From the NCBI RefSeq assembly GCF_000143415.4, contig NW_003314298.1, positions 496,001-560,000 of the forward strand: 64,000 nt of DNA, written 5' to 3'. The notes under the pieces were generated by a model. That model made no database searches. It worked only from the letters and a program-made list of their open reading frames with translations, and had not been told where the DNA came from. Position numbers and translations under genes: made by a program. The stretch comes from Selaginella moellendorffii (taxonomy: Eukaryota; Plantae; Lycopodiophyta). Shown in pieces: positions 1-64,000 of the stretch; position 1 is the first letter of the stretch, and every line of letters starts with the position of its first letter.

Positions 1-479
1 TGTGACAGCAAGTTTCCTTCCTGACGCTATCCTCAAATCTCGAAAGCTTGGCCTTGGATGCCAAATCTCCATAGACTGAAGCACGGAGTGACTTCTATAC
101 GTTATTTAGGCTGAAAAACTACTTACTTAGAAGGTAAGCAACTTGTAAGAATGTGCAATGTTGTGCAAGTTCCTCTACTGGGTAGCCCCTAAATTTGAGC
201 GTCCCGTCATTCCCATTGGCGAGCGAGATTGCAAACTTGGTGACTGCAGTGTTGAAATATCCGGGGTCAAATAGCAGCAGATCACCATCTTGTGCTGTGG
301 CCTGCATTCAAAACAAAATGACATGTCTAAAGACAAACATGCATTGCTACCTTGTTGACCATTTCTTTGGCCAAAACAATTCCACCCTGTTTGATCTCAA
401 GCTCAAATTCAAGCCCTGTCCTGGTATCTGCAATTGTGAGTGAACCAGGGCCGCCACCCAGAGCTTGATGCTCATCCAT
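1..479 (-). CDS. Citrate synthase-like protein, paralog 1 (5' three exons only; runs off the window)
   Basis: Exons 479-351, 301-127, 75-1 with GT-AG introns give MDEHQALGGGPGSLTIADTRTGLEFELEIKQGGIVLAKEMVNK|ATAQDGDLLLFDPGYFNTAVTKFAISLANGNDGTLKFRGYPVEELAQHCTFLQVAYLL|IYGDL. This matches the N-terminus of plant peroxisomal-type citrate synthases (DPGYxNT, RGYPxEEL). Confidence 0.88.
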
Positions 480-611
480 GATGGTTTTGATATTCAGCTC
501 TCTGAAGTTCTCTGCTCTATATATGCATACTCTAAACCAGGCGTGACATCGGGACATTGGGACATCAGGACATCGAGACATTGGTGCATCCTAACATGGA
601 TCACATGCTCA

Positions 612-927
612 TTGGCGTTTTCTATAAAAGCTGGCATCTGATAAAGCCAGCAAAAAGAACAATTCCGCCCTGCTTAATGTCAAGCTCAAACTCCCTGGTA
701 TCCTCAACTGTGAGTATAGCAAGACATTGGCGTTTTTTTATAAAAGCTGGCATCTGATAAAGCCTGCAAAAAGAACAATTCCGCCCTGCTTAATGTCAAG
801 CTCAAACTCCCTGGTATCCTCAACTGTGAGTATATCAAGACATTGGCATTCTTTTATAAAAGCTGGCATCTGATAAAGCCTGCAAAAAGAACAATTCTGC
901 CTTGCTTAATGTCAAGCTCAAACTCCA
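612..927. repeat. Tandem repeat, about 115-116 bp x 2.7, containing a citrate-synthase exon-1-like segment
   Basis: Units start at 612, 727 and 843 (ttggc..tataaaagctggcatctgataaagcc..). The minus strand reads LTVEDTREFELDIKQGGIVL. Confidence 0.9.
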
Positions 928-2104
928 TATCAAGACTATACTGGGCACCACAAGACTATAAACAGCATATAGATAGATAGAGAGCTATCAAGACATTGGC
1001 GATAACTTTGGAGACCTGCGTTGGAAACACACTCATGTGGCCCCACATGAATAATGTTAAAAAAGAGATGCCATAAATCCATTGCATTCATGTAGACAGG
1101 GTCCGTGCTTCCTCGTTGGGCACAAGGGGACCAGATAAACTTTTTGGAGGGTCACTTACACCCATCTTGATCTTGCGGACGGCTCAGATGCAAACTAAAT
1201 GTCCCAAGTAGAATATTCTTTTCATGATTCATGTGATTCATGCCCATCCCGCATGCGCATGCTAGAGAGTGCAAGCGGCGTCATAGCGGCAGCAGCGTAG
1301 GCACTCTCGCGCCGCTTGCAGCTCAGCTGCCAAGCAGGCGGTGGTGGGCTGCGATCGTGGGCGCAGCGGCGGCAAGCTCAAGCGTGGGCAGTGGCGGCCA
1401 GTGGGCTCATGGCTCGGCAGCCATGGCAGCAAGCTGTGAGTGGACAGCACCAAGCAGTGAGCATGGGTAGCAGTGGGCGGTGGTGAGCAGCATGGCTAGT
1501 GGCTTGCTCATGGCTCGTGAGTAGGAGGCTGCGAGTTGTGAGCTGTGAGTGGGGTGCAAGCCTGAGCAGGGTGAGGCAAGTGCATGGGTGGGTTTGTGAT
1601 CTACGTGGTGTGAAGAGGTGGCAAGGCAGTGGCAAGTTGCTGCAACGATGAGCTGCTAGTGAAGGTGTGGGCGTGGGGCTGAATTGTTGGTGATTAAGTT
1701 CATGTATATGTCTTATGCACAGCATATGAGGTGCATGGCATCGGCATTATATGGGCATGTGTACGCTTTATGTTTTCTTGAACTAACTAAATATCCAACT
1801 ACAAGCACATCGCTTAAGCAAACTTGTAGATAATAATAGATATACTAAGAATATGCTTGGATATTTTAGGTATTATTCATTTAGATTAATCTTGTATTTA
1901 CAATTTGTAAACATGTTTATAATTTATAAACTTTTCTAAACACCTTATAGAATATTCCCATCTAATGGTAATCTTGTTGTTATAAATATTTTTATAATTA
2001 AAAAATTTCTTAAATAGGGTTTATTTTGAGTAAACATTCTTTTATTAAAACAGTTATGTAATATTTAAAATAAACAAACAAACCAAATGTAATGCATAGA
2101 AATG

Positions 2105-2586
2105 TTTTTAGTAGATCTAAACATAACTTTATAAGCTCAAAATAAAAACTCAAAGCGTAAAGGGGATTGTAGAAAATTTATAAACTTTAACAATCTAAGT
2201 CTTATTGTAGACATTTAGTTGCACATTAAGTTTGTGTTTGTTTTTCATTGGAGATATGCTATTGTTAAGAATGCTTAAAATGGTAGGAAGAAGTAAAAAC
2301 AAGACTAGAGATATTTTTATATATAAAGTTGATACTAGTGTGTCAATTCGATCAAATAAATTATCTGTATCATGCCAATAAAACAATTCCAACCCATGAA
2401 AACACTAGTATTAACTTTATACATTCTTGTTTTTTCTTCTTAGCATTTTAAACAACGAAAGTATTCTTAGCAATAGTATATCTACCACTGAAAAAACAAA
2501 CACAAACTTAATATGCAACTTAAAGTTCATAAATTTTCACAAGTTTTTATTTTGAGCTTATGAAGTTATGTCTAGATCTGCTAAAA
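2105..2586. repeat. Long imperfect inverted repeat (foldback/MITE-like)
   Basis: Arms about 2105-2341 and 2402-2586 are reverse complements in five successive blocks, e.g. ttttagtagatctaaacataactttataagctcaaaataaaaact vs agtttttattttgagcttatgaagttatgtctagatctgctaaaa. Confidence 0.85.
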
Positions 2587-2982
2587 GAATGTGTAACAGT
2601 TTGTTTCAGTTCTGTAAACTTAATGTCAAACTAAATATCCTAAACTTAATGTTCCACTCGCAAATACATTTAGTTTACATCTGAACTGTCTCGAAGATCG
2701 GGTTGGGACATGGCGGGGGGGGGGGGGGGGGAGGCAGGAATGTTGTGCTTGCCTACCTGCCTCCTCTGGCTGGAAAGCCTGCAAAAAGCCTGCAAAAACA
2801 GCTGTTTGATGTCTTTTGTAAAAGCTTGCATCTGATAAAGCCTGCAAAAAGAAAAAGATTGAATGAAAAGAACTAACAGATCGCTATATAGCACATGTAC
2901 ATTATTACATAAATATGCAATTTTTTATTCTCTAAGAGTTTTTATTATTCACGTTGGTTGTTGTGTCTAGCTTGAAGAAACC

Positions 2983-5060
2983 ATGGCAGCTCCCCGTCAA
3001 TCCCGGAAAATTCGCATCATCCATCACAGGAATGGGCTCCCATACCAAAAGGATGTATTTGAACCAAGCTGTCTCAAGAGTTCCGACTTCTCCAAGGCAT
3101 GCTTCATTTTTTCGTTGGTGCAATTAAAAGACAACTTCATGTTCTTGTTCCTCTTCTCGCAGATCAAGGCTGGCGGAGATGGCAAGGGATTGAAGCTGTA
3201 TGATCCGGGATTTGTGCATACAGCTCCCGTGAAGTCCACCATTGCATTCATTGATGGGAGGAATGGGATTTTGAGATATAGAGGATACTCCGTGGAAGAG
3301 CTTGCGGAGAGAAGCACATACTTGGAGGTGGCATATTTACTGTGTAAGTATACATCTTTTCAAGAAAACGGATAAATCTTTTGTGGAACAGGTAAGGAGA
3401 ATCTCCCCACGAAGTCCCAGCTTTCTGAATGGGAAGCTGCAATCCAAAGGCAGTCCTCAATGCCAGAAGAGCTTCTGGCAAGCCACTACAGCTATGAGAG
3501 AGTGTTGTTGTGACACAATTTTGTTTTGCAGGCCCTTATTGACGCTCTTCCTCGAGATTCTCATCCAAAGCAAAACTTTGTCACAGCCTTGTATGCCCTC
3601 ATTTCATTCAATCCAGATGCAAATCCTCTAGTGGCGGTGAAGCTTTAATTTTTTCCTAGTATACAATCTTTGTCTTTGTACAAATGCAGGGACATGATCT
3701 GTACAAAACAGAAGCTGCACAAAACCTGCACATTATTCGTATAATGGGAAAGGTGATGTCTCATCCATCAATAATACATGTTTTTGGGGTCCATTGGCGC
3801 CCAGCTGGAGGCATTTTTGTTAAAATGTGCCTTTTCAGGCTGCTAGCTTGGCAGGCGCAATCTACGTTCATATGGAGGGTCAAAAGCCCATTAAAAATCC
3901 GAACAATAGTCTCAATTTTTCTGAAATGATTCTTTATATGTTCCATTCAATGTGAGCATTAAGCAAAATTTCTTGCTTTGATTTCAACTGCTTTCTGCCT
4001 TCAGGGGAGATCAAGACTTCAAGCCAAATCCCGCACTTGCAAAAGCTTTGGATGTGATTTTTATAATATTGGCTGAGCATGAACTTGGTACAGCAACAGC
4101 AGCAACTTTACACCTTGCATCAAGGTGCGTTTCTTTTGGTGTAATTTTACTGTCTGCTTTCTACTAATTTTTCAGCAGTGGAGTGGATGTTTATACAGCA
4201 ATTGCTGGAGGCACTAGTGCATTATCAGGGCCCAATGATATAGGGGCGGTTGAGGTAAACGACTATCAAACACTAGGATTTTCTGAATAAAAGTTATGAT
4301 TTTGTTAAGGCTGTTTTGGACATGCTCAATGAAATTGGAAGCATTGAGAATGTTGCATTCTACATAGAAGAAGCCAAGAAAAGGTATGAAGAAAATTAAT
4401 AAAGTATATTATACTAAATTATTTTTACTAACAGTAACACCAAACTACCTGGAATTGGCCACCGTGTATACAAGACATATGATCCTCGAGCGAAGGCAAG
4501 TGTAACAATGGCCTTTCAAAGTTACTTGACAATGTTTTAATAATGCAGCTCATTCAAAAGCTAGCAGAAGAGGTTTACGACATGGTTGGCAAAGATCCCC
4601 TGGTAGAGGTGTAATTTACATTAATAGACTTCTATTCCAGAGCCTTATGTTTTGAGTGATCAGGTTGCAGCTGCATTGGAGAATGCCATTATTGCCGATG
4701 AGTATTTTATAAACAGAAAACTGTATCCTAATGCCACCTTTCACTTGGGCCTCTTGCTTAGGCAAGTAGTTTTGCATATTCACTGACATGGTTTCAAGAC
4801 ATGCTTTGATGTACAGGGCTCTTGGCTTTCCTAAACAATTTTTTGTGGTTCTTGTCTCTATTGCCCGGATTGCTGGTCAGTTGGCACACTGGAAAGAGTC
4901 TATGAATGACCCGTCAACTAGGCTGATGAGGCCACAACAGGTGAGTAAAAATCTCTACTCTTTTATAACATTCATTCATTCATATTCTGTTTTTACATGG
5001 TCACTGCTTTTTCTCTTGCAGTGGTACACTGGGCAAAGGCTTCGCCATTATTCAAAGTAA
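2983..5060 (+). CDS. Citrate synthase-like protein, paralog 2, 14 exons, with non-canonical active site
   Basis: Manual splicing gives an uninterrupted frame with [85 protein letters not shown]|WYTG. The exact 3' end is uncertain. Confidence 0.92.
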
Positions 5061-5390
5061 TTATTTGTTTAAAAAATTTGGAACATGTGCTTGACATGTC
5101 TTGGAATTTACCCCGGTGGTGAGGATTTGCAAGAAGTAGAAGAGTTTAAAGTCTCAGCAGCGCCCAGTGGGGCATGGGACCCCGTTGCATGGCAACGGCG
5201 ACAAAGGAAGAGGAGAGCGTGGCTTTCGGACTCCTACTTCGCTGGAAGTGACGGGTCTCTTATCCTTGTTGTGTTGGCGTGTCGGTCGGGAAAGCTGGAG
5301 CAAAGAAATTTCCCGGTGAGTGTGGCATTTTCATAAACAGAAGGATTACAATAAATAAACAGACAAGATAGATCTTCTTAATAGAATTCC

Positions 5391-6835
5391 ATGGAGGAGC
5401 TTTCCATGGAGGAGCTTGCTTCTTACAAAGGGCATATAGTAGCCTTCCCTTTGCCACTCCAAGGCCATATCAATCCCATGCTCATTCTCTGCAAGGCCCT
5501 AGTGTCACTGGGCTTCTCCGTGACATTCGTCAATGCAGAGAGCAACCACAAGCGCCTCCTTGCTCACATTTCTGCCGCTCCAAGCACAGGAATCGACTTT
5601 GTTCCCATTCCCGACCACCTTGACACGCCCATCGCCACTGTCGACGTCCACAACAGCAACAATCTGCTACTCGTCCGCAACGCAGTCCGCAAGATGCGTG
5701 CTGACTTTGAAAGCGCGCTTAAGAACATTGTCAGCAATGTCAAGGTGGAGTTTATTCTCTCGGAAATGACTGTAGATTGGACACAGGGAACTGCGGATAA
5801 GTTCGGCATCCCCAAGGTGACACTTTTCACTGAGAGTGCAGCTTCACTTTCGATCCAATATCACATTCCAGAGCTCCTTGCCAAGAAACACGCTCCTGTC
5901 CGACAAGGCTGTCCAGGTATGATTTCAGCATCGTTGTTGCATCGGTGTTCGACCCTGAAACTTCTGTTTTATAAATTTTAGATCTGCAGAGTATCGACTA
6001 CTTCTCGCTTAGTGCTCACGCCGAGAAGTTGGATCCGGGATTTGCACAAAGGGTCGAAAGGAAAAAAGTTTTGTTCAAGGCAAAGTGCGTTGTGGTCAAC
6101 TTTTTTTACGCTCTCGAGCACGGAGTCTTCGCCGGTCTCCGAGCAAAATTCCATCAGACCGTGGTTCCAGTTGGTCCACTGCTGCCTCCCGCTTTCCTGG
6201 GAACCGAAAACGGGTCAAATAAGCCTACCACCTTGCCAGGTATGTGGCCTGCGGATGACACTTGCAAGCAGTGGCTGGACCATCAGCAAGATGGCACAGT
6301 TTTATACGTTTCTTTTGGGAGCAATGCAACTCTCACAATGGATGACTTTGTTCGACTTGCAAGAGGGCTGGGGCTGTGCAAGCAGCTGTTTCTATCAACT
6401 TTAGTCCCGGGTTCATCCTTGGACGAGCTTTTGAAAGTGGTGAGGAGAAATTCCGTATACGAAGGACAGTCGTGCACTGTTTCTTGGGCACCACAGCTAC
6501 AAGTCCTATTGCATCCAGCTGTTGGCTGGTTTGTCACGCACTGTGGATGGAATTCGACGCTGGAGAGCATCTGTGCGGGTGTCCCCATGTTGTGTTGGCC
6601 TCTGACGGCAGAGCAGAATCTGAATTGCAAGTTCATTGCTGACGAGTGGAAGATTGGTGTCAGATTGCTGGACGACAGTCGCTGCATTGAAGAGGTGATA
6701 ACGGGGGTTGTGGACAGCCAAGGACGCAGCCTGATGAAAACGAAAGTTAAAAAGTTGAAAGAAGCGGCCATCAAGGAATCCAAACTGATCTCTAAGACCA
6801 TTGATGATGCTCTCAGCTCTAAATCACGTTCTTAA
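5391..6835 (+). CDS. Family-1 UDP-glycosyltransferase (one intron, 5917-5981; about 459 aa)
   Basis: N-terminal PLPLQGHINP catalytic His and a complete PSPG box WAPQLQVLLHPAVGWFVTHCGWNSTLESICAGVPMLCWPLTAEQ. Confidence 0.95.
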
Positions 6836-7529
6836 TAAGAACTTGGGCAGTTGATATCAAAGTGTTACGTAAACAGAAATTCAAAATCCATATTTGTGCG
6901 CTCACTGAAGAAGCCAAAGATGCCAGCTCTTGAAAGGGGAGCTTATTATCAAAAAAAATGTCAGGAGCAAAAAATTGAATTGCAAGATAGATTAAGTGAA
7001 TCTAATGAAGTTCAATTGATGTTTAATCAAACTGGTGGAACATGTACCAGCAGTAAGTCATTTGAAGGCTCTCTGTCATAAGCCTTCTCACAAAAATGTT
7101 GCCTTTGCTGGCTTGTGAGTGTGGGCAGCACACTGGAGGAGCTGAGGACCACAATGTGCTTATGGATATATATTTTTTTCTATATATAGTTTATACATTT
7201 GTGTTCCAAGATGATTTTTTAAAATATAGTTATAAACCTGTAGTGGTTCTGTGAAGAATGTTTGCAATTAAAAATCAATCTGGTTATAGGGGGTCTTTTA
7301 TAGGGGTTTTGGAAACTAATATGAACCTCAGATTAATCTAAGTTAAACATAAGTTAAACATTGTGGCTTTCAGTGTAAATGCCACTCAAAGTGATTTGGT
7401 CATGTGAAGACTTTAATCCAATGTAAAAATTACTTTCATAATGGCTAAGAATTAAAAGCATTTTCTATAGTAAATTATAATAATGGAAAGTCTAAGGTAA
7501 CTAAATTAAGCTTATTATAACATAATTTA

Positions 7530-9170
7530 TCTCTTTCCCCTAAGCCTGTTGAAAAAAGCTTAAAAACCCTTTGATGAAATAGCCTTTAATGACTATTTTT
7601 TCTCTATTTATCCATAAGGTTTTAAAAATTTAAATCTCAATTTATTATTACATACACTACACTTACCCTCTGTTCAAGATGTTAATGTCCATGGAACACT
7701 TCCATTTTCATCTATTCATCCGTATTGTAATTCTATGGTGGATTAATGTTGTCATTGATGAAAGAGAATTAACACCTCCATTTCTACATTAAATCTACTA
7801 GTTCTTCTACTATATAAATTAGTCCCATAATTCTCCCTTTAAACCAATTGAAAAATGCCCTTTAAGCCAACTAAAAAAGCTTAAAGGCCCTTTGATGAAA
7901 AAGCCCCTAAAATTCTAAAAATTCACAGTGATAATATATTTAAATTTCAATCGATAATCATATAAATCACTCACCCCCTTTTCAAGATGTTAATGGAACA
8001 CCTCTATTTCCATCAATCTATCTGTATTGCAGTCCCACAGTGAATCAATGGAACCCTTATTAAATTAAGGGGAAACAATACCTCCATTTCTACATTAAAT
8101 CTGCTAGTTCTTTTACTATATAAATTAGTTTTATAGTAGATCTTTTGATAAACAAAACCGTATTGTAGTTTCATAGTGGATTAATGGAACCTTTATTGAG
8201 CTAAAGGGTTTTATTTCTACATTAAATGGAACCCTTATTAAGCTAATTGCAATTTTACAGTGGATCAATAAAACCCTTATTAAACCAAGGGGAATAAACA
8301 TTTCTATTTCCATATTAAATCTACTAATCCTTCCATTATATAAGCTAATGCATTAGTAAGGTTCCATTGATCCATAATGGGATTGCAATACAAATTTATT
8401 TATTAAACATCCATTATCGAAAGTTTTACTATAAAACTAATTTACATAGTGGAAGGATTAGTAGATTTAATGTGAAAATGGATGTGTTAGTTTTCCTTTG
8501 CTTAATAAAGGTGCACCATAAGACTGTGGTATGACTTTGTTTGTTGGACATCTACTATTATAAGGTCCACTATAAGACTAATTTACATATTGCAATCCTA
8601 CTGTGGATTAATGGAATCTTTATTAAGCCAAAAGGAACTAACACCTCCTTTTCCATATTAAATCTACTAATCCTTCCACTATATAAACTAATTCCATAGT
8701 TAAATCTCCATTGGAAAGCTTGCGGGAATCCACCCATTTCCACAGAAACGGATCTGGATTTTATTACTCCACCATCCCGCATAATAATGAATGTTTAACA
8801 GATAAAGCCATACTATAGTTTTATGGTGGATCAATAGAACTTTTATTGAGACAAGAGGAACTAACACTTCCATTTTTTGCATTAAATCTACAAGTCTTTA
8901 CACTATGTAAACTATTCTTATGGTAAATCATACTATAGTCCTCCAGTGGATTAATGACCCTCTACATTAAATCTATTAATCCTTCCACTATGTAAACTAA
9001 TCTTTAATGACCCTCTACAGTAAATCTATTAATCTTTCTACTATGTAAATTAGTCTTTATTGAGCCAAGGGGAATTAACACTTCCATTTTTGCATTAAAT
9101 TTACTAATCTTTCCACTAAATAAATTAATTCTATAGTGGATCTTTCGATAGTGGATATCTAACAAACAAA
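7530..9170. repeat. AT-rich, internally repetitive satellite/foldback-like block
   Basis: Motif cattaaatctactaatccttccactatataaactaat recurs near 7786, 8093, 8311, 8655, 8880, 8965, 9018 and 9093, and inverted near 8435-8473. A ~300-bp direct duplication spans about 7535-7830 and 7857-8130. Confidence 0.8.
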
Positions 9171-9333
9171 AAATGTACAATATATTATTTTTATAATTAT
9201 TATTATACTTTTTGGTAGCCACTAATCAATGAGAATCGAACCATGAAAAAAGGGCAATTACTTAATAAAAAAGTTTTTAATACTTATTTTATCACAATGT
9301 TTCAAAAATCCGTGATGATAGTATATCCAAATA

Positions 9334-10248
9334 TCAACTGATGATCATATACACTACACTTATTGAGTAGCTTATAATAGCTAAACTGGTAGCATCTGGG
9401 ATGTTATCTCCTTTGGCACAGTAGCTCAGCACTGACAGAACTTTCAAGCCTCTTTTCTGTAAGGCAGGGAAGATTTTAGACTGGTTTTCACCACTTTGAA
9501 TGAATAGAAGTACCTTGAAGGACGTGAACAGAGCAGTAACCAGCAGCCGTGAGAGGTAGTCTTGGTCATGCTCTCCGACTCTACCATCCATCGCATCTCT
9601 CAGCACAGAAAACTCGAAGGGCTCGGTGTGCTGACCGGATTGTTTCACGTCCAGCCAGCCTAGTCTCTCGCACAGCTCGTCTTTGCCATCTTCGCTGGCG
9701 CTGGTTTGATAGTAAACTTGAGGCCTGGAAAAGGAAGGAGAAACGCATTAGCAAGTAAAGCAAGAGGATCGGATCGTACCCAGCGTTGTGGAGAAGGTGT
9801 CTCTTTTCCGAGTCCAAGCCGGATAGCACGACGACGTTTTCAAATCCCTCACTCTTCGCCCAGTCGGCCAGATTCTCGGCAAACTTAAGCGTGGAGCCCT
9901 GAAGCATCTCATATAATCTCAAGTGATTCGTGAAAAAATTCTAAATCCTACCTTGACAAGAGGCGATTGCTGTTGCAAGTCACTAGCAGAATCCACGTAC
10001 ACTGCAAAAGCACAAGATAGCATGAGACGAGAAGAAGAAAAGAAGAGCAAGAAGGAAAAGAGGAGAAAGAGAGATTTCCGACCCTGGGCATTCCATACGT
10101 CGAAATCAAGAGATCCACGGCGAGCTGGCCCGCATTTCCAATCGAGAGCGCCGGCTGATCGCAAGAAATCAGACAATGAGCGAGGAAAAGACCTGGATTG
10201 AAACTCACCAGTACAAGCGCGCGTCGCACTGTCGCCACAAAACTCCAT
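9334..10248 (-). pseudogene. PAC2: Proteasome assembly chaperone 2 (PAC2/PSMG2)-like, apparently disrupted
   Basis: Motifs PALSIGNAGQLAVDLL, KFAENLADWAKS, PQVYY and SYCAKGDNIPDA. An extra T after the ATG (ATGGAGTTTTGTG) puts exon 1 out of phase, the segment expected after MPRVG is not evident, and the C-terminus is short. Confidence 0.75.
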
Positions 10249-10584
10249 ATCGACGAAGAACCCTAAAGTTGAGGCAAGGCAAAAGATTGACCAGGCTAAG
10301 AAAAATGGTTCAGGAGTTTTGGATTTCATATTAGATCAGATGATGGCGACTCAAGACTTAGATACTCATCATCACCATTAAAGCATCGAACCATGGACCT
10401 CTCAGTCCACAAGTTCAACACCTTAACACTGAGCCGCATGGCTCAGTCTTGTCAAAATGTAACACGTCAATAACTTTACTCGGGTTTTTAGGGTTTAAGG
10501 TGTTAAAATTAGGGCTTTTCAAAACCAAAATTTCTCGCGCGTTTTTTATGTTTAAAAAGTTTAAAGAAGAAAGATGGGGGTATT

Positions 10585-12589
10585 TTAGAAATCGTCGTCC
10601 TCCTCCTCGGCGATGTGCTTGGCGAGCTCCTGCTCCTGCTGCTGCCGCTCGCGCCGCTTCTCGGCGCTCTCCAGCTCCTTCTTGTGCGCGTTGGGCGGGA
10701 AGCGCAGCGCCTTGACGGCATCGTTGTAGGTGTTGAGGCAGAAGGCGATGCGCGAGTGGAAGGCGAGCTGCGGCTCCTGCGTCGAGTAGATGTCGCCCGT
10801 CTCGCGCGACTGCATGAAGCCGCGCGCGTGGTCGATCACCGCGTCGATGCCGCCGTCGCGGATGGCCTTGGCCACCATGCTCTCGGCGTCGCTCACGGCG
10901 CTGTCGGACGAGAGGTGGAGCTTGGCGGCCACGTCCGCCAGCGAGATGCGCGAGTAGGAGATGCTGATGTTGCGCAGCCCCGTCCGGATCACGTTGTGGC
11001 GCAGCCGGACGATGAGGTTGTGCGTCTTGTCTCGCGAGAAGATTGGCGAGAAGTTGTCCGCCACGGATTTAAACAGCTCCAGGTCTCCAATGCGAACAGC
11101 CTGCCAAACACAAGCACTCTAATCAGTCGAAGAACAATGCAAAGAAGAAACTTTGCACAACCAATCTGCCAAACAAGCGCGAAGAACACAATCCAAGTTT
11201 TTACGTACGTTTGTTAGCTCGAAGTAAGGGCGGAGCGCGGCCTTCATACCCCGTTGCATGAACGTTGTCCTCTCCGGAATCTCGCCCAGGAGAAGCCTCA
11301 CGATCACCGCCCACTTGTTGCACTGTATCCGGAAGTCGTGAGCGATTGTCGGTGCCTTTCTCGCGGCCTGCATCAGCGAGTCTTTGGCATCTGTGTACTC
11401 GAGCTGAATAGTTCTGATCTTCCCCAGGTAAAAGAGGTAGCGGCAAAGCTGAGGAAACGGTTTGGATGTTAGGCAAGGGCAGAAAATTTATTCTAGTCGA
11501 TGAACCAGACCTGCTGATTCGCGTGCGACTCCGCTCTTTGCGACTTTGAGCGGAGCTTCTCTGCTTGATCGTACAGATTGTAGTGAAGGTAGTTCCGTAA
11601 CAGCAGGTTTAGTAGAGTTTCCTGTCAGGAGAGCTGTTGAGCAGTCACGAACAAGTCACAAACAACACTTACCTGTCCCAGCTCGTCGTGGCGAAGTGTA
11701 GCAGTCTGATGCAGAGAAAGAAGTGTCCTGGAAACCATCTGATTAGAAGCCAGTATATGCTGAACGCATGGAATACCCCCGAATATCAGCCAGTGAATCG
11801 ATGCATTCGTAGCTGAGTGAGTAGTAGAAATACAGTCTCGAGGCCAACACATCCAGAGTCCTCCGGTTTAGCTGCTGCAATCTCTTGATGCCGGCATCTG
11901 CACAAGCTTTCGCCTATGGAACAAGATTAGAAATCCTGCTGGCTGGAAGGAAAAAGAGATTCGTTCACCTGTTTATACTGTTTCTGATCGTGCAAGTAGA
12001 TGAGAACAAGGAGGTAGCATAGGATTTCCAGCTCCGGGAGTACGTTCGGCTTATTGGAAACTTGCGACGGCATATCAACTTCCATCGACACCTTGTCCTC
12101 CTCCTGCTGCAAATAGAACAAAGGTCTCAGAGAACGCAAGGAAAGTTCTTGGAGCTAAGAAGAAAAAAGAAGAAGAAACACCAGACCAGAAGAGAAACAC
12201 ATGCCAGCATACCTTCTTCACAAACTGGAGCACTGAGTCCGCATCGGTGGACATGACATACTTGACAAACGCGGCAAGAGACCCTGGCTTGAGCTTCCGC
12301 TTTATGACCATCACATTCCGAACAGCACGAACCATGAGCCTCATCTCTTTCGTGCTCACGCCCTTCTCCACCAGGGCCGCAATGCTCTTCAGATCTACAC
12401 GAGAGCTCGAGAGATTGGTCTCTAGGGCTAGGAAGAAAGAGGAAATGCACGAATCTTACGCGAGAGAAGCGACGGCCCGGCCTGGTCCTTGCGATCCGGC
12501 GACGACACCGCCGGCGCCGCCTCCTTCATCTCCACATCCTTGCTCTTGGGCGCCGCGGGCTCGGCCTGCTGCTCTGGAAGCGCTCCCAT
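10585..12589 (-). CDS. RPN3: 26S proteasome non-ATPase regulatory subunit 3 (RPN3/PSMD3), multi-exon
   Basis: Motifs [51 protein letters not shown] (PCI domain) and the C-terminal [14 protein letters not shown]. Confidence 0.97.
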
Positions 12590-12647
12590 TCGATTACCCT
12601 AGATAAAAGTTTTTAGGGTTCTTCTGGCATTTTAGGGTTCTTGAGCT
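12590..12647. promoter_or_regulatory. 58-bp divergent intergenic spacer with telo-box-like motifs
   Basis: Two tttagggtt and one accctag lie between the opposing start codons at 12589 and 12648. Confidence 0.65.
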
Positions 12648-13190
12648 ATGAACAAGTTCAATGCCGCGCAGCGCAATCTCCAGCGCGATAGGCGCCACAA
12701 GAAGGCTCAGGAGAAGCGATTGAGGCTGGGCCTGCAGTCGCTCAAGCTGTCCAGGCAATCGGCGTCGCGCACCCCATCGGGCAAGCGGCAGCGCAAGTTA
12801 GACAAGAAGCTGCGCCGGGTATTCTTGTGAGGGCTTTCAGGGATTTCGCTGAGCTACTACTGAATTGCAGGCGCAGAAGGAAGTTTTGGAGAGCGGGCTC
12901 GTGTCGGTGCAAGACATTGAGATGATCTGTGCAGGTTTCTCTCCAGCTTCAGTGATATTTCTTTCTTCTCTGATCCTCTTCTTCCTAGATTCGGCTCCTG
13001 ACGCGCCAGCGGCCTCCTCCAAGGGATTTTCTCTCAAGCTGAAGAAGCAAAGGAAGCTCAAATTGAAGAAGAACAAGCCTGGTAAGCAAGCTCTCTCGAT
13101 TTCTCGTGTTCTTCATCCTCTACATTCATCCCTGTGGCAGCCAAAGCGAGCATCGATGCTGAATCCACGCCACAAGCGATGATCCAGTAG
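12648..13190 (+). CDS. Small basic protein (K/R-rich, probably nuclear/nucleolar), 4 exons
   Basis: MNKFNAAQR...SGKRQRKLDKKLRR|AQKEVLESGLVSVQDIEMICA|DSAP...KKNKP|AKAS...MIQ* with GT-AG introns. Resembles a conserved uncharacterised plant family (SGKRKRKL..KWRREQKE..EKGLV..EDVEM), from memory. Confidence 0.8.
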
Positions 13191-13286
13191 ATCCCTTGTA
13201 GCGATGTTTGTGATGAATAGAGAAGGAAATCTTTTTCTTGTAGCGTCTCTTTGTCCAGGGTTTAGGGTTCTTAGTTTGTGGAATAA

Positions 13287-14378
13287 ATGGAGCCGTGGGA
13301 GCGCCATGCCGCTGGCGCTGGAATCAAACGCTTCTCATACGCTGCTATGGCGGATAATCCCCGCGCTGGATTCCTCGTCACTTGCGCATTTCGTAAGTGA
13401 TTGATCGATTCTTTGCTTCAGATGTAGAGATTTTTTTCAGGACGCGAGAAGAGTGCTACCAAGGAGATAATGGACATTCTTCCTCAGGTATGAGCTTTCC
13501 ATTGTAGAAGAGAAAACTAACAAAGCTTTGCTTTGTGCTGTTCTTCTTTTAGTACATTGGAACTTCCAGCAGCATTCCTGGAGACGAGACCCCGGTGAGA
13601 GCTGTTCTTTCTCTTGATCTGGAGTTTTTACATGAATTGTAAGTGTAGAAGGATAACGAGGACAAGAGCACTGCTTCTCCGAGCGGCGTTTTCTCGCTTA
13701 TCAAGCTCTCCGGTAGCGGCATTGTCTTCCTTTCGACTCCAGATGATACAGATGTTGTGAGCGTTCTATCACGAGTTCTAGACGACATAAGAGCTCCACA
13801 CACGAAGCCTTTCTCGTAAGTTTTCGCTTTCTCTCTGACCTCTAGGATTTATTTCCTCTTTTGAAGGTGGTGTAACAGGCTCACTCCAGTGCAGGCGACG
13901 TGCGCATCAGAGGAGGAAGCCATCTTCGTCACAGTTCTGGGGCTCTTGAGAGACGACGCCGGAGGAATCGTCTCAAAGACCGGAAGAAGCAATCTCAAGG
14001 TAATGACCATTAGAGAGTTTGCTCTCTCGTCACTTAGCTTTGTGCAGTACGCGGTGGGATTCAACAGTAGAGCTGCCGAAGATGGCAACACTGGCGTGGA
14101 GCGAGACGGGTGCATCGCAGCAGTGGCAAGAGCCATGCAAGAATTCGAGCAGCAGGCCTCTGTCAACTTGTCGAATCCAGAGGTAAGATCTCTCAATCTT
14201 TGGAGGAATCTTAATAGTTTCTTCATCGTAGATCGTGGTGGCCGTGGAGCTGATTCCTCTGGTTGGAAAGACTACTCCTCTGGCTGGAATTTCTTTGCTG
14301 CCCAAGGAAGTTGTAAATGCGAAGCCTCGGATTTCCATCAAGCCCTTGACATCTTTCAAGAAACAAAAGCTTTGTTAG
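13287..14378 (+). CDS. THUMP-domain RNA-binding protein, multi-exon
   Basis: MEPWERH...GFLVTCAF|RREKSATKE...WCNRLTPVQATC...YAVGFNSR...VNLSNPE|IVVAVELIP...KPRISIKPL, typical of plant THUMP-domain proteins. Confidence 0.85.
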
Positions 14379-14430
14379 AGTAATACAAACATACGATTTT
14401 AAAGCACGAACCCTAATATAAGCTAGGGTG

Positions 14431-16183
14431 ATGGCGGCTTCTTCAAAGCCAACGCTGGTTCAGCTTGCGATTTGGAAAGGAAGATGAATGCTTATCAAGG
14501 AGTCTTTGGCATACCAGAGTGGAGGATTGGAATTTCCCATGGCTGTATGTTACTAAGAGACCAGGGCTGGATGAGTTCTTGGCTGCTATGGTAGAAATTT
14601 ACACCATAGTAATCTACACGAGGTCAATGACTTTCCATGCACGATGGATCGTGGATGAAGTGATTGATCCACATGGTAAGTTTATATCAAGATTGTATAG
14701 CAGACGCTTTTGTCAGGACGTAAAGGACTTGACCCGCTTGAAAAGAAACGCAAGGAGGATGGTATGGATAGATGATCAACCTGTGTACCCTCGACAGCCG
14801 GAACTTGGCATTCAGGTGCCCATGTATATGCCGCAAAAGTCAGTGGATAAGATTGGAAGGAGTGCGAAAACGATCGCACGCTTGTGGAATTGATCCCGTT
14901 CCTGACTGCGCTCGCCAAGCTAGATGATTTCTCCATGGGAATTGCAGCCTACAAGCAAGGGAAGTTTGATGGCGAGAAATTTAACTTGGACGAGGTGATT
15001 TTGGGGGATGATGCCGTGGAGGATGTTTTTGAAGATGATGATAAAGCAGTAGAAGAGAAAGAAGAGAGGGTGAAAGCCGAGGAAGAGAGGCTGAAAGCCC
15101 AGCAGGAGCGCGAGAAGCTCGAGGCGGAGGACAAGCTCTTGACACCCGACTCATCAGGACCACTTTGGCGGTACATAGTCAACTTTATCCCTGAGGACAA
15201 GCTGAGTCGATCAAAGAAGCTGGCAGCCCACGAGTACATTAGCAAGAAATTCAAGAGCGACGACTATAAGTGTCTGATTGCACTGTTAGCCAGGAAAAAG
15301 CATCTCATAGATGACTTGAATTGCCTCGGGAATCTTTCTGTCAACTCCAAGGCCGGGTACTATGATGCCCTAGTGCAAGTGTTTCACGGCCTCGAAGGTC
15401 CATGGGACCTTGAATTCATCCTGCCAGTTCTGAGAAAGGTGACGTGCAATTACTTCTACTACGGCAAGGGCATGCAGGTTACATGCTTCAACAGCGAGAA
15501 GCTTTGGGACTTATGCAAGACCACCATACCTATGCTTGACACACTGCAAGAAATCCGCTTTGACGAAATAATTCCCATGGTTGCGACTCTGAATTTCCTG
15601 AGGGATGAGAACCTCTTGGGCATTACAGTACCTGACTGGTTTCAGCCATGTAGCAGCTGGATGTGGTGGCCTCACTTCGTGACCATTGACTTTGAGAGGT
15701 AAAATTCTTTTTGCTACTTTTGTGTTGTTAACTTTTGTGCTTGACAGGAGCTTGCTAAAAGGAGAACTTGGCCAGAAACTCGCTACGAGCGACACAAAAG
15801 GCCTCTTGGGGAAGCTATCGTCCGCCTCTTGCCGGATAGTTCCGGGTAAGGAGAGGGATTTGTGCTACAAGAAAGACGAGGGGTTACAAGCAGGGATGGA
15901 TTTCTTCGCAACACCATTTGAGGAATCAAAGAACAAGTTTCTGGTGTGTGACAAAAATCTGGTTCTGTTTAGGCTACAGTTTGTGGATGGGCAAGTTGTA
16001 AACTGCGGGCTCTGGCTGATGACGGACTTCAATTCGGAGCAAAATGCTCGAGAGATGGCAGCTAAATTGTGTGCTGATCTGGGCTTGAAGGTTAACCTGG
16101 GGTTAGATTATAAACACAACGTGGAAAAGATGAAAACGAGCATGGAAGAGATCACATTGTTGGTTCTTCAGCAAAGAACATGA
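14431..16183 (+). pseudogene. FCP1/SCP (NIF) phosphatase-like domain fused to an unknown C-terminal region; frameshifted
   Basis: Motifs KPTLV, VTKRPGLDEFL, IYT, IDP, VKDL, WIDD and DRTLVELIPFL. Frame changes near 14462 and 14865. No DxDxT motif. Intron 15699-15747. Confidence 0.65.
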
Positions 16184-19114
16184 TGCCATTGTAAATCTTC
16201 AAGCTCCTGTTACTGTGACGTTTTGCCAGTGAAACAGAAAAAGAAGAAACGTTTTCTTTCGAAGATTGTATAGTTTTTGAAAGCTAGGAAGAGTCAATCT
16301 AAAACCTCCCAATGAATGATATCAAAGCTTGAGAAGTTTCTCCTCTGGAGCTCTAGCCAAAGTTAAGGTACTTCCTTGGGACGAACAAGTTCGCTGCTGC
16401 AAAACAAAACTAAACCCAGGCCGAGATTCCCTGGGAGAACACCACTTCCCGCTGAAAGTTCCAACGCAAGACAGCAGTTCCCTTGGCCATTGTTTTTTTC
16501 CCACGACAGCTTCAAGCCCGCTGCGAAGACCAGATTGGCCTGCACCCTGTTCAGGTTCCAGGACCAGCTGAAGAAAAGGATTTGACCATCTCGGAATCCT
16601 TGTTTCATCACAGATCTAGCGCTCGTAGAGGTAAAACCATCTCCAACTTATGCTCGTGATAAAGTGTTCGAGAAACCAGGAACAAACTCACAGAGTGAAG
16701 CGAGCTGTGCACAAAGCCGCCACACCTCGGCATCTTCAGCATCTCTTGAGCGCGTGCTAGCCTTTGTTTCAAACTTGATGGTGACTGGGACAGCCCAAGC
16801 TCGCTAATCATCAAGAAGTCTAAAACAAAATCTACCATTTCAGGTGAACGTTTAATATGACTTGCATAGTCCATTCCCTAGCTCCAGCATGGCAATTCTG
16901 GTAATTAATTTAATTACATTAAAATAAAATTTAGAAAATTGAATAAAAAATATAGGATAAAATACAATAATTGCTACTTGTAGCAACACTTGGTTTGGTC
17001 CTTTTTTTTAAAACATCATTTACTATAATATATGCATGGATATTTCTTGGAGGGATATTTTCTAGTGGACAAGACTGATCACCACATACCAAGATCAGGG
17101 AATCCGATTGTTGTGAAAGCTTTCTCCTATATATATACTTCTAACTCTTCCCTCATTAAGTAGTTTATGTAGTTATTTTTGTTAAATCTAATATGTATAT
17201 GCAAGTATGACTTTCAAGTTCTAACAAGAAAGTATATATACACTAATATGGAATAGAAAATATTCAGTAGAATCTCCTATGTTTATTCTGTTTGGGAAGT
17301 ATGGCAGTATGCCATTTTGCACATGTAAATGGCACATAATATATATATAAATTTCCAATTGTTAGATTGGAAAAGCATATTCTTAGGTTGAGATAAATCT
17401 GTTGGAGTTTCTGATGAGAACATTCCTTATTATAAAATACCACATTGGGTACCTATTCTTATTAAGACTTATTAATGCAAAAGAAAATTTCTTAATTTCC
17501 TAATTTCCAAATGTATAATAGGAATAGTGGGTAAGTCGGGCATGGCAAATCAACTTGAAGCATGCTCCCACTTGTGTGTCTACCTTTGTTTTGCAATCAA
17601 TTTATATCCAAGACCAAATTCCATACTATGTTAGCTGATGAAGTATTTATATCTTTTTATTAGACCACCAGTATTCTAAAATAACACTAAAATTTATTAA
17701 TTCCATTCTGCATATTAGTCTTAATGTGGGGTTGTTAGTTACTCTAGAATTGTTCCTATATCACTTCATGCTCTTATCTTTTCACTCTTTGGGCTAAATC
17801 TTGGGAGCTATTTTATATGTCAATTGTTTTATTCCTTGGTTGTATGGTTGGGAGTTTTGTTCTGTCCTTTTGTTTAGTGGCTAAAATTTGAGTTTCACTT
17901 TATTATTCTTGAACATGTGGCCCAAGAGTTTGGATTCCACCTTGTGATTATTCTATGGTAACTTACCATATGATAAAGGGTGAAAATCACGTGCACTCCC
18001 CCTCTTGTTAAGAAAATTTCTTGACAAGTCAAAATATTTCCTAATGGCTTAATTTTTTTCTATCAATAGTATGGAAAATTCTCTTGTCAGCAAAATAAAC
18101 CCTAATATAATTGCCTGACATACACTAGTTTTCCCATTGGAAGCACTTATAAGGACTTATTAATAGGTCTAATTGTCACGGTGGATGTTCAATATGTATA
18201 ATTTCAATTTTAGGGGTGGAAATATACCTTACTCAAGGGTATATTATATTTTATATAGCCATTAATCTATGTACAATTTCAATTTTAAGAGTATGAATAT
18301 ACTTTGCTAAAGAGTATATTACATAAAGATGCTATTAATAATTTTGGAACTTGAGTAGAGTATTATTTAAGGATTATCACAAATCTATCTTCTAAGTAAT
18401 ATGGGTTATAAGTATTAATCTACAAATAATGATCTCTTGAGCAATATGGGTTACAAGTATTATGAAATAAGGAAGGGATGTGTTCAAGATTTACTCACAC
18501 TTACTAGTTAGTGTGTCTTTTTCATGATCTATATTAACTTCTCTAGCATTTGTTGTTGCAGGTCAATAAATATCTAAACCCAAAGACAAATATAAGCTAG
18601 ATTTACTCTTGAAAAAGATATTTATTTAGCATTTATTGTTATAGGTTAATGTAGGTTCTTGAATTTGAATTTTTTGGGAGGTCATCTAACCCAATATAAC
18701 TTAAATATAAAGATAATTACTTAAGTATTCTAGAGCCTTTAACTATTCAAAAAAATAGGTGCAGTTTTTTCATAACCCTTTCCCTCTATATTTAAACCCA
18801 TATGTATTGTCTCTTAAGTCAATTACTTAAAATAAAAGCATTCAATTCAATGCAAGGACTAAGAAATTTATATAAGTCAATACCAATCAAGTTTGATAAA
18901 TTATTATGAACCTGATATCATTTAAAATCATGATCTCTACCCCAATTATATCAACCACTACTTACATTTTTATTTAACTTTTAGAGAATATAAATCAATT
19001 AGAAATTTATATAAAATACTTACCTAACTTCTAGTTAAGATGGATTAAAATTTTATTTATTTTGTTTAAGATAATCTAATAAGTTAAATAAAGATAATAC
19101 TCACAAATTCATTC

Positions 19115-19288
19115 TGTGAGGGCCAAGTGTACGGCTACGATGCCGTATACTAATATTAGCATAGTGGATTTTGGTAGCCGTCGGATTGGTTTCAATCCAG
19201 ACCACTCGCTCCTGTATATAAGCTAGGGTTTTTGGGTTAATGGATATGCACATTTCTGTATTCCCTTTCCATATTCCATGCACTCACA
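19115..19288 (+). repeat. 5' LTR (174 bp)
   Basis: tgtgagggcc...cactcaca; 4 mismatches to the 3' LTR; contains tatataag. Confidence 0.96.
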
Positions 19289-19289
19289 T

Positions 19290-19307
19290 TGGTGGAGTTG
19301 AGGGGCA
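19290..19307 (+). other. Primer-binding site, probably tRNA-Ala
   Basis: TGGTGGAGTTGAGGGGCA one base after the LTR. TGGTGGAG is complementary to the CUCCACCA end of tRNA-Ala. Confidence 0.7.
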
Positions 19308-19520
19308 CCTTTGATTGTCCCTGGGGAGTGCTTGGATTTGGGATTTCGGTTTAGATCTAGCTTTTGCATTGTCTAGATCTAGCTTTTTCCATTTCCTTTC
19401 TTTTGTTCTTTCCTTTCAGGATTTTGGTTTAGATCTAGCTTTTTGCATTGTCTAGATCTACCATTTCTTTCCAGCTTTTGTCATTTCTCTTCTTTTGCTC
19501 TTTCTTTCTCATTCATTTTC

Positions 19521-20453
19521 ATGGCCGATCCGCAATCTCCTCCTTTGACTCTGGAGCAGCAGTTGGTTCAATTGCTTGATGCTATGCGCTTGCAATTGAA
19601 CAACCAAACTCAGTTGATGGCGGCGTTCACGGCACATGGTAAAACTCCTCTTGCTTTTGGTGCCAATCCTCGCATTCGGCCGGAGTTCTTTCGTGGGAAT
19701 CCTGGGGATGATGTGTACCATTGGTTCGATCACTTCACGGTGATTGCCACATATCATTCTTGGGATGATGCTCGACGTTTGCGTGAGTTCCCCACATGTC
19801 TTCAAGGGACGGCATTGCAGTGGTACAATGGATTGAGCGCAGCTACTCGTGGCGATTGGAGTGTTCTTCCGGACGTCTTCAAACGCGCCTTCGGACACAC
19901 CGACGATTGTGATGATGCCTTCCAACAATTGCATCGTCTTCGCCAAGGGCCATCTGAGTCGGTGATGTAATTTGGCGTTCGTTTTCGAAGTCTTTTGCTT
20001 CGTGCGGAGCCAAATATGTCGGAGCGGATCAAGCTAGGAATGCTGTGGCCAGCACTTCGTCAAGATCTTGTCGGACTTGTGCATGCACTTGCTCCTGCCA
20101 CGCTTGACGATGCTCTTCGCTTGGCACAACGTTATGAGACGTCGCCTCTTCCACTTCTTGCTACACGTCCTTCAGCTCCACTTCCTATAAGTGATGGTCC
20201 TGTTCCCATGGAGGTTGATGCTGCTGCTACTCGAGTCCAAGGACAAGGGCGAGGATGTGGTCGTGGCCGTGACATTCGTTGCTGGGCGTGTGATGAAGTT
20301 GGTCATACTTATCGGCGTTGTCGGCGCTTTCCGGATTGGCGACCTCCATTTCCTGGGTGGAGACCTTGACGTCAACAACGTCCCGTTGGTGCTGCTGCGG
20401 TGGAAGGTTTGGATACCGAGGTGCATTTGGGAAACGAGGAGTCGCGCAGGTAA
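19521..20453 (+). pseudogene. gag: gag, with two premature stops
   Basis: MADPQSPP...LQGTALQWY...LRQGPSESV, PVPMEVD, CWACDEVGHTYRRC. In-frame stops at 19968 and 20367. Inferred natural end HLGNEESRR* at 20453. Confidence 0.88.
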
Positions 20454-23400
20454 TGGAGGGACCTTGCGCGAATAAGTTAGTGACCCCTCCATCTTTCTTT
20501 CGGGAGTATCATCAAGGGGTTCACTCAGCACCGGTTCATCCAGTGTTTACTTTCCAAGCTCGTTTTTATAACAAGAGGTCTCCTATTCTTCTCTCCGTGT
20601 TGGTTGATACAGGTTCGAGTTTATCTTCTATTGCTCAACCTGTTGCCACACGTTGTCGTCTACACTTGCGTCGTGCGGCGGATCCAGTTTTCATTCTTTA
20701 TGGCAACGGCCGTACACATGCATGTGCACGAGATGAGGTGGACCTGGTTGTGCGTGTGGGCGATCTCGAGCTTGAGTTGCAGTCGTTGCGGGTGGTGCCG
20801 AGTCAAGCTTTTGACCTCATTCTTGGTATGGATTGGTTGCAGCACAATCATGCCAAGTGTGACTTTGAGGCTTTTCCCCCTTGTCTCATACTTCCTTATG
20901 TTTCATCCATTCCTCTCACTTCCATACCTCTTCGTCCCTCTACTTCTACCTCTGCTTCCATTACTTTTGTTCCCCCATTATTTCCTCTTGTGTTTCCATC
21001 TTATTCTGCTCTTCCCTTTTCCGATCCCTCCGATGATCTTTGTGTTGCAGCTGTTGACCAGCTCATGAAGGAGTATTCTGATCTCTTTGAATTTGACCTA
21101 TCGTCTGGGGCCAAGATTGCCACACGTCATCCCATTCCAACCGGGGATGCTCGTCCAATCAAGGTTCCTGCTCGTCGTCGGTCACCCAAGGAGATCAAGA
21201 TTTTACGTGCAAACATCAAGGAGATGTTGGAGAAGGGTGTTATTCGGAAGTCACGGAGTCCTTGGGCATGTGAACCTCATCTTGTGACGAAGCCTGATGG
21301 GAGTATTCATTTCTGCATCGACTATCGTCCGTTAAATGAAGTGACGATCCCGGACATGTACCCTCTTCCTCACACTGCTGATCTCTTGGATCATCTGGGG
21401 CGAAGTCGTTGGTTCACCAAGCTAGATCTTGCTTCTGGGTATTGGCAAGTACCGATGGCTGAAGACGATATTCCTAAGACTGCTTTTCGTACACCATTTG
21501 GTTTGTACGAGTTTTTGGTGATGCCATTTGGTTTGAACAATGCTCCAGCAACTTTTCAGCAGATGATGGACGAGGTTCTTTGCGATATGCTGGAGGTGAC
21601 GGCTGACTTCATTGATGATGTCTTGATCCACTCGGAGGGGACGTGGGAGGAGCATGTTCGTGATGTTTGTAAAGTGTTGGATCGGTTACGCGACGTTGGT
21701 TTAAAGCTGAAGCGGTCGAAGTGCGTGTTTGGGTCCAAGGACACAACTTATCTTGGGTACCGTATTTCTCGTGAGGGTTTGCAAGTTGATCCTGACAAAC
21801 TTGTGGCTGTTCTGAAGTTCCCTACTCCGAAGTGTGTGAATGATGTGCAGCGTTTTTTGGGTAAGGTGCAGTATCTCGGTTGTTTTGTGGATCATCTTTC
21901 TGATCGCACTTTACCATTGCGAGCGTTGCTGAAGTCATCAACGTCATCTTTCATCTGGTCTCCCGATTGTGAGCGAGCGTTCATGAATCTCAAAGAGCTA
22001 TTGACGACTCCTTTGGTTTTGGCATATCCTGACTACACTCGACCTTTTATTTTGCGCGTGGATGCTTCTGACATTGGTCTTGGAGGTGTGTTGATGCAAG
22101 AGAGCTCGAGTGTGCTTGGTCAGCACCATCCCATTGCATACATAAGCCGTACATTACAACCAGCGGAGATGAACTACTTCACGACGGAGAAGGAGTGTTT
22201 AGCAGCAGTCTGGGGTTTCGAGAAACTTCATGCCTATCTACATGGTTCTCGGACGTTACTTGAAGGTGACCATGCTGTTGTTACTTCATTATTGAAGCGG
22301 AAGAACCTGGTTGGTCGTACGGCTCGATGGGCTTTGAAGCTTCAGATATATAATTTCGATGTTGTTCATCGCCCAGGGAGTTCTATGGCTGATGCTGACG
22401 CCCTTTCTCGAGCTCCTCTTCCTTCTCCACTCACTTCTCATGTTTCTGACGAACCTGTTGTTCCAGCATCTGTGGATTTTCTAGATGAGGATTCTGTGCC
22501 GTCGGCGGTTGCTGTCCTTGACGTTCAGTGTCCACAGGGCGTAGAGCAAGATCTACCTTCTCTGGATGAGGTTCGCGAGGCTCAAAAGATTGAGCCGTGG
22601 ATTCGAAGGCTTCGAGATGGGTTTGAGAATCCTGCATCACTTGCTGATGACTTGCCTTTTTAGCATTTACATTCTCAATATCGCCTTGAAGATGGCCTTC
22701 TTTATTTTGTGGGGACGGATCCTGATGCTCATTTACGGCTGGTGGTGCCTTCGGTGTTTATTCCGCGGTTTCTCCATGCCTACCATGATTCTCCTATTCT
22801 AGGTGGGCATATGGGACACCGTCGTGTCACCGAGAAGCTGCGCAGATCTTTCTATTGGCCATAGATGCGACGTGATATTATCCGGTATGTGCGTAGCTGC
22901 GTTTGGTGCCAAGCTCGTAATACTCCCCCTTGTGCTGCGGAAGGACGGTTGGAGTCAATTGCAGTTTCTCGTCCGTTTGAGTTGGTGGTATTTGATCTTA
23001 TGGGACCTTTTCCGCGATCGACTGCTGGCAATGAGTATGTTATTATTGCTTCTAACTACTTGACTCGTTGGGTGGAAGTTGGTGCTCTTGCTAGTGCCTC
23101 TACAACTGCTGTTGGATACTTCCTCCTCAATCGAGTGGTGTTCCAGCATTCTTGTCCAGAACGGATTCTTTCGGATAATGGTCCTGCATTTATGGCTGAG
23201 GTATTTCATGTTTTGACATCTCGGTTGGGGATACGCCACACTTTTACGAGTGCTTATCATCCATAATCAGACGGTCTGGTGGAACGGCTCGTTCGGACAT
23301 TCAAAGGGATGATTGTGAAGTATGTGAACTTTCAACATTCGGATTGGGATGGTTATTTGCCGTCTCTTCGGTATGCTTATGTCACAGGGGTGCAGAGTTC

Positions 23401-23917
23401 TGTTGGTGCTTCACCATATAAACTTCTATATGGTCATGATCCAATATTACCAACAGAGCTGGGTTTACCTTCGCGATTGCCACGAGCTCCTGATGTTAGG
23501 TCATGGGATCAATATTTGACAAGCATTCTTCCACTTGTCCAAGCAGAGTCTGCTGAACACTTAGGCCGCGTACAAGTGGGACAACAACGGCGCTACAATT
23601 CCTATCATCGTCCACCAGCGGAGTACAAAGTGGATGATTTGGTGTTAGTCTGTTTTCCCCATCTTACGGTACGTGGTTTATCTAAGGGGCTCCTTGCGCA
23701 GTGGAAAGGACCGTATCGGGTGTTGCGGCAAGTTGGACCACAAGTTTATGAAGTTCGGCATGACGTTCAGCAGATCGATCCTCCGGAGATTGTGCATGTG
23801 CAGCGGTTAAAACGCTTCATACAAAGGGATCAGGAGCAATTAATACCGTCTACAGATCCACCGATGCCTCCTCCTGACGTTCCTCCAGATCCCGGCCCAT
23901 CTACAAGAGAACCCTGA
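20429..23917 (+). pseudogene. pol: pol (protease, RT, RNase H, integrase), with three premature stops
   Basis: LVDTGS, LDLASGYWQ, MPFGL, FIDD, DAS, EKECLA, HDSP..GH/CVWC, SDNG, ER, WKGPY. Stops at 22661, 22862 and 23264, all in one frame. Confidence 0.95.
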
Positions 23918-23932
23918 CGGCCTTCCATTATT

Positions 23933-23949
23933 CCGAGAGGAGGGGATGA
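23933..23949 (+). other. Polypurine tract
   Basis: ccgagaggaggggatga immediately before the 3' LTR. Confidence 0.85.
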
Positions 23950-24123
23950 TGTGAGGGCCAAGTGTACGGCTACGATGCCGTATACTAATATTAGCGTAGT
24001 GGATTTTGGTAGTCGTCGGATTGGTTTCAATCCGGACCACTCGCTCCTGTATATAAGCTAGGGTTTTTGGGTTAATGGATATGCACATTTCTGTATTCCC
24101 TTTCCATATTCCATACACTCACA
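23950..24123 (+). repeat. 3' LTR (174 bp)
   Basis: Direct repeat of 19115-19288. Confidence 0.96.
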
Positions 24124-24700
24124 ATTCTAGAAGCTAGTTCTATATACTAATATGAAATTTGTGATTATTTATTTGATTTCAGGTAATAATTGATACTAAT
24201 TCTATAAATAATCTTTGTAAATTGCAACACTATTTTATAGTATAATTTTAAAATTAAATATTTATTTTATTTAGTGATATTAATTATAAATTTTTATTAA
24301 TTTATAAAAATAAGAATATTCTAAATATTAATAAATAGTAATAAATATATTTATTTATAAGCAAGTAAAACAAAATCTTTTTATAAAGATTGCAAATATA
24401 CAAGTATAGCTAATGGCACTCTAACAATTTAGAAATTAGATCCAACTCATAAACTTGAAATTCCAAAAACTTTTAAAATCAAGAGTAAGAATGAATTTAA
24501 TGAGTATTTATATTTAAAACTTAGAAATATTTTCAAATTATTGTGGATTTTTATATATCAGATTTTAATTAATAATTTGTTATATATAAGATTATTTAGG
24601 ATTTTTTATATATAATATTTAAAATATAGACATATCATCATTGTTTATAAAGAAAGTTATTTTGACAGTACATGATTCACTTTAATTAATTGAATTAAAG

Positions 24701-24704
<4 letters not shown>

Positions 24705-24758
<54 letters not shown>
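24705..24758. repeat. (TA)n microsatellite
   Basis: About 27 TA units. Confidence 0.97.
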
Positions 24759-24760
<2 letters not shown>

Positions 24761-25747
24761 TATTAGAAATACAGTCTTATGCTATGAATTTTTATTTTTA
24801 TTTAATTTTCTTTCTATAATATACATATATAATATAATATTTCTTTTTCTTCTATATTTACATACTTATTTTAAAATTTAGGTCTATCATATTTTGAAAT
24901 TTTTAAAATACTTAAAATATAATTCTGTACTTTAAAATGTTAAGAAACTAAGACATGCATAAAATAGTTAAAATGATTGTAGAGTCTTTCCTTTAAATGA
25001 TAATGATTAATTTAAAACTATTAACTATATAATACATTGAGGTTTTATATTAAAAAATTCGACCAAAGTATGTTTATCATGTTTGTAACAACCTTTAAAT
25101 GACCACAAATTCCATCCATACCATTGTTCGTTTTCATATTTTGCTGAACATTCAAATACTATTACTTTATAGTATATATGATTAATAGTAAAATTTATAT
25201 TTTCTAATGCAGGATTTGGATTTTGTAATTATTTAAATTTTTGTGATAACTGATGGATAAAAAAAATCACATCTTCACCATGTTTAGCACTATAGTAGCT
25301 TAAATTACATGTCATATGTACACTTGGTTCATTAGAGTTACAGTCAAATTTAAAATTATAACAACTAGAGAAATAATCTATTATATAGAAAATTAGAATA
25401 TAAATTTTCTTATTGTATACCTAAAAAGGACCTAAATACTTATTTTATTCCTAAAAAAGGAGAAGTGCTTTGCAATGCTCATATCATTAACAAAAATTTT
25501 CATTGTAAATGAAAGAAAAACAATTTCCATCCATCCATCAATGATCACTTTTGGATTTGTACCTTTACCTTCCTGCCAAAGTTGCCAGATCAATGCAGTC
25601 AGGAAACAAAAAAGAAAAGTGTTTTTACTATTACAACTACCTGGCCACAAAATAACTTTTGTTTCTATGCTCGTTTGAAATATTTAGTACCAGTGGTTGT
25701 GGCTCTGAACCACTGTCGTAGCTATTTGAAGATCAAATGTTCTTTGA

Positions 25748-28168
25748 TCACTGTTCTTCAGGACCAAGAGCAAAGAAGTTGATCAAGCCTCTAAACACTT
25801 GTCCACCAAGTTTATTAGCAGCCAAGATTTCCCCATCAACGTTCCATACACTCTCGTCTCCATGGGCCACAAATGTAAAAAGTGGCGTCTGCGCAAGAGA
25901 GGAAGATACTTAGGCAGCAAACAAAAGAAACAAAGTGATAAACCTTGTGAAGCTCTATAAAATCCAAACCCAGGGGATTTCCTCCTCTCCTCGTCAGCTG
26001 TATCAAGTGCCTACGAAGAAACCAGAAAGTTCAAACGCATTGGAAGAAGAAAAAGCTTACTTACATAAGATAGGCTGGTCGAGAACACTGTTTTACGAGA
26101 ACCAGATGCAAAAGCCCGTCTGCAAGGTGAGCATGAGCCACCACTCCATCCGGGGCTTTGTCATTTCGACAAGACATTATCGCGGCTCCCACGCTATGGA
26201 AGAAAGCTCTTTTTGTGATCCACAGAAGCTGGCCTACATCCTCTGGCAAACTGTGTTCCTTGGCACAAACTCGACAATGGACGCAGCAAATGCTCTGCGA
26301 CACATTCGGAACATCTAGATACGACACTTCAGCTTCATACTTTCTGCATCAACAGCCAAATTGGAAATCTATGTCGTGCTTGAGATTTCTCACTACCTGT
26401 GTCGCATAAAAACTTTGGTTCCGGCGTAGTCATAACGAGAAGGTCCCATCCATCGCAAAGATTCGCTTTCTCGGGCTACATCCCCGTAAAAGCCATACCT
26501 GGAAATCAGTAGAACCAAATACATCAGCCTGATAAGAAGACGAGCTAAGCTATCAACAAACCCAGAAAACGATGCTGCGTAACGTATCACCGGAGCCTCG
26601 GGTTGTTTAGATTCTTTCCAGCCAGTCAGACGAACAATGTCCAGTGGCATGCTATCACCAAGAATGATATGAAGTGCAGCAGTCACTGGATCGCGTGTGC
26701 CTGTTGTGCTACAGCAACGAAAACTTGACGTCAACAAAACCTTGACAAATAGACAGTTACCTCACGACAATTGTGTCCGTAGAGCCAGCAGGTATAATTC
26801 CAAATCGGAGCCATGGAACTAATGGAGCAAATTTGCAAGAGTTTGACAGTGCATGTACCAAAAGAGGTTCTACAAAGACAACGATAAAACATTATTCACA
26901 CTCACGCAAAACAACATATACGAACCAGATAGAATCGAAGAACCGGTTTCCGAACAAAGACGTGACTCGTCTAACAGTGCCGCTTCTTCTTCTGCCTTAG
27001 GAGATTGAGACCTATGAGAAGTTATTAACTGCGAAATTTGATGAGCTGTAAGCACGCTGGAAGCTTGATGCCTTTTCAAGGCTAAACCATTTATGACCTC
27101 GTTAAAAATCCCATCCCCACCCTGGAAGAATAGTCAGCGACGAAAAACTGGGCATTTTCAACACTTACCACCATAACAATCCCGTCATGGCATTTTAGCT
27201 CATCGTCTGTTGCATTGTACATCATCTCATATGCATGGCCAGCTCTCTCGGTCGTCACAACCTGGTAGAAACGGCGGATTAAGCGTGAACAGTCAGAGAC
27301 AATGAAAGTAAAACCGTGCTCAGCACTTACTTATTATACCTTCGTCTTTATCCCCGCGCGACTGAAAAGCGGAGAAACCATTGCCCATTTGCTAGAAGCA
27401 ATGCCTTTGCCACCATAAGGATTGATAAGCACCTGTAACGTGAAACATCAAAAAAGACGCAAAAAGAAGCAGCGATCGTACCAGCAGATCCTTAGGCCGC
27501 TTATGGTCCTTGCTCAGCAAGTTATGCAAGCACTTAACCCATCTGTGGCAAACTTCCAGCTCCGGGTGAGCAAAATCGTAAGTTCTAGGCAGCCACTTAC
27601 TTCTGCTATTGCGTAACCTTTGGAATGAATGTATGGAGAATCGATGCATCTGCGCAAAACAAGACGTCCTGTGAGTTCACAGACAAAAGAAAGAACTTTT
27701 CCTACTCGAATCACCGGCTTCAAGAGACGATGAACTGCCGAAGCTCCCACAAATTTTCGCACGGGTCCCCATCCAAAACTCTCGACACCATAGATTTCCG
27801 AGAGAGGGAACTCATGCGGCAAGCTCGCGAGTCGAAAGCACGACAATGAAAAGGACTCCTGGATCATCATCGAATAAAGAAAACAAGCAAAGCATGAGAA
27901 GAAGAAAGAACAACGAATACAAAAAAGAATATAATACCAACTTGTCTTCCATGCTTTTGCTCTGCCACACAAGACTCCTCTCCGAGAGCGTGACGGTAAC
28001 GAGCCCGATATGATCCAAATGGAGGTCCGATTCAAGCAAAACATCCCCGCTGTCCGACGGATTCTCCACAACCCGGTCCTGGAGAATGCTCTCTTGAATG
28101 CTGTGATACCTCTGGACCTCCATGGGCGTCAATTCCACCAGCGAGTTCCAGGCGCCCGCAAGATTCAT
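25748..28168 (-). CDS. CERK: Ceramide kinase (ACD5/CERK-like), multi-exon
   Basis: INPYGGKG, GGDGIFNEV, GIIPAGSTD, RDPVTAALHIILG, YGFYGDVARESESLRWMGPSRY, SCRNDKAPDG, WNVDGE. Start codon inferred. Confidence 0.93.
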
Positions 28169-28588
28169 CCCTGGAATCGATCCATTCCTTGCTCGATCGC
28201 CGGCGCTAGCGCGCAATCCATACCTCACCTGGAATCGATCGATCGCCAGACCTAGCGCGCAATCCACTCTTCCCTCTCTCTTGCCCTAGATCGCGAAAAA
28301 GAGAAGAGCTTCCCTTTTTTTAATTTCTTGGAGGAAATTACGAGGAACTATGAATGGTTAACGAGGCAAAACGGGTGCCGACCACCTGGAATGAGCCTCT
28401 ACCGTACGATGGCTACCGTACCGGCGGCGCTGATTCCACGAGCCGGGAGCCTTTTAGGGCGAGCAGCACGACGAGCCCCTAGGCGTCAGTGATCCCTTTG
28501 ATTTCTCTCCTCCTCCTTGGATCCTTTTCTCCGCCCTCTCCACTCCATCCCTCGAAGAATCCAGCCCCCGCCCCGGCGCTCTCCTCCG

Positions 28589-30665
28589 ATGTTTCGATCG
28601 GCCGTCAAGGCCTTGGCAGATCGGCGCGGGGGCAGCGCCGCCGTGAGCAGCAGCTCCTTGTGCTCCAATGCCTCGATCGCATTCGCCACCCCGGGCAATC
28701 TCTCCAGGTACCTCCTCCCCACGATATTTCGCGATTCCTTCTCCTCGGCGGCGCTCCCGGCGGTGGATCTCGACGCGACCCCGATCGACAGAGCGCCGGA
28801 GCACGACGCCAAATCCAAGGGCGGCGGCGCCGCCTCCAGCTCCGCCAAAAGGCCCGCCTTCACGGAGCTTGTGGCGACCAAGAAGGGCCAAAAGCCGCGA
28901 GTGGTGGTGCTGGGCACGGGCTGGGCGGCGTGCCGTCTACTCAAGGATCTCAACACCGACGTCTACGACGTGGTTTGCATCTCGCCCAGGAACCATATGG
29001 TTTTCACGCCGCTCCTGGCATCGACATGCGTCGGGACGCTGGAATTTCGATCGGTCTCGGAGCCCGTTCGAAGCATCCAGCCGGCGCTCTCCAGGTCCCC
29101 GGATTCCTACTACTTCCACGCCTACTGCACCAGCATAGATCCCATGAACCACGCGGTAAGAACAGCTCAAAGAGATGACAAACTTTGTGTTGTCATCGAT
29201 CGATCAAATCTCTTCTTTGGATCTTTGGTGGAAGTTCCAACGTTTCGTTTGTCTCCTACGCAGGTATACTGCGAAGCTCTGGATGACGAAGGCGTGACCG
29301 AAGGGAACTGGAAGTTTAAAGTTTGCTACGACAAGCTGGTGATCGCGTCCGGGGCCGAGCCTTCCACTTTTGGGATCAAGGGCGTGAACGAGTACGCCAC
29401 TTTTCTGCGAGAAGTTCCTCATGCCAGAGACATCCGCCGGCGTCTTCTTCTCAATCTGATGCTCTCTGATATTCCTGGTATGGCTAGCTTTTCGTTTTCT
29501 TCTGCTTCTTTCGACATGCCAACCTGGTTTTCTCGCAGGTGTTCCGATCGAAGAGAAAGAGAGGCTTTTGCATTGTGTTGTTGTTGGCGGCGGTCCTACG
29601 GGCGTTGAGTTCAGCGGTGAGCTGAGCGATTTCATTAGACGCGACGTGCACGAGAAGTATTCCCATGTCAAGGAATACGTTCATGTCACTCTCATTGAGG
29701 TATGGAGCTTTTCCTCGGTTTGTGGTCACGGTTTTTAAATGGTACTTCATATCATGCAGGCGAATGAGATCCTGTCGTCATTCGATGTTCGATTGAGGCA
29801 ATATGCCGTGAATCATTTAAGCAAGGTGTGTAGTCATCTCTCTTTTCACTTCTGAGCTGCTTGGTCGTGCAGTCCGGCGTAAAACTTCTCAGAGGAGTTG
29901 TGAAGGAAGTATTCGCCGACAGGCTGATTCTCAACGATGGGTCAACAGTCCCATATGGTGTACTAGTGTGGTCGACCGGGGTTGGGCCTTCAAATTTCGT
30001 GAAGAAGCTCGAGTTTGAGAAATCTCCTGGTGGAAGGTGAGTGGTGATCCTGCTCTTCGTAGCTCTCTTTTTATGACGGTTTTGATGATCCCAGAATTGG
30101 AGTTGACGAGTATATGCGAGTTCCTCAGTTCGAGGACATCTACGCCATTGGAGATTGTGCTGGGTATCTCAAGTCGACAGGAAAGCCCATCCTCCCTGCT
30201 CTAGCTCAAGTAAGCTGGCCTACTGTTTTTTCTTTCTTCTTTTTCTCTAAAGCGCTGTGTGTGTCTACTGCAGGTTGCTGAAAGACAAGGGAAGTACTTG
30301 GGTGCCGCGTTGAATTCCTTGGCACTGGCTGGTGGTGGCCGAGCAGGGGCGGCTAAAACCACCAAGCTTGGCGAGCCTTTCGTGTACAGACATCTTGGGA
30401 GTATGGCGAGTGTGGGTCGATACAAAGCGCTGGTTGATTTGCGTGAGAATAAGGTGAGAAGAGCTTTGATCTTTAATAGTTGAGGTAACAAATGATGTTT
30501 TCTGATTGATAGGATGCTAAAGGGCTTTCTTGGGCTGGTATTTTGAGTTGGTTGGTGTGGAGATCAGCATACTTAACTCGAGTTGTAAGTTGGAGAAATC
30601 GTTTTTACGTTGCTGTCAACTGGGCAACAACATTTGTGTTTGGACGAGACATTTCAAGATTTTAA
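28589..30665 (+). CDS. NDA: Internal alternative NAD(P)H:ubiquinone oxidoreductase, NDA type, multi-exon
   Basis: [63 protein letters not shown], ending GRDISRF*. No EF-hand insert. Confidence 0.95.
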
Positions 30666-32204
30666 GGGTCTTTTTTAATTTTTTAATTTTTTAATTTTTG
30701 TAGTTTAGGGAGTAGTTTGTAACGTAACTTTTATTCTTTTTTAAATAAAATAAAACATATTTAAAGTTTTATGCCATTTCTTTAATTTTAGATATTTACA
30801 TTATTATTAATAATTCTTAAGTTGGTTATAAAAACTTTCTCATACCTTTTGTAAACACCATCATAGAAATTATATATCATGAGAATTTTATATTTGTTTT
30901 TGTTGTAATAAATCTTTATGCTCTTTATGTTTGTTGCATTTCTTTGTGTTATAGATAAAAATTTATGTGCTTATTTTTTTTATTTTTTTTATTATATTCT
31001 TTTTAGTAGAAACTTTTATATAATTTTATTTCAATGTTCAAAAATAATATAAAATAAACTAACCAAGTGAAAGTCCATGTAAAAGGGCTAATGAATTTTA
31101 CAAGACTTCACAAATAACATATTGTTACAATATTTATTTTTATTAATATAGTGTTTGACTCATATAAAAATATGTTAGATTCACTTTTTTAGTACTCATA
31201 TCACATGAAATCTTTTTGTAATTTTGGACTATTATAACTATAATAAGTAGTTCAAATATAATGAGTTTAAATTAATGATGTTAGTAATTTACAAAATATA
31301 CAACTTATTTAAGATATATATTTTTTCTAAAAATAGTAAAAATGAACTCTTTCACTTTAATACTTTACTTTAACCAAATTATATATTTCTGTATAACTTT
31401 TATTCAAAAAAATAAATAAATTAGGTTTGGGATTTATTTAGTGAGGAAGTAAAATTATATAAGTTATTTATCTACGTATTTAGGAATAAATTTCTATTAA
31501 AATTTTGGTAAAAGCCATATGAATAGCTTTAAGATTATAGTAGTCTTATATAAATTAAATAAGCATGAATGTAAATTATACATCACATTATTTTATTAGA
31601 AATGTATTAAATATATTATCTTTCCCAAGTAATTTTATATTTTATATTTAATTTTAAGTAATATTCTCTATCAAATATACAATATTGCAATTTTTTATTG
31701 ATAATATAAAAGAAATAAAACATACTTTTATTGGAATAAGATTTAGATTTTTATCAATTTCTTTCTTATTTCTAGATTGATGCCAAAAAGTATATATATC
31801 AGAAAAAGTTTACAAATATTTTTATTTATATTGATATTATCCACTTTACATTTTATAAAAAAATCAAAAATAATTTATATAATTAATTTTAACATATATA
31901 TTGTGAAGAGCTTTGGAATGTTGATATCATATGCTTTCTTCATAATCTTTGAAAATTTATAGAATCCAACTTCATATCTTAAAGTTATGCTATGTTTAAT
32001 TAAATATTTGAATTATATATTATATCTTTTAAATTAAATTTTATCTATATAACTTATCATAGGTTTGCGAAAAGAAAAAACTAAAGAACACTTATATGAA
32101 GAAATTCATCATCTACTCAAACTGCCCCAGAAAAAAAAAAGAAAAAAAGAGTGTAGTGACAAATATCCAAGCACTCCGTACTCATCAATCTCTCATCTGA
32201 AAAA

Positions 32205-32620
32205 GCAAAACCTCTAAAACTCCATCTCAAGCTTGCTTTCAACACCTCTGGTGGCCTTCAGGAGATGCACATGCTCCTGGAGTGTGATGATATGTTTGTT
32301 TTCGTCCATGGATCTGCCTGAGAACAGATTTGAGCCTCCGAAGGAACAGCGAAGAACATGGTTACTACCACAGGAGTAGTGGTAACTTTAAAACACACCT
32401 CACAGGTATGAAAGCTGCATCCAGTGTATATGCTCCGAGGCGATCGCCACATATGCATTCTCCTCCTGTATGCGCTCCTGGAAACACATCGTACACAAGT
32501 TCGTGTACTTCCACAAGAAACTCACCTTGTGAAAATGAAACAGAACTTCTTCCTCGCTTTCAGGAACTACTAGCATCGCACGAATGCTGGTAAATGGGCT
32601 TAAAGCTTATGCATGGGATA
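32205..32620 (-). other. Unidentified spliced gene fragment
   Basis: Clean GT-AG junctions join MLVVPESEEEVLFHFHK|ERIQEENAYVAIASEHIHWMQLSYL|QIHGRKQTYHHTPGAC. No family recognised. Confidence 0.4.
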
Positions 32621-32773
32621 ACTTTTGCACTGGCACACCCGACAGTATAAATCCATCTCGTGAACCAGCACCACCATGCTATTAAGCCTCGTGTATAAGA
32701 ACACCTCAAATTCCAAGGACATACTGGACGAGATGACGCGATTCAAATAGTTCTCGGCCTAGAACCCATGAGT

Positions 32774-32774
<1 letters not shown>

Positions 32775-32844
<70 letters not shown>
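32775..32844. repeat. (GA)n microsatellite
   Basis: About 35 AG units. Confidence 0.97.
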
Positions 32845-32845
<1 letters not shown>

Positions 32846-33196
32846 ATATATCTAATCCTTAAGATTGAAAATCTTACTCGGAGACATGCCTTCTCGATCA
32901 ATCCTTGTGAACGAAAGAGCCATTAGAACTTCTTGCGTGGAAGTGCGTCATTGTATACATAAAAAACGAAACGCCACTCTCTAAAAAGCACTTAGACGAT
33001 TCTATCAGCGTAATGTATGAACGATTGGTGGCTGGACGTAAAAAACTGGACAATGCGCCTGGGCAATCTCAGACAGGCTTGCCAGTGCGGGCTAAGCAGC
33101 GGGTCGAATGGGCCTTCTACAGCTACTTAAAAGGGCAAAGATGGTGGTGAATATATTTCGCTAGGATGCGCTAGTATACGCTCTGTACAATATAGT

Positions 33197-34237
33197 TTAT
33201 TCCAATTTTCTCCACAGAAACGCAGCTTCGTCTGGACGACAACACCGGTAATGTGCTGTATGTATCCACGAAGGCCAGACCAAATATTTTCCAGCCTGTG
33301 CGGACAATTCAAGCCCTTGGGGTTGTTGCTTGCTGGCTACCACAACGTGTGTCACCGTATCATCTATATCGACTACGCATTCAGCTCCCAACTCCTGGCA
33401 AGAATCCCACAACAGCTCATGAGCTGCTTGGCTTTTGGCGCATATCACGATCTTGCAACCCGAGAGTGCATGCCCTTTGACCTCTCTCATTGTTTGTCGA
33501 ACATCCCCCGCAAAGCATCCAGATTCTTGGAAGAACTCGCTGTGAATCCTCTTCAGCCCCTCCAAGAGTTTTGCGAGCGTGGCCTTCGTCGCCACCTCAT
33601 CCTTCTTCTTGCTTGTCAAGCTAGAGCTTTCACGTAGGCCAAACAAACCGGTGCTTGATCGAAAGAAAAGGTATCGATCGTAGACAGGGATCAAGTTCTT
33701 GTGATGCTTCTTGGGCCAAACACAATCGCTATCATCCACGATCAGCGTGATCGATTCATCCCCCGGTACAGTATCCAAGTCTTTCATCGCCTTCATACAG
33801 TTGTGATCCCTGGAGAAAATATGGCCCTTGAACAAGCTTCCAGTCGGATCCAACAGCTTAGCCATGGTCTCGGCATAGATCTCACGCCCATTGGTGTATA
33901 TGTGCAAATCAAAGAATTTGCTAGCTTCCTCAAGAAACTTAAAGGCGAATGGCCGAATCTTGGTCCATACCTGCAGGCTCTCTACCTTGTGAAGGAGCTT
34001 CCTTCTCTTGGGTGCTTTCTCTTGCCAATCATAGATTTTCTCGAGATACAAGCGTTCTTCCTCATCGACCTTTGAGAACGAAGCGGAATTGAGCAGTGTG
34101 TGATCCAGATCTAACACAAGGATTAGTTTTTGCTGCTGTAGAACCTTCTGGGTGTACTCTTTCCGCAGCTGTGCATCGAAATCTTCTTCTTCTTCTCCGC
34201 CTTCAAACTCGCTCCTCCCTCTCTTCCTTGACGCCAT
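33197..34237 (-). CDS. RNA polymerase II CTD phosphatase-like (CPL4/FCP1 type with BRCT), intronless
   Basis: KLILVLDLDHTLLNS, TKIRPF, KLLDPTG, KDLD, IVDD, and a C-terminal BRCT (LGAECVVDIDDTVTHVV..VWPSWI). First ATG at 34237. Confidence 0.93.
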   Translation of the reverse strand: MASRKRGRSEFEGGEEEEDFDAQLRKEYTQKVLQQQKLILVLDLDHTLLNSASFSKVDEEERLYLEKIYDWQEKAPKRRKLLHKVESLQVWTKIRPFAFKFLEEASKFFDLHIYTNGREIYAETMAKLLDPTGSLFKGHIFSRDHNCMKAMKDLDTVPGDESITLIVDDSDCVWPKKHHKNLIPVYDRYLFFRSSTGLFGLRESSSLTSKKKDEVATKATLAKLLEGLKRIHSEFFQESGCFAGDVRQTMREVKGHALSGCKIVICAKSQAAHELLWDSCQELGAECVVDIDDTVTHVVVASKQQPQGLELSAQAGKYLVWPSWIHTAHYRCCRPDEAAFLWRKLE

Positions 34238-34327
34238 GTCGAGAAAACCTAAATCACCCTTTTGGCTCGTCACTTATATAGTGAAGGATAGAGAACGAAT
34301 ATTCCTGCCTGTGAAGAACCCTAATTT

Positions 34328-35507
34328 ATGGCGTCTAGCTCTACCGCCAACGACAGCGAGGACGAAGAGATTTGTGGTGAGCATTCATTTCCATTCCATG
34401 GCGCTTGTTCTTGAGGATCTCGTGATTTTCAGACACGATGGTTGCCATTCAGCTGATGCTCGCGCAATTCCCAAAGCTAGAACAGGTAACTTTTCTTTGT
34501 TCTTTCTCCCAATTGGAGTTTCTCTTTGGTGCTTGCTCTGTAAGTGGAACTTGCGGCCATTTGTGCTGCGTACGCAGCTCTACAGTAGTGTCAAGGACCG
34601 AACTACAGTGGATAAAGAACTGGAGGTACTCTTGGAAATCTTTTACTAGTTTTTGTCACTCTCCTCTTTTTTTCTGCTGGATCCAGGCATTGAAGCAGCA
34701 GCAAGTGGTCCGAATGTTCAAGCTCAATTCGGGGCGAGATGATTTTGCAGTGATGCTGCTGGAGGATTATGTCTCTCAGGTTGTAGGTAATCACTTCTCT
34801 CATCTCTGCATGGAATGGGTGGCTAGTTCTCAAGTTCTTTTCTATTTCTTCTTCTTGCACAGATCGATGCTGCTAAGCAGAGAATGGAAAGCAAGCATTC
34901 TTCTGATACAACCATCGTTTTCGACTGGTTTCAAAACTACGTTCTTGGATCGAGCCCGGATTTGTCAATCTCAAACTCCCACCTGGTATGAAACCTTTGT
35001 TTTCTCATTCTCGTTTTCACAGCTAGTTTATCTCAGGTTTCTCTCCTCTCGCGAGGTGGGAAAACAACTGATAAGCAAATCTCCGTGCTCATCAATGCTG
35101 GATTTCTGGTGCGTGCTCTTTACAATCTGTTTTTCTCTCGATGAAAAGTTTGGTGTCATTCAAAACAGGTGAGACAAATGTCCGATTCAGAAGACTATTG
35201 GTTTTCCATACCTGGAATTGGATGGGCGATGAAGAACTTGACACAGGTATAGTCTCTATAACGTTTTGAAAACTTCTTTTTGGTTCTTCTCTTAACAATC
35301 TTTGTGTTTTCCCAGGGAAGGAAAGAGGTGACTCAATTGCTGCGCAAGCGGCAGTCCAAAGAGGCCTTGCTATCAGTCTTGGAGAAGCGGAAGCTTCGAA
35401 GCTCAAGCCTGGGAATGCGGTTTCACTTGAGAGATTTACTGGGTTCCAGCGTCCTGGTATCTGTGGAGACAACCTCTGGAGCTCTCATTCGTCTTGCAAA
35501 GCGATAA
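34328..35507 (+). CDS. STK19: STK19-like winged-helix protein, multi-exon
   Basis: DTMVAIQLMLAQFPK, PFVLRTQLYSSVKDRTTVDKELE, FKLNSGRDD, LINAGFL, YWFSIPGIG, GRKE, SSLGMRFHLRDLLGS. Confidence 0.88.
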
Positions 35508-35515
35508 AAACCAAA

Positions 35516-35590
35516 CTTTGCGAGCTCAAAACCAGTCTTTGCGAGCTCAAGAACCGATCTTTGCGAGCTCAAAAACCAATCTTTTGCAAG
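35516..35590. repeat. Short tandem repeat (about 21-22 bp x 3.5) just after the STK19 stop
   Basis: ctttgcgagctcaaaacc repeated. Confidence 0.85.
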
Positions 35591-36161
35591 CGTTGGCACC
35601 ATTTCCAACCAAAAGTTTAGTTTTTTACAGAGCAATGCGCTGCATTGCAAATGTTTCTATGCATTTAATGGCGGTGGGTCGCCAAAGAAACAAAGCTTTT
35701 CATTCCCTGACCTCGGCAAAAATCAGTTATTTTTCACACCAAACTTCCTCCTTTTCTTCTTTCCTTCTTTCTTCTCCGTGCCTTCTTTCTTTCTCCTTGG
35801 TTTGTTTACAAGGGCGATTGCTGCGCTGCGAAGCCGTCCACTTTGTCTCGTTGCCTTTAATTCAGTCATCGTCTGCTTGTGCTACGCCGTCACGCCCAGT
35901 TGTTACTCACTCTCCATCGCCAAGCTTTTTCTCCACTGGTCTCTCGTCTTTAAACTCGTTTCAGAGTCTCCCTGTCACAGCTGCGCTGCTCGTTTTCTCT
36001 CCCCCTCCACCGATCAAGCTCTCTCCTCCTCTTTCCTCCTCTTCGATTCCTTCCTTTCATGCCGAGAGCTTGAATGCCTCCACCACCACCGTGCTGCGCT
36101 CCTCCACACAACCTGGTATGCAGCACATTTGCATTTAAAGTCAGTCAGCCGAGCGAGTAAG

Positions 36162-38922
36162 ATGGCAGCGATGAGTAGCAGCAATAGCAACAGCAACAGC
36201 GTACCTCATGGAAGCCACGCTCGGACGGAGAGAAGCGCTGCTCAAACCAACACCATGGGAATGCTGAGCCCCCTCAGCTTGAGCCTGTGGAAGAACAAGA
36301 CCGGGGACGAGGAGACCGACATATCTGCGCGGCTTACTTGGAGAGATCTCTTCGTCTCGGCCACCAATGCGAAGGGAGAGACGCGCTCGCTGCTCCACGG
36401 TCTCAATGGATACGCCGAGCCGGGATATCTCATGGCCGTCATGGGGCCGTCTGGATCCGGAAAGTCGACGTTACTGGACGCTCTAGCAGGTTTGCAAGCT
36501 TCGTCTTTTGATATCTTGATCGAGGCCGATCTGTGGCAGGGAGGCTGGCCAAGAACACGACGCAGAGTGGAGAAGTCCTGCTCAATGGAAGGCGGACTCG
36601 CTTGTCATACGGCATCGTTGTGAGTTCCCGGTTTCTCACTCCTATATTTTAAGAAAATTCCCCGTCTTCTCGAGACTTACGATATGTTTCTCCCTGTCCC
36701 AGGCATTCGTGACTCAAGATGATGCGCTGATAGGAACTCTGACGGTGAAGGAAACCATCACGTACTCGGCTAAATTGCGTCTCCCAGATCTCATGCCCCG
36801 GAAAGATAAGAAGGCCATTGTCGAGAGCACTATCATGGAGATGGGACTCCAAGAGTGCCAGAACACTCCCGTTGGAAACTGGCACCTTCGAGGCCTCAGT
36901 GGAGGAGAGAAGCGGCGGCTGAGCATCGGTCTGGAAATTCTCACTCGTCCTCGTTTGCTGTTCCTCGATGAACCCACCAGCGGCCTCGACAGGTTGGTTG
37001 CAAGTTCTTAGCCTGCTAAACATTCCTGTTCCATCTTGGATGCAGTGCCTCGGCCTTCTTCGTCACCCAGACACTCAAGAACCTGGCCAGGGACGGAAGG
37101 ACTGTCATAGCTTCCATCCATCAGCCCAGCAGCGAGGTTTTCGAGCTCTTCGACCGACTGTACTTGTTATCTCACGGGAAAACCATCTACTTTGGTGATG
37201 CCCCTGCTGCTAAAGAGGTAACGCAGTAAGTTCTTCTTCCCTAGGTTCTCTAAGTCCGAAGTTTCCTGATAGTTCTTCGCCTCCGCTGGATTCCCCTGTC
37301 CACCTCTTCGAAACCCCTCTGACCATTACCTCCGAGCAATCAACTCAGACTTTGATCGAGTCAAGGACGCTCTGAGAAATTCCTTTGTGGCCAAGGTAAG
37401 TTAGCTGTGACCATAAAAATCCATCTTTTCGACCGCGTTGATGCTGCTACTTCGCAGGACATGGAGTCGGCCGATGTCCTTGACAAAACCTCCACCGCAC
37501 AAGTCATCAAGATCTTGATCGACCACTACCAGTCTTCAGAGCACGCAATGCTGACAGCGTCCAAAATCCACGAGATTAACCAAACGGTGAGCAGAACTTT
37601 CCATCTTCCTCCTCCACCTTAGCTGAAACAAGTGCCCCGGCCAGAAAGGAGTAGCTTTGGAGTCGGAAGGGAGCCAAGCGAGCTTCTTCATGCAGTCGTT
37701 CACGCTAACCCGCCGATCGTTCGTCAACATGTCTCGAGATATGGGCTACTACTGGCTTCGACTTGTCATCTACATCATCCTGGCCATCGGGATCGGTACG
37801 CTGTACTATGACATCGGCACCAGCTATAGCTCTATCATGGTAACAGCCCCTCCACTTCCATCATCTCGTCCCTGTGCTAACTCCAAGACTGTTTTGTTGA
37901 AGGCCAGAGCTGCTTGTATGTCTTTTGTTGGAGGCTTCCTGATCTTCATGTCCATTGGAGGCTTCCCGTCGTTCATCGAAGACATGAAGGTCTGTTCTTC
38001 TCTTTCATGTTCTAGTTTCCGATCGTCCACGGTGATATATGCTTGGTTATGTCTCAGGTCTTCTCTCGTGAGAGGCTGAATGGACACTACGGCGTCGTCG
38101 CGTTCGTCGTTGGAAACACCCTCTCGTCGCTACCGTTTCTCTTTCTCATAGCACTGGTGTCCGGGGCTATCACATACAACATGGTGAAGCTCCACCCGGG
38201 ATTCATTCGCTTCTCGTACTTTGTGTTGAACCTTTTCGCGGCTGTCGCAGCTGTCGAGAGTCTGATGATGGCTGTGGCAAGTCTCGTCCCAAACTTCCTC
38301 ATGGGGATCATTACGGGTGCCGGCATCCAGGTACGCTCGGCTTGCAACATCTGGCCTGGTGACATTCTTTCGCTTGCTCTGACTTCTTGATGACAGGGTA
38401 TCTTTCTGCTCGTTGCGGGATTTTTCCGTTTGCCAGGTGACTTGCCAAAGGCGTTCTGGAAGTTCCCGTTGTCCTACATTGGTTTCCACATGTATTCGTT
38501 GCAGGTAGCCTTTCATGCTTCTCTCTGCTCCCCCGAAAGCTGAACGAGAATTTTAATGTGCCTGGCAGGGAAACTTTGAAAACGACTTTCTCGGCTTGAA
38601 CTTTGAAAACAAATTTCCAGGCTTACCAAAGATTCCAGGAAAATTTATTCTTCAGGACGTTTATGAGATACCAGTCGGCCGCTCGAAATGGTGGAACCTC
38701 GCAGTGGTGTTTTTGATGATTATAGTCTACAGGTTCTTGTTCTTCCTTGCCATCAAGTACAGTGAGAGCGTTCAGCCATGGCTTCAAGGCATCATGGCTA
38801 AGCGGCGGGCAAGATTTTTGTCATCCAATCACCTTACTCGTAAGAACTCGGCGCTCCAGAACACGATCAGGCCGGTTGTCCAGCAGTCTCCACTGAGAGA
38901 GCCTGCCACAGCAACAAGTTAG
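36162..38922 (+). CDS. ABCG half-size transporter (WBC/ABCG11-like), multi-exon
   Basis: Walker [10 protein letters not shown], signature [62 protein letters not shown]. Confidence 0.96.
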
Positions 38923-39819
38923 TCAAGAAAGAAGGAGAGATTCTAAGGAGATAAAACCATACCCGACTTAAAATACACACGGAGTCAAACAGCGATCCTC
39001 CAACATCTCTTGTTTCGGATCAGTGGAGTGGAGGGCTCATCCTGTCTTGTTTGGTGAATCAAAGACGGTGGACTGGAGAATCAAAGCTTGCATATATTGT
39101 ACTGGTAGCTGAGAGATAATGGAGCATCCTCGTGTCCCACACGGAGCAATCTAAAGAAAAACACAAGCATGAGTCCAAAAAGGCAAAGGTGAAAAGCACA
39201 AGCATTTTGCTAGCACGACGAAACCACCCATGTGGGAGGGAATAAATTCGCGATGTAGTGTAAAATGCGACTGGTACTCGACAGTTAAACCAGGTGGCAA
39301 GCCAAAAGGTTGAAGGAGGGGTGAAAAAATAAACCAGAAGATCCGTGAAATGAATGACTACCACTGACCTTTTGGGAGGCAACTTTTGCGTTACAAGGGA
39401 TGGAATTAAATGCATCCAGCGAGAAGAGAACGACCTGAGCTGCTACTTTTTCTGTGAGTTCTTCGGAGAAGCTGGGCTGCAATAAAATAAGAACTTTCAT
39501 GTGAGCGAGCACTCAAACTCATCCATCAAATCAAACTCGAGCTACCGATCGACCAAACAAGATGCATACCGACGATTATCAATCAGCTAATAACTACGAA
39601 GTTGAAAAGCAAACAGGTTAACGAAAAAGGAACAACTGGCAAGCAAAGAGCAAAATAAATGAATTTCACCGGACAAAGATCGCTTTTCTGCCAGCACAGA
39701 TGAACACGTTGCTGCAAGGTACATAAATGTGAAAGGAGCACAAGGATTGGAAAAACTTTCCTACGGCTTTACTTACCTACGCTTCGTTGGCTTTTAGAAA
39801 TACAGGGTGCTGCAAGAAG

Positions 39820-40696
<877 letters not shown>

Positions 40697-40818
40697 CTAG
40701 AAAATTTAGGGTTTAACGTATAGAATAAGGCTTTAGGCCGAATATTCTCAAGTCGTGTTCTTTCGTCACAGCGCAAGAGAATGGACCGGGTCTGGCATCG
40801 CGGAGCTAGGGTTCTACA

Positions 40819-43350
40819 ATGCCCAGAGGAAGAAGTTTTCCATTCTTCCGTGCTACCGCTCGACGATCGATCAACGCCATGGCCGATCCAGCTCCCCAGA
40901 GAGGTACTTGTAGTCTAGCAGCGATATTTCTAGCGATTCTATGCACGCGCGCGTCGTGCCAGCAGCAGGTGCTGGAGCAAAAACAGTTTCCCCGGGTGAT
41001 TCCCGGCGATCCAAGGGGTCTTGAGGGCCAGGCAGTGGAATTTGATGGCTACACGGCACCCAATCTTTCACTGCTCAACGTAGCGCAGTATAGCCTGGCG
41101 TTTGTGAATCACTCGTCGGGGCTCTTCACTCTCGCCATTGTGACAAACTCCAGCGCTGGTTCATTGGCTAGAATCATCTGGGAAGCGAACCAAGACGATC
41201 CAGTGAGTGCGAATGCAACGCTTGGCTTCGAGGGCGATGGCGGCCTTGCGTTGCGAGACTCTGGCGGAAGATTGGTATGGACTACTGGACCGCTGAATGG
41301 ATTTTCTACGACGCTCGAGTTGCAAGAGACAGGGAACTTGACGGTTCGAAACATCGACAACGAAGTCTTGTGGCAGAGTTTTGGCAGTCCGACCGACACA
41401 CTCGTGCTCCAACAGCCTCTTTCGCCGGGAATGAGACTGGAGAGCCGCCGAAGCAGCACGAATTCTTCTTCGGGGACTTACAGCTTGGTGATGGAAGCCG
41501 GGGGACTTGTGCTCTACTCCAACTTTTCGGGACTGCAGGAACCTTACTGGATCAGGGGGTACGATGGACTTGAAACTCTAGCAGCGGCTACTACGAACGC
41601 CTGCGAGTCCTTGACAGCAGCTCTTGCCAGAAACGAGAGCTCGTCAGCTCTAACTTTCACGTTTCGGTGTGGGAGCAACGAAACGCTGATCATACCTCTC
41701 CAGGTGGCTGGCGAAAACGGAAGTTTCATACGCCTCGAAGCTGATGGGAATTTGCAAGCTTACACGCTGGGAAGTTCTGGAAACTGGACCGAGTCGCAGA
41801 AACTCTTTGATCAGGCTGGTAGCTGTGGGCTTCCCGAGAGATGTCAACCATTTGGAATCTGCTCCAACGGGTCATGCGTCGAGTGCTTGAGCGCGACTGG
41901 GACGAGAGTTCCTTGGAGCAACAGCTGCTCAGCTCCTGTCATTGATTCATGCGGTAACTCCAGCTCTCTCGATTTTGTTTCACTGCCAGGGATCGAGCAT
42001 TTCTCACACAGGTACCTCAATGGTTCTTCACTCAGCTTTCAGCTTTGCCGCAGCCAGTGCCTGCAAAACTGCTCGTGCTCGGCGTTTTTCTTCTGGGAAG
42101 AATCCAGCTCCTGCTTTCTGATGGATAGCCTTCGTACGCTTCAAGCCGTGCCCAACCATCGCCACGTTGCATACGTGAAAGTAGCGGCCACGAACACCAC
42201 GAACGATGTCTTGCCTGTTCCAGCCACAGGATCGAAGCTTTCAGCTGGTGCCACTGCGGGGATCGTAGTTGGCAGCTTCTTTCTACTTCTGGTGGCCCTC
42301 CTGCCCATCATTTTGTGCATATCGAGAAAGCGGTCCAAGCAAGTGGAGGCTGTAGTCTACGACAGCGACAACTATCTCGAGACGATAGAGAACTTGAAAC
42401 CAATGAGGTTCTGTCGAGCGGACTTGGAACGGATCACTGACAACTTCAGCAAGCTTATCGGAACTGGAAGCTTTGGAAGTGTGTACGAAGGTGTTCTTCC
42501 CGAGGGCAGGAAAGTGGCAGTCAAGAGGCTCGAAAGCACAGGACAGGGGAAGCGGAAGATCTTTGCTGAAGTTGCGGTGCTAGGAACGTTTCATCACTGG
42601 AACTTGGTGAGGCTACTCGGTTTTTGCGATCAAGGATGTCACGGGTTTATCATCTACGAGCATATTGGAAATGGTTCGCTGGACAGATGGATCTATCGTG
42701 ACAACGGGGAAAACGTCTTGGACTGGGAACTGAGGATGGGAATCGTGATGGGAATAGCACGAGGATTGGCTTACTTGCACGAAGAATGCATGGAAGTTCA
42801 TCTCAACTTGAAGCCTCAAAACGTGTTACTCGACTCTTCGTTCGTTCCCAAGCTTTCCGGCTACGGAGTCTCCAGGATCATGGCTCGAGAATCCCAGAGC
42901 TCAGCAGCTAAAACAGGTCTGGAGAGCTATCACCCACCAGAGTGGCTTCTCGACACCTCCATTACCGAGAAGTGCGACGTTTACAGCTTTGGAATTCTAC
43001 TCTTGGAGATTATCAGCGGGAAAAGAAGCTCCAACAGCGACAAGTTTTATCTTCCGGCCCATGCATTGGATCTCACAAGGCAAGGCAGGCAAATGGAACT
43101 TGTGGACACGAGGATCGTCAAGGACTCGAGCGAGTCTAAAGTTCGTCAGGGTGTAAGTATTGCTTTCCAGTGCTTACAGGAAGATCCAAGATCCAGGCCG
43201 TCCATGGGGGACGTTGTCCAGATGCTCCAAGGCTCCTGTGAGATTCCAGAAGTTCCCAGGAACAGCGCTTTCTTCTGGCTCAAGGACAACGAAACTCGCT
43301 ACTCGGAAGCTCACTCGCTGTTGATGGGCTTAAAGCACTCGATCGACTAG
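40819..43350 (+). CDS. G-type lectin S-domain (SD2-like) receptor kinase, intronless, predicted pseudokinase
   Basis: Signal peptide, B-lectin (IIWEAN, LVWTT, LWQSFGSPTDTL), EGF/PAN cysteines, TM helix, kinase with GTGSFG and VAVK but HLNLKPQN and SGYG. The true start may be the second Met. Confidence 0.93.
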   Translation: MPRGRSFPFFRATARRSINAMADPAPQRGTCSLAAIFLAILCTRASCQQQVLEQKQFPRVIPGDPRGLEGQAVEFDGYTAPNLSLLNVAQYSLAFVNHSSGLFTLAIVTNSSAGSLARIIWEANQDDPVSANATLGFEGDGGLALRDSGGRLVWTTGPLNGFSTTLELQETGNLTVRNIDNEVLWQSFGSPTDTLVLQQPLSPGMRLESRRSSTNSSSGTYSLVMEAGGLVLYSNFSGLQEPYWIRGYDGLETLAAATTNACESLTAALARNESSSALTFTFRCGSNETLIIPLQVAGENGSFIRLEADGNLQAYTLGSSGNWTESQKLFDQAGSCGLPERCQPFGICSNGSCVECLSATGTRVPWSNSCSAPVIDSCGNSSSLDFVSLPGIEHFSHRYLNGSSLSFQLCRSQCLQNCSCSAFFFWEESSSCFLMDSLRTLQAVPNHRHVAYVKVAATNTTNDVLPVPATGSKLSAGATAGIVVGSFFLLLVALLPIILCISRKRSKQVEAVVYDSDNYLETIENLKPMRFCRADLERITDNFSKLIGTGSFGSVYEGVLPEGRKVAVKRLESTGQGKRKIFAEVAVLGTFHHWNLVRLLGFCDQGCHGFIIYEHIGNGSLDRWIYRDNGENVLDWELRMGIVMGIARGLAYLHEECMEVHLNLKPQNVLLDSSFVPKLSGYGVSRIMARESQSSAAKTGLESYHPPEWLLDTSITEKCDVYSFGILLLEIISGKRSSNSDKFYLPAHALDLTRQGRQMELVDTRIVKDSSESKVRQGVSIAFQCLQEDPRSRPSMGDVVQMLQGSCEIPEVPRNSAFFWLKDNETRYSEAHSLLMGLKHSID

Positions 43351-45808
43351 GAGAGGAATGTGTAAAAAACTTTTTCTAATTGACGCAAAGAACAAGCCTT
43401 GGACAAGAACAGTGCTAGCACCATGCTCGCAGCAGCGACAGGGATGCAGTCTGGAAACTCCGGCTCCAGCAGCAATCCGAGGATCAACCACGTCCCTTTC
43501 CTTCATAGCGAAGCAGCCAGTGATCTTGGCTGAAGGTTTCAAGACCGTGCACAACGTAAATGAGATAAGTTGACTTATACTTCGAATTACTAGCCACCGT
43601 TCACTGTAACTTACAGCAAGTTTACCTTTCCCTTTATTTTACCTTTTTGTGTTATTAAATTATGAAATATTTTAGGGTTTTAATCAGGCTGATATTGCTA
43701 CAAAATCTGGGTAGTTTGGATTGTGATAAGGCACGATTAGTAAAATTGCATGCACTGTTTTTCACATAGAAATGAAGATGATTACTGGTTTTCCAAAAAA
43801 CATGAAATGCTTCAATTAAACATTCAGAAAGAATAATGGACAACCAAATTTGTACTTCATGCCGTACCCATCCCCATTGTGCTCATTCCTTATACTAGGG
43901 TTTCAATTTTTCCTTAGCAGTGTGAGCAAGCGCACACTAGTGCATAAGAGTAGTGGTAAATTAATGTTGGGTGTTTTTTGGTTTATCTAAGTTGTGTATC
44001 TTTATTTTCTTAGCCACTCCTCACCCATGGTTGACTATGAAACCACTATTATAGCTCCATGTCCATATGCTGTCTCTTTTATTGAGATAATTCAAAGAAC
44101 TAGCCTCTAGGATGTGATCTCTAACTAAGTTTTGGCATACAAAGGACCTCATCACTATAAAAACTTATAAACTATACTATATATAAGTCTATGTCATTTA
44201 TAATAATTAACATAGTGTCACCACAGCCTTAACTGTGTAACTGGAAACTTGGAGGTTGGCTCTAGAGATTTGATGACCATGCAACTTCCCTTGAGGAACA
44301 AAAAACTTGCACTTTGCTGAATTGAGTTGGATGCTGTAAAAATGACATAATTGGAAAATGGTTTGCAGATCCTCAATCAAGTTGTCAGGAAGTTCCCTAA
44401 ACCCTAAACTAGAATTTGTATTAAATAAGAATAATTGGAAATATAATGGATTTTCTAAGGTATATAGAAAAAATATTTTATGTTTATTTCGTATATAAAT
44501 ATTTGATTTGATAAGAACTAAGAGGAGACAATAATTAGAAAATGATAAACCTCTGCCAAGAGTAGATATAGTTTCTAACTAAGATGATAACATAGTAAGT
44601 AGAACAACTCAAAGGGTGGCTAAGAGATTAGAAGTTTTGCTAAAGTGTGCTACAATGTTTAAAGTTTCTTTCTTAGTAAGATCCCACTTGTGCTTTTTAG
44701 GTATGTGTGTTAAATGTGTGTTTGTAGTGAACAGATTTAAAATTGTAGTCATAGTGTATGGATCATAGCAAAGTAAAAATTATGTTTTTTTATGTTTAGT
44801 TAATAAAGAGTTAGGTATATGCAATTGTAAATATATTTGAGTTCTATTACGCAAGCATGTTTATGCATTACATAATATCATAAATAAGTTATTTCTTGTT
44901 ATCATCAATCTTTATATGCAGATCTACATAGCTGAAGAAAGTCACATCATCTTGGAACTAAATATATTTGAACTAAATGTAGAACCAAAAGCTCTGCTGG
45001 TATTTATATGGCAACTAGGTACTTAGATGAGGTATTGAATCTCAAAGTATGACTTGAGTTCCACTCCATTTTCTGGCTTTTAAAGTAATCTGTGCCTTAA
45101 CTATTGTGTTTAACAACAGATTTAGGAAGAACTACACTATTAAAGTCTATTCCTATAGTTAGTCGCACAGCAATCTAGTGGTACAAATGATAGTCTTTTA
45201 AACTCAAAGAGTGATCAAGTGATTACTATACCTCTTTGTGAACTTATTGAGAAAGCAGTGTGAATCATCTGTTGCGACAATGTTCGAGAAAAGAAAAAAA
45301 AAAAAGCGAACTTGTATATAAAAAAAACTCATTTTTACAGTAAAAACTGTGTTCGTCAGCTTTTTACCTGACTCGAGACACTGAATTCTCGCCTCACTGC
45401 AAACAAAACCACCGGTTCTCTCAATCCCAATCACCGAAAAACTCAAAACAATCCATTTTTCTCTTGTTTTCGTTTTCCACGGCATTGTCAGTGATGGCTG
45501 CGTCGAGCAAAGTAGTCACAGCAAGCTTCCAGAAAAGGGAAATTCCATTCCATTCCTTCTGGAGACAAAGATCTCCACAGCCAAAGTAAAACAAACAAAC
45601 ACTTCCGAAATCCCCGTACGAGAAAAAGACTAGTTTCGTCCTCCAGTGAAGAAAGAGAAAAAAAGAAGAGAACGATCGATCCAATCATAGCTTCTCTTGG
45701 GAACGAACAGGAGAACTAAAATCTCACTCCTAGAGCTCGATCGCTCAATCAATCGATCAATCAATCAATCAGAGAATGCGAGGAGAAAACCCAGATCGAT
45801 TCGTTCCA

Positions 45809-47269
45809 TCAGTGACCAGTGATCTCCTCTGCCGATGATCGGTGATGGTGTTTGTCTCTACCCATTAACCATTGCAGCGTTCTCCTCGCAATCGACACGG
45901 TGGTCATTGATGATGTCGCAGAGCCCGTACTCTTCATCTCCGCGTTCGTACTACACACCGACGCCTGGTCCCAACTGCATACCGCCGCGGTACCACCGGT
46001 ACCGCCAGCGGTACTACCCTGCTGCTCGTGCGAGCTTCCCCTGTTCTTCCACCACCACACCGCCGGCTGCTGCGGCTCCTCGTGCTGCTGCTGCCCTTGA
46101 TCCACATTCAGCCGGAACGAGAAGGATTTCACCTTGTCCGAATCGAAGCTCTTATCGCCTACGCTGCTGGGCGCCTTGGAGTTCCTCCTCCACGGCGCCC
46201 AGCTCAGGAACGATGACGCCCGCGACGTACCGCCGGCCGCTAGCATTGGTCGCGGATCAATGTCGATGGTGACCCACGGACTGCCGCCCTCGCGCTCGGG
46301 TATACACTCGGACAGTGCCGCGCGGTGCCCGGGCGTACCGCGCGGCGGCGGCGGCCACTTTCTGTGCATGGGCGTCGGCGCAATCACCACCAGTGCGACT
46401 TGCTGCTGCTCTCCTCCTCCCGCGCCGCCAGTGGATGGATCCAGGACGTATTCGTAGGATCCCATGGAGTAGGATCGCCGGCTCAGCGCCGCGGTCTCGG
46501 AGGGCGCTGCCGATTCTTCTCCCGAGTTTGCTGCCGCTGGGCAGAAGCGCCCGAGCTTGACTGGCACCACTCGCAGCGATTCCTGGCGGCCGCCCGCGAG
46601 ATCTAGCGATCCTCCCACGCCTCCCTCCTCGGCCATGGAGGACTCGGCCCCAAAGCTGGCGGCGCTGACGCTGCTACTGGCGCCGAAGGACTCGACCCTC
46701 ATACCGCCCAGTACCGCCGCGGTACAGCCTGAGCTGGAGGCGTCGGGCACGAGGCTGCAGCGGCACAGCGGGCAAGTGGAGTGGGACAGCAGCCAAGTGT
46801 CGATGCATTCGATGTGGAAGGCGTGGCTGCACTTGGGGAGGAGGCGCAAACGATCGTCGCCGGAAAACTCGTTGAGGCATACCGCGCAGTCCGCCCCCTC
46901 CTTGAGGCCGCGTACCGCGCGGTACAGGAAGACGGGCAGCGCGTCGATGAATGCCTGCTCTACGCCCGAGTCGTGGAGGTGGAAGAGGTGCTGGAGCTGG
47001 CCCTGGAGCGAGTTGAGCGACCCACTGCTGTTGTTCCGCCGCGAGAGGCCATTGTTGGTGGATGCCGATGGGCGAGCGAAGCAGCGCGCGAGGAGATGGA
47101 GGAATCCCGAGAGGAAGAACACCACCGTGATGAGAACGATGATGACGACGACACTGGGGCTGAGCTGCGGCGTGCCGCTGGCGGCGCCGGCGGTACCGCC
47201 CGCGGTACCCGCGCCGGAAGGGCTGCTCGTCTCTGGATCGAGGTCCCGGATGCTGAAGGAGAGTGGCAT
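45809..47269 (-). CDS. ATL-family RING-H2 E3 ubiquitin ligase, intronless
   Basis: N-terminal TM segment, LQHLFHLHDSGVEQAFIDALPVF, CAVCLNEF..CSHAFHIECIDTWLLSHSTCPLCR, RRSYSMGSYEYV. Confidence 0.96.
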   Translation of the reverse strand: MPLSFSIRDLDPETSSPSGAGTAGGTAGAASGTPQLSPSVVVIIVLITVVFFLSGFLHLLARCFARPSASTNNGLSRRNNSSGSLNSLQGQLQHLFHLHDSGVEQAFIDALPVFLYRAVRGLKEGADCAVCLNEFSGDDRLRLLPKCSHAFHIECIDTWLLSHSTCPLCRCSLVPDASSSGCTAAVLGGMRVESFGASSSVSAASFGAESSMAEEGGVGGSLDLAGGRQESLRVVPVKLGRFCPAAANSGEESAAPSETAALSRRSYSMGSYEYVLDPSTGGAGGGEQQQVALVVIAPTPMHRKWPPPPRGTPGHRAALSECIPEREGGSPWVTIDIDPRPMLAAGGTSRASSFLSWAPWRRNSKAPSSVGDKSFDSDKVKSFSFRLNVDQGQQQHEEPQQPAVWWWKNRGSSHEQQGSTAGGTGGTAAVCSWDQASVCSTNAEMKSTGSATSSMTTVSIARRTLQWLMGRDKHHHRSSAEEITGH

Positions 47270-47798
47270 GACTGGCGACGCATGAATCGACCCAGATGGG
47301 CGAATCGAGAGAGGAGACTACCCAACAGCGCGATTCCAGTGAAGATCACAGCTTCTCACCGGCATTTCGATCTTCTGGAGCGAATTCCCCCCTTTTCCAT
47401 CCTACCCAGTGGGGAGAAACCAATCAAGCTAGCGTAGATCTATCCCAGCCTACCAATGTCGATCGGATCGATCTAGCGCGTGCTCCTCCTGGGAATTCTG
47501 GTTGCGGCATTGCGATCCATCCAATCCAGTGATGCATTCAACCCAGCTGCTGGCTGGAATCTCTGGCCACAGTAGGTGGGTTTGTTGTAGAACATTCATT
47601 GCCCTCCCCTGCAAATCTGGAAACAAACAAAAAGAAATTTCTTCCTGTGAGAGGGCAAAAATCTCTCCTTCACTCCTCCATCGCCCTCTCTCAATCTCGC
47701 TCGCTCGCTCGCTCGAATTGACCAGTAGGAGAAAGAACGAGACGAGAGAGAGAGAAAGCTTTAATTCGAGCAGAGCATGCGATTTTAGGGCAGGGCTC

Positions 47799-47846
47799 CC
47801 ACGTCGTCGTGGAGTTCGACGTGGCGCGCGGTGGATGCCACGTGGC
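47799..47846. promoter_or_regulatory. ACGT/G-box/ABRE cluster upstream of the ATL gene
   Basis: ccacgtc, gacgtggc followed by gcgcg, and palindromic gccacgtggc within 48 bp. Confidence 0.55.
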
Positions 47847-50473
47847 GGGTTTGGCGGGCAGTCGTGTCACTGCAATTCAAAAAAACAGGAGGGTGCTTTC
47901 AGTTCAGACATGAAGAGCATTCAATGCAAACGCTGCCTTTCCCAAAAAATCATAAAATAAAGATTTAAAAGCAACGTTTTGTTTGATCGTTGGTGAGTAC
48001 CTAAGTTGTCAAATCCTTGCTTAGAATCTGGGAATTTATTTTGATGACATGAGCAAAAATTCGGAGCTCAATCTTCCCAAGACTTTTCCAAATGCCAGAG
48101 TGAGGTGATCATTGGATACCCAAAGCAATTTTACTAGTACTACGGTAGAAATTAAGAACCGAGGTTTTTTCTGTTTATTCCCACAAGTTCCTCGTTTCTT
48201 GCCCTTTGTTCGCAACGCTAGACAAGGAGTGATTTTTGGAGGGAAGTTTGCAACTCCAAGCCACTTGATTGATTTAACCAGACAAGAACTATCTCTTTGC
48301 TTAGAATATGGTCATCTTTGCCTTAACGAATATTCCTAGAATATCCAGCTATAGTTTAGGAACAAAATTTCATACTTTAATTCTTTTATAATCCTGTTTT
48401 ATACTAATTTACAAGAATTATATACCTCAATTTTATTTCATGCTTCTACACCATACCACGATTTATAGCCCCAAAAGTATATATGGTTTCCATAGAGATT
48501 TTAGAAAAACTAAAGGTGAAAAGGATATATCACAAATATCCAAGTCTATACCTCAATCTAATTATTGATTTTCTTAGTTAGTTAGATAACCACCTAATAA
48601 ACACCAAAAGCCATTCCGGTTATTAAGTGGTTATTCCATTTTTCCCTGAAAATGGCAGGTAGGCAGCAGATTTCTCCATTATACATGGTAGGTTTTAATT
48701 TGTATACCTAAGAAAGTTTTAAGATAACTGAGCAAAATGCCTAATTAAGTAAATAAGGAGAGCCCTAGTTTTAGTGAGAATATTACTATCAAATCAATGT
48801 AAAATACTTCTCTATAGTTATTTGTATTGAATAATTTCTCTCAAATATTCCCAGAAAACTCTATGCCTATGATAATATAAATTTTATTCTAATTATATAA
48901 TATAAAATATACAACTTATTTATAATGCTAAATTTATAGCTTGTATTAATTAAAATCTTGTTTTTTTTTTCATTTGTGCAACTTCTTTTGTTCATATTAT
49001 TAAGGACAGAATGTAAATATTCTTGATAGTTCTTAGGGTAATCATTCAAAAGTGACATGATAGTTTTAAGAAGAATCATTTATATTAATTATGTAATTAC
49101 ATTAGTATTTAAAGATAATTAGGTTACTTTATAATGTATTATCTATTCTCATTTTATTTCTTACTTATGGCTGGGAAAAATGTTCTATATATGATGAGTT
49201 TACTTTTTCTTTTTATATTAACTTTTATTTTTATAGCTAAAAGTGCACCACTAAAAACATGTGGTGAACATTGTGAAACAGATGATGAATGCAAGGATCA
49301 AATTGCATGTGTTGATAAAATTTGCCAAGATGATCCAGATATGGATACTAATCCTTGTCCAAATATAGGTAAGAAAATTTCACCACCTCCATTTGATACT
49401 TTATCTCCTCCTGATGAGGATTTAACTCCTCCCAATTTTAAATAAATGTAATGCTAAGAACCTTACCAAATAAAATAAAATAAAATAAAAATTATGTTAT
49501 TCAAGTTAGTGTATTGATTAATGCATGTTGCTTTAGTCAATTTATATCAGATAACTTTTAAAAAATTCAAGGAATTTAAAATTGATTATTTTGTGAATTT
49601 TTTTTTTAAAATGTGTTAAATTATAATTTATTCCTAATAATAGTAATTTGTTAGCTAATTTAAGTTTTAGGTATATCTTGAATATATTCAAAAACACCTC
49701 AATCTAACAATTGTGATTTTTCCACTATGAAACCTTCTCTAATTCATTGATAATCACTTAGTTAATAATATTATAATTATTTTTTAAATTTCCTCTCAAT
49801 TCTCAATTTAGGACCAACCACCCTTCTGATCTTATAAATTTAGCAAACTCTAAAAGTTTATTATGTTAGTTTCATATATTAGTTCTTTGTTAGCTATAGT
49901 TTTATTAATTTTAATACAAGTTTTTATAATAAGAAATTTTGTTATGGGAATAGCAATATTAATTAGGGTTAGACCCCTTATCATATACATGAACCAAATT
50001 TAGTTTAAATGAATAATTTGTGAGACACAAATCCCTAAGCCCTAAAGTGGAGCAGAAAAAGCACCATATTTTAGTAGTCAAAGCAAAAGTCTAATAAATG
50101 TAATATGTTTAGACCAAAGGCTCTAACTTAAAAAGTTGAGAATAGAAGTGAAATCCCAAAATAAGTGCCCAAGGAATGAGCTTCTAAAAAGGGACACAAG
50201 AAGGACTAACACATGGCAAGTGTCATGATACATGGAAATGTCAAAAACAAAGAGTCCGAAAAGGAATCCAAGATACAGTGCAAAAAAGAGTTCAAGATGG
50301 AGTCCAAAAAGGAATTTGAGATGGAGTTTGAGAAAGAGTTTGAGATGGAGTTCGATATAAACCCCAGATGGAGTTTGATATGGACTTAGAGTCCGAGACC
50401 AAGTCTGAGTTCGAGTTCGAGTCGAGTCTGAGTCCAAAGGGTGAAAGCCTAAAGTGATTGTCTCCCAAACCCT
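47838..50473 (+). repeat. Local duplication A, copy 1
   Basis: Colinear with 52796-55822. Confidence 0.93.
49167..49445 (+). CDS. Secreted Cys-rich kissper-like (kiwellin N-domain) peptide, copy 1
   Basis: Hydrophobic signal peptide, then C-x3-C-x5-C-x5-C-x4-C-QDDP-x6-C and a Pro-rich tail; 92 aa. Confidence 0.8.
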   Translation: MAGKNVLYMMSLLFLFILTFIFIAKSAPLKTCGEHCETDDECKDQIACVDKICQDDPDMDTNPCPNIGKKISPPPFDTLSPPDEDLTPPNFK

Positions 50474-50482
50474 AGTGTGGCG

Positions 50483-50970
50483 AATTTGACTTCAGGTATC
50501 AAAAGTTACCTGTTGGCCAATCCTTATGGACACTCTTTTCTTACTGCCATGACAGTAGGAGGTAAGTATTGCTAGACCCTTTATCAGTCCCTCTTGTGCT
50601 AGTGGAGTTAAGTGGGCATTTCGAGTGTACTTAGACCGGACGAGCATAAGGACAGAATTCCTACGTGCTATTAGCTAAACACATTTAGCCCGATAAGGAG
50701 TTTCTGTCTCATTGTGTCTTGCACTGGCTAGTGATAATAACCCTCCTATATTGAGACTAGTCCCTCAATATTGCTGGATAATAGCTTACTATGTCTGCCA
50801 AACACCCTTACTATTATGCCCTTTGTGTTAGTTTTATTTCGGTCCTAAATTCTATTTGTGGAAAGTGTCCAGATTTGCTCATTTGGCATATCTACAGAAT
50901 GTAAAGATTGTCTTGAACACAATGGTGTTCATCCCGTGTCCAAATTCACAATCTAAGGATATTCCATATT
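50483..50970 (+). repeat. Duplicated segment B, copy 1
   Basis: Colinear with about 60999-61486. Confidence 0.88.
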
Positions 50971-51274
50971 TAGTAAATTTCAAGCTTGTCCCAGAGACTA
51001 ACTCCTAATACTAAGGGATGCTTGAAGTGAAAGCCCAAAGCGTGTGTTCCTCAAGGGGGGGGGGGGATGTGGGATAGTAGGGATAGTGGGTAGGTCAGGC
51101 ATGCCTGACCAATTGAAGGCATAGTCTAGTTCCCATTTGTGTGCTTGTCCTTGTTCTATGTCCGACTTGGGCCTAAGCCCAAGTTCCATTCCATACTAGC
51201 TGGTGGAGTACCCATGTCCTTGCATTAGGCCAGAGATATGCCGAAATAGCGCCAGACTCCGTTTGGCTTCGTTT

Positions 51275-52788
51275 GGTTATCAAAATTGGGGAAGTAATTC
51301 TCAAGTGTTCAAAAAAATGGCTTTGAACAAAAGTTAATGGTTGAGGACTTACATGCTTATGCATTAAACCATATTACGCTCGTCAGGTGACTTGCTAAGC
51401 GAGATTAACAAGTCAGGGGAGCAAAGACTTTAGTTAAAGGTATTGGCTCCAAAAGGGATGGCCCATGGGGCTAAATATACATGATCATAGACTTGTTAAA
51501 TGAGAGGATTTGGCAGTTTGAAGAAACTAAGTTCCTAAACTATGATCTATAGTGCACATTAAGTATAAATTGGTGCATTGGCGTAAGGAGTCACGCCAAA
51601 CATTCTTAGTGATACTACTTGTAGATGCATATACGAAAGTTGGGTTTGAGTCATAACTTTGTAATGCTTGGGTTTGAGTCCCAACTCACTAAGGGCATGG
51701 TGATGGTTTGAAATATGAAGACACTTATTTTTTAGTGGTTATAGACTCTCAATAAGGAGATTGGTTTGAGCACACTACCAAGTGGGGGATGCCTTGAAGT
51801 CGTGATGCACAGTTAAATTGTTTAGTGTGAAAGCTTGGCATATCTAACTTGAATAACTTTGGTGCAAGTGGCATCAAGGACATAGATGAAATAAAGACAC
51901 CCAATCTCAGTTGTCATGGACCCTTAGCCAAAAGGGTTGGCTTGGGTGCATTGCTAAGTGTGGGGGATGCCCCTAGGGTCATGGTTAACAACTTAAAAGT
52001 TTGGAAAACGTAATATTGATTAGCAAATCTATTAAAGTGTTAAGATGAGATCACTAAGTGATTTTATGGTTAAACAAGGATAAAGCCCTTGTGACATTAA
52101 GGAATAATGTTCCTAGTTCAAATTATTGATTTAAACTATTGGTAATAATATAACTTGGTCAAGGTGACCAAGTGGAAAGGACACCTAAGAGAAATGAGTT
52201 ATAGCAATACAATAGTATTGTGAGTCCAAGAAAATAGTCTCTAAAGAAAGACCTATACATAAGTCGCAAAATTGGCCCGTGGATAGAGCCCACAACAGAT
52301 AATGCTGGAAAAAATTACTAAGGGTGAACACCTTTTGGACTTAGTGAAACAAAGCTTTTACTACGAAACCAAAAAGATATCACGAATATGGAAGTAGTGA
52401 TCCTAAATTGTTTAGTACAATAATCAAAGGATAGTAGTAAAAGACTAATCACCAAGAATGGGTTATGGAAATTATTAAAAGGAATCCAAATAACAAAGTT
52501 ATGTCAAGAACACTCATGTGTTAGATGCTAACAGATTATGGAAAATGAAATATGTTTTTGAAAATAAATTCCCAAATGCTCCAATTTGGCAAACGTGAAA
52601 GCTCCAAAAGATGGAGTGGCAAAATAGCCAAATGATAAAGCCATGAATAACATTATAAGTGGAATTTAGTGCCAAGGGTGGCACGAAATAAAAGTATTAG
52701 TGTGACCAACACGTGGTGGGTGATGATATAACCACTAAGGAGTCCAAGGCTAAAGTCAATACGGATGGACAAATGGGGTAACTTGGTG
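51275..52788 (+). repeat. Duplicated segment C, copy 1
   Basis: Near-identical to 58834-60357. Confidence 0.93.
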
Positions 52789-54061
52789 GTGGAGCCATGT
52801 GGCGGGTTTGGCAGGTAGTCGTGTCACTACAATTCAAAAAAACAGGAGGGTGCTTTCAGTTCAGACATGAAGAGCATTCAATGCAAACGCTGCCTTTCCC
52901 AAAAAATTATAAAATAAAGATTTAAAAGCAACGTTTTGTTTGATCGTTGGTGAGTACCTAAGTTGTCAAATCCTTGCTTAGAATCTGGGAATTTATTTTG
53001 ATGACATGAGCAAAATTCAGAGCTCAATCTTCCCAAGACTTTTCCAAATGCCAGAGTGAGGTGATCATTGGATACACAAAGCAATTTTACTAGTACTATA
53101 GGTTACGGTAGAAATTAAGAACTGAGGTATTTTCTGTTTATTCCCACAAGTTCCTCGTTTCTTGCCCTTTGTTCACAACGCTCCAGACAAGGAGTGATTT
53201 TTGGAGGGAAGTTTGCAACTTCAAGCTAACCAGACAAGAACTATCTCATATGGTCACTTTGCCTTAACGAATATTCCTAGAATATTCAGTTATATTTTAG
53301 GAACAAAATTTTATACTTTAATTCTTTTATAATCCTGGTCTACTTAGAATTATATACCTCAATCTTATTTCATGCTTCTACACCATACCTAAAAGTATAC
53401 ATGGTTTTTAGAAAAACTAAAGGTGAAAAGAATATATCACGAATATCCAAGTATATCCTATACCTCAATCTAATGATTGATTTTCTTATTAGTTATTTAG
53501 ATAACCACCTAATAAACACCAAAAACCATTCCGGTGATTAAGTGGTTATTCCATTTTTCCCTGAAAATGGCAGGTAGGCAGCACATTTCTCCATTATACA
53601 TGTCAGGTTTTAATTTGTATACCTAAGAAAGTTCAAAATGCCTAATTAAGTAAATAAGGAGAGCCCTAGTTTTAGTAAGAATATTACTATCAAATCAAAG
53701 TAAAATACTTCTCTATAGTTCTTTGTATTGAATAATTTCTTTCAAATATTCCCAGAAAACTCTATGCCTATGATAATATAAAATTTATTCTAATTATATA
53801 ATATAAAATATACAACTTGTTTATAATGCTAAATGTATAGCTTGTACTAATTAATATCTTTTTTTTATTTGTGCAACTTCTTTTGTTCATATTATTAAGG
53901 ACAGAATGTAAATATTCTTGATAGTTCTTAGGGTAATCATTCAAAAGTTACATGATAGTTTTAAGAAGAATCATTTATATTGATTATGTAATTACTTTCG
54001 TATTTAAAGACAATTAGGTTACTTTATAGTATATTATCTATTCTCATTTTATTTCTTACTT

Positions 54062-54340
54062 ATGGCTAGAAAAAATGTTCTATATATTATGACTTTACTT
54101 TTTCTTTTTATATTAACTTTTATTTTTATAGCTAAAAGTGCACCACTAAAAACATGTGGTGAACATTGTGAAACAGATGATGAATGCAAGGATCAAATTG
54201 CATGTGTTGATAAAATTTGCCAAGATGATCCAGATATGGATACTAATCCTTGTCCAAATATAGGTAAGAAAATTTCACCACCTCCATTTGATACTTTATC
54301 TCCTCCTGATGAGGATTTAACTCCTCCCAATTTTAAATAA
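54062..54340 (+). CDS. Secreted Cys-rich kissper-like peptide, copy 2
   Basis: Mature region identical to copy 1; 3 substitutions in the signal peptide. Confidence 0.8.
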   Translation: MARKNVLYIMTLLFLFILTFIFIAKSAPLKTCGEHCETDDECKDQIACVDKICQDDPDMDTNPCPNIGKKISPPPFDTLSPPDEDLTPPNFK

Positions 54341-55289
54341 ATGTAATGCTAAGAACCTTACCAAATAAAATAAAATAAAATAAAAATTATGTTATTCAAG
54401 TTAGTGTATTGATTAATGCATGTTGCTTTAGTCAATTTATATCAGATAACTTTTAAAAAATTCAAGGAATTTAAAATTGATTATTTTGTGAAATTTTCTT
54501 TTAAAATGTACCAAATTATAATTCAATCCTAATAATAATAATTTTTTAGCTAATTTAAAATTTTGGTATATCTTGAATATTTTAAAAAACACTTCAATCT
54601 AAAAATTGTGAATTTTCCACTATTAAACCTTCTCTAATTCATTGATAATCACTTAGTTAATAATATTTCAAATTTTTTCAAATTTCCTCTCAATTCTCAA
54701 TTTAGGACCAACCACCCTTCTGACCTTATGAATTTACCAAACTCTAAAAGTTTATTACATTAGTTTCATATATTAGTTTTTTTTTAGCTATAGTTTTATT
54801 AATTTTAATACAAGTTTTAGTAACTCAGGATAAGCAAAGCCTTGGAAGCTAGCCTCAAACGATACCATGCCTACAAGAGTGCCAAGAGCAGCGAAGACTA
54901 GACCATAGCAATCCTGGAGAATGCATTTCTGACCTAGTTTTTGGGACAGAAAGCACCATTGAAATAAGCTGTAATCATAGGAGTGTCCTCTTCTCATATA
55001 CAAGAATGGATGAACTAAATTTCATTTAAATGAATAACCTGTGAGACAAAAATCCTTAAGCCCCAAAGTGGAGAAAAAAAGTACCATATGGTAGTGGTCG
55101 AAGTGAAAGTCTAATAAACATAACATATTTGGACTAAAGGCTCTGATTTGAAAAATCAAGAGTAAGAATGCAACTCTAGAAAAAGTGCTTGAGGAATGAG
55201 TATGAAATAATTGGTGAATGAGTATCTAAAAAAGGACATAAGGAGGATTGACATATGGCAAGTGTCATAATGCATGGAAGTGTAAAAAA

Positions 55290-55790
55290 TGAGTTTGAAA
55301 AGGAGTCTGAGAAAGAATCTGAGATAAAGTCCAAAAAGGAGTACAAAATGGAGTCTAAGAAAGAATTTGAGATGGAGTTCAAGAAGGAGTTTGAGATAGA
55401 GTCCAATATAGACCCGAGATAGAGTCTGATATGGACCTGAGATGGAGTCTAATATGGACCCGAGATGGACCCGAGATGGAGTCTAATATAGATCCGAGAT
55501 GGACCCGAGATGAAGTTTAATATGGATCCGAGATGGACCCAAGATGGAGTTTAAGATGGAGTTCAAGATGGATCTTATGAGATGGACTCGAGATGGAATT
55601 TGAGATGCACTGGAGATGGAGTTTGAGGTCAAGTCCAAGATGGACCTTAAATGGAGTCTAAGGTTGAGGCCAAGAAAGAGACTGAGACTGAGATTGAGAT
55701 TGAAACCAAGACCAAGATCGAGACCGAGTTCGAGACCAAGTTCAAGAATAAGTCTGAGTTCGAGTCTGAGTCTAAGTCTGAGCTCGAGGG
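55290..55790. repeat. Degenerate ~12-bp minisatellite (gagatggagttt / gagatggacccg / gagtct)
   Basis: Many tandem variants; the shorter homologous array is at about 50250-50435. Confidence 0.85.
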
Positions 55791-55896
55791 TGAAAGCCCA
55801 AAGCGATTGTCTCCTAGACCCTGAGGGGTTTGGTGAGCTCCAAAAGTATAATAAGGGGATAACTCTAATAGAGTCAATTTAGCCAGGAAAGGCTAA

Positions 55897-58800
55897 TGGG
55901 TGATAATATAACCATTAAGGAGTCAAATAAAGATGGACAAATGGGGTAATTTGGTAAAGTGTTTAAGAGCTGGCTCTAGCTCTTCCAAAAGATCAAATGG
56001 TCAATGCTCTAATCCAAGTGTGAGTGGCACTACCTATTTAGATACTTGGTGTGGCTCATCAGAACTTTATTCTAGCCACATGGATAGGGCACCCAAAGGC
56101 ACAAGATGGAGAGAGTACTCACAAGGCTCGTGTAAGAGCATAGTGTTTTAAAATGTTATCCTAAAGTTCTACATTGTGGAAAGGAAGAGGAGCAATCTTC
56201 TTGTGTAGTAACCAAGGATGCAATCATATGGCAAGTAAATCCCAAAGGTTAATAAGATGTAGTGGTTGGCCGTCAGGCCCTAACACAGTAGTAATGTTGG
56301 TGAACACGGCCAAGGACGAAGAAAAACTTGGTGTGGATTGAAAAAGGAATGTTGGGGAAAGTTGTTCCTCATGTTTCTAGCCATCCTAAGGATGTTAAGA
56401 AGTGGTTCTAGGATGACCATTTATGGATGGATGGCTTAATGTTTGAGAGACAGGACTATGGCATAAGTGGCCTAGAACTACTAATGAGACAAAGATAAAT
56501 GGACATGGCTTTAGTATAACATACTGGTATATCAAAAGTACCTTTGGTGTATTGATCATGGGATCAAATACGTAGAGTACTTAAATCAAGTGCAAAGACT
56601 GAGTCTCGAAGTTTGGCATATGACTTATGGAGGTTGTGAGTGAGACTCCTCCAAATGGTCGAAAGTGTAGTTAAAAATTTAAAGTAAAGTGAAAAATTTA
56701 GTTATTTACAATTTGATATCAAAGTTATTCTTTAGTCTGACTCTTATTAGTGGTTGAGTATATCACCACTCATATTGGCATCGGAAGGCCTTAAGAGTGG
56801 GCCTATTCTCAAAGAGTAGCATGTCAAAATGGCATGACTCTCTACTTTAGTGTATATGCAAACATGTAGGATGTGATGGATAAAAAAAGCTCAATAAGGG
56901 AATGATTTTGGGATCTTGGGAACAATATAAAATTTTCCTCAGAGAGTTAAGGATGTGATCCAGATGAGTGTTTGACTTAACAAACTGGCTAACGTGGTTG
57001 TGATAAATAACTATAATTGAGATCATGGGAAGGATGAAAACTTCGAGACAATAAAGGAGTTGTAAGATTATCCTCATGAATTTGAGATGAAAATTAATAA
57101 CTATGGGAAATTAAATACAAAAGAGGAACACAGGTCCTTGAAATGATAGTTGGGATTACTTTTAATAAATGATGGAATAACCCAAGGAGTTAAGGGTGTA
57201 CTTAGAGGATGAATCGGTATTCTTATCATATGGACAGATAGTCCTAAAGGGCAAATGTTGCCTATATGGAACAAAGAATAATTAAATGTTAGAGTAACAC
57301 TTGCAAAGATGATCTTTATGAGTAAAACATAAATACAAGAAGTTGTATTCTAGCGAGTTGGCATATCAAAAGTAGTTATGAGGTTAAGACTTTATGGGTT
57401 ATCAAATTAATAAAGTTTAAAAGATAAATGACTCAAGTGAAGTCAAGGAATAGTCTTAAAGGATTGGTGGAAAAATTTGGATTAAAGTGTATTGTACCCT
57501 ACAAAGGATAGGGAGGATCATGAGATCCAAGTATGAAAACAATATGTATTTCATTAATGCTAGAATATGCTATATTAAAGTCATGGGAAAGGTGTTTTTG
57601 GAAAAAAATAACTTTGGCACAGAGTTATATATAAACACTATAAAGCAATGCTAACTAGTAGTTGGTATAAAAAATGACTAGTTTGATTTTGATAAGACCT
57701 AGACACAAGTGGAAAGTGTTATTAAAATAGGATTAAAAAGCCAATAGGGTGAAGACCCCAAATGTCCCAAAGGATAATTTACCCCTTGTTAAAGTAACCC
57801 TAATGAAAACAATACCCTAGATATGGTAGAATTCATATATTTGTACTAAGTCTTGGTAGAAGTGTAGAAGTATCAACAATGAGTTGTAAAATATAATACT
57901 TATGAAGCAATTAAACAAAGGTTAAAAATGATTTGCTGGAATAGTGGGAGCTAACTTCTAGAGACTTCTTGGTTAGATAAAAACGAGGTTAGATACATTC
58001 TTTAAGGGATAGTATGCTTATGTTGCGATATAGTGAGTTTGTATCAATAAGAAACATTTATTGTTAGGAAATTTTATCATGAAAACATATAATCATTTTA
58101 AAAACACTAAAGAGGTGACGTTTGGGTATTAAAGGGGCATTAGATAAGACCCAAAAGATGAAGTCTCTAAAAAAGAATGGATATAAACTACTATCTAATA
58201 TCCAAGGTTGACAAAAGTTAAAGACAAGATAAGTTTAACTATCCAAAGTGGATCAAACCAAAAGAATTTTTGCATGGCTAGCAATGAGCATAAAGAAGCC
58301 TATGTATAACAACATTAATCTTGATGTGTAGGATTATATAGTAAACATATCCAAATTAAAGAACCACTCCCTAAATCATTAAGTAAGTTCATCCTTAAAA
58401 ATAGTTGCTAATGCATGGTTGAAAGGGCAAAGCTACCCTTCTAATTAGGAAGAGAATAATTAAAGGGAACATATAAAGCCAAAATCAAGTAGTAAAGGGA
58501 TAGAATTGAACCATAAAAATCAAAGAGTATAACCAAGGGTAATTATATAAGTTGGGAGTGGAAAATCAAGTGGTGCTCAAAAGTGTTGCTATTGGCAACT
58601 ATAATGCTATAAAGACTCTAAAGTATAAAATTGTTAATGTTAGACTATATGGCAATTAAAAGGCATGTAAAAAGAAAGGTATTAGCAAAATAAAGAACAG
58701 AGTCCTTTTGAGGTTCTCAAAGACAATTTTAGGTATGTTAATACTTAGAAAAATAAATATAAATGTTTTATAAAAATGGGTGAAATCAAATTGGTATAGC

Positions 58801-61800
58801 AAAAACGTGGTATTGAAGCTTGCCATGAGATGAGGTTATCAAAATTGGGGAAGTAATTCTCAAGTGTTCAAAAAAATGGCTTTGAACAAAAGTTAATGGT
58901 TGAGGACTTACATGCTTATGCATTAAACCATATTACGCTGGTCAGGTGGCTTGTTAAGCGAGATTAACAAGTCAGGTGAGCAAAGACTTTAGTTAAAGGT
59001 ATTGACTCCAAAAGGGATGGCCCATGGGGCTAAATATGCATGATCATAGACTTGTTAAATGAGAGGATTTGGCAGTTTGAAGAAACTAAGTTTCTAAACT
59101 ATGATTTGTAGTGCACATTAAGTATAAATTGGTGCACTGGCGTAAGGAGTCACGCCAAACATTCTTAGTGATATTACTTGTAGATGCATATACGAAGGTT
59201 GGGTTTGAGTCGTAACTTTGTAATGCTTGGGTTTGAATCCCAACTCACTAAGGGCATGGTGATGGTTTGAAATATGAAGACACTTATTTTTCAGTGGTTA
59301 TAGACTCTCAATAAGGAGATTGGTTTGAGCACACTACCAAGTGGGGGATGCCTTGAAGTCGTGATGCACAATTAAATTGTTTAGTGTGAAAGCTTGGCAT
59401 ATCTAACTTGAATAACTTTAGTATAAGTGGTATCAAGGACATAGATGAAATAGAGACACCCAATCTCAGTTGTCATGGACCCTTAGCCAAAAGGGTTGGC
59501 TTGGGTGCATTGCCAAGTGTGGGGGATGCCCCTAGGGTCATGGTTAACAACTTAAAAGTTTGGAAACTGTAATATTGATTAGCAAATCTATTAAAGTGTT
59601 AAGATGAGATCACTAAGTGATTTTATGGTTAAACAAAGATAAAGCCCTTGTGATATTAATGAATAAGGTTCCTAGTTCAAATTATTGATTTAAACTATAA
59701 TAATATAACTTGGTCAAGGTGACCAAGTGGAAAGGACACCTAAGAGAAATGAGTTATAGCAATACAATAGTGTTGTGAGTCCAAGAAAATAGTCTCTAAA
59801 GAAAGACCTATACATGAGTCGCAAAATTGGCCCGTGGATAGAGCCCACAACAGATAATGCTGGAAAGAATTACTAAGGGTGAACACCTTTTGGATTTAGT
59901 GAAACAGAGCTTTTACTACGAAACCAAAAAGATATCACGAATATGGAAGTAGTGATCCTAAATTATTTAGTACAATAATCAAAGGATAGGAGTAAAAGAC
60001 TAATCACCAAGAATGGGCTATGGAAATTATTAAAAGGAATCCAAATAACAAAGTTATGTCAAGAACACTCATGTGTTGGATGCTAACAGATTATGGAAAA
60101 TGAAATATGTTTTTGAAAATAAATTCCCAAATGCTCCAATTTGGCAAACGTGAAAACTCCAAAAGATGGAGTGGCAAAATAACCAAATGATAAAGCCATG
60201 AATAACATTAGCATGAATTATAGATAAGTGGAATTTAGTTCCAAGGGTGGCACGAAATAAAAGTATTAGTGTGACCAACACATGGTGGGTGATGATATAA
60301 CCACTAAGGAGTCCAAGGCTAAAGTCAATACAGATGGACAAATGGGGTAACTTGGTGAAGTGTTTAAGAATCAACTCTAGCTCCCCTGGAAGATCAAATG
60401 GTCAATGTTCCTAATCTAAATGTGAGTGGCACTACCTACTTGGATACATAATATGGCTCATTGGAACCTCACTTTAACCACATAGTTAGGGCACCCAAAG
60501 GCGGAAGGTAAGGAGAGTACCACAAGGTTTATATAGAGCTATGGTGTTTCGAAATATTGTCCCAAAATCTTAGACTATAGAAAAGGAGAGGAGTAATCCT
60601 CTTATGTAGTAACCAAGGATGCAATTATATGGCAAAGAAGTCTTAGAGGTTAATGGGATGTAGTGGTTGGGCATTTAAGCCCTAACCCAATGGTAGTGTT
60701 GGCAAACATAGTTAGGGACAAAAAGAGATTTGGTGGGGATTGAAAAAGAGATGTTGGGGAAAGTTGTTCCCCATGTCTTTGGGCATCTTAAGGATACTAA
60801 AGAGTAATTTTAAAATGACCACTCATAGACGAATGGTTTAGTCTTTAAGAGATGGGACTATGGCACAGATGATCTAAAACTACCAATAAGACAGGGTAAA
60901 TGGACATAGTTTTAGTATAACATGCTGATATATTAGTAGTACCTTTGGGGTGTCAATCATAAGATTGAATACGTGAAGTATTTGGACCAAATTGTCGCAA
61001 ATGTGACTTCGGGTATCGAAAGTTACTTGTCGACCAGTCCTTATAGACACTCTTTCCTTACTGCCACGATGGCAGGAGGTTGGTATTGCTAGACCCTTTA
61101 TCAGCCCCTCTTGTTCAAGTGTTAGTAAACTGGACTTAGCATCTGTACTTGGCCGGATGAGCATAAGGACGGAATTCCTAAGTGTCTATTTGGCCAAGCA
61201 TACTTGGCCCGGCTTTTTAGTTCTCTTTTGCTCTGTCTTGCACTGGCTTGACAAGAACCCTCGCATATTGAGATTGGTCCCTCAATATCGCTGGATGATA
61301 GCTTACCGTGTTTGCCAAACACCCTCGCTATCATGCCCTTTGTGTTAGTCTCAATTCGTCCCAGATGCTATTTATGGAAAGTGTCCAGATTTGCTCATTT
61401 GGCATATCTACAGAATGTAGAGATCGGCCTGAACACAATGGTGTTCGTCCCGTGTTCAAATTCGCAATCTAAGGACATTCCACATTCAAGACATGCTCAG
61501 AGCTATTGACTAAATGCATTAGTGAGCTTATTGCAGTTGAGTTGGATTCGAGTGGTCATTTAGTTTGTGCTTGTCTATGAACTTTTATCTCGTACCTGAG
61601 GTATTACGTTCATATTGGATGAGTATATGACTCGATGATATGAGTTTAGTGTTGAGTCTTGTGAACGCAAGTTGAGGAGTGATTGTTAGTTGCTTTGTGA
61701 CTAGTGATTACTTGTAGACTTCATCAAGGACCGTTGACACTTGCTTTGCTTGATGATGATTTAGCAGTGGTGGGCTTGCTTTACCGGATGGTGTTGCAGA

Positions 61801-64000
61801 GGATCGTGTCATTAGGCTAACATGGTTTTTCTATGTTGGCATGTCAATTCCTTTGTCGATATCATTTGGTTACATTTGGTCTATAATGTTGGATTTCATT
61901 GAGTCTTGGACGTGGTGATTCACTCCTTGAGGAAGTGTTATCCGTGACTGAGTATTGTTGAGAGATTGGTCTCGGATACTGACTAAAGTATCTTTGACTT
62001 CGGTTAGCTTTGTTGCTGGAGAGTTTTGAGTGGTGATTCACTCGTGCTTTCTTCTAGCTTTGTTTTGGTGTTGATGACATTGAAGTGATGCCTTGTCATT
62101 GACATTGTTGATGTTGAGGTAAAATGAAATGAGATATCTCTCCATAGGATTGATATTGAGTTTCATTAGTCTTGATGGAGATAGTGTTGATGGTTTGGTT
62201 GTAGCTTTATGTTGTTGGCATTTGTACAATTGCTAGTTAGCAACTGTGTTGACGTTCAAATGAACTGAGTGGCAAGTTGAGTTAGTTGTGTTCTACACAA
62301 GATTGCTTAGTTAAGGTTAAGTTTTCGCTTTTCCTTGAAAAGTGATTTAGTCGTGGACAATGCTACCTCTATGAGAGGAAGAGTTAGTGATTGGTATTGA
62401 AGTGTTTGAATCCTTATTGGATTTGAGTTGGACTATATCAATCATTGATGATTCTTCTTGTGCTTGTTATGAAGTGAGTTACGTCTTGCTATAGATGGAT
62501 TCATGGAGGGTCATTTAGTGATCACTTGTTGAGCATAGCTCCATTGTGCTTAGCTTTTGGATTGATGCAGAAATGCTCTTCATTAGCTTTGGCATTATGA
62601 AATTTGGCTTATGGATGTGTTGAAGAAGACATTGTGGGTTGTACCATGATTTCTTCTTAAGCATTGAAGTTAGCTTCTATAAGACTCGTGATCATTATTA
62701 AGTAAGACTTAGCTATAGGCTTCTTCAAGCTTTGGTTCTTTGAGTTTTATGCTCATTGTTCCATTTGTTAGAAGTTGTTGGGGAAGGCATTTTGGCTCAT
62801 TAGCTTCGATGTTGAAGTTGGCTTTGCATCTGGCAATCATTGGTGATGATTGGCTATCATCTAGGGTAGTTAATTGTCCTTATCACAAGTTTTGCTTGAT
62901 TATTGTTGGTTTAGAATTATTTGCTATTCTTCGGGATGGTAGATTCTTTCTTAAACGATGATTATACATCACTACATTGATGGGCTAATTGACGATCTTT
63001 CATGATAGTTGGTTGTTTTCTTTGATGGCTTTGGCTTTTCGTAATACCACATGTTCTTTGTGGTTTGCTCTGGATTGGTCTCTTGGGTTTGAGACGTCAG
63101 TAGGATGTTGCTGGCACTTGCTTAGGCAACTTGAGTTCCTTGGTATTGTTGGCTGGGATCTATTCCGATTGGCTAGTGCAATAGTTGATATGAACAAGCG
63201 TTTGTTTGCTTTGCAAGATTCATTTTGTTCTGTTGATTATTGCTTGAGTTAGTTCTCATAGATTATGATGTTATTTCCTTCGGGTGAGACATTTGCGAGC
63301 ATTGTGCTGTTTAGTCAATGATACTTTGTGTTCTTTGAGTTGTGTTTTGTGAGTTGTTTGGCATGCTATCTGCCATTTTCGGTAGTTCAGTTTTATCATT
63401 GAGTTTCCTTGATGATCTACTTGCTATTGAATTTTGTTGGATGGTGATTCCTATGTTTACCACTTATAATGATCTTGGTGGTTCCTATCTACAATACTAC
63501 TGGTTTATCGGATGATAACTTGCTTAGAATACTTTTGTGTTCTACTCTAAGATATAATCACTAGTAATTAAGCTTCTCAGATATCATTGTCTCTGACTTT
63601 GATATAGTCCCTATATCTTGATCTTTGAGTTTGGGCCAGTATAGGCAGACTGGCTTCGGCACTTCGTGTGCATGGTGAAATCTCTAGTCATGGGGTAGCT
63701 ACTGTCGACTGGTCACATAACCCGCCTCTCTGTCGATGTTCCTTATTCCATTCAAAGGGCGTGACCGTGTAAACAACTCCAACTGCCTGTTTACAATAGT
63801 CTATCTAAACCTTACCGACGGGTTTGGTTTCTTTGCTCAGGAGGGTTGGGGCCTCTGGCTCCTCTCTCTATGTCCTTGCAGGCAGGGGCATATCACACTT
63901 TTGTAGCTGGGTGACACCCAGAGCAGCAAGGGTGGCTGACTCCGTTAGTCATTTCCTTGTCGGTGACGGCCGGAAGGTGTCTGAGCTGGTAGCGCATCCG
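55897..64000. mobile_element. Decayed repeat / probable TE-derived sequence, family not identified
   Basis: No long ORFs, strong strand skew, and internal duplications (55897-56580 vs 60286-60980; C copy 2 at 58834-60357; B copy 2 at 60999-61486). Confidence 0.5.

What the first reader, a model, noticed from the sequence alone, without database searches (positions are those of the whole stretch)
2983..5060. Intact citrate-synthase-like gene with both key catalytic residues replaced
Seen: 14 exons splice to an open frame with no stops. The canonical GPLHGGANE reads GPNDIGAVE (His->Asp, codon 4237-4239), YPNVDFYSG reads YPNATFHLG (Asp->Thr, codon 4736-4738), and LHAEHEMNCST reads [11 protein letters not shown], while GHRVYKxYDPR is kept. 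Established: these His and Asp residues (pig H274/D375, E. coli H264/D362) perform acetyl-CoA enolisation. Inference: it cannot be a normal Si-citrate synthase. Remodelled active-site loops on a preserved scaffold suggest a pseudoenzyme/regulatory subunit or new acyl-CoA chemistry. The new Asp and nearby new His could speculatively form a rearranged dyad.
Basis: partly seen in the sequence, partly recalled or inferred. Interest (0 to 1): 0.85.

Follow-up and report, generated by a model that had tools for sequence, protein, structure and literature searches.

The report
Catalytically disabled citrate synthase paralogue, Selaginella
The lycophyte Selaginella moellendorffii has an expressed, correctly spliced, very fast-evolving copy of its peroxisomal citrate synthase gene that lacks the peroxisome address and two of the three catalytic residues, so it almost certainly no longer makes citrate; what it does instead is unknown.

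Summary
Window 2983-5060 (+) holds a 14-exon, 437-codon open gene.

- **Identity:** it is a Selaginella moellendorffii paralogue of the plant peroxisomal (bacterial type II-like) citrate synthase. RefSeq calls the other allele 'citrate synthase, glyoxysomal isoform X2'; it is 96% identical with the same exon structure.
- **Expression:** spliced contigs from three studies show 12 of 13 introns removed exactly as modelled. Intron 3 is seen both spliced and retained.
- **Active site:** the three motifs that are changed here are identical in 119 of 119 canonical plant sequences. The third triad His and three oxaloacetate-binding Arg residues are kept.
- **Divergence:** the PTS2 exon is absent. The branch is about 20 times longer than its relatives' branches. 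47 of 153 sites invariant in plants are changed. No orthologue was found in any other taxon.
- **Selection:** unconstrained drift to this divergence never left the frame open (0 of 400 simulations). Allelic pN/pS outside exon 1 is roughly 0.3, from few differences.

Best reading, at moderate confidence: a pseudoenzyme or partner subunit, possibly of the head-to-head citrate-synthase-like neighbour. A decaying duplicate and new chemistry are not excluded. This scan already found the same gene pair on the other haplotype (s1-408295).

The parts
2938..2982 (+). 5' untranslated region (minimum extent)
   Evidence: RNA contigs start at 2938 (X6) and 2961 (X4). No joint leads to any upstream exon, and there is no depth at 1000-2910.
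2983..3096 (+). Exon 1 with the ATG. It begins at about residue 37 of the canonical enzyme, so the PTS2 part is missing. GC donor.
   Evidence: The block 2995-3067 differs at 14 nt from the allele seen in RNA and in P0151.
3163..3343 (+). Exon 2, the best conserved exon (70% identical to the plant consensus)
3392..3477 (+). Exon 3, GC donor (GCAAGC)
   Evidence: The loose end CCTTATTG at 3479 matches the start of exon 4.
3478..3531 (+). Intron 3, seen retained in all three runs. Retention gives an in-frame TGA at about 3511-3513.
   Evidence: A 92-nt unspliced contig covers 3450-3541 in X1, X4 and X6. Frame.
3532..3636 (+). Exon 4
3690..3752 (+). Exon 5
3839..3951 (+). Exon 6
4005..4124 (+). 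Exon 7, with [11 protein letters not shown] (4066-4098). The first His becomes Leu, the conserved Asn becomes Gly, and the second His is kept.
4179..4254 (+). Exon 8, with GPNDIGAVE. The catalytic His (pig 274) is replaced by Asp at 4237-4239. The acceptor is a CAGCAG pair.
4310..4383 (+). Exon 9
4435..4495 (+). Exon 10, with [11 protein letters not shown]. The triad His320 and Arg329 are kept. GC donor.
4549..4608 (+). Exon 11
4664..4761 (+). Exon 12, with YPNATFHLG. The catalytic Asp (pig 375) is replaced by Thr at 4736-4738. GC donor.
4817..4940 (+). Exon 13. Phe397 becomes Val. Arg401 and Arg422 (in MRPQQ) are kept.
5022..5060 (+). Exon 14 and the TAA stop. The C-terminal tail of the canonical enzyme is absent.
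5061..5172 (+). 3' untranslated region (minimum extent)
   Evidence: A contig of X1 runs to 5172.
1..478 (-). Context: the first three exons of a second, more divergent citrate-synthase-like gene, head to head with this one and cut by the window edge

Best explanation
This is a Selaginella-lineage paralogue of the plant peroxisomal citrate synthase.

Shown: it has lost the N-terminal PTS2 exon. It is transcribed and spliced. It keeps the citrate synthase fold, the third triad His and the Arg residues that bind oxaloacetate or citrate, including the Arg that reaches into the partner subunit's site. It has replaced the acid/base pair that enolises acetyl-CoA (His to Asp, Asp to Thr) and several neighbouring invariant residues.

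Inferred: it cannot perform the Claisen condensation at a useful rate. Lacking any targeting signal, it probably sits in the cytosol. It probably acts without that catalysis, as a ligand-binding protein or as the inactive subunit of a dimer. Citrate synthase sites are built from both subunits. The most obvious partner is the head-to-head citrate-synthase-like neighbour, and the canonical CSY3 is an alternative. Selection has kept the reading frame open but is weak.
For: - **Gene model and motifs:**
- **Invariance of the replaced residues:** they are unchanged in 119 of 119 canonical plant sequences and in 120 further fragments. The triad definition comes from PMC9765439.
- **Expression:** spliced contigs in 3 runs from 3 studies, and 31-letter words of the gene in runs of 10 studies.
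- **Family and fold:** Pfam PF00285 at 355.7 bits. The model has pLDDT 81.7 and TM 0.84 to Arabidopsis CSY3 with OAA and CoA bound.
- **Residues kept:** H246, H320, K324, R329, N374, R401 and R422.
- **No PTS2:** no PTS2-coding exon lies upstream, and canonical S. moellendorffii CSY3 (P0155) carries RLAVLSAHL.
- **Selection:** 0 of 400 unconstrained simulations keep the frame open at 47% amino-acid divergence, and only 8% do at 10%. Both alleles are open with identical active-site motifs. Outside exon 1 there are 8 nonsynonymous against at least 7 synonymous differences where 3.4:1 is expected (binomial p 0.03).
- **Neighbour:** a head-to-head citrate-synthase-like gene truncated at the same N-terminal point.
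Against: - No orthologue exists in any other taxon in two database searches, so there is no cross-species evidence of constraint.
- Constraint is weak. 31% of plant-invariant sites are changed, against 35-55% of variable ones (p 0.09).
- The pN/pS estimate rests on about 15 differences pieced together from contigs of several runs.
- Exon 1 differs by 10 amino acids between alleles.
- Intron 3 retention, which truncates the protein, is seen in all three runs.
- Binding of ligands or of a partner was not tested.
I could not check it here, because that gene runs off the window.
Confidence: 0.5

Rival explanations
1. It is a duplicate on its way to loss. The copy lost its targeting signal and then its catalytic residues, is still transcribed from an active promoter, and now has no function. 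The open frame is a leftover of earlier constraint.
For: - It is found only in S. moellendorffii.
- The branch is very long.
- 31% of plant-invariant sites are changed, and the active site is not protected.
- The two alleles differ at 18 of 437 residues, and the exon 1 block is mostly nonsynonymous.
- Retention of intron 3 is seen in all three runs, and four donors are the weaker GC type.
Against: - The frame cannot have drifted freely for most of the divergence: 0 of 400 simulations stay open, with about 10 stops expected.
- All 13 introns still have working splice sites.
- Both alleles are intact, with identical active-site motifs.
- Outside exon 1, nonsynonymous differences are fewer than neutrality predicts (p 0.03).
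Confidence: 0.27
2. It is an enzyme with new chemistry on the citrate synthase fold, for example thioester hydrolysis or lyase activity, or condensation of another acyl-CoA and 2-oxoacid. It would use the new Asp281 and other replaced residues, and might work with the neighbouring citrate-synthase-like gene and the UDP-glycosyltransferase as a small metabolic cluster.
For: - Residues for CoA and dicarboxylate binding are kept while the acid/base pair and nearby residues are changed.
- Changes are slightly enriched near the active site.
- The motifs are identical in both alleles.
- It lies beside a second citrate-synthase-like gene and a UGT.
Against: - No known member of the family works without the Asp base. 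Every other sequence examined keeps it.
- The enrichment near the site is weak (p 0.04 to 0.26).
- The substitutions are spread over the whole protein, as expected from relaxed constraint.
- Two genes plus a UGT next to retroelements is thin evidence for a cluster.
- The geometry of the new residues could not be examined.
Confidence: 0.18
3. It is an ordinary citrate synthase after all, with other residues standing in for the missing His and Asp.
For: The fold, His320 and the Arg residues are kept.
Against: The His and the Asp are invariant in all roughly 235 other sequences checked and are part of the essential triad. From established mutagenesis of pig and E. coli enzymes (my memory), either single replacement lowers kcat by orders of magnitude. 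N249G, H243L and F397V add to the damage.
Confidence: 0.03

Closest known systems
Plant peroxisomal/glyoxysomal citrate synthase (Arabidopsis CSY2/CSY3; solved structures 9x0i, 9xau, 8qzp)
   Same: It is 53-58% identical over the full length (E 6e-162 to 9x0i). It has the same fold (TM 0.84) and nests among land-plant peroxisomal enzymes in the tree. His320, Arg329, Arg401 and Arg422 are kept.
   Different: It has no PTS2 N-terminus and no C-terminal tail. The catalytic His is Asp and the catalytic Asp is Thr. H243L, N249G and F397V are also changed, along with 47 of 153 plant-invariant sites. The branch is about 20 times longer.
Canonical S. moellendorffii 'citrate synthase 3, peroxisomal' (P0155)
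   Same: It is from the same genome and the same family. The AU test does not reject the two being sisters (p 0.25).
   Different: P0155 keeps the PTS2 (RLAVLSAHL), all three motifs and a short branch of 0.26. The organism therefore still has a normal enzyme.
Bacterial type II citrate synthase (E. coli/P. aeruginosa GltA)
   Same: About 35% identity and the same fold, including the N-terminal beta domain.
   Different: GltA keeps the His/His/Asp triad (PMC9765439). The score here is below NCBIfam's equivalog cut-off, 384.8 against 505.
Pseudoenzymes in general (inactive paralogues that pair with or regulate active relatives)
   Same: It is a homologue of an active enzyme with essential catalytic residues replaced. 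It is expressed, it has an open frame, and a related gene lies beside it.
   Different: Inactivity, binding and partnership are not shown. A full-text search found no paper describing a citrate synthase pseudoenzyme.

Membership tests
Citrate synthase family (Pfam PF00285) | Domain match above the gathering score | tested here: met
   355.7 bits against a cut-off of 27, covering residues 55-424 (run on the allele P0151).
Citrate synthase family (Pfam PF00285) | Citrate synthase fold | tested here: met
   AlphaFold2 model with mean pLDDT 81.7. The Foldseek best match is Arabidopsis CSY3 (9x0i), TM 0.84, E 7e-38.
Active citrate (Si)-synthase | Catalytic triad His274/His320/Asp375 (pig numbering) | tested here: not met
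   His274 is Asp and Asp375 is Thr. Only His320 is kept. The triad is as stated in PMC9765439.
Active citrate (Si)-synthase | Oxaloacetate/citrate-binding His238, Arg329, Arg401 and Arg421' | tested here: met
   H246, R329, R401 and R422 are kept, but the conserved Asn (N249) is Gly. The equivalence to pig numbers comes from the motifs and my memory.
Active citrate (Si)-synthase | Citrate formation from acetyl-CoA and oxaloacetate | not testable with these tools
   This needs an enzyme assay.
NCBIfam equivalog 'citrate synthase' (NF004126 / TIGR01798) | Score above the curated cut-off | tested here: not met
   384.8 against 505, and 357.6 against 485. The canonical Selaginella enzyme scores 499.6 and 459.9, also just under, because these are bacterial models.
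Plant peroxisomal citrate synthase (CSY2/3 type) | Placement within the land-plant peroxisomal clade | tested here: met
   It nests among embryophyte sequences. The exact sister is unresolved because of the long branch.
Plant peroxisomal citrate synthase (CSY2/3 type) | N-terminal PTS2 signal (RLx5HL) | tested here: not met
   The protein begins at about canonical residue 37. tblastn with the canonical N-terminus finds nothing upstream, and RNA contigs show no upstream exon.
Pseudoenzyme | Maintained by selection despite loss of catalytic residues | tested here: inconclusive
   The open frame cannot be explained by drift. Allelic pN/pS is about 0.3 with p 0.03 on about 15 differences. No orthologues were found for dN/dS.
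Citryl-CoA lyase / ATP-citrate lyase C-terminal module | Score above the family cut-off | tested here: not met
   The best score is 86.7 against 212.

The most novel reading that the evidence does not exclude
The two head-to-head, untargeted citrate-synthase-like genes encode the two halves of a cytosolic heterodimer. In it, this inactive subunit supplies Arg422 and shapes the pocket of its partner, giving a condensing or lyase activity on a substrate other than acetyl-CoA. The adjacent UDP-glycosyltransferase may then modify the product. That would be a plant counterpart of fungal alkylcitrate synthase clusters.
Probability: 0.1. Interest if true: 0.8.

Novelty: new variant of a known kind. 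Interest (0 to 1): 0.5.

Why it matters
Citrate synthase is a textbook enzyme whose acid/base pair is treated as universal. None of the roughly 235 other sequences examined here lacks it, and a full-text search found no paper describing a citrate synthase pseudoenzyme.

An expressed, frame-preserved copy that keeps the ligand-binding arginines but not the catalytic pair could serve three purposes:
- It is a natural test case for what the fold can do without catalysis.
- It may be an example of an inactive subunit in an enzyme whose sites span two subunits.
- It warns against the current 'citrate synthase, glyoxysomal' annotation when building metabolic models of this reference lycophyte.

The significance is limited by two things. 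The gene appears to be confined to one species, and constraint on it is weak.

Tried and rejected
- **Handing the spliced protein to tools:** the spliced window protein has no reference, so I did not type it into any tool. The 96% identical allele P0151 stood in for the Pfam, NCBIfam, PDB, structure and homologue searches. The window protein itself was used only in scripts.
- **Fetching the other allele's DNA or the neighbour gene:** look-ups of P0151, P0001 and two window ORFs found no record. One call failed on a frame slip of mine. A proper codon-model dN/dS was therefore impossible, and the allelic estimate was pieced together from the difference table.
- **Orthologues:** the full-length search and the search with the C-terminal half gave nothing above 53% and 64% identity outside S. 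moellendorffii, and every hit keeps His and Asp.
- **Organism B:** its run X7 held words of the gene but laid no contig.
- **Upstream PTS2 exon:** none was found.
- **Donor copy for the divergent exon 1 block:** none was found in the window.
- **Site-class test of constraint:** a first version against the plant consensus looked strong (69% against 19-27% retained). It was biased because variable sites rarely equal the consensus. The version using sites where five lycophyte-side sequences agree is weak (p 0.09).
- **Active-site geometry and the proposed Asp/His dyad:** the structure tool returns no coordinates, so this was not examined.
- **Literature:** searches found nothing on this gene.

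Full report
**What is in the sequence**

Reading 2500-5600 in three frames and fixing the splice sites gives 14 exons: 2983-3096, 3163-3343, 3392-3477, 3532-3636, 3690-3752, 3839-3951, 4005-4124, 4179-4254, 4310-4383, 4435-4495, 4549-4608, 4664-4761, 4817-4940 and 5022-5060. Together they make 1314 nt, or 437 codons and a TAA, with no internal stop.

The introns are 48-86 nt long. Nine have GT donors and four (introns 1, 3, 10, 12) have GC donors.

GPNDIGAVE has its Asp at 4237-4239. YPNATFHLG has its Thr at 4736-4738. [11 protein letters not shown] starts at 4066 and [11 protein letters not shown] at 4457.

**Whose gene it is**

A search with exon 2 against 1.8 billion representative proteins gave one 98% match, P0001. 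P0001 is 'hypothetical protein SELMODRAFT_411022 [Selaginella moellendorffii]'. A second database protein, P0151, is named 'citrate synthase, glyoxysomal isoform X2 [Selaginella moellendorffii]'.

- P0151 is 437 aa with exactly my exon structure. It differs from the window protein at 18 residues, 10 of them in the first 29. I take it to be the other allele or haplotype.
- P0001 is an older model of the same allele with several splice errors.
- The tiny introns fit this species.

**Expression**

31-letter words of the stretch are held by runs of 10 studies at shares of 0.22-0.40. That is what a spliced mRNA would give, since exons are 57% of the query.

Contigs of three runs from three studies were laid on 1000-5400. 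They skip introns 1, 2 and 4-13 at exactly the modelled positions, including GC-AG introns 1, 10 and 12. They run from 2938 to 5172, with nothing upstream.

Intron 3 is seen retained as a 92-nt contig (3450-3541) in all three runs. Retention brings an in-frame TGA. The spliced form of intron 3 appears only as an 8-letter loose end that matches the start of exon 4.

The runs are only guessed to be RNA, but contigs without introns show a spliced form. Contigs cannot give expression levels.

**The active site**

HMMER aligns the protein without gaps in these regions to solved Arabidopsis glyoxysomal CSY3 (9x0i, E 6e-162) and pineapple citrate synthase (8qzp).

| Canonical motif | This gene |
|---|---|
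| GPLHGGANE | GPNDIGAVE |
| YPNVDFYSG | YPNATFHLG |
| LHAEHEMNCST | [11 protein letters not shown] |

The three canonical motifs are identical in 119 of 119 full-length plant sequences retrieved. Only the two Selaginella entries differ. All 120 shorter citrate synthase proteins from a second search also keep the His and the Asp.

- **Replaced:** the first triad His (now Asp) and the triad Asp (now Thr). Also changed are the plant-invariant H243 (Leu), N249 (Gly), F397 (Val) and Y378 (His).
- **Kept:** the second triad His (H320), plus H246, K324, R329, N374, R401 and R422.

The mapping to pig numbers 238, 242, 274, 320, 329, 375, 397, 401 and 421 is from the motifs and my memory of the literature.

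So the residues that hold oxaloacetate or citrate and CoA are largely present, while the pair that enolises acetyl-CoA is gone.

**Family, fold and place in the tree**

- Pfam Citrate_synt matches at 355.7 bits. NCBIfam equivalog models score well below their cut-offs (384.8 against 505). The canonical Selaginella enzyme P0155 falls just short of the same bacterial models at 499.6.
- An AlphaFold2 model built on a 40-sequence alignment has mean pLDDT 81.7. Its best structural match is Arabidopsis CSY3 with OAA and CoA bound, at TM 0.84.
- In a maximum-likelihood tree the two alleles sit among land-plant peroxisomal enzymes, on a branch of 3.99 changes per column against a median end branch of 0.18.
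- The sister group is unresolved. An AU test does not reject a sister relation to S. moellendorffii's own CSY3 (p 0.25).
- Nothing above 53% identity (full length) or 64% (C-terminal half) exists in any other taxon in the 5.8-billion-protein collection. No orthologue was found, though other Selaginella species may simply be missing from the collection.

**Targeting**

Canonical P0155 starts with the PTS2 RLAVLSAHL. This gene starts at about canonical residue 37. tblastn with the canonical N-terminus finds nothing upstream, and RNA contigs show no upstream exon. The C-terminal tail of the canonical enzyme is also absent. A cytosolic location is my inference.

**Is it kept by selection?**

*For selection:*
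- Random substitution of the coding sequence up to the observed 47% amino-acid divergence produced on average 9.7 stops and never an open frame (0 of 400). Even 10% divergence leaves only 8% of frames open.
- Both alleles are open, share all active-site substitutions and keep 13 working introns.
- Outside exon 1, the alleles differ by 8 nonsynonymous changes and at least 7 synonymous ones, where neutrality predicts 3.4:1. That gives pN/pS of about 0.3 (binomial p 0.03).

*Against strong constraint:*
- The pN/pS count is small. It was assembled from contigs of several runs, and some synonymous calls are inferred.
- 47 of 153 sites invariant in plants are changed. That is 31%, against 35-55% at variable sites (p 0.09).
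- Invariant sites near the active centre are changed somewhat more often than elsewhere: 37-42% against 26-28% (p 0.04-0.26).
- The exon 1 block 2995-3067 differs at 14 nt between alleles, 11 of them nonsynonymous. The rest of the gene differs by 1-2%. I cannot explain this block.

The gene has clearly been under selection to stay translatable for most of its history. Present-day constraint is weak, and a recent loss of function cannot be ruled out.

**Surroundings**

- On the minus strand, 2.5 kb upstream, lie the first three exons of a second citrate-synthase-like gene (ATG at 478). It is 34-40% identical over exons 2-3, starts at the same truncated point and is cut by the window edge.
- A 116-bp tandem repeat (610-926) consists of copies of part of that gene's first exon. 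A short piece of the same unit lies about 130 nt before our ATG.
- Downstream is a UDP-glycosyltransferase (5391-6835, PF00201), followed by retroelement ORFs.

Earlier notes of this scan describe the same pair on another piece of this genome, presumably the other haplotype. They state that the neighbour keeps its catalytic residues (s1-408295). I could not test that here. They also propose a small gene cluster (s1-392363, s1-408525), for which I see only adjacency.

**Verdict**

That the protein is not a normal citrate synthase is well supported. I rate the possible roles as follows:

| Reading | Confidence |
|---|---|
| Non-catalytic role: ligand binding, or the inactive partner in a dimer whose sites span both subunits, most plausibly with the neighbour | 0.5 |
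| Duplicate in late decay | 0.27 |
| New chemistry | 0.18 |
| Ordinary citrate synthase activity | 0.03 |

It is a new variant of a known family rather than a new kind of system. No paper on it was found. It would need the enzyme, binding and orthologue tests listed under next steps to become more than a curiosity of one species.

Noticed in passing
window 1-478 (- strand): The first three exons of a second, more divergent citrate-synthase-like gene lie head to head with the gene studied. It also starts at about canonical residue 37 without a PTS2, and the rest lies outside the window.
   Followed up: partly
window 610-926 and about 2826-2850: A 116-bp tandem repeat (2.7 copies, 96% alike) is made of copies of part of the neighbour gene's exon 1 and intron. 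A roughly 25-nt piece of the same unit sits about 130 nt upstream of the studied gene's ATG, next to an 11-nt repeat at 2774-2798.
   Followed up: partly
window 3097, 3478, 4496, 4762 (donor sites): Four of the 13 introns have GC-AG borders, which is far above the usual share of about one in a hundred. Three are confirmed by spliced contigs.
   Followed up: partly
window 3478-3531: Intron 3 (GC donor GCAAGC) is retained in contigs of all three runs. Retention gives an in-frame stop and a product of about 140 residues. The old JGI model P0001 instead used a GT 24 nt further on, which would leave a 30-nt intron.
   Followed up: partly
window 2995-3067: A block of 14 nt differences (11 nonsynonymous) separates this window from the allele seen in RNA and in P0151, against 1-2% elsewhere in the gene. 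The window's version of exon 1 was not seen in the three runs laid. No donor copy is in the window. Unexplained.
   Followed up: partly
window 5391-6835 (+): A UDP-glycosyltransferase (PF00201) lies in two reading frames, which means either an intron or a frameshift near 5980-6030.
   Followed up: no
window 19443-22663 (+): Ty3-type retrotransposon ORFs are present: gag, aspartyl protease, reverse transcriptase and RNase H.
   Followed up: no
window 2717-2732: A run of about 16 G lies some 250 nt upstream of the ATG, in the region shared by the two divergent genes.
   Followed up: no
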